From assembly GCA_002269645.1 (NCBI GenBank), contig NIVC01002710.1:1-51574 (forward strand): 51,574 nucleotides of DNA. Direction: 5' to 3'. The notes under the pieces were generated by a model. It was not told the origin of the DNA, searched no databases, and saw only the letters and a list, made by a program, of their open reading frames with translations. Both the position numbers and the translations under genes were made by a program. Of the stretch, positions 1-51,574 are shown one piece after another. Each line of letters starts with the position of its first letter. The first letter of the stretch is position 1. The DNA comes from Macrostomum lignano. Its lineage: Eukaryota.

Positions 1-2087
1 TGGTGCGAATTGTATGTGAGGGCCCGCAACAGTACAGCGTCGGTAGGCACCTGGTTGTGTGCAGTAAGGATGTAGATATTGCAGATATTAAGCTTCAACA
101 GCTAGGATGTAAGGTTTAAAACAGGATATTGCACTCACTTTTGAAATAGCTCCAAGGAAGTCTGTGCACGCATAACTTCCACAAGCGACGCGCCTTCCAA
201 ACTTAGCCAAAAAATAGCGGAGCTCAACAGTAGCAGATGCAAATAATAGTCGCGGGTCGTAGGTCCTTAAGAAAGTCGCCAAGGACCATTGGACCGACTG
301 CAAAGGCCCAGACCGCGAACTCATGGCCACGGAAGCGGACAGCTCACGCAGTGACCGCAGATTTCTGCGGTGAACGCTTCGGGCACGATAATTTCGCCCA
401 CGACTGCGTCGATGTCATCCAGTCGCGAATGCAGGCCTGGAGTATCGGCATCTGGATCCGGCCGCTCTCTGCGCTGACAAAAAAGCTGCCGCAGAAGCCA
501 CTTCACTTGACCGATTTCAAGCTGATGCAAGCAGCACGGAGGGCAACCAGATGTGAAATCAAAGCCGTTTAGATTTCGCAAAGGGGAGACGGCTTTCACC
601 TGCATAAAATGTGTGGAAAAGCAGCTGTGTATGTATATGTACTTTTTACTCATTATAGCCAATAAAACATTACGTCTTACCCCAAGCACGTCGTCAGCAC
701 GCGGAGGAATATTTGCAGCTAGATGAAGCGTATCTCGCTTGCACCGGAGGGTCGTCACCCTGCAACCGGCACGTCTAGCAGCTCTCTGAGTGGTACTGGT
801 TATCGCCAGCGGGTAGTAACGACAGCCCCGTATTAGTGGGTGCGTCTCCATGTAGCATTTGTCGCAGCCGTAGCGTGCGTTGTAACGCTTAATGCCAATG
901 GCATCGGCGCGGACAGGGGCGTCGAATATCCCGATGAGCGGATGCAGGTAAATCTGGCGACAGGCACCGGTTTCGTCGGTGACTCGAATGCCCTCCTCGC
1001 GCAACATGTTGAGCATGGGCACCACCAACTGCAAGAAGCGCGAGGCTCGCAATGATTTTTTGCCCGACCACACGCCGCAGAGCACGACAAAGCGCATCTT
1101 AAGCTTGTCGGCTATCTCATTTATAACAAGATACACGGGGCAAACTTCAGCGCCGGATGATCTTGCGACCGCGAAGCTGTCCGTACATAGCGTGTATGAT
1201 AGGTCGCATCGATCGTGCGGCTGAATGCGCTGCATAAAATTTTGATACGCCATGCTCCCCGCGAAGCTTAGACAACCTGGAGTATATACTTGATCACAGG
1301 GAAAAGTGACGTGGCGCAGCAGCCCATTTTGATCAATCATAACACGCAGCTGGGGGCGAACATCAAGCACCCAAAATTTCACGAGGTGCGCCTGGCATTG
1401 CTCACAGCGCGCGCCAGCTGGTGCTTCTCCGATGTGACTCAAACTGCAGGAGCAGCACACGGAGTGGCAAGTCGCATTTTTAGGTCGAAAGCAACCCTTT
1501 GTAGGCGCAATTCCCAGTGCCTTGTCGAGCTGCTTTATTGTGCGGGGAGCATTGTTGCCCCTTGGCAAAAGTCTTTGAATCAATTGGAGTAGCGAGGTTG
1601 TCGACTTTCGGCGTAGCTTGCTTTTTCTACGAAAGGCCTCGATTGCTGCAGCTGCTTCACTAACAGTTATTGATGCTCCACCAAATAAAAGGTGATCTTG
1701 ACGAGTCGGTGGCGAATCAGCGGGACCGCCGCTGGCACCGGAAGGCGAAGCCCCGTCGGCCTGGGAATTATGCAGCGGCTCCTCCGATGCTGGCGAATCA
1801 GTGGGACCGCCGCTGGCACCGGAAGGCGAAGCCCCGTCGGCCTGGGAATTATGCAGCGGCTCCTCCGATGCTGGCGAATCAGCGGGACCGCCGCTGGCAC
1901 CGGAAGGCGAAGCCCCGTCGGCCTGGGAATTATGCAGCGGCTCCTCCGATGCTGGCGAATCAGCGGGACCGCCGCTGGCACCGGAAGGCAATGCTTCGTT
2001 GCGTCTTTGTTTTTTTATTTCTTTCTGGCGCTGCCTCCACTCCTGTTGCCGCTTTCTATTGGACTTCGGCATTTTGAGTAAAGACAT
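1..2087 (-). mobile_element. CMC-superfamily (CACTA/EnSpm/Mirage/Chapaev-like) DDE transposase gene; intron-containing, frameshifted near its 3' part, continues off the left edge
   Basis: ORF 321..2087 has the CMC motifs YTLCTDS..SS..VCPVYLVINE..RFVVLCGVWSGKK, GIFDAPVRA..YNARYGCDKC and FDF..PCCLHQLEIGQVKWLL. An in-frame 81-nt GT-AG intron (680..600) gives VLG|VKAVSPL. Downstream frames continue RSLRELS / FRGHEFAVWAFAVGPMVLGDFL / YYLHLLLLSSAIF..A..SLELF, then intron 138..51, then LY..RALTYNSH. Confidence 0.8.
1705..1990 (-). repeat. 81-bp coding tandem repeat (~3.5 copies; PSGASGGPADSPASEEPLHNSQADGAS) in the transposase N-terminus
   Basis: Near-identical 27-aa unit repeated in ORF 321..2087. 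Confidence 0.9.
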
Positions 2088-2644
2088 GCGTCGAACACAG
2101 CTGCGGGAGGGATTTACAACTCAAATTATTGCTTCAGCAATGAGAACAAAGTTAACTAAAGTAATTAAAGAAATAAAGCTGCTAAGAAATTATCCGAAAA
2201 TCAATGAGATGTCTGATCTGACTATTGATAGATATGACCCGACATATGATAGACACGAACTAAATTTTGATATACAATGCTGCTTAAACCCTAAATATAT
2301 GGACAGGAAAAACAGGATACAGGAAAATGGACACTAAGAGTGAAAATAAAGCACTAAACATAAACACAGTGATTGCAGATTCACACTGCATTTCAATAGT
2401 TTTAGACATCAGTATATTTGATATGGACACAATTTAATGTCAATTTTAATGTAGGCATGTACTAGTGTATAATATTACATAAGGCATGTAATACAAAGAG
2501 CCACCGGCAATGTAGACTGGCATAATTAAGCGGGTGGTGGAAGAGCCAGATCAAGCGACAGGGGATGGATGACTATGACACTCTTCAATCAGCAGACGGC
2601 GCCCAGACGCAGCGCCGCAGCATCTTATAGCACTTTATCCAAGT

Positions 2645-2850
2645 AAGGTGAAAAATGGGTAAATGTCGGTGAAAAATCGTGCCAAAACTCCACGGAACTT
2701 AAGCCGACTTTTCTCCGACAAAATGTAGGTGAAAATCGGGTAAACGTCGGTGAAAAATCGTGCCAAAACTGCACCGAACTTAAGCCGACTTTTCTTCGAC
2801 AAAATGTAGGTGAAAATCGGGTAAATGTCTGTGAAAAATCGTGCCAAAAC
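2645..2850. repeat. 81-bp tandem repeat (~2.5 copies), possibly subterminal repeats of the CMC element
   Basis: gaaaaatcgtgccaaaac recurs at 2671, 2752 and 2833. Assignment to the element is inference. Confidence 0.75.
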
Positions 2851-3764
2851 AATTCAGACTTTAGTCTGCTTTTATCGGCCTGAAAAACGAGCGAAAGTCG
2901 GGAAGAAATCGTGTATATTTCAGTCCGATAATCGAATCGTATAAAAATCGTGTGAAAATCGGGTTGATAATGATCAGACAGTTTGCAAGATGTCGGAGTT
3001 GGGTCCCAGCGGGACCCACCTCACGCCCCTGGGGCATCAACTCTCTCCATTCCTGCCCCATACGGCACCCAGCTTACGCCCCTGGGGCATCAAACCTCTC
3101 CATTATTAAAAAAAATTGGTCAGGCAACACGATTAATTTGTTGAAAGTATAACAAATAGAAACGCAAGACAGGAATTTTGTTTCTTGTCTTGCAGCATGC
3201 AGGAAGTTGGCGTTTTTATTAAAAGCAGAGAATTTTCACTTTTGCAAACACTACATTTACTAGCAGCAGAGTGGCATCGCTATTGACAAAAATATATTTA
3301 ATTGAATAAAATTGAACAGATGAAGCATAGGCAGTCAGCAGCCATGACACTTTGCTCTTGTCTGTTGGCGCCATTCCAAAAAACGCTGGGGAAAATGGGA
3401 AACGCGCGGCACAAATACATCGACTTAATTATTTCTCGAGGGTTTGAGCAAGACTGCTCAAATAATTCACACTAACTAAGATGAGAAACAGGACGCACAG
3501 ATCGAATAAATGCCATTATATTTGTGAATTAGCCAGGAACAGGCTGCTCCAATGCGAAAGATATCGGTATTGTTATATTATAACATCACAAAACTTTCAT
3601 TTATACTACTTTCAGTAAGTCAAGCGAGTAGTACAGATGGGAAATTCTGGGTCCAGCGACTACAGAATAAATAAAAGAAATTCCAATAGTTGCTATTTCG
3701 GCATAGGAATTTAAGAAGCCCCTACTCCCGGTACGGAAAAACACCAACTACCGATTTGGAGAGC

Positions 3765-4215
3765 TACATCCGGTTCAGTTCGAAAAGTTACTTCCGGTTC
3801 TGATAGTTACTTCCGGTTCAGAGTGCAACTTTTGGTCTGGAAAGCTACTTTCGGTTCGGAGAGCTACTTCCGGTCTGGAGCTACTTTCGGTTTGGAAAGC
3901 AACTTCCAGTTTGGAAAGCTACTTTCGGTTCGGAGAGCTACTTCCGGTTTGGAAAGCTGCTTTCGGTTCGGAGAGCTACTTCCGGTTTGGAAAGCTACTT
4001 TCGGTTCGGAGAGCTACTTCCGGTTTGGAAAGCTGCTTTCGGTTCGGAGAGCTACTTCCGGTTTGGAAAGCTACTTTCGGTTCGGAAAGCTACTTCCGGT
4101 CTGGAGCTACTTTCGGTTTGGAAAGCAACTTCCGGTTTGGAAAGCTACTTTCGGTTCGGAAAAGTACTTCCGGTTCGGAGAGCTACTTCCGGTTCGAATA
4201 ACTATTTCCGGTTTG
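3765..4215. repeat. 19-bp minisatellite (gagctacttccggttcgga) 3' of GTF2H1
   Basis: Degenerate tandem copies; same family as 4865..5670. Confidence 0.9.
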
Positions 4216-4289
4216 GACAGCTACACCCTTTACAAATCATACAATTTTTGCGGTAACTGCGAGTCAGCAGCCAGTTTGGGTGGCAGTTG

Positions 4290-6745
4290 TCACCGCTTAG
4301 GCTGCTTCTTGCTCAGCCATTGATCGTGCTTAGCAAAGGCGGTGCTCAGCAGGCTCCTGAGCTGGCTGACGGCTTCGGGCCGGCGCTGGGCCAGCGGCTG
4401 TATCCGGTCCGAGTCCAGCTTGGTCAGGGCGGCCCGCACCCTGGTCAGCTTGGCCTCCAGAGCGGCGCTGGTCACGGGGAAGCAGGCCCAGAAATGGCGC
4501 AGCAGCTCTGCAAGGGTGCGCGCCAAAGCGCGGATCTCCTCGATATGGGCACCAGAAGCCTGCTGCTGCGCCTCTTGACGGGCGCGCCTGGAGCCGGGGA
4601 CAACGCCGGACAGGCGGCCGCCAACAGACAGATCGCGCAGCGCCTCCACGGCCTCCTCGGCGGTGCAGGCTGACGATAGGCGCAGATTTGGCCAGGAGTC
4701 CAGGTGGTTGAGGCTGCGAGCCACTGCGCGGGACAGCTGAGGGTTGAAGAGGACAAAGGTGCGGTTCAAAGTCCAGGGTGTAAACCAAACTTAAGGAGTG
4801 GAAATTTAGACTGCCAGGGTCTGCTATAGAGTCAATAGGTGCAACTAAGAACCCAGCAACACTCGGAGAGCTACTTCCGGTTCGAAAATTTACTGCCCGT
4901 TTGAAGAGCCACTTCCGGTTCGGAGAGTCACTTCCAGTTCGGAGAACTACTTCCGGTTTGGAGAGCCACTTCTGGTTCGGAGAGCTACTTCCCGTTCGGA
5001 GAGCTACTTCTGGTTCGGAGAGACACTTCCGGTTCGGAAAGTTACTTCCGGTTCGGAAAGCTACTTCCGGTCTAGAAAGCTACTTTCAGTCTAGAAAGCT
5101 ACTTCCAGTCTGGAAAGCTACTTCTGATTCAGAGAGCTACTTCCGATTCGAAGAGCTACTTCCGATTCGGAGAGCTACTTTCGGTTCGGAGAGTCACTTC
5201 CGGTTCGGAAAGTTACTCCCGGTTCGGAAAGTTACTCCCGGTTCGAAAAGTTACTTCCCGTCTGAAAAGCTACTTTTGGTTCGGAGAGCCACTTCCGGTT
5301 TGGAACTACTTCTGGTTTGGAAAGCTATTTCTGGTCTGGAAAGCTTTTTCTGATTCAGAGAGCTTTTTCGGGTTCGGAGAGCTACTTCCGGTGGGGGGAG
5401 CTACTTCCCATTCAGAGAGTTACTTCCGGTTCGGAGAGCTACTTCCGGTTCGGAGAGCTTACTTCCGGTTCGGAGAGCTACTTCCGGTTCGGAGAGCTTA
5501 CTTCCGGTTCGAAGAGCTACTTCCGGTTCGGAGAGCTACTTCCGGTTCGGAGAGCTTACTTCCGGTTCGGAGAGCTACTTCCGGTTCGGAGAGCTACTTC
5601 CGGTTCGGAGAGCTACTTCCGGTTCGGAGAGCTACTTCCGGTTCGGAGAGCTACTTCCGGTTTGGAAAGTTACGTCCTACGGTGCAGACCAGTCTCAAGG
5701 GGAGTGTAAACTTAGACTCACAGGGGTGTGACCTAGAGTCAATAGGTGCAACAGAGCCCAGCAATCTGGCACGCTTGGCACAAAAATGACAGCTCTCACC
5801 TGAGCATCGGGCAGCCGAGAAGGCAGGTCACCAACAGGAGCCCCGCTACCGCTGCTGCCCTCGTCGCCGCCAGACTGCGCCGCGGGGCCGAACAGGTACC
5901 TCTCGATGCGCTCCAGCGCCATAGCGTCAGCTGCCGCCATCTCGGCCTCGGCCTCGTCCGCGCCAACGTCGCCCAGATCGTCAAACCGGGTGAGCTCGCG
6001 CAATTTCCTCCGCTTGCTGGCCAGCTGTCCGTCGTCGTTATCGCCGTCCCGATCGGCGCCAGCAGCGCTGGAAGCCGCAGCTGCCGCATCTCCGTTAGTC
6101 CCGTTGGTGGCGGCCGCTGCCGACCCGGACGTGTCCGGCTCCGACTGCAGCACCATCAGCGAGTGCTGGTTGCACCGCCGGATCAGCTGCTGCCCGCCAG
6201 TTGTCGACGAACTGCCGCCGCCAGCCGAAGCGCCGGTTGCTGCAGCGCCGCCGCCAACGGAGCTCGGCGCCTCCTCGTCCCTGTAGGTGTCCGCGTCCGC
6301 CAGCCGCGTGAGGTCCACGAACACGTCCGGGGTGATTCGCTCCATCACTCGGCGGAACGCGGCCTCGTCCTCGGCTGCGCAGTCGGCGAACACCTCGTCG
6401 CGGGCCACGTGCAGCCGGTCGCGGTGGAAGTAGTGGCTCTGGAAGAAGCGCAGCCAGAACTCCTGCTCGGAGACGGCCTGCGGCACCAGCTGCGCGTGCT
6501 TCCTGCGCACCGCCGGGTAGGTGGCGAAGATGGCCTGTATGATGTCGGCGGTGAGGCTGTACTTGAACCCGCCGTCCTGCGACACCGGCTTGATGGCCGA
6601 CAGAAAGTCCGCGCTGACGCCCGCCCGCTGCTGCTGCTGCTGGCTTGTCTGGGCCGCTGATGCCGACGAAGCTGACGAGGAAGCTGGCGCGGGCTGGGGA
6701 GGCTTCTGCTGCTGCCTGAGGATGGGGAGTCCGGGTTGGCTAGAC

Positions 6746-6820
<75 letters not shown>

Positions 6821-6845
6821 GAGATAGATAGAAAGACAGATAGAC

Positions 6846-6884
<39 letters not shown>

Positions 6885-6934
6885 AAGACAGATAGACAGA
6901 TAGATAGATAGACAGATAGACAGATAGATAGATG

Positions 6935-6965
<31 letters not shown>

Positions 6966-6975
6966 GGATAGATAG

Positions 6976-7006
<31 letters not shown>

Positions 7007-7017
7007 GATAGAAAGAC

Positions 7018-7068
<51 letters not shown>

Positions 7069-7694
7069 AAGACAGATAGATAGATGGATAGATAGATAGA
7101 TAGATAGATCTCACTGGACTTGCAAGGCGATTGTCAAGGACAACCACCAGACAGGACTGATCGGGCACGGGACAAACACACCAGACAGAACAGCAGCTAC
7201 TCGGTAAGCAGTACTCAAGAAACCCACCGGGGCTCTGCCAGGTGCTGGTAGGTGGACCAGAACTCGTCAGCTCCCACAATGCCGGTGGGCACCAGGTCCT
7301 TGTACAGCTGCAGCAGCTCCGGGTTGCGCTCCAACAGGCTGGTTTTGCCTTCAAATTCGGCGAATAAATGCTGACGGAATCTGGGCAGCAACTGCATGAG
7401 CAGCTCCTTGACTGCGTCCCGATCCTTGAGCTGCTGCTCGTGGCCAGCGGGGTTGCTGAACAGGAAAGTCTCCTTCACGCCCGAGTGCAGCTCCAGCTGC
7501 AGCTGCACTTTCTCCTTCTTCATCGGTGACACCAGCTGAGCTTTGACGTCCTGGTAAGCCACGGTCAGCTTGAGCAGGTCGCTGCGCTGACTGGACCAGC
7601 CAACCCGCGTGGCCATGAGGTACAGAGTGCCCTGAGTAGTCTTGTAGCGAACATGCTCAGTGCTCAGCAGGATCTCTTCCCCGCCGCCGGACAT
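4290..7694 (-). CDS. GTF2H1: TFIIH subunit p62 (PH domain plus BSD domains); exons 7694..7228, 6739..5800, 4736..4290 (617 aa)
   Basis: Exon 1 has [57 protein letters not shown]. Exon 2 has [44 protein letters not shown]. Exon 3 has [15 protein letters not shown] sites with matching phases (2, 0). Confidence 0.95.
4865..5670. repeat. 19-bp minisatellite in GTF2H1 intron 2
   Basis: (gagctacttccggttcgga)n with a homogeneous core near 5420-5660. Confidence 0.95.
6745..7109. repeat. (GATA)n microsatellite in GTF2H1 intron 1
   Basis: Long GATA/GACA run abutting the exon 2 acceptor. Confidence 0.98.
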
Positions 7695-9843
7695 CTCAGC
7701 TCAGCCTGATGATGGAGGAGAGGCTTGGGGTGGCTGGCCGCCACAGTGACAGACAATTCAGGCTGGGATTTGTATTGGGACTGGTGACAAATAAGTCGGA
7801 ATGAGGGAAGTTGAGCAGAAAGCAAAGTGGGCGGAATCATGAGCTCAGGCATTAAGATCCTGAGTTTTGGTAGAGAGCATTAATTATCCACTATTATACT
7901 CAAATTGCACAATAATGACACTAAGTCTTCAGTTGAATATTGTTATTATTTAAGGTCTCAATAAACAGTTTTTAATTTTACTCTTTTAGGCCAAGATAAA
8001 AAAATTGATTTATATTTTCAAACCAAAATGCCTAATTTAACTATACTCAGTTATGAAATCAGTTAATAAAATAAAATTTATAAAGCATGAATATCCAATA
8101 TGCCATTGCAAAGTATAGACTGGATGAATACTTATTTTAAAACTTAAAGACCAAATGCTTTCCCTACATATTGCTTTAAATTCAAATAGTCCTTGGTTGA
8201 CTCATTCCTTGCTCTGCTCTAGTCATGTTTTTAAATAAAAAACAAGTAAAACATTTTTGTAATATTCATTGTGTTATAACTGGTTATATAATCTTGAATC
8301 TAAAAAATACTTTTAAATTATTCCAACATTCCTCTATAAAATAGGTGCTAAGGTTAAAGATGATCAAGAAGTGGCCTAGCAAGTTGCAGTGAAAGAATTA
8401 TCTTCTATTATGTCATTATGACACTATGCCAGTGTATACTAGCATTACTAGTAGATAATAAGAATGCATACTAGTAAAAAGCAATAAATACTTATTCTTA
8501 GACTTATTTAGACCAATAATTAGACTATACATAGATCTATTCTAGACTTGTATATAGAAATTAACCCAAGGAATTCAGGTCTAACTAATAAATAAATTAT
8601 ATTAAAGATAACCTATCACAACTTTAGTGTTAATAGTAAAATATTAAAGAGAAAAAAAGAGGCTTATAACAATTTCATTTTACTTTTTAAGATTGAAGTA
8701 AAGCATTATGACAATTTTGGTATTAGCTATAGAATAGAAGAAAGATCTATTATATTATAGCTTTGATATTAATAGATAAAATTTATGAGACAAGGGAAAC
8801 CCTTAGCCCTAGGACAACTTTTGTGACAATAGTAGAATTGAAATAGACTTAGCATTAGGCCTATCATAGCATTGAGGGCAAAGGTAAGCCTAGAATATTC
8901 TTAAAATAATACAAAACCCTTATTAGGCCAACAATTTTGTCTTTGGCATCAGGTTTTGCAACAGAAATAACCCCTACTATATTATAAAGCCAAAATGTTG
9001 GGCTATTCTAGTTTTTTTATATTAGACATTTTTATCAATAGATAGAGGATAAAAGGTTAAAAAAATATTGAAAAGAAATTTATTAAGTAAAAAAATAAAT
9101 TAAAAATAATTTTAACAAACCTAATCTATAGGAAAGATATACAATATACAAGGGAAATTTCTATTATATATTGGCTTTACTTGTTATACCTATCAAATAT
9201 ATGATCAGGCCAAGTTATGTTTATAGCCATTGCATGCATTAAAAACTATTATAGGCCTATATAGCTATATTTGCAATAATAATTATTATATAGTATGACT
9301 TAGTCTAACTTAATGACTAATAAATATTTAGCTAAAATGATTATAACAATATTAATGCTAAGCTAATAGACAGTTAATAATTATTCAAAAAAGCATTAAT
9401 AAAAAAATTATATTATCGCTTTTAGAAAATGTTCTTTTTTGTACAATAGCTATAAAATAGTTTAAAATTTGAAGTCCATTAAAGTATTTTCCTTCTTTGT
9501 AAGCTCTAGAAAACTATAGCATTGGTAATGGTATTCTTATATTGTTTGCAATTTTTTAAATTAATTTTATTTTGCATTGCTTTTATATAATAATTTTGTT
9601 CTGGCTTTCTATTGTATCTCTCTATTAATTGAATTATATACAAAGTCCATTTTAAAATTTACCTTCTATTATGCAAAAACATGTTATTTCTTCCCATAGT
9701 TTGGATTATACATTAGTATACACCAGGTCTAATGTTGGAAAAAATTGAGAACATTTGTACAATAGAACAAAAATATATACTCTTGTCTTGATATATGCTA
9801 AGAAATCTTGGTATACATGTTACCTTCTAACATGCTTGGGCAT

Positions 9844-9991
9844 AACCTAGGGATTTACCCAGCCATTTCTATTGGCAACACACACATGTAAGTCGCTATT
9901 GGACGGAATAGTAGTCACGTGACTACTCTCAGCTAATAGTGACTTACATGTGTGTGTTGCCAATAGAAATGGCCAGGTGAATCCCTAGGTT
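9844..9991. mobile_element. 148-bp foldback (MITE-like) palindrome
   Basis: aacctagggatttacc..ccatttctattggcaacacacacatgtaagtcgctatt pairs with aatagtgacttacatgtgtgtgttgccaatagaaatgg..atccctaggtt. No clear TSD. Confidence 0.7.
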
Positions 9992-12096
9992 GCGCATATA
10001 TGCCTTCTAAGCTATAAATCTCTTTGACTATGGACATAATAGGCCTACAAACAAGTTTTTAGGCAAAAAAACATGGTGCCTAATAGGTAAAATACATTAG
10101 AAGGCCTACAAAAGTGTTGAAAATTTAAAATACAAAGTCTAAAGATTTTTTTCAAATTATAAGATAACCTTTTTATTGATCAATTTTCTAAAGTAAGGTG
10201 TCCTTATATTTGGACAAGTAAGATTTATCAAATAAAAAATAGGCCTATACTAAAAGTTATTTTCGAATTCTTACTGGAGTCCCTACTGTGGCCACTAGGC
10301 ATAAAGCAAATAGTAGCTAGGCCTAGCCATGATTGCAATTTATTCATATTTTAAAACTCAATGACAATAAAAGTTTGACTCAATTAAAATTTTAACAAAG
10401 CACCAACCATCATTTTAGGCCTATTAGGACATGAAAGTCTTCCAAAGTAGTGCTGTAATATAGTGAACTTAGTGTACTATATATAAAGTCATGAACAAAA
10501 AACAAGGCATTGAATTAGGTCAGGGCTATTAGTTAGTATTATTACTAGGGCAACTCGGCCAGCTGGCCAGGGCAAGGGGCAATAAGAATTTAGCTTTTTC
10601 TTTTCATTTATTTTATAAAAGTAACATAAGTAGGCCTTAGTAATATCATATAATATCAAATAGTCGTCGCTAGCAAATATTACATATGATTCAGATTCTC
10701 TTGCGGCAGTCGGGTTACCACCTTGTTTATTGAAATTTCATAGTAATAATATTTACACACCGTCGATAGTAAATTTTTTGTGAATTTAATTGCGTGCCCC
10801 CAACTCCCGGAAATTTTTCGCGTTGCTTTCCCAACGTTTGTTTAATACGTCACCTTCCCGTATGTTGACTTTGTTCGTCCTTGTCTTGTCCTTCTATTTT
10901 GTCCCACTGATGAATCGATGCTTTCCCACTCTTGTTTGCTGAATTTTGCCGTTTATTTCTGCGCTATTTGTTTTTTCTCAACCCTGTGCCCACTTCCTTG
11001 TCCAACCTGCTGCCCAACTGCCCGTCCAAGTCTCGTCCTTGTTGTTGAATTTTTGTAAACCTATTTATTGCGAGTCTCAGGCTCTTCTGCCAAAAACCTC
11101 CCCCTCCTTCCTTCTCGCAACCACCCGTGACCTTTGCGTTCAGTGAAGTTAAGTTAGAGTTGAGCCTGCGATAATATTTTAGTTTTCATTTAAGCTACTA
11201 GCAGCCGCACTTCACTTATTTATAGCGCACCGCGGCTCTGCTCGTTGTATTATTAGTCGACCTAAATACTTAATACCTGACTTCTAAACTAATTTATTTC
11301 TTAATATTCACTAACAACAATAAATAATAATAATAACAATCATCAGTAACTTTATTTTCGTCAATCAATTAATTAAGCCCATAGCCTATCTTGAGTCTTT
11401 GACCGCGGGGCGTAAAATAACCAAATAATTCTCATCTCAAAGAAAGCTCTGAGAATAGCTTCGTTCCGCAATTCGAGAATTACGGTGGTGGCAGCTTTAC
11501 CCTACTGAAAGTAATCAGCTCAACAAATCGACGCATTAATTTACGGTGTCAGGATCTCCGGTGTTACCATTTTGAACGACCGTGCCGCTAAAAGACCGCT
11601 CGCCTACGATTGAAACTACCCTCCCCCCGGAATTTGAGGACCCCGACTGTCGGAGTAAAACAGGAGAAAGAATTTCGTTGTGATTCGTCTGCGCGACTTT
11701 TCCGGATTTATTCGTGCGAATGCAACATCGACCGGTTTTCCAAGAAAACCCACTACAAAAATTCCACTATTTTTTCTCCACCCCACCTCACTCTCTTACG
11801 AACTATAGTTCTTCGAAACATCACAAAATTTTGTCAAAAAGAAAGATTTAACAAACTCAATTTAGTATGATTAAATAAATCAATATGCATTATTTGCAGG
11901 ATGGCTGTGAAATCACTGGTGCAACGCCTTATTGAAATCGTTCCAAACCATAATTAGCGCTTTGGCGCCAATTTTCCGTTGACTGAGCACATACAAAGCG
12001 CACAGATTAGCCTACTGCACGCAGGCACGCACCGTAGTGATGCACAAGCTCATACAGATTGTACTTGTACAGCGGCCCTGACTGTATAATCGTCAG

Positions 12097-12998
12097 GGGC
12101 CCGTGCTATAGAATACTCTTAACTCCTAAATCCTTAAGAGTGTCCTAACTCCTAGCTCCTAGCTGGCTTTTCTGTGCTATAGAATCAAGAGTAAATTTTA
12201 AGAGCTAGGAGGCTCCTTAAGGACGTTAGGAGACTCCTGGGTGAATTTAGGAGAACTCATTAAGGTCCGTGGCATGCTATAGAATTAGGAGAGGAAGTCT
12301 AGGAGCTAGGAGTTGGCTTTTAGGAGTGATTCTAGGAGCGCGTGTCCTATAGAATGAGAAAATTTCGCTCCTAACTCTTGACTCCTAAGCAAGAGTTCAA
12401 GGGCCAATTTTCACTCTCAGACAAGCTAGGATTATAATGTTTTCGGACAGCGAATCGGATTCTGATGAGGAAAGAGTCAATGATAGACGCCGTCGACAAT
12501 TTAAGGCAAGAATTAATTTTTTTAAAGAAGATCCAGCCGAGAGTGCTATGCGTTTTAGACTTAACGAGATCCAGCTAGCTAGCTTTCAAGCCTAACAGGT
12601 GGAATTCGACACAGAATCGAATATCCAACACGGTGCACATAGCAATCTTCGCATTCTTAGTTATGGTTGTACTAAACGCACCAAAGAGAACCTCTTTGGG
12701 TGCAGCGACGGCTCTCACAAATGATATTTTTTGAGCAATTTGCATTTTCACTCCTGAGATTCAATCCTTAAGGATCGTAAAGTTAGGATTGTGATATAGC
12801 ACACAATTCTCTATCATCCTTAAACGATTGCGCAACACTCCTTGAACACACCCCCACTACTAGGCTGCACTCCTTGCAAGAACTCCTATAGCTCCTAACT
12901 CTTAACTCCTGATTCTATAGCACACAAAATCCAATCACTCCTTGTCAAGAGTACTCTTGAGTCCTAGCTCCTAGCTCCTGATTCTATAGCACGGGCCC
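12097..12998 (+). mobile_element. PIF/Harbinger non-autonomous deletion derivative (~0.9 kb)
   Basis: Perfect TIR GGGCCCGTGCTATAGAAT / ATTCTATAGCACGGGCCC. Flanks CAG/CAA suggest an imperfect 3-bp TSD. CTATAG motifs repeat subterminally. Internal remnant 12437..12595 MFSDSESDSDEE..RINFF..AMRFRL resembles a Harbinger transposase N-terminus. Confidence 0.8.
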
Positions 12999-13215
12999 CA
13001 AGTCACACACACGCAGTCACACTTCACACGCAGCCACAAAGTTTGGATCAAGAACAGAAAAATCCGAGATTACGAGATTCCGATGCAGCACCCTGAAGCA
13101 AAATTATTGATTTCCACAACGGGTCACAAGGTGGGGTGGGGGACAAAGCATTGGCATGCCCCCCATAGATTTAACTGGGGGACATGCCCCCCCCCTGGTG
13201 GCGACGCCCCTGCTT

Positions 13216-13280
13216 CTCTCCTCTCCTCTCCTCCTCTCCCTTCTCTCCTCTCCTTTCTCTCTTCTCCCTTCTCTCTTCTC
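13216..13280. repeat. CT-rich microsatellite
   Basis: (ctctc)n-like run. Confidence 0.8.
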
Positions 13281-13699
13281 TGGCGCAAGCAAACAGTACT
13301 CAGTTCTTGCCAAAAACTTGTTATCCAAATACTCGCTGACAAAACAGCTTTGGAATCAATGCACCAGCGACCTGCTTGGGGTTTCTGTCCACGAAAAAAT
13401 GTTGCGTGCATCCGAAAATGTAGAAAAAAAGAAAATAATGAAATCGCACTGTAGTCATTTAAAGCAATGAAATCATCGCGGGAAATGCAATCGCGCGCAT
13501 CCGTTACGGCGCACTTGTATTTAAATGGATCTCTGAAGCCAAGCACAGACAGCAGTTCAGGACCAAGGACTACTTAAGGAAATTTTTAGGAGGCCGGTTT
13601 CACCGAAGAAATACAAATTAGAAAGAAAAATTGAAAACCTGCCTTCTAAAATTTTCCAAGAAGCGTAGTTTCCCGTCTTTCTACTTGAGCAGTCCTTGC

Positions 13700-16600
13700 T
13701 CAGGACTCAAGCCGCACACAGTGCCAACCCAGCTCAGGCACGAGGCCCTCCTCAGACTCAGTGGCAGACTTGGGCAGCGCAGTGAGCAGATGCATCGGGC
13801 CGCCGATCTGTGCCTGGTTGTCGGCCGTCAGCTCGGGCACGTCGGACCTTTGCGGCGACCCCAACGGCGGCAGTGCGGCGCCTTTCGTGGCCGGGGCGCG
13901 AAAGAAGATGTGCCTGGCCAGCTGCCAGTCCACGAACTCGTGGCGCTGCCAGGCCAGGTAGGAGTGGTCCCGGTACGTGTCATTGCTCAGAATGTGACAG
14001 CGCGGGCCCGAGCTGAGGGCGGCGTGCAGAGCGAACAGGTCGTCAGCTGCGGCAGTTTGGAACAGGCTGATGGCGCCGATGCCTCCGTGCTGGGAGCGGA
14101 GCTTTTCCAGCAGAGCCTGCGGTTGAAGATGTTTCTTGGAAAATTTACTGCTAATACTGGGAAAGGTGTCCCGTGCATACAGTAACGCTGGCACTGTATA
14201 AGAGTCGCTCAATGTGTCACTCATTGTGTTGCTCATTGTGTCGCTCAATGTATTGCTCATTGTGTTGCTCATTGTATTGATCATTGTATTGCTCATTGTA
14301 TTGCTCATTGTGTTGCTCATTGTGTCGCTCATTGTATTGCTCATTGTGTTGGTCATTGTGTCGCTCATTGTATTGCTCATTGTGTCGCTCATTGTGTTGC
14401 TCATTGTGTTGCTCATTGTGTCGCTCATTGTATTGCTCATTGTGTCGCTCATTGTATTGCTCATTGTGTCGCTCATTGTATTGCTCATTGTGTCGCTCAT
14501 TGTATTGCTCATTGTGTCGCTCATTGTATTGCTCATTGTGTCGCTCATTGTATTGCTCATTGTATTGCTCATTGTATTGCTCATTGTGTTGCTCATTGTG
14601 TCGCTCATTGTGTTGCTCATTGTGTTGGTCATTGTGTCGCTCATTGTATTGCTCATTGTGTTGCTCATTGTGTCGCTCATTGTGTTGGTCATTGTGTCGC
14701 TCATTGTGTTGCTCATTGTATCGCTCATTGTGTTGCTCAATGTACTGCTCATTTGTCGCTCATTGTGTTGCTCATTGTATCGCTCATTGTGTTGCTCAAT
14801 GTACTGCTCATTGTGTCGCTCATTGTGTTGCTCATTGTGTTGCTCATTGTATTGCTCATTGTGTCGCTGACTGTGTCGCTGACTGTGTCACTGACTGTCG
14901 CTAATTGCAACACCAATTCAGGTTTTATTTACCTGAAATTTGCGCAGCTGGGCGTCCCGGCCGGTGCTATACTTGTACAGCAAGCCAATGTGCAGCGGTT
15001 TTGGCGCCCGCTGTCCACGAATCATCCAGTTGACAGCGTCTGACAGGTGCGACACTGACTGCTTCATCGTGTAATGAAGCTGCGAATAAAAAGGTAGGTT
15101 AAGCGAATAAGTTACTTAACTTGACTTAATCTGATAATTGTCTTCAGGCCAATGCTCCTTCGTACATGGTCTTTGTTCGGAACAAATGTGGCTGCACATC
15201 ATAGTGTGACTCGACCGATTACGGGTCATTGTCTAAGATCTCTGACTAGAAGTCTTTGTCCAATCTAAATCTGACTAGAAGTCTTTGTCCAATCTAAATC
15301 TGACTAGAGGTCTTTGTCCAATCTAAATCTTGTTCGTTTTTTGGGACGAGTAAGAAAATTGATCGAGTCTCAGCCTTTAGCTTAACTCTGCAGACGCTTG
15401 GTCTTTTCAATTATATTTTGGCAACTCTTTAAGCCACCGAATTGAACTGTACAAATGTCCATAGACATCAATAGGATTCTCAGCCGTTGACGGCTACTAA
15501 GCAAAGTGCATTCTCTAATAAATAAAAGTTCATCACAGTGCTAACAAATCTGACTAGAGGTCTTTGTCCAATCTAAATCTGACTAGAGGTCTTTGTCCAA
15601 TCTAAATCTGACTAGAGGTCTTTGTCCAATCTAAATCTGACTAGAGGTCTTTGTCCAATCTGAATCTGACTAGAGGTCTTTGTCCAATCTAAATCTGACT
15701 AGAGGTCTTTGTCCAATCTAAATCTGACTAGAGGTCTTTGTCCAATCTAAATCTGACTAGAGGTTCTTGTCCTATCTAAATCTGAAAAGAGGTCTTTGTC
15801 TTTGTCCAATCTAAATCTAGGGTCTAGATACATACATAGTTTTACCATATTAAGTCCAGCATACTAAACAATATAACAAAGACTCACCCATTGTGTATTG
15901 ACCAGCCGGCCCCTGTGCAGCAGCAGATTGCTGGTGTCAACCACCAGATCGAAGGGCCCGTTAGCAGCCGACGTCTCAGCCAGCCAGCGCCTGTAGGCGG
16001 CCAAGACGGCCGGGGGCGCGGGCTGGCCGGCGCCGCCTGTCAGCACCCTGGAGACCGCGGCCAGGAGGTTGGCAACCTCGGCTTCGGTGGGCTCCGGCCG
16101 GTAGGCAGCTGGTGGAAAGCGGCAGCCGCAGGCTGGGCAGCTGCGAGCTGATAGGTGTTCGAGAATTGCCTTTTCGAGCTTATTTATATGTACAGGTCTT
16201 TGTACCCAGCCTAAATTATATGCACAGGTCTTTGTATCCAGCCTAAATTATATGTTCAGGTCTTTGTACCCAGCCTAAATGATATGCACAGGTCTTTGTA
16301 CCCAGCCTAAATTATATGCACAGGTCTTTGTATCCAGCCTAAATTATATGTACGAGTTAAATTATCGTACAGATCTTTGTACACAGCCTATATTATACGT
16401 ATAGGTCTTTGTTTCCAGTCCATTTTGCCTACGTGTCTTTGTACCCAGCCTATTTTGTCACATGTTGGTCTTTGTCAAGCTCATAGTTGGTCCTTGTACA
16501 GCCTAGTTCAGGTCTTTGTTCAGTCAATTTCAGTTGCTTTCCAACCTTCAAGCAGCCGTTTGGCTCACCTCGAATTGTCGACGAAGTCGCCTCACTCTCC

Positions 16601-19364
16601 GACGTCAGGACGTCGCTCAGGCTGACCGGCTGCGCCGTCCAACGTCGACCGTCGGCACCCGGGCTGAGCTTGTTCAGCAGGTCCACCAGAAGGGGCACCG
16701 CCGTGATGTTCACTGGCAGGCCTCGCCTGCTGGCCATGGGCCACAGCAAGCGGGCGTGGAGGTCGCTGGCGCTGCTCAGTCGCTTGGAGGCGGACAGCCC
16801 GTCCAAAAAGTCCTTGGTGAGGATTGGCAGCGCGCTGCGGAACTGAGGGACAGACAGCAGGCAGTTGAACCTTTGGTTCGGTTTCATACCAATCTCCAAT
16901 GTCCATCCCGACACTCCGATGTCCATCCCGACACTCCAATGTCCATCCCGACACTCCAATGTCCATCCCGACACTCCAATGTCCATCCCGACATTCCAAG
17001 TCTCCAATGACCACCGACACTCCAATGTCCATCCCGACATTCCAAGTCTCCAATGTCCATCCCGACATTCCAAGTCTCCAATGTCCATCCCGACATTCCA
17101 AGTCTCCAATGTCCATCCCGACATTCCAAGTCTCCAATGACCACCGACACTCCTATGTATATTCGATACTCCTAATGTCCATCCCGACACTCCAATGTCT
17201 ATCCCGACACTCCCAGTGTCCATCCCGACATTCCAATGTCCATCCCGACACTCCCAGTGTCCATCCTGAAACTCCAATGTCCATCCCGACACTCCCAGTG
17301 TCCATCCTGAAACTCCAATGTCCATCCCGACACTCCAATGTCCATCCTGAAACTCCAATGTCCATCCCGACACTCCAATGTCCATCCTGAAACTCCAATG
17401 TCTATCCCGACACTTCAATGTCCATCCCGACATTCCCAGTGTCCATCCCGACACTCCCAGTGTCCATCCCGACATTCCAATGTCCATCCCCACACTCCAA
17501 TGTCCACCCCGACACTCCAATGTCCATCCTCACACTCCCAGTGTCCATCCTGACACCCCGATGCCCAATGGACATCATCAAAGCATCCCTGACTGACACC
17601 CAGCAGCCCCCTTACAAGCCGATCGTGGCCGCCAAACTCGCTGGTGTCCCAGGCCAGCTCCGCCGCAGAGTACAGCTCCAACAGCTCCTGTTCGGTGCCG
17701 TAGCGAGCAACCAGCGCAGGATTCTTCAATAGAAAACCGGGCGTTCCGGTCAACTCCGATGCTGCCGGAGCCTCTGCTGGTTCTAAATCTTTGGCGCTGT
17801 CTGCGAGTGGGAAATGCGGGATGTACAGCAGAGCTGTATAACTTGGGCGAGGAGCACCGCTGCCCCCCCCCCAGTGAGCACCGCTGCCCCCCCCCCTCGT
17901 TGAGCACCGCTGCCCCCCCCTAGTGAGCACCGCTGCCCCCCCAGTGAACACCGCTGCCCCCCCAGTGAGCACCGCTGCCGCCCCCAGTGAACACCGCTGC
18001 CCCCCCCCCTAGTGAGCACCGCTGCCCCCCCAGTGAACACCGCTGCCCCCCCCCAGTGAGCACCGCCCCCCCCCTAGTGAGCACCGATGCCTCCCGCCCC
18101 CTCGTTGAGCACCGCTGCCCCCCCCCCCAGTGAGCACCGATGCCTCCCGCCCCCTCGTTGAGCACCGTTGCCTCCCCTCGTTGAGCACCGCTGCCCCCCC
18201 CCCCCTAGTGAGCACCGCTGCCCCCCCCCAGTGAACACCGCTGCCCCGACAGTGAGCACCGCCCCCCCCCTAGTGAGCACCGCTGCCCCCCCCCCACCGC
18301 TGCCCCCCCCCTAGTGAGCACCGCTGCCCCCCCCCTAGTGAGCACCGCTGCCCCCCCCTAGTGAGCACCGCTGCCCCCCCCCAGTGAACACCGCTGCCCC
18401 CAGTGAGCACCGCCCCCCCCCTAGTGAGCACCGCTGCCCCCCCCAGTGAGCACCGCTGCCCCCCCCCAGTGAGCACCGCTGCCCCCCCAGTGAGCACCGC
18501 CCCCCCCTAGTGAGCACCGCTGCCCCCCCCCAGTGAGCACCGCTGCCCCCCCCCCCCTAGTGAGCACCGCCCCCCCCCTAGTGAGCACCGCTGCCCCCCC
18601 CCAGTGAGCACCGCTGCTCCCCCTCCCCTAGCAAGCACCGCAGCCTCACTGGCTAGCCGTTTCCAGCGCTCATACAGCCGCCTGTGGGGGTGCCTGCTCA
18701 GCAGCTTGCAGGCCACGGCCGACATGCTCCTCAGCTGGTCAGAGGAGGCGCCGCAGTCAAGCAGTCGCTCGAGGGCGCGGTGCACCAAGTCTGGACAGTC
18801 GCCAGCGGAACAGGCACTGGCCACGGCCAGCAGCGAGGTCGGGCAGCTCCGCAGCGGCTCCTCGGCCAGGCCATGACTGGCCAGGCTATGGAACAGCTGG
18901 CCAGAGGCAGCGCCCGCCGATGTCAGCAGGCGCAGCAGCAGCGCCAGCCAGAGATGCCCGCCGCCGCCGCCTCTGCCCAACCGCCAACGCTCGGCTTCTT
19001 CTAGTAGGAATTGGCGCAGGCTGGCAAATGCTTTGGCATCAAGCGAGCAGTCAGCCGCAGCAGACAGAGCTACAGTTAGCTGGATTTGTGGCTGAGCACT
19101 GGGAAAATTGGCATAGCGGTTGCGCAGCTCTGCCAGCAGGCGGTTGGAACAGCTGCCAGTCTTTCTTTCATTGGCTTTGCTGAGGCTCTGCTGGGCCTCC
19201 TGAACTGCTGGCGACAGTGGTGGCAGAAACTCAAAGCTGGGCCGCTGGCCTTGGCCTGACCCTGACTGGCTGAGGCAGCGAATGTGGACTAAGGGCAGTA
19301 AGCGACTGGCTGCTGCCACTGCTTGCAGCATCTCCTTTGTGAAGATACTGCGAAGAAGTGTCAT
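13700..19364 (-). CDS. PRORP: Mitochondrial protein-only RNase P catalytic subunit (MRPP3/KIAA0391); exons 19364..18650, 17800..17616, 16842..16569, 16147..15888, 15079..14933, 14116..13700 (665 aa)
   Basis: Zn-site CPAC; NYN motifs GPFDLVVDTSN, AADDLFALHAALSSG and HILSNDTYRDH; C-terminal H and W-x-C. The N-terminus looks like a mitochondrial presequence. All five introns are GT-AG with consistent phases (1, 0, 1, 0, 0). The start could instead be the second Met (MLQAVAA). Confidence 0.88.
14205..14895. repeat. 12-bp minisatellite (ctcattgtgttg) in PRORP intron 5
   Basis: Tandem array seen directly. Confidence 0.95.
15240..15820. repeat. 29-bp minisatellite (tctgactagaggtctttgtccaatctaaa) in two blocks, PRORP intron 4
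   Basis: Blocks at ~15240-15335 and ~15548-15820. Confidence 0.9.
16190..16390. repeat. 32-bp minisatellite (caggtctttgtacccagcctaaattatatgca) in PRORP intron 3
   Basis: About 5 copies. Confidence 0.85.
16895..17560. repeat. 20-bp minisatellite (ccaatgtccatcccgacact) in PRORP intron 2
   Basis: Tandem array seen directly. Confidence 0.95.
17852..18625. repeat. C-rich ~21-bp minisatellite (gtgagcaccgctgccccccc..) in PRORP intron 1
   Basis: Units have variable C-runs, so the transcribed strand is G-run rich. Confidence 0.95.
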
Positions 19365-19831
19365 TGTGATTCAGTTGAATGATTCAGATTTTGCCTGCAA
19401 TAATTAAGTTTTATAAAATGTTGAAGAGGTTTATATTTGACTGTTCCTAAATTTAAAGTTGTAATATTTAAAAATCAAAAAAATCAAGAAGCTCTTTTAA
19501 GTCTTTTAAGACTATAGAATGCAAGGTCTATTTTTAAGAATTTCATTTGCAAAATTTATTTTGAAGACACTCTAATAGAGCCAATATTTTAAGTCTTAAA
19601 AGTTTTAATCTATAGGGCCTAGCTGCTGTCGATAAAGAATTAAAGAATTATCAAGACTAAAACCAAAGACCAATGTAAACAAGATTTGTAGCAAAGCAAA
19701 AACTTTATTACTCATCCATATAATTTTTGAGCTTTACTTCATCCATATACTAAAAATCTTTACTTCTAATACCTCTGAACTCAATAATCACTCTACTGTA
19801 CTCTTCTGACTAACCAATCAACCAGCTGGTT

Positions 19832-20244
19832 GGTAAAGTGTAAAAAGTTACCCAGTTACCCAAAAATGTTACCTTCAAATTGCATTCAAAGAGCGCAATG
19901 AAATTGAAAATAACTTGCTATCGCCTATGCAGCATAAATCATAGAATAATTATTCATAAAATATAGATGATGAGGCCAATAAATGAGTGTTTAATTGCTG
20001 GGTAAGACATTACCCAAAAACTTACCTGCAATTACCCAGGGTTTACACACGCTTACCCAATGAAAAAAAAAATTCTCTTGTGATTTATTTTACCCATTCT
20101 ATAAGCTTCTAACTTGCAATTGTAATTTGCACTAGACAAACGAAATCGAAATACAATATTATTTTCAATTTAATTGCGCTCTTTGAACGCAATTTGAAGG
20201 TAACGTTTTCCCCAAAAAAACTGGGAAACTTTTTACACTTTACC
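19832..20244. mobile_element. MULE-like MITE (~413 bp) between PRORP and SNX5/6
   Basis: ~95-bp imperfect TIRs starting GGTAAAGTGTAAAAAGTT. Flanking duplication agctggtt (8 bp; 10 or 12 bp if the boundary is shifted inward). Confidence 0.8.
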
Positions 20245-21165
20245 AGCTGGTTGGTGGAGAGACTCATTCCTTGAAAATATAAAACTCGAATTTTTTAGCA
20301 GAAGCCTCAAAAGTAAATAATGAATTCGTAAAGCACCGTTTTTTTCTGGTTGTCTTTTTTATTTTTGTTTTGTTTTTTACTAATTCTATTGCTAATCTTC
20401 TTGTATTTTTGTTAGTTTAGACCTAAGTAACAGAGTTTAAATTATGTTTATTCTATGAATACTTTGGATTGTAAAACCTTCAATCTTTCTCTTTCAGCCT
20501 TTTGTTTCGGAATAGAATTAAGAATTCTATTTTCATTAAATATTCATTATTCATTATTCAGTCATCAAAAATTGAATGAAACGGTTAACTAATTCTTGCA
20601 TGCATTTTCATATTTTGGATGTAAAAGCATTCTACAGCTACATAATATCGATAATGTGGATCACACATTCAGCTTAGTTAAGTTAACTGGCTGAATTTTC
20701 AAATCGTATTGCTTCTATGATTTCTACAATCTAAAAGCTGAGCCATGAATATTTCGAGTAAAAAGGTTGAATTTCAGCAAAATTTATTAAATATAGGTCT
20801 GTCAACTTGAAGGCTTAGCATAGTTAAACTTTGATAGTATTGGTTAACACTGCCATTTTGCTGCTGCTTAATTTTTTGTCATTCTAAATGTCATATTTAG
20901 AAAGAATTTTATCTTTAAAGTTTTTTATTGTATTTGCTTATAAGACAGGTATGTTCTTCCTATGCTCAGACCTAAGACTAAATAGTTATCTCAATTATTC
21001 AACAATTAATTTTTTTATTTGAAACAAAATACTTTATCATACTATCCCAAAATTGATTATTTCATTATTATTATTAGCAATCAAATATATGCAGCAAACG
21101 ATGTAAAATTTTATTTCCAATTTACAGCTGATCATTCTGTTTTATAAAAACTTGAAAACTTCTTC

Positions 21166-24100
21166 ATGGACCCCACTGAAAAAGTTTGCAGCCAGTGGCT
21201 CCCCGATGGCGGTGTTATTGGAATTATGAGCAGCGACAGCTCGGATGAGAAGTCTGTGACGCCTCCGCCTCTGCCTCCTGCTCCTGATGCCATCGAGATC
21301 CTGGATGCGCTCAGCGACCGCGGTCGAATTCACTTCACTGTCCGCTCCTCGTTGCCAACCTCCGAAGGACCGACGCTCTCGCTGGCCCGCGTGTCCGTCA
21401 TCCGCTGCCACGAGGACTTCGCCAGGCTGGCGCGGCACCTCTCCGAAGTCGAGGACTTCGCTGGCTGCCTGGTGCCGCAGGCGCCCCAGGCGCCGGACTT
21501 TGCGGCGATTCGCTCCAAGCTGCTCCGCCTGAAGGCTGGCGGCGTTGGCGGCGCGCACCAGCTGACTAGCGAGGAGTACGGCCGGCTGAAGCTCGAGCTT
21601 GAAGGGTGAGCTTGGGACTTGAGCGCGTCAGGGATTAGGGTTAGGGTAGGTTTGGGGTTAGTGCCGTTGCACATTAATCTGGAGCTTGTGCGTGAAAATT
21701 GGCCCGGGGGGGGGGTTGTTGTGCGCGTTTCGCAGCCAGCGGAGCCTCATTGCTGTTTGTGGGACGGATGTCGCCGAATCCTGCAAATATTATATAATTG
21801 TTATTAGGGGTTTGCAGTGTAATTTCGCCGGCCCCATCAATTCGCAGAGAGTACCGACACGCCTTTAAGAAGGCCATCGCCAGCCACGAAGCATTTCTCC
21901 GCTCCATTGCCGAGCATCCGCGCCTGCGGCACGACCGGCGATTCCGGAATTTCCTGATGGACGAGTCGGAAGGTGGATCGGTAGGGATTTGAGTGCTTGC
22001 CGTAGCACTCCTGCTTTTATTGCAAATCCATTGCGCTTTTTGCTGTACCATAGAGAGCCTACTGAAGATTTCTGCTAGTGGTTGCCAATAAGGTTGTACA
22101 ATATTTTTCTAAAATCTGAATATATGCTGTAATTACTACTGTAAAACTAGCGTAAAACTCAGATAGTGTAATTTTTGAAGGCTAATTTCCTGGCAAAATA
22201 CACTGCCGAGAAATGAAAAAATCCAATTTTGACAGTCACACTCGGGCGGCACTAAGCAGCGAGTTCAGAGCCTGTTGCAACCGGGCCTCCTCCTGACAGC
22301 CCTGATTGACAGCCGGTCAGCCGTTGTGCCGCGAATTCTCGGCTCGGTAGCCGGGCCGGAGCCCGATGCTGATGGCGACGAGTTCTTCAACGCCCAGCGA
22401 CGGTTTGCGATAGGCTATCAGCGAGCCCTGCTGCCGGCTCTGCGGTGTCTGGACCGGCTGGCCCTGCTGCAGAAAAGTGCGTCTGCTGCCGCTGTCTATC
22501 TGGTTTGGGTTGTGTATTTTTTTGTTGTGGTTATGTATTGTTGGTTGTAGTTGTGTCTTGTTGGTTGTGGTTGTGTCTTGTTGGTTGTGGTTGTGTCTTG
22601 TTGGTTGTAGTTGTGTCTTGTTGGTTGTGGTTGTGTCTTGTTGGTTGTAGTTGTGTCTTGTTGGTTGTGGTTGTGTCTTGTTGGTTGTAGTTGTGTCTTG
22701 TTGGTTGTGGTTGTGTCTTGTTGGTTGTAGTTGTGTCTTTTGTCGGTTGTGGTTATGTCTTGTTGGTTGTGGTTGTGTCTTGTTGGTTGTGGTTGTGTCT
22801 TGTTGGTTGTGGTTGTGTCTTGTTGGTTGTAGTTGTGTCTTGTTGGTTGTGGTTGTGTCTTGTTGGTTGTAGTTGTGTCTTGTTGGTTGTGGTTGTGTCT
22901 TGTTGGTTGTAGTTGTGTCTTTTGTCGGTTGTGGTTGTGTCTTGTTGGTTGTAGTTGTGTCTTGTTGGTTGTGGTTGTGTCTTGTTGGTTGTGGTTGTGT
23001 CTTGTTGGTTGTAGTTGTGTCTTGTTGGTTGTGGTTGTGTCTTGTTGGTTGTAGTTGTGTCTTGTTGGTTGTGGTTGTGTCTTGTTGGTTGTGGTTGTGT
23101 CTTGTTGGTTGTAGTTGTGTCTTGTTGGTTGTGGTTGTGTCTTGTTGGTTGTGGTTGTGTCTTGTTGGTTGTAGTTGTGTCTTGTTGGTTGTAGTTGTGT
23201 CTTGTTGGTTGTGGTTGTGTCTTGTTGGTTGTGGTTGTGTCTTGTTGGTTGTGGTTGTGTCTTGTTGGTTGTAGTTGTGTCTTGTTGGTTGTGGTTGTGT
23301 CTTGTTGGTTGTGGTTGTGTCTTGTTGGTTGTGGTTGTGTCTTGTTGGTTGTAGTTGTGTCTTGTTGGTTGTGGTTGTGTCTTGTTGGTTGTGGTTATGT
23401 CTTGTTGGTTGTGGTTATGTCTTGTTGGTTGTAGTTGTGTCTTGTTGGTTGTGGTTATGTCTTGTTGGTTGTGGTTGTGTCTTGGGGTTGTAGTTCTGTC
23501 TTTTGTTGGTTGTGGTTGTGTATTTAGTGGTTGGGATTGTATCTTTTGTTGTTGATTATGTGTTTAGTGATTAGGGTTGTGCATTGGTCTTGGTCTATAT
23601 TTGTGTCTTAGTTTTAGATTAACAGTTCAATAAAGTGCCAGCTGCTGTATAAACCGAATGAGCCATAGCTGCTCTTCAAGACTATCTTTGATGTGATTCC
23701 AGCGTCCCTCCTGCTCTCCGCAGACACGGCAGACAGTTTAATTCGGGTGTCCACGGCTGCTCAGGACTGCTCGAAAATTGAGCAGGTCAACGCGGATCGA
23801 GCATTGGCAGAGTGAGCTGACAGTTGTCTGAATTTATTGCTATGATTTTAGCGTTTTTGCAGTGTTATACTACTGAGAGTAGGCTGTAAATTGGATTGTC
23901 AATTTTTATGCCTGTGATTAGCGCCGATGGGGAGGCGCAGGATGGCGCCAATGGGGAGTCGCAGGATGGCGCCAATAAGGAGGCGCAGGGTGGCGCCAAT
24001 GGGGAGGCGCAGGATGGCGCCAATAAGGAGGCGCAGGGTGGCGCCAATGGGGAGGCGCAGGATGGCGCCAATGTGGAGTCGCAGGATGGCGCCAATGAGG

Positions 24101-25291
24101 AGGCGCAGGATGATTTCCAAATAAGCCGCCGAATCCCCCCGATGTGCCCCAGCAGGTTTCTGCGTCACTTCGGCGACCACTTCGAGCTCTACCGTCGAGC
24201 TGAGGCGCAGCTGGCCGCCGAGATGGATGCCGGCCTCGCCGACAGCCTGCACCGCCTCGCCGCCGACTGCTCCGCCGTTGTCGCCCTGCTGGACCGTCGG
24301 CGGCGACTGGCTGCCAGTTTAGAGGCCGCCAGCGCCCGCCTGCGCCGCGCCCGGCAACCCTCGGAGGAGGCCGACGCCGCCAAAGCCCGGCTGGCCGCCT
24401 TCCACCGCCTCAACGAAGTCACCGACGTCGCCAGGCTGGAGCTGCTGGGCTTCCGGAAGCGCTGGCTGCTGGCGCTGTGCGGCCGTCTGGTGGATACGGG
24501 CGAGATGCGAATCCGCCATGCCAGGGTGAGGCCTCCCAGATCCTCAGTTGCTGGGCAAGCCTCCCAGATCCCCAACTGAGATCCTCAGTTGCTGGGCCAG
24601 CATCCCAGATCCTCAGTTGTTGGGCCAGCCTCCCAGATCCCCAACTGAGATCCTCAGTTGCTGGGCCAGCCTCCCAGATCCTCAGTTACTGGGCCAGCCT
24701 CCCAGATCCTCAGTTGCTGGGCCAGCCTCCCAGATCCCCAACTGAGATCCTCAGTTGCTGGGCCAGCCTCCCAGATCCCCAACTGAGATCCTCAGTTGCT
24801 GGGCCAGCCTCCCAGATCCCCAACTGAGATCCTCAGTTGCTGGGCCAGCCTCCCAGATCCCCAACTGAGATCCTCAGTTGCTGGGCAAGCCTCCCAGATC
24901 CTCAGTTGCTGGGCAGGCCTCCCAGATCCTCAGTTGCTGGGCCAGCCTCCCAGATCCCCAACTGAGATCCTCAGTTGCTGGGCCAGCCTCCCAGATCCCC
25001 AACTGAGATCCTCAGTTGCTGGGCCAGCCTCCCAGATTCCCAACTGAGATCCTCGGTTGCTGGGCCAGCCTCCCAGATCCCCAACTGAGATCCTCAGTTC
25101 CTGGGCAAGCCTCCCAGATCCTCAGCTGCTGGGCCAGCCTCCCAGATCCTGTTCACCCGGGGAGAAAGTTGCCGGTGGCTATCGAGGCTAGACTGTAAGG
25201 TTGAGAGTCTGAGTCAAGATGAATTATTGTGCACTTTCAGAGCCAAGTGCAACTTCTAGAGGAAACAATCGACAAGATGAAGAATGACTGA
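21166..25291 (+). CDS. SNX6: Sorting nexin of the SNX5/SNX6 class (PX-BAR); exons 21166..21605, 21848..21972, 22300..22476, 23724..23811, 24156..24525, 25241..25291 (416 aa)
   Basis: IEILDALSDRGRIHFTV..VIRCHEDF..EDFAGCLVPQAPQAPDF..SEEYGRLKLELE|GEYRHAFKKAIASHEAFL..HPRL; BAR part DEFF, EL..FRKR..L..GE..IRHA; terminal QVQLLEE. GT-AG phases are consistent. The exon 2/3 junction is less certain. Confidence 0.9.
22530..23490. repeat. 20-bp minisatellite (tgttggttgtRgttgtgtct) in SNX intron 3
   Basis: Tandem array seen directly. Confidence 0.97.
23925..24112. repeat. 24-bp minisatellite (ggcgccaatggggaggcgcaggat) in SNX intron 4
   Basis: About 7 copies. Confidence 0.9.
24530..25150. repeat. 41-bp minisatellite with an internal hairpin, SNX intron 5
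   Basis: Unit cctcccagatccccaactgagatcctcagttgctgggccag, plus truncated variants. Confidence 0.93.
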
Positions 25292-25969
25292 CGCTCAGGG
25301 CATCCGGGATCCACTTGTCAGACTGGATGCTTGTCCAGGGCTTGCTAACTATCAGTTTTTTGTATCGGTGTTTTGCGACCCATCTTTGTGTTGCCTTCCG
25401 CTATAAAGTCTATATATAAGTGTTGTCACATCAAAGTGTCTTCAAGCGTCACGTGTCATGACGTCAGCTTAATTCCATTGTGTAAGTTGGGCTACCCGTT
25501 CAATGATATTTCCTTCACTTTATTACAACGAGAAATTAGTCAATCAACTTAAAGCTTCTGCAATATTATTTTATTATTGCATTTCTTCGCGGAACATGCC
25601 TGCCCTCTATTCCCCGAAAATTGTACTATAAAACATCATAGTGCAAAAATAAATTTGTTTTAATTTACATGGTTGTATGCTTTTAGATTAAAATTTTTGT
25701 TTTTAGCATTTTAAAATCTCATTCTAAATGTTGTCTGTCTGCTCGAGCTGATTGAAAGGACCAACGGTTTGTTTACAGTTACAATACAAAGCAAGGTTTT
25801 CTGTTTTACTTGGTGTTTCTATCTAGTCAAATATTATATATTTATGTATTTATTTTGTGAACTTTTTGCAGCTGCTTTTTCTATGATTTTAAATACTCTG
25901 CGATTAGCAGCATTTTTGTAGCAACTTGAAACGGGCAAGAGTCGTGCGGTTTTTCCCTCCAGAGTATGG

Positions 25970-26620
25970 GACCTTGAGGTTTCCCTTCAGAACATGTGAC
26001 CTTGAGATTTCCCTCCAGAGTATGTGCGAGATTTCCCTCTACAGCATGTAACCTTGAGATTTCTTTCCATAGCATGTGACCTTGAGATTTCCCTCCAGAG
26101 TATGTGCGAGATTTCCCTCTGCAGCATGTAACCTTGAGATTTCTTTCCATAGCATGTGACCTTGAGATTTCCCTCCAGAGTATGTGCAAAATTTCCCTCT
26201 AGAACATGTAACCTTGAGATTTCCATCCAGAGCATGTGACCTTGAGATTTCCCTCTAGGGTCGCCATCACAAACCCGAACAGTCACAACTCCGAAAAGCG
26301 CTTTCAATCATAAACCCGAAATATCACAAATTTTATAAGATATCATAAAATTTTCATCATAACTCCGAGAAAGCCAAAATACCGTTGGGCGTTGTTACAA
26401 CTTTCGGAGTTATGATATTTTGGATTTATGATGGAAAACGCTTTTCGAAGTTGTGATTTTTCGGGTTTGTGATGCCCCACTCTCTAGAACATGAACTTAG
26501 GAAATTTCTATTTATAGTATGTGACCTTGAGATTTCCCTCCAAAGCATGTAACCTTGAGAGTTCACTTAATACCTTATGACCTTGAAATTTCCTTCTAGA
26601 GCATGTGACCTTAAACGTCC
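25970..26620. repeat. Degenerate ~28-bp tandem repeat (catgtgaccttgagatttccctccagag) with higher-order units, interrupted by a MITE
   Basis: The array continues on both sides of 26258..26481. Confidence 0.85.
26258..26481. mobile_element. ~224-bp MITE with ~70-bp imperfect TIRs
   Basis: catcacaaacccgaac..acaactccgaaaagcg is inverted at the right end. Apparent ctcta duplication on both flanks. Confidence 0.75.
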
Positions 26621-27159
26621 CACTATCCTACTTTCTCTAGTTCAATGATTCCCGGATAGGTCGAATTGTTTGTTCCGTGTGTCTTCCTAAGATCGCAAAA
26701 TTTATGGTACAAACATTGTTCGTTTGACTCTACCTGTGCTGCAGCAGAGCAGAAAGTCATGCGGTATCAGAAAAAATGTTCTGAGTTCTGCTTTTCATGT
26801 CTGAGGCCCAAAAACATCAGGAATTGACAAGTTCTCTCAGCTGAAAACATTACTGTTTGGCGATTTTAAATGTTGTCTTCTAATTTTACTTTACAAGTTC
26901 TCTCTGCACTTCGTGTGTTTTACCTTCCTCATAGCCATGTTATTAATTGTTTACACTGAAATATATTCGTTTGTTTAACATGGTATATTGTGCAACGAAT
27001 ATTCTCTAACTAAATACTAATATTGCATACTAGTCGTGGGCCCAAGAAACTGGGCACAGAATTGCATGCAGCTTCCTCTTGCTTATTTTGAACTCAACCG
27101 AGCAGTGTGCAGCGAAATCGGCAGCGTCCGCAGAAATGGGTGGGCCAGATGATCTGGAT

Positions 27160-27625
27160 CAGCAATCCATTCTATCCTTGATCAGTGATGTTGGCTAGAT
27201 CAGCAATCCATTCTATCCTTCATCTGTGATGCTGGCTAGATCAGCAATCCATTCTATCCTTCATCTGTGATGCTGGCTAGATCAGCAATCCATTCTATCC
27301 TTCATCTGTGATGCTGGCTAGATTAGCAATCCATTCTATCCTTCATCTGTGATGCTGGCTAGATCAGCAATCCATTCTATCCTTCATCTGTGATGCTGGC
27401 TAGATTAGCAATCCATTCTATCCTTCATCAGTGATGCTGGCTAGATTAGCAATCCATATTCTATCACTTCATCAGTGATGTTGGCTAGATTAGCAATCCA
27501 TTCTATCCTTCATCAGTGATGCTGGCTAGATTAGCAATCCATATTCTATCACTTCATCAGTGATGTTGGCTAGATTAGCAATCCATTCTATCCTTCATCA
27601 GTGATGCTGGCTAGATTAGCAATCC
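27160..27625. repeat. 41-bp minisatellite (tcagcaatccattctatccttcatctgtgatgctggctaga), copy 1
   Basis: About 11 units; duplicated with its right flank at 51165+. Confidence 0.95.
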
Positions 27626-28134
27626 TAAATAATACAGTCTCGATAGAGTTTCATATTTTGCTATTTAAACTTTGTAACCATGGTTACGAATAGAGTTTCG
27701 CTGCGGTTCTGCTACTCACAAGCAATTTTCCCTAATTCCCAGCATCGAAATGTTTGCCCCATCAAGCAGCTGGCAAGCCGTTGGCTACTTCAATATTTGG
27801 ATTTTCCTGGCTGGGAAAATATTCTACAATTGCAAACAGATCAGAGTATTATGTCAGATTGTTCAATGCAAATCATTGAGCAGATTCCAGCCAATCAGCT
27901 GTCAGTCAGCAGATAACGGAAATTCCCTGTCTGTCGGGGGTTTTATGGTCTCTATTTCATGCTTTCGTATTGTCTGTCTAAGGTTGAAATCATTTCATCA
28001 CGTGATTTAGCCGCGACAGACCTCGCGACCGCGGCTGCACCCGTGAGTGCATCTCAGCTCTTGACATTAAGGAACCATGAAACCTTAGTCATGATTATGC
28101 AATCATGAAAATTTGAAACCATTTAACTATGGAA

Positions 28135-29382
28135 GGAATCGTGTAACCATGGAATCATGTAGCCATGGAATCATGTAACCATGGAATCATGTAACCATGG
28201 AATAATGTAGCCATGGAATCATGTAACCATGGAATAATGTAGCCATGGAATCATGTAACCATGGAATAATGTAGCCATGGAATCATGTAACCATGAAATC
28301 ATGTAGCCATGGAATCATGTAACCATGAAATCATGTAACCGTGGAATCATGTAACCATGGAATCATGTAACCATGAAATCATGTAACCGTGGAATCACGT
28401 AACCATGGAATCATGTAACCATGAAATCATGTAGCCATGGAATCATGTAACCATGAAATCATGTAACCGTGGAATCATGTAACCATGGAATCATGTAACC
28501 ATGAAATCATGTAACCGTGGAATCATGTAACCATGGAATCATGTAACCATGAAATCATGTAACCGTGGAATCATGTAACCATGGAATCATGTAACCATGA
28601 AATCATGTAACCGTGGAATCATGTAACCATGAAATCATGTAACCGTGGAATCATGTAACCATGGAATCATGTAACCATGAAATCATGTAACCGTGGAATC
28701 ATGTAACCATGGAATCATGTAACCATGAAATCATGTAACCGTGGAATCATGTAACCATGGAATCATGTAACCGTGGAATCATGTAGCCATGGAATCATGT
28801 AACCGTGGAATCATGTAACCATGAAATCATGTAACCATGGAATCATGTAACCGTGGAATCATGTAACCATGAAATCATGTAACCGTGGAATCATGTAACC
28901 ATGAAATCATGTAACCATGGAATCATGTAACCGTGGAATCATGTAACCATGAAATCATGTAACCATGGAATCATGTAACCGTGGAATCATGTAACCATGA
29001 AATCATGTAACCATGGAATCATGTAACCATGAAATCATGTAGCCATGGAATCATGTAACCATGGAATCATGTAACCATGAAATCATGTAACCGTGGAATC
29101 ATGTAACCATGAAATCATGTAACCATGGAATCATGTAACCGTGGAATCATGTAACCATGAAATCATGTAACCATGGAATCATGTAACCGTGGAATCATGT
29201 AACCATGAAATCATGTAACCATGGAATCATGTAACCATGAAATCATGTAGCCATGGAATCATGTAACCATGAAATCATGTAACCATGGAATCATGTAACC
29301 ATGGAATCATGTAACCGTGGAATCATGTAACCATGGAATCATGTAACCATGGAATCATGTAACCATGGAATCATGTAACCGT
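28135..29382. repeat. 16-bp minisatellite (atcatgtaaccatgga)
   Basis: Long homogeneous array; possibly lies in a 5'UTR intron (donor-like gtgagt near 28046). Confidence 0.97.
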
Positions 29383-29724
29383 GGAAGCAGACTAATCATT
29401 CCCAATGAGTTAAACTGTAATTTTGCCAACAGGATCGAAGTACTCGTTCATAATTTTCTTTTTCGGAATTTGTTCTCGCGAGTTTCATGCCGCAGTGGTG
29501 TGGATTCTGCATCCGACAAGACGTGTTTGTTTTCACAGAAGGACAATTCGTTCGTTCTCTGCCGGGCTGCATAATGATGAGTCAATTTCGACTGCTGACT
29601 TTCGTCCTGCTCGTCAGCTGGGTCGCGACTGGTGCTGGTGAGCAGAGTTGGAAACAATGAACGGACTCAAGTTTGTTTCATGGTAGAACTTTTTCTATTG
29701 AGCACGATGCTCTGGAAGTAATTT

Positions 29725-31775
29725 GAACAGGATCTCACAGGGTGTCACAGGATCGCACAGGATGTCACAGGATCTCACAGGGTGTCACAGGATCGCACAG
29801 GATGTCACAGGATCGCACAGGATGTCACAGGATCGCACAGGATGTCACAGGATCTCACAGGGTGTCACAGGATCGCACAGGATGTCACAGGATCGCACAG
29901 GATGTCACAGGATCTCACAGGGTGTCACAGGATCGCACAGGATGTCACAGGATCTCACAGGGTGTCACAGGATCGCACAGGATGTCACAGGATCGCACAG
30001 GATGTCACAGGATCTCACAGGGTGTCACAGGATCGCACAGGATGTCACGGGATCTCACAGGGTGTCACAGGATCGCACAGGATGTCACAGGATCGCACAG
30101 GATGTCACAGGATCGCACAGGATGTCACAGGATCTCACAGGGTGTCACAGGATCGCACAGGATGTCACAGGATCGCACAGGATGTCACAGGATCGCACAG
30201 GGTGTCACAGGATCGCACAGGATGTCACAGAATGTCACAGGATCACACAGGATCGCACAGGATGTCACAGGATGTCACAGGATCACACAGGATGTCACAG
30301 GATCGCACAGGGTGTCACAGGATCGCACAGGATGTCACGGGATCGCACAGGATGTCACAGGATCGCACAGGGTGTCACAGGATCGCACAGGATGTCACAG
30401 GATCGCACAGGATGTCACAGGATCGCACAGGATGTCACAGGATCGCACAGGATGTCACAGGATCGCACAGGATGTCACAGGATCGCACAGGATCACACAG
30501 GATCGCACAGGATGTCACAGGATGTCACAGGATCACACAGGATCGCACAGGATGTCACAGGATCGCACAGGATGTCACAGGATCGCACAGGATGTCACAG
30601 GATCGCACAGGATGTCACAGGATCGCACAGGATGTCACAGGATGTCACAGGATCACACAGGATCGCACAGGATGTCACAGGATGTCACAGGATCACACAG
30701 GATCGCACAGGATGTCACAGGATCGCACAGGATGTCACAGGATCGCACAGGATGTCACAGGATCTCACAGGGTGTCACAGGATCGCACAGGATGTCACGG
30801 GATCTCACAGGGTGTCACAGGATCGCACAGGATGTCACAGGATCGCACAGGATGTCACAGGATCGCACAGGATGTCACAGGATCTCACAGGGTGTCACAG
30901 GATCGCACAGGATGTCACAGGATCGCACAGGATGTCACAGGATCTCACAGGGTGTCACAGGATCGCACAGGATGTCACAGGATCTCACAGGGTGTCACAG
31001 GATCGCACAGGATGTCACAGGATCGCACAGGATGTCACAGGATCGCACAGGGTGTCACAGGATCGCACAGGATGTCACAGGATGTCACAGGATCACACAG
31101 GATCGCACAGGATGTCACAGGATGTCACAGGATCACACAGGATGTCACAGGATCGCACAGGGTGTCACAGGATCGCACAGGATGTCACGGGATCGCACAG
31201 GATGTCACAGGATCGCACAGGGTGTCACAGGATCGCACAGGATGTCACAGGATCGCACAGGATGTCACAGGATCGCACAGGATGTCACAGGATCGCACAG
31301 GATGTCACAGGATCGCACAGGATGTCACAGGATGTCACAGGATCACACAGGATCGCACAGGATGTCACAGGATGTCACAGGATCACACAGGATCGCACAG
31401 GATGTCACAGGATCGCACAGGATGTCACAGGATCGCACAGGATGTCACAGGATCGCACAGGATGTCACAGGATCGCACAGGATGTCACAGGATCACACAG
31501 GATCGCACAGGATGTCACAGGATGTCACAGGATCACACAGGATCGCACAGGATGTCACAGGATCGCACAGGATGTCACAGGATCGCACAGGATGTCACAG
31601 GATCGCACAGGGTGTCACAGGATCGCACAGGATGTCACAGGATCGCACAGGATGTCACAGGATCGCACAGGATGTCACAGGATCGCACAGGATGTCACAG
31701 GATCGCACAGGATGTCACAGGATCGCACAGGATGTCACAGGATCGCACAGGGTGTCACAGGATCACACAGGATGT
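29725..31775. repeat. 10/20-bp satellite (ggatcgcaca ggatgtcaca) in intron 1 of the AbfB-like gene
   Basis: About 205 decamers. Confidence 0.98.
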
Positions 31776-32569
31776 TACGGCCAAAAGCTGTTGATTAGAA
31801 TTGGTTTGGTATTAAATTACATTAACAATCTAGTAGGTAAATATTGAATATGAAACATGGAGTGCTTTAATAACCCTTAAATTTCATGTTACCCAAGTCA
31901 ACATATTACATATCATCAGTCACATTTTTAAATGTGGAGGAAGCGAAACGAGGGGGTATGCGAAATTTAAGACATGAAGTTTGTAGAATTTAAAACAGAC
32001 CGCTTTGAAAGGTCCATAAACTGAACCGTCGAGTCCCCCCCCACAGGTCAGTCGGGCGAACCTTCTGCAGTGAAGTTCTGGTCTTCGCCTGCGGGCCGCA
32101 CGCCTCGTTCTACTGGGCCCAGACTGGAGCTGATTCAATAGCGATCTCGACAGCTGCCCTGCCTCTCAGGCTGACCGTCATGCCCCCGCTCGATGGCACT
32201 CCAGGCGCTGTCTCCCTGGTCCAAACCGGCTCCGCCACCCGCGTCAACGAGCTCGGGGAGGCGACGCTGGCAGCCGGGAGCGGCGATTTCAATCGCAACG
32301 CCAGCTCCCTGATGCTGGTGGCTGACGAATTCTGTCACCACATCCGGTTGAGCGTCGCTCAGGCTTCCCCAATGCTGACTCTGCGTCATCAGAACTTCAA
32401 TCTTCGAGCCTCGATCTACGATAGATGCCTTGTTCTTGACTGACTCCGCTTTGACGTTGCACTGCGTTAAATGTGAGTTCTGTACCCCTGCTTGTTGATT
32501 GTAGTCTTGGCCGGGAGACTTGCTCGTGAAAAACCAATGCACTGGGTCAGAGGGACAACTTAGAAAATG

Positions 32570-33115
32570 GGAGACACTACCTGAGGAAATAGGAAACACT
32601 ACCTGAGGAAATAGGAAACACTACCTGAGGAAATAGGAAACACTACCTGAGGAAATAGGAAACACTACCTGAGGAAATGGGACACACACCACCTGAGAAA
32701 ATGGGAGACAATACCTGAAGAAATGGGAAACACTATTTGAGGGGATCGGAAACACTAAGGAAATGGGAAACACTACCTGAGGAAATAGGAAACACTACCT
32801 GAGGAAATAGGAAACACTACCTGAGGAAATGGGAAACACTACCTGAGGAAATGGGAAACACTACCTGAGGAAATAGGAAACACTACCTGAGGAAATAGGA
32901 AACACTACCTGAGGAAATAGGAAACACTACCTGAGGAAATGGGAAACACTACCTGTAGAAATGGGACACACCACCTGAGAAAATGGGAGACAATACCTGA
33001 AGAAATGGGAAACACTATTTGAGGGGATCGGAAACACTAAGGAAATGGGAAACACTACCTGAGGAAATGGGAAACACTACTTGAGGGAATGGGAGACACT
33101 ACATGTACCTGAGAG
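32570..33115. repeat. 22-bp minisatellite (ggaaacactacctgaggaaata) with an internal block duplication, AbfB-like intron 2
   Basis: Variant block ..gagacaatacctgaagaaatgggaaacactatttgaggggatcgg.. occurs twice (~32700 and ~32985). Confidence 0.92.
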
Positions 33116-34438
33116 AATGGAAGTCGAAGACGCTTCCAGGTATACACCCCTGAGAGAATGACATGGTAGCTAGATGGACATCGCATTTTTTAATTGCGAC
33201 ATCTCCTGGAATAGGAGAATAAGGATAATGTATCTAATCCCGACAGACGAGCGACAATGTTCTTGGCGGCACAGACTGGCTGTATCCGGTGGTAGCTACT
33301 TATTTTGTCCAGCAGGAAGTTCCTGCCAGTTGGTTGGATCTGAATCTATAGCGCAACACTATTCACGGAGCAAGCCGGAATCAGCGCGGAACTCCAGCCG
33401 CGGTGTCATTCCAATCGGCAACCAACGCCAGCTTCTACCTGTATGTTACGCTTGGTGACAGCCTGAGACTTCTCAAGAACAATGCCAGCTCAGAATTCTC
33501 GGTGGCCGCAACGTTCGTTTGAGCTACGTAGATTCCAATGGCCCTAACTGTCGAAGCTACCGCCTGCTACTGACTGCACCAACGCCTGGCGTGCTGATAT
33601 CCGACAGTGTTGGAAAACTCATGGCAGTTGCGTGGAACGTCAAAGACTATGTTCGCAACGTCAATTTTTCATTTAGTTGCGATTCAGGTAAGATTCTCTG
33701 TGTAGTAGCACTTAGCCTATATAGATGTAGAATTTTGATTATAATGTTGTTTATTTATTACGTGAGCCGAACGACTGAATGAAAGGCATGTAATGTTGGT
33801 AAATCAAGTAAGTTAACCCGAATGTTAAATTTAAATATAACCACATTTGCGGTTAAATTTACATGCATTCAGCTTGTCAGTCAAACTACATTTCTAAAAA
33901 TTAAAGCTGGATAAGGACATACGGATGCCTTCGGTTAAATTATTGTAAACATAATATTTTAGAGACAAAACAGCCCATCTGTGCAATAATCGGGACTGTT
34001 GCTAGATTTAACATTAGATCAAGACTCCTTTAAACGTTTAAAATGTTTGATATAACAAACGCTTATACCACCGATTGAAAATAATAAACTTTAGAGCAGG
34101 ATCTGACAAAATGGCAGCATACTAGATATGTTTTGCTACTTTCTGCGTCAAATAAAATGCTTTCTTTGTTTTGCTCTGTTGAATTTGAATCACTTCTAGC
34201 ACGCCATTTTTTGTAAAGTTTTAAGTTTACTAAGCGGCTATTGCGTGGGTTAAATGTGTCATCGAATCTCTGACTTTTGGTGTTTTAATTCTATTTATCA
34301 GTCTAGCTCAATAAGACAACTAGTGCAAGTTGAGTCAGTCAACTTTTCCAATTTGCTTACAGTCTCGGTCTAATTGCTTGTGTTAAAATTAAAATTTCGC
34401 TGTTTATTAGGCCTAGTGTTTAAAAGTTTGCTTTTGAA

Positions 34439-48666
<14,228 letters not shown>

Positions 48667-48744
48667 GCCCGGCCGGTGCGCTTCATGCAACTCCTTGACT
48701 CGGAACTTTGAAGCTGTGCGCTGACTTACTGCTCACCATCTGTC

Positions 48745-49325
48745 CCACCCATCCCAGTCCCACCCATCCCAGTCTCACCCATCTCAGTCTCACCCATCTC
48801 AGTCTCACCCATCTCAGTCCCACCCATCCCAGTCTCACCCATCTCAGTCTCACCCACCTCAGTCTCACCCATCTCAGTCTCACCCACCTCAGTCTCACCC
48901 ACCTCAGTCTCACCCATCTCAGTCTCACCCACCTCAGTCTCACCCATTTTACCCTCACCATCTCAGTCTCACCCATCTCAGTCTCACCCATGTCACTCTC
49001 ACCCATCTCACTCTCACCCATCTCAGTCTCCCCATGTCACTCTCACCCATCTCAGTCTCCCCATGTCACTCTCACTCATCTCAGTCTCACCCATCTCAGT
49101 CTCACCCATCCCAGTCTCACTCATCTGAATCTCACTCATCTCAGTCTCACCCATCTCAGTCTCACTCATCTCAGTCTAACCCATCTCAATCTCACCCATC
49201 TCAGTCTCACCCATCTCAGTCTAACCCATCTCAGTCTCACTCATCTCACCTTCACCAATATCAGTCTAACCCATCCCAGTCCCACCCATCTCAGTCTCAC
49301 TCATCTCAGTCTCACCCATCTCAGT
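48745..49325. repeat. 15-bp minisatellite (cagtctcacccatct) just 3' of the MCM3 stop
   Basis: Tandem array seen directly. Confidence 0.95.
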
Positions 49326-49579
49326 GTGTCAGAGGCGCTGTGTAACTCACCCCTTGAAGATGTCACACCAGCCTTCAGCAAGCTTTGGATGTCTTCCAAA
49401 GCATCGCAACGAAATTCTAGGCTTTAGGCAGTCCGTTCGCGTGTTACATTTATTGTACCTGGCACCATAATTTGCTGCATTAATGATGCATTTGGGTTTG
49501 TCAATTTATTCTAATTGTTAACTAAGAATGCGCAAAGTTGGTATTGCTAATTTTTAATACTGCAATTTGAGTGTCCGTA

Positions 49580-50893
49580 CGAGGGATACTCCAAAAGTTT
49601 TGCAATTCAACCACTTGCGCAAGTCGCACAATCTTCAAAACCAACTCTCTGTACAATAAACATGTACATAGTCCCCACCTCAATTTTCAAGTGAATTCAT
49701 ACATATACGCCTGCTCAGCCCCCAGTCAAAGTCAGAGACTCCTTAACTGTACAGCTGCAGCCATGGAATTGAATCGTGAGCAGAATCGGCTACTAATTTG
49801 GTACTGCCACAAGCGAAAGCTCACGGCGCTTGAGACTCATGCCGAGCTACTAGCAACATTGGAGGCTCAAGCGCCGTCATATGCTACGGTTACACGCTGG
49901 TACGCGAGTTCCAGGCCGGCAGGACCAGCTTTTCTGACGACCCCCGGCCGGGAGACCTCCGACAGCAGTGACGGAGGAAAACATCGCTGCAGTGCAGGAG
50001 CTGATTCATCAGGATCGCGAATCACCACGGACATGCTAGCTATGAATGTCGGCATTGGATCGGCAGCGGTCGATACGATTCTACACGATCACCTAAGAGT
50101 CAGGAAGCTTTGTGCCCGATGGATACCCCACATCCTGACAGATGCTCAAAAACAGGCCCGCATGGAATTCTGTCAGTTTCTCATCGATCGATATGAGCAC
50201 GGGAGCCATCAGCGCCGCTCTGAGGTCATCACTGGTGATGAGACGTTTCTCTATCATTTTGACGTCGAGACAAAGCGCAGCAGTGCAGAGTGGGTGCCGG
50301 AAGGTGGTCAACGACCCCTGAAAGCAAGGCGGTCCCGGTCCCAGGGCAAGCGGATGTTGCCATCTTCTTCGACTCACAAGGCGTGGTGGCGATGGTGAAG
50401 CTGGAGGGTCAAGCTACAGTCACTGCTCGATGGTACACTGAAGAGTGCTTGCCAGTCGTGATCGACAGCGTGACCCAGAGGGCGCCAAGGACGGGAATGC
50501 GAGGGCGGAAGCTTCACCATGACAACGCCCCCGCCCACACGGCTGCTGCAACTCGAGCGTTCCTGGACCAAGAGGGCATTTCAACGCTACCACACCCGGC
50601 CTACTCACCAGACCTCGCCCCCTGCGACTTCTGGCTCTTTCCAGAAATCAAAAAGTCGCTTAGGGGGCGCAGGGGGGCGCAGGTTTCAGTCCGACGAGGA
50701 GCTGGAGCAGGCGGCGAAGGAGGCGATTGACGGCATCCCAATTGAAGACTTCCAGGGCTTGATGAACAAGTGGCTCGGACGAGCGCACAAGTGTTTGCAG
50801 TTCCGGGGAGCCTACTTTGAAGGATTGTAATAGAAAAGTTTGGCAAAATTAACTTTAAATAGTCGAATTGCAAAACTTTTAGAGTATCCCTCG
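49580..50893 (+). mobile_element. Full-length mariner (D,D34D) transposon, 1314 bp; transposase 49763..50830 frameshifted
   Basis: TA TSD. 29-bp TIRs CGAGGGATACTC(C/T)AAAAGTTTTGCAATTC with one mismatch. Motifs ARWIPHILT, ITGDET, LHHDNAPAH, YSPDLAPCDFWLF, with 34 residues between D2 and D3. The TIR resembles irritans/Hsmar2 types (recall). Confidence 0.95.
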
Positions 50894-51164
50894 TATTTTA
50901 TAACTATTTACAGCTCGCACTGGCATTTCAATTTTACTGCTGTCCCGTGCTGTCACCTTTTTTGCTCCTCTGCGTTGGTTTTTTAATAATTAACTTTATT
51001 TTTTCGCTTTCGGCACTGCATTTTTATCCACTAACAAAATACATAACCAGCTCGATGACTCCGTGCCAACTCTGTCCCGGCTACATTAACTGAGCAGCAC
51101 CTGAACTTGCGATTGGTCACCGCTCTGCTTTCATCTCCTTTGGCAGAGTTGCCTAGTTTAGATT

Positions 51165-51574
51165 AGCCATCCATTCTGTTCTTCATCAGTGATGCTGGCT
51201 AGATCAGCAATCCATTCTATCCTTCATCTGTGATGCTGGCTAGATTAGCAATCCATTCTATCCTTCATCAGTGATGCTGGCTAGATTAGCAATCCATATT
51301 CTATCACTTCATCAGTGATGTTGGCTAGATTAGCAATCCATTCTATCCTTCATCAGTGATGCTGGCTAGATTAGCAATCCATATTCTATCACTTCATCAG
51401 TGATGTTGGCTAGATTAGCAATCCATTCTATCCTTCATCAGTGATGCTGGCTAGATTAGCAATCCTAAATAATACAGTCTCGATAGAGTTTCATATTTTG
51501 CTATTTAATTGTAACCATGGTTACGAATAGAGTTTCGCTGCGTTCTGCTACTCACAAGCAATTTTCCCTAATTC
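51165..51574. repeat. Second copy of the 41-bp array plus its unique right flank (duplicate of ~27180..27735), truncated by the window end
   Basis: cctaaataatacagtctcgatagagtttc..caagcaattttccctaattc is shared, with two small indels. Confidence 0.95.

What the first reader, a model, noticed from the sequence alone, without database searches (positions are those of the whole stretch)
29574..33687. Hidden secreted AbfB/CBM42-like beta-trefoil repeat gene between SNX5/6 and MCM3
Seen: a clean signal-peptide exon, then two exons with canonical splice sites whose frames stitch into several repeats of the pattern (PP/AG)L.GTP.AVS(L/F)...LRH.NF.L....F..(D/A)ATF. Established: this pattern matches AbfB (Pfam PF05270, CBM42), found in fungal and actinobacterial arabinofuranosidases and in animal otogelins. 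Inference: a small secreted lectin-like protein built only from these repeats, with no catalytic or vWD domain visible. It may be lineage-specific or horizontally acquired and is missed by ORF calling.
Basis: partly seen in the sequence, partly recalled or inferred. Interest (0 to 1): 0.72.

Follow-up and report, generated by a model that had tools for sequence, protein, structure and literature searches.

The report
Decayed AbfB-type lectin gene relic
Between the SNX5-like and MCM3 genes lies the remnant of an animal gene for a small secreted sugar-binding (AbfB/CBM42-type) protein, but its reading frame is broken in several places, so it is most likely a pseudogene.

Summary
The sequence features are real. 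There is a signal-peptide-like first exon (29574-29637) and two GC-rich blocks (32047-32472, 33313-33687), all with consensus splice sites. Both blocks resemble the AbfB/CBM42 beta-trefoil domain.

Support for the resemblance:
- AbfB is the only Pfam family hit, at 17.5 bits, below the 22.8-bit cut-off.
- The two blocks are the top two of 2228 six-frame fragments against an AbfB profile.
- Frameshift-tolerant alignment scores 68 and 65, against 37 +/- 3.5 for shuffles.
- The best non-spurious protein match worldwide is a tunicate (Clavelina) secreted protein made only of AbfB domains.

The two-domain protein can be read only by changing frame about four times (~32094, ~32420, ~33388, ~33516). 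Most family-wide motifs are lost. GC3 is 0.62, against 0.81-0.83 in the neighbouring genes. SNX5 and MCM3 read through without a lesion.

Verdict: most likely a decaying copy of a known, poorly studied animal family of secreted AbfB-only lectin-like proteins, not a hidden functional gene. One uninterrupted 151-aa, one-domain ORF exists if the acceptor 5 nt downstream is used, so residual expression cannot be excluded. Horizontal transfer is not supported. Interest is low.

The parts
29574..29637 (+). Exon 1: ATG plus 21 codons and 1 nt, reading MMSQFRLLTFVLLVSWVATGA(G). It looks like a signal peptide and is followed by a GTGAGC donor (phase 1).
   Evidence: The signal-peptide character was judged by eye (n-region with R, an 11-residue hydrophobic core, small residues at the end); no predictor was available. 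The Clavelina homologue also has a first exon that holds only the signal peptide.
29727..31775 (.). Intron 1 minisatellite: 20-nt unit ACAGGATCGCACAGGATGTC, about 104 copies.
   Evidence: TRF score 3356, 90% matches.
32047..32472 (+). Exon 2 (426 nt): AbfB/CBM42-like domain 1 with recognisable alpha, beta and gamma subdomains. The core 32096-32413 is read in one frame (..PPLDGTPGAVSL..LTLRHQNFNLRAS). There are tandem acceptors, AG 32045-46 and AG 32050-51.
   Evidence: tblastn of P0002 covers 32177-32437, E 0.011. Ranks 2nd of 2228 six-frame fragments against the AbfB profile. Frameshift-aware score 68 against shuffles 37.5 +/- 3.3. Alignment A1. AF2 with a family MSA gives a 12-strand model that is closest to CBM42 structures.
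32094..32096 (+). Frame change 1. The reading frame set by acceptor 32047 runs into a TAG at 32139-32141, while the AbfB core lies in the next frame. This change is avoidable if acceptor 32052 is used.
32413..32443 (+). Frame change 2. The core frame ends at TGA 32441-32443. The last strand (IDALFLTDSALTLHCVKC) and the GTGAGT donor are in another frame. The site holds no homopolymer.
32565..33102 (.). Intron 2 minisatellite: 22-nt unit, about 25 copies.
33313..33687 (+). Exon 3 (375 nt): AbfB-like domain 2. The beta subdomain is well preserved (GTPAAVSFQSATNASFYLYVTLGDSLRLLKNNASSEFSVAATFV, 33388-33519). The alpha subdomain is shortened and the gamma subdomain is barely recognisable. A GTAAGA donor lies at 33688; if it is not spliced, the frame runs on to a stop at 33780-33782.
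   Evidence: Pfam AbfB E 0.036 for this piece alone. tblastn of P0002, E 5.5e-4. Top six-frame hit against the AbfB profile, E 4.9e-4. Frameshift-aware score 65 against 37.3 +/- 3.5.
33349..33390 (+). Lesion 3. Either a frame change near 33386-33390, or, in the frame of the core, an in-frame TAG at 33349-33351.
33516..33522 (+). Lesion 4. The core frame ends at TGA 33520-33522. The rest of the exon (RLSYVDSNG...NVNFSFSCDSG) is open only in another frame.

Best explanation
The locus is a degenerating copy (pseudogene) of a metazoan gene for a small secreted lectin-like protein. The ancestral gene had a signal-peptide exon followed by two phase-1/phase-1 exons, each encoding one AbfB/CBM42-type beta-trefoil domain.

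The intact ancestor would have been exported and would have bound glycans multivalently through the three subdomain pockets of each trefoil, as CBM42 modules bind arabinofuranose side chains. It would have served adhesion or recognition of non-self glycans; this function is inferred from the family and was not tested.

In the present sequence the reading frame is interrupted about four times, most family-wide motifs are gone, and the codon-position bias typical of this genome's genes has largely eroded. No two-domain lectin can be made. At most a 151-aa one-domain product (signal peptide plus a diverged trefoil lacking the canonical last strand) could be made from exon 1 plus exon 2, using the acceptor at 32052.
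For: Homology is shown.
- AbfB is the only Pfam family hit: E 0.0047 for the conceptual protein and 0.036 for the exon-3 core alone.
- Exhaustive phmmer over 1.84 billion representatives gives one non-spurious hit, Clavelina P0002 (E 8e-4). P0002 is a signal peptide plus four AbfB domains (Pfam 8e-115).
- In tblastn of P0002 against the window, the two best hits are the two blocks, on the same strand.
- Against an AbfB profile built here, the two blocks rank 1 and 2 of 2228 six-frame fragments.
- Frameshift-aware alignment scores 68 and 65. Shuffles give 37 +/- 3.5 (maximum 44) and eight real control segments give 32-48.

Breakage is shown.
- No single frame is open across either exon.
- None of the shift sites lies in a homopolymer longer than three bases.
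- By contrast, 373 aa of MCM3 in 4 exons and 139 aa of SNX5 align to PDB homologues without a frame break.

Decay is shown.
- Identity to family members is 13-24%, while members share about 35-45% with each other.
- The YLRH and DA(S/T)F motifs survive in only one of the recognisable subdomains.
- The window blocks score 17 and 8 bits, against 56-105 bits for functional Clavelina AbfB exons on the same profile.
- GC3 is 0.62, against 0.83 in MCM3 and 0.81 in SNX5.
Against: - All five splice junctions still have good consensus.
- Both exons have lengths that are multiples of three.
- The open runs are rather long for neutral DNA: 144 and 107 codons, reached by 5.7% and 3.3% of shuffles.
- A residual GC3 excess remains in the inferred frames.
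- With the tandem acceptor at 32052, exon 1 plus exon 2 give an uninterrupted 151-aa ORF.
- No reads, transcripts, orthologous locus or population data could be examined, so assembly or haplotype indels cannot be excluded.
- The organism is not identified, and its proteins are absent from the databases searched.
Confidence: 0.62

Rival explanations
1. It is an intact, functional two-domain secreted AbfB lectin gene. The frame changes are assembly errors or belong to a null allele on the haplotype that was assembled.
For: Splice sites are preserved and both exon lengths are multiples of three. In each exon the frame changes come in compensating pairs, so the exon ends stay in phase 1. The open runs are long.
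Against: About four indels in 0.8 kb, against none in about 1.5 kb of neighbouring coding sequence that was checked. None lies in a homopolymer longer than three bases. Even after frame correction the protein scores below the Pfam cut-off (17.5 against 22.8 bits), and it lacks the family motifs in most subdomains. GC3 is far below that of the neighbours.
Confidence: 0.13
2. A truncated gene is still in use. Exon 1 is spliced to the acceptor at 32052 and translation stops at TGA 32441-32443. This gives a 151-aa secreted protein with one highly diverged trefoil-like domain. Exon 3 is a dead remnant or 3' UTR.
For: The ORF is uninterrupted with this acceptor. Exon 2 keeps more codon-position bias than exon 3 (GC3 0.68 against 0.55). 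The frame-0 alignment to P0002 runs to within one codon of the stop. AF2 with a family MSA folds the frame-corrected domain 1, which is not this ORF's own product, as a 12-strand trefoil with pLDDT 73.5.
Against: The first AG after the polypyrimidine tract is 32045-46, which is the better-placed acceptor. The product would lack the canonical last strand and the beta-subdomain motif. The AF2 result is driven by the family alignment; the single-sequence model has pLDDT 31.5. There are no homologues of such a protein in 1.84 billion representatives beyond the weak P0002 hit.
Confidence: 0.15
3. The AbfB resemblance is a chance pattern in GC-rich non-coding DNA, and there never was a gene here.
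For: Every database score is below the curated threshold. The P0002 E-value sums five stretches that are individually insignificant, and the top hit P0001 is a repeat-summing artefact of the same kind.
Against: Two independent blocks on the same strand, flanked by consensus splice sites, are the top two AbfB-profile hits in the window. They score 8-9 SD above shuffles and above all real-sequence controls. The rare motif GTP.AVS[LF] occurs only in these two places in the window.
Confidence: 0.03
4. The gene was recently acquired by horizontal transfer from a bacterium or fungus, as the reader suggested as an alternative.
For: AbfB/CBM42 is mainly a microbial module. After P0002, some of the next-best single-unit matches are cyanobacterial.
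Against: The locus has three exons with spliceosomal introns, a separate signal-peptide exon and phase-1 junctions. AbfB-only secreted proteins are already present in tunicates and cnidarians. The best match is the tunicate protein. No catalytic GH module lies next to it.
Confidence: 0.03

Closest known systems
Clavelina lepadiformis AbfB-only secreted protein (P0002, 585 aa; named by UniRef as an alpha-L-arabinofuranosidase B arabinose-binding domain protein)
   Same: Both have a signal peptide in its own first exon, followed only by tandem AbfB domains. They share the motif G(L)TGTPG.VSFQS ... LRHQNY.L ... DA(S/T)F. P0002 is the best non-spurious database match to the window sequence.
   Different: P0002 has four intact domains, with 56-105 bits per exon on the AbfB profile; the window has two broken, motif-poor domains at 17 and 8 bits. 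In P0002 each domain is split by introns that the window lacks. There is no synteny: the Clavelina gene lies between a LITAF-like and a NACHT-LRR gene.
Hydra and Hydractinia AbfB-only proteins (for example LOC100199315 and LOC130636763; Hydra basal-disc-specific transcripts, PMC5080974)
   Same: They are secreted animal proteins built only of tandem PF05270 domains. Their expression in Hydra's adhesive basal disc is reported in PMC5080974.
   Different: They are intact and expressed. The paper treats them as possible glycosidases, although the domain is a binding module. Identity to the relic is about 14-20%.
CBM42, the arabinose-binding domain of GH54 and GH43 alpha-L-arabinofuranosidases (A. 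kawachii AbfB, S. avermitilis Araf43A, C. thermocellum CBM42A)
   Same: It is the same Pfam family. It has three repeats of about 40 residues (alpha, beta, gamma) forming a beta-trefoil (PMC2518083). The family-guided model of domain 1 superposes on 3kmv, 9nxg and 3aki with TM 0.76-0.77 and rmsd 2.5 A.
   Different: The microbial modules are appended to a catalytic domain and bind arabinofuranose. Here there is no catalytic domain, sequence identity is 16-18%, and most conserved motif residues are lost.
Otogelin and otogelin-like (vertebrate inner-ear glycoproteins)
   Same: They are animal extracellular proteins that contain an AbfB domain (PMC4948705).
   Different: Otogelins are very large VWD-C8-TIL mucin-like proteins. 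No such domains were found in the scanned ORFs of 32-39 kb, and the exon set is closed by the neighbouring SNX5 and MCM3 genes.

Membership tests
Pfam PF05270 AbfB / CAZy CBM42 | Sequence match to the family profile at or above the curated gathering score (22.8 bits) | tested here: not met
   The frame-corrected conceptual protein scores 17.5 bits (E 0.0047) and the exon-3 core alone 14.6 bits. AbfB is nevertheless the only family reported. Independent profile and shuffle tests show the similarity is real. The sequence is therefore AbfB-derived but not a bona fide member by the curated criterion.
Pfam PF05270 AbfB / CAZy CBM42 | Three repeats of about 40 residues (alpha, beta, gamma) that fold into a beta-trefoil | tested here: inconclusive
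   Domain 1 aligns over all three subdomains. AF2 with 18 family sequences gives 12 strands, pLDDT 73.5 and pTM 0.64, and the best PDB matches are CBM42. The alignment drives that result, though: the single-sequence model fails (pLDDT 31.5). Domain 2 has a shortened alpha subdomain and an unrecognisable gamma subdomain.
Pfam PF05270 AbfB / CAZy CBM42 | Family-wide motifs in each subdomain (..SF.S.N.P..Y(L/I)RH.......L......F..DA(S/T)F), which include the sugar-contacting residues of CBM42. The sugar-contacting assignment is from my knowledge of Miyanaga et al. 2004 and was not re-read here. | tested here: not met
   Only the gamma subdomain of domain 1 keeps LRHQNF...TDSA. The beta subdomain of domain 1 reads TRVNELGE...RNASS. 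The beta subdomain of domain 2 reads FYLYVTLGD...VAATF.
Animal secreted AbfB-only proteins (Clavelina and Hydra type) | N-terminal signal peptide followed exclusively by AbfB domains, encoded by an uninterrupted ORF | tested here: not met
   The architecture is met in the conceptual translation. The ORF is interrupted about four times. The signal peptide was judged by eye only.
Otogelin / otogelin-like | VWD-C8-TIL units and a cystine knot in addition to the AbfB domain | tested here: not met
   The ORFs scanned in 32-39 kb give no Pfam hit, and AbfB is the only hit on the conceptual protein. The gene is bounded by SNX5 upstream and MCM3 downstream.

The most novel reading that the evidence does not exclude
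The locus encodes a functional, very fast-evolving, lineage-specific secreted beta-trefoil protein descended from AbfB/CBM42. It would be either the 151-aa one-domain form or a two-domain form masked by assembly or haplotype indels. It would have abandoned the canonical sugar-binding motifs and taken on a new ligand or role, and it would represent an undescribed animal subfamily.
Probability: 0.12. Interest if true: 0.4.

Novelty: new member of a known kind. Interest (0 to 1): 0.2.

Why it matters
The finding matters little by itself. It adds one degenerate member to a small, barely studied set of animal secreted proteins made only of AbfB/CBM42 trefoils, known from tunicates and cnidarians and, in Hydra, from the adhesive basal disc. 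It shows that this family is, or was, present in one more animal lineage and is being lost there. For annotation, the locus should be flagged as a pseudogene candidate and not as a missed protein-coding gene. If reads or transcripts showed it to be intact, it would be a modestly interesting case of a microbial-type carbohydrate-binding module evolving into a divergent animal lectin.

Tried and rejected
1. Word-indexed search of 5.8 billion proteins with the conceptual protein found no hit.
2. PDB sequence search found no hit at E <= 10.
3. The top hit of the exhaustive search, P0001 (bacterial PKD-repeat protein, E 3e-12), was rejected. It is the sum of 11 near-identical repeats scoring 1.6-10 bits each, it spans the artificial exon 2/exon 3 junction, and Pfam PKD models do not hit the query.
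4. Synteny test: the Clavelina AbfB gene is not next to SNX5/6 or MCM3. Four eukaryotic contigs that carry the most similar MCM3 fragments have no AbfB-like ORF within 10 kb.
5. Identifying the organism failed. The best MCM3-exon match is 67% identical and unnamed, and the 588-aa ORF of the window is not on record. MCM3 is about equally close to human, frog and fly MCM3, which suggests a slowly evolving non-vertebrate animal (inference).
6. Single-sequence AF2 was uninformative (pLDDT 31.5).
7. I searched for splice paths that avoid the lesions. Only the exon 1 to 32052 acceptor removes one lesion. No donor/acceptor pair bridges the others, because the shifts are 1-2 nt.
8. Placing the relic among animal or bacterial AbfB units failed: it is too diverged, and the top unit hits mix tunicate, Hydra and cyanobacterial sequences.
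9. There are no Rfam families in the window and no Pfam hit on the antisense ORF 32135-32599.
10. The literature has nothing on CBM42 in Metazoa beyond the otogelin and Hydra mentions.
Full report
**Context.** The window is animal nuclear DNA. Its exons are GC-rich (GC3 0.81-0.83), its intergenic DNA is AT-rich, and almost every intron holds a minisatellite. The finding lies between two + strand genes.
- Upstream is a sorting nexin. Its PX domain, from exons at 21250-21603 and 21858-21971, matches PDB SNX5 at E 1.6e-25. A BAR-like exon follows at 24157-24525.
- Downstream is MCM3. Four of its exons between 40.2 and 44.6 kb give 373 residues that align to human MCM3 135-506 at E 5e-190 without any frame break.

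**What is in the sequence.**
- Exon 1: an ATG at 29574 opens MMSQFRLLTFVLLVSWVATGAG, which ends at a GTGAGC donor after 29637 (phase 1).
- Intron 1 is 2.4 kb and consists mostly of a 20-nt minisatellite with 104 copies.
- Exon 2: a polypyrimidine tract and CAG lead into a 426-nt GC-rich block (32047-32472) that ends at a perfect GTGAGT donor.
- Intron 2 holds a 22-nt minisatellite.
- Exon 3: a second good acceptor opens a 375-nt block (33313-33687) that ends at GTAAGA.
- Both blocks are multiples of three and sit in phase 1 at both ends. This is the classic layout of shuffled extracellular domains (established knowledge).

**Is it AbfB-like beyond chance?** Yes, although every curated threshold is missed.
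- Pfam reports only AbfB (PF05270). The exon-3 core alone gives E 0.036. The frame-corrected conceptual protein gives E 0.0047 and 17.5 bits, against a gathering score of 22.8.
- The word-indexed search of 5.8 billion proteins and the PDB sequence search found nothing.
- The exhaustive phmmer search of 1.84 billion representatives returned two proteins.
  - P0001, a bacterial PKD-repeat protein, is an artefact. Its score is the sum of 11 near-identical repeats worth 1.6-10 bits each, and the match spans my artificial exon junction.
- P0002 (E 8e-4) is a 585-aa Clavelina lepadiformis protein with a signal peptide and four AbfB domains and nothing else (Pfam 8e-115). Its E-value also sums five stretches that are individually insignificant, so I ran independent tests.
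- tblastn of P0002 against the whole window puts the two blocks first and second (E 5.5e-4 and 0.011), on the same strand.
- An HMM built from 314 AbfB units ranks the two blocks first and second of 2228 six-frame fragments (E 4.9e-4 and 0.27).
- A frameshift-tolerant Smith-Waterman alignment against 46 animal AbfB units scores 68 and 65. Shuffles scored by the same best-of-46 rule give 37.5 +/- 3.3 and 37.3 +/- 3.5 (maximum 44). Eight real control segments of the window give 32-48.
- The motif GTP.AVS[LF] occurs only twice in all six frames of the window, once in each block.

**Is it a gene that merely escaped ORF calling?** Most likely not.
- No frame is open across either block.
- In exon 2 the frame set by the 32047 acceptor hits a TAG at 32139. 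The AbfB core (32096-32413) is in the next frame and ends at TGA 32441-32443. The last strand and the donor are again in the first frame.
- In exon 3 the core (33388-33519) is bounded by TAG 33349-33351 and TGA 33520-33522. The exon's start and end are open only in another frame.
- A two-domain protein therefore needs about four frame corrections (~32094, ~32420, ~33388, ~33516).
- None of the sites lies in a homopolymer longer than three bases, and about 1.5 kb of neighbouring coding sequence shows no frame break. General assembly noise is thus an unlikely cause.
- Even after correction the domains are only 13-24% identical to family members, and the family-wide YLRH and DA(S/T)F motifs survive in just one subdomain.
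- On the same profile, functional Clavelina exons score 56-105 bits, against 17 and 8 bits here.
- GC3 in the inferred frames is 0.62, against 0.83 (MCM3) and 0.81 (SNX5). Exon 3 is almost flat across codon positions.
- Together these are the marks of a decaying pseudogene.

**Caveats.**
- All five splice sites keep good consensus.
- The open runs (144 and 107 codons) are in the upper tail of shuffles, reached by 5.7% and 3.3% of them.
- The acceptor is tandem: AG at 32045-46 and again at 32050-51. With the second AG, exon 1 plus exon 2 form an uninterrupted 151-aa ORF ending at 32443. It would encode a signal peptide plus one diverged trefoil that lacks the canonical last strand. I cannot exclude that this truncated form is expressed, nor that the assembled haplotype is a null allele.
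- No reads, transcripts or orthologous loci were available. The organism is not represented in the protein collections: the best MCM3-exon match is 67% identical, and the window's long ORF is not on record.

**Structure.**
- AF2 of domain 1 with an alignment of 18 AbfB units gives a 12-strand model (pLDDT 73.5, pTM 0.64). Its best PDB neighbours are CBM42 modules: 3kmv, 9nxg, 3aki and 9fnk, with TM 0.76-0.77 and rmsd about 2.5 A. Generic beta-trefoil proteins rank lower.
- This shows compatibility with the fold but is partly circular, because the alignment consists of AbfB domains.
- The single-sequence model of the whole conceptual protein is uninformative (pLDDT 31.5).

**Comparison with what is known.**
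- CBM42 is a trefoil of three repeats of about 40 residues that binds arabinofuranose side chains (PMC2518083).
- In animals the domain is known from otogelin (PMC4948705).
- It is also known from secreted AbfB-only proteins of Hydra, Hydractinia and Clavelina. Two such Hydra transcripts are specific to the adhesive basal disc (PMC5080974).
- The relic matches the AbfB-only class in architecture. Like the Clavelina gene, it has a first exon that holds only the signal peptide. It shares neither that gene's internal introns nor its genomic neighbourhood.
- The scanned ORFs of 32-39 kb give no Pfam hit, vWD/C8/TIL included, so it is not an otogelin fragment.
- Horizontal transfer is not indicated. 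The locus has animal-type exon structure, its best match is a tunicate protein, and it is too diverged to be placed phylogenetically.

**Verdict.** The best-supported reading is a pseudogenised member of a known, little-studied animal family of secreted AbfB/CBM42 lectin-like proteins (confidence about 0.6). Smaller possibilities are a truncated one-domain product or an intact allele hidden by indels. Novelty: a new (degenerate) member of a known kind. Interest is low.

Noticed in passing
window 22508-23521, 28135-29386, 29727-31775, 32565-33102, 39200-39873 and others: Long, highly regular minisatellites (units of 16-41 nt, up to 104 copies) fill most introns and intergenic spacers. The 16-nt array GGAATCATGTAACCAT (about 78 copies) ends only about 190 nt upstream of the relic's ATG.
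   Followed up: partly
window 21250-24525 and 41280-44641, against 8000-10000 and 35000-39000: There is an extreme compositional contrast. GC3 is 0.81-0.83 in the SNX5 and MCM3 exons, while intergenic DNA has 27-36% GC. The organism could not be identified. Its MCM3 is about equally similar to human, frog and fly MCM3.
   Followed up: partly
window 321-2087 (-): A 588-aa ATG-to-stop ORF with N-terminal 27-aa Ser/Gly/Pro-rich repeats and a Cys-rich C-terminal part. It has no Pfam hit and no identical protein on record. It may be a transposon-derived gene.
   Followed up: partly
window 13700-14752 (-): A 350-aa ORF. Its first ~190 residues are encoded by an (MSNT/MSDT) minisatellite. Its C-terminal part gives a sub-threshold PRORP (protein-only RNase P) hit of 33.3 bits against a cut-off of 39.1.
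   Followed up: no
window 49571-50398 (+): An ORF with the HTH_48 domain of Mos1/mariner transposases (25.4 bits, above the cut-off).
   Followed up: no
window 32045-32051: A tandem acceptor (cacAG gtcAG, 5 nt apart) sits at the start of exon 2. The downstream AG puts exon 1 in frame with the AbfB core and yields an uninterrupted 151-aa ORF.
   Followed up: yes
L001 10135-10416 (-) (Clavelina lepadiformis CAUIVY010000124.1): There is an additional AbfB-like ORF fragment (42 bits) on the opposite strand, inside the called span of the Clavelina AbfB gene. It suggests a further AbfB copy or relic there.
   Followed up: no
conceptual protein residues 155-224 (window about 32450-32472 plus 33313-33500): This stretch weakly resembles bacterial PKD/K319L-like repeats (1.6-10 bits per repeat). 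Summed over 11 repeats, it made a PKD protein the top hit of the exhaustive search. I judged it spurious.
   Followed up: yes
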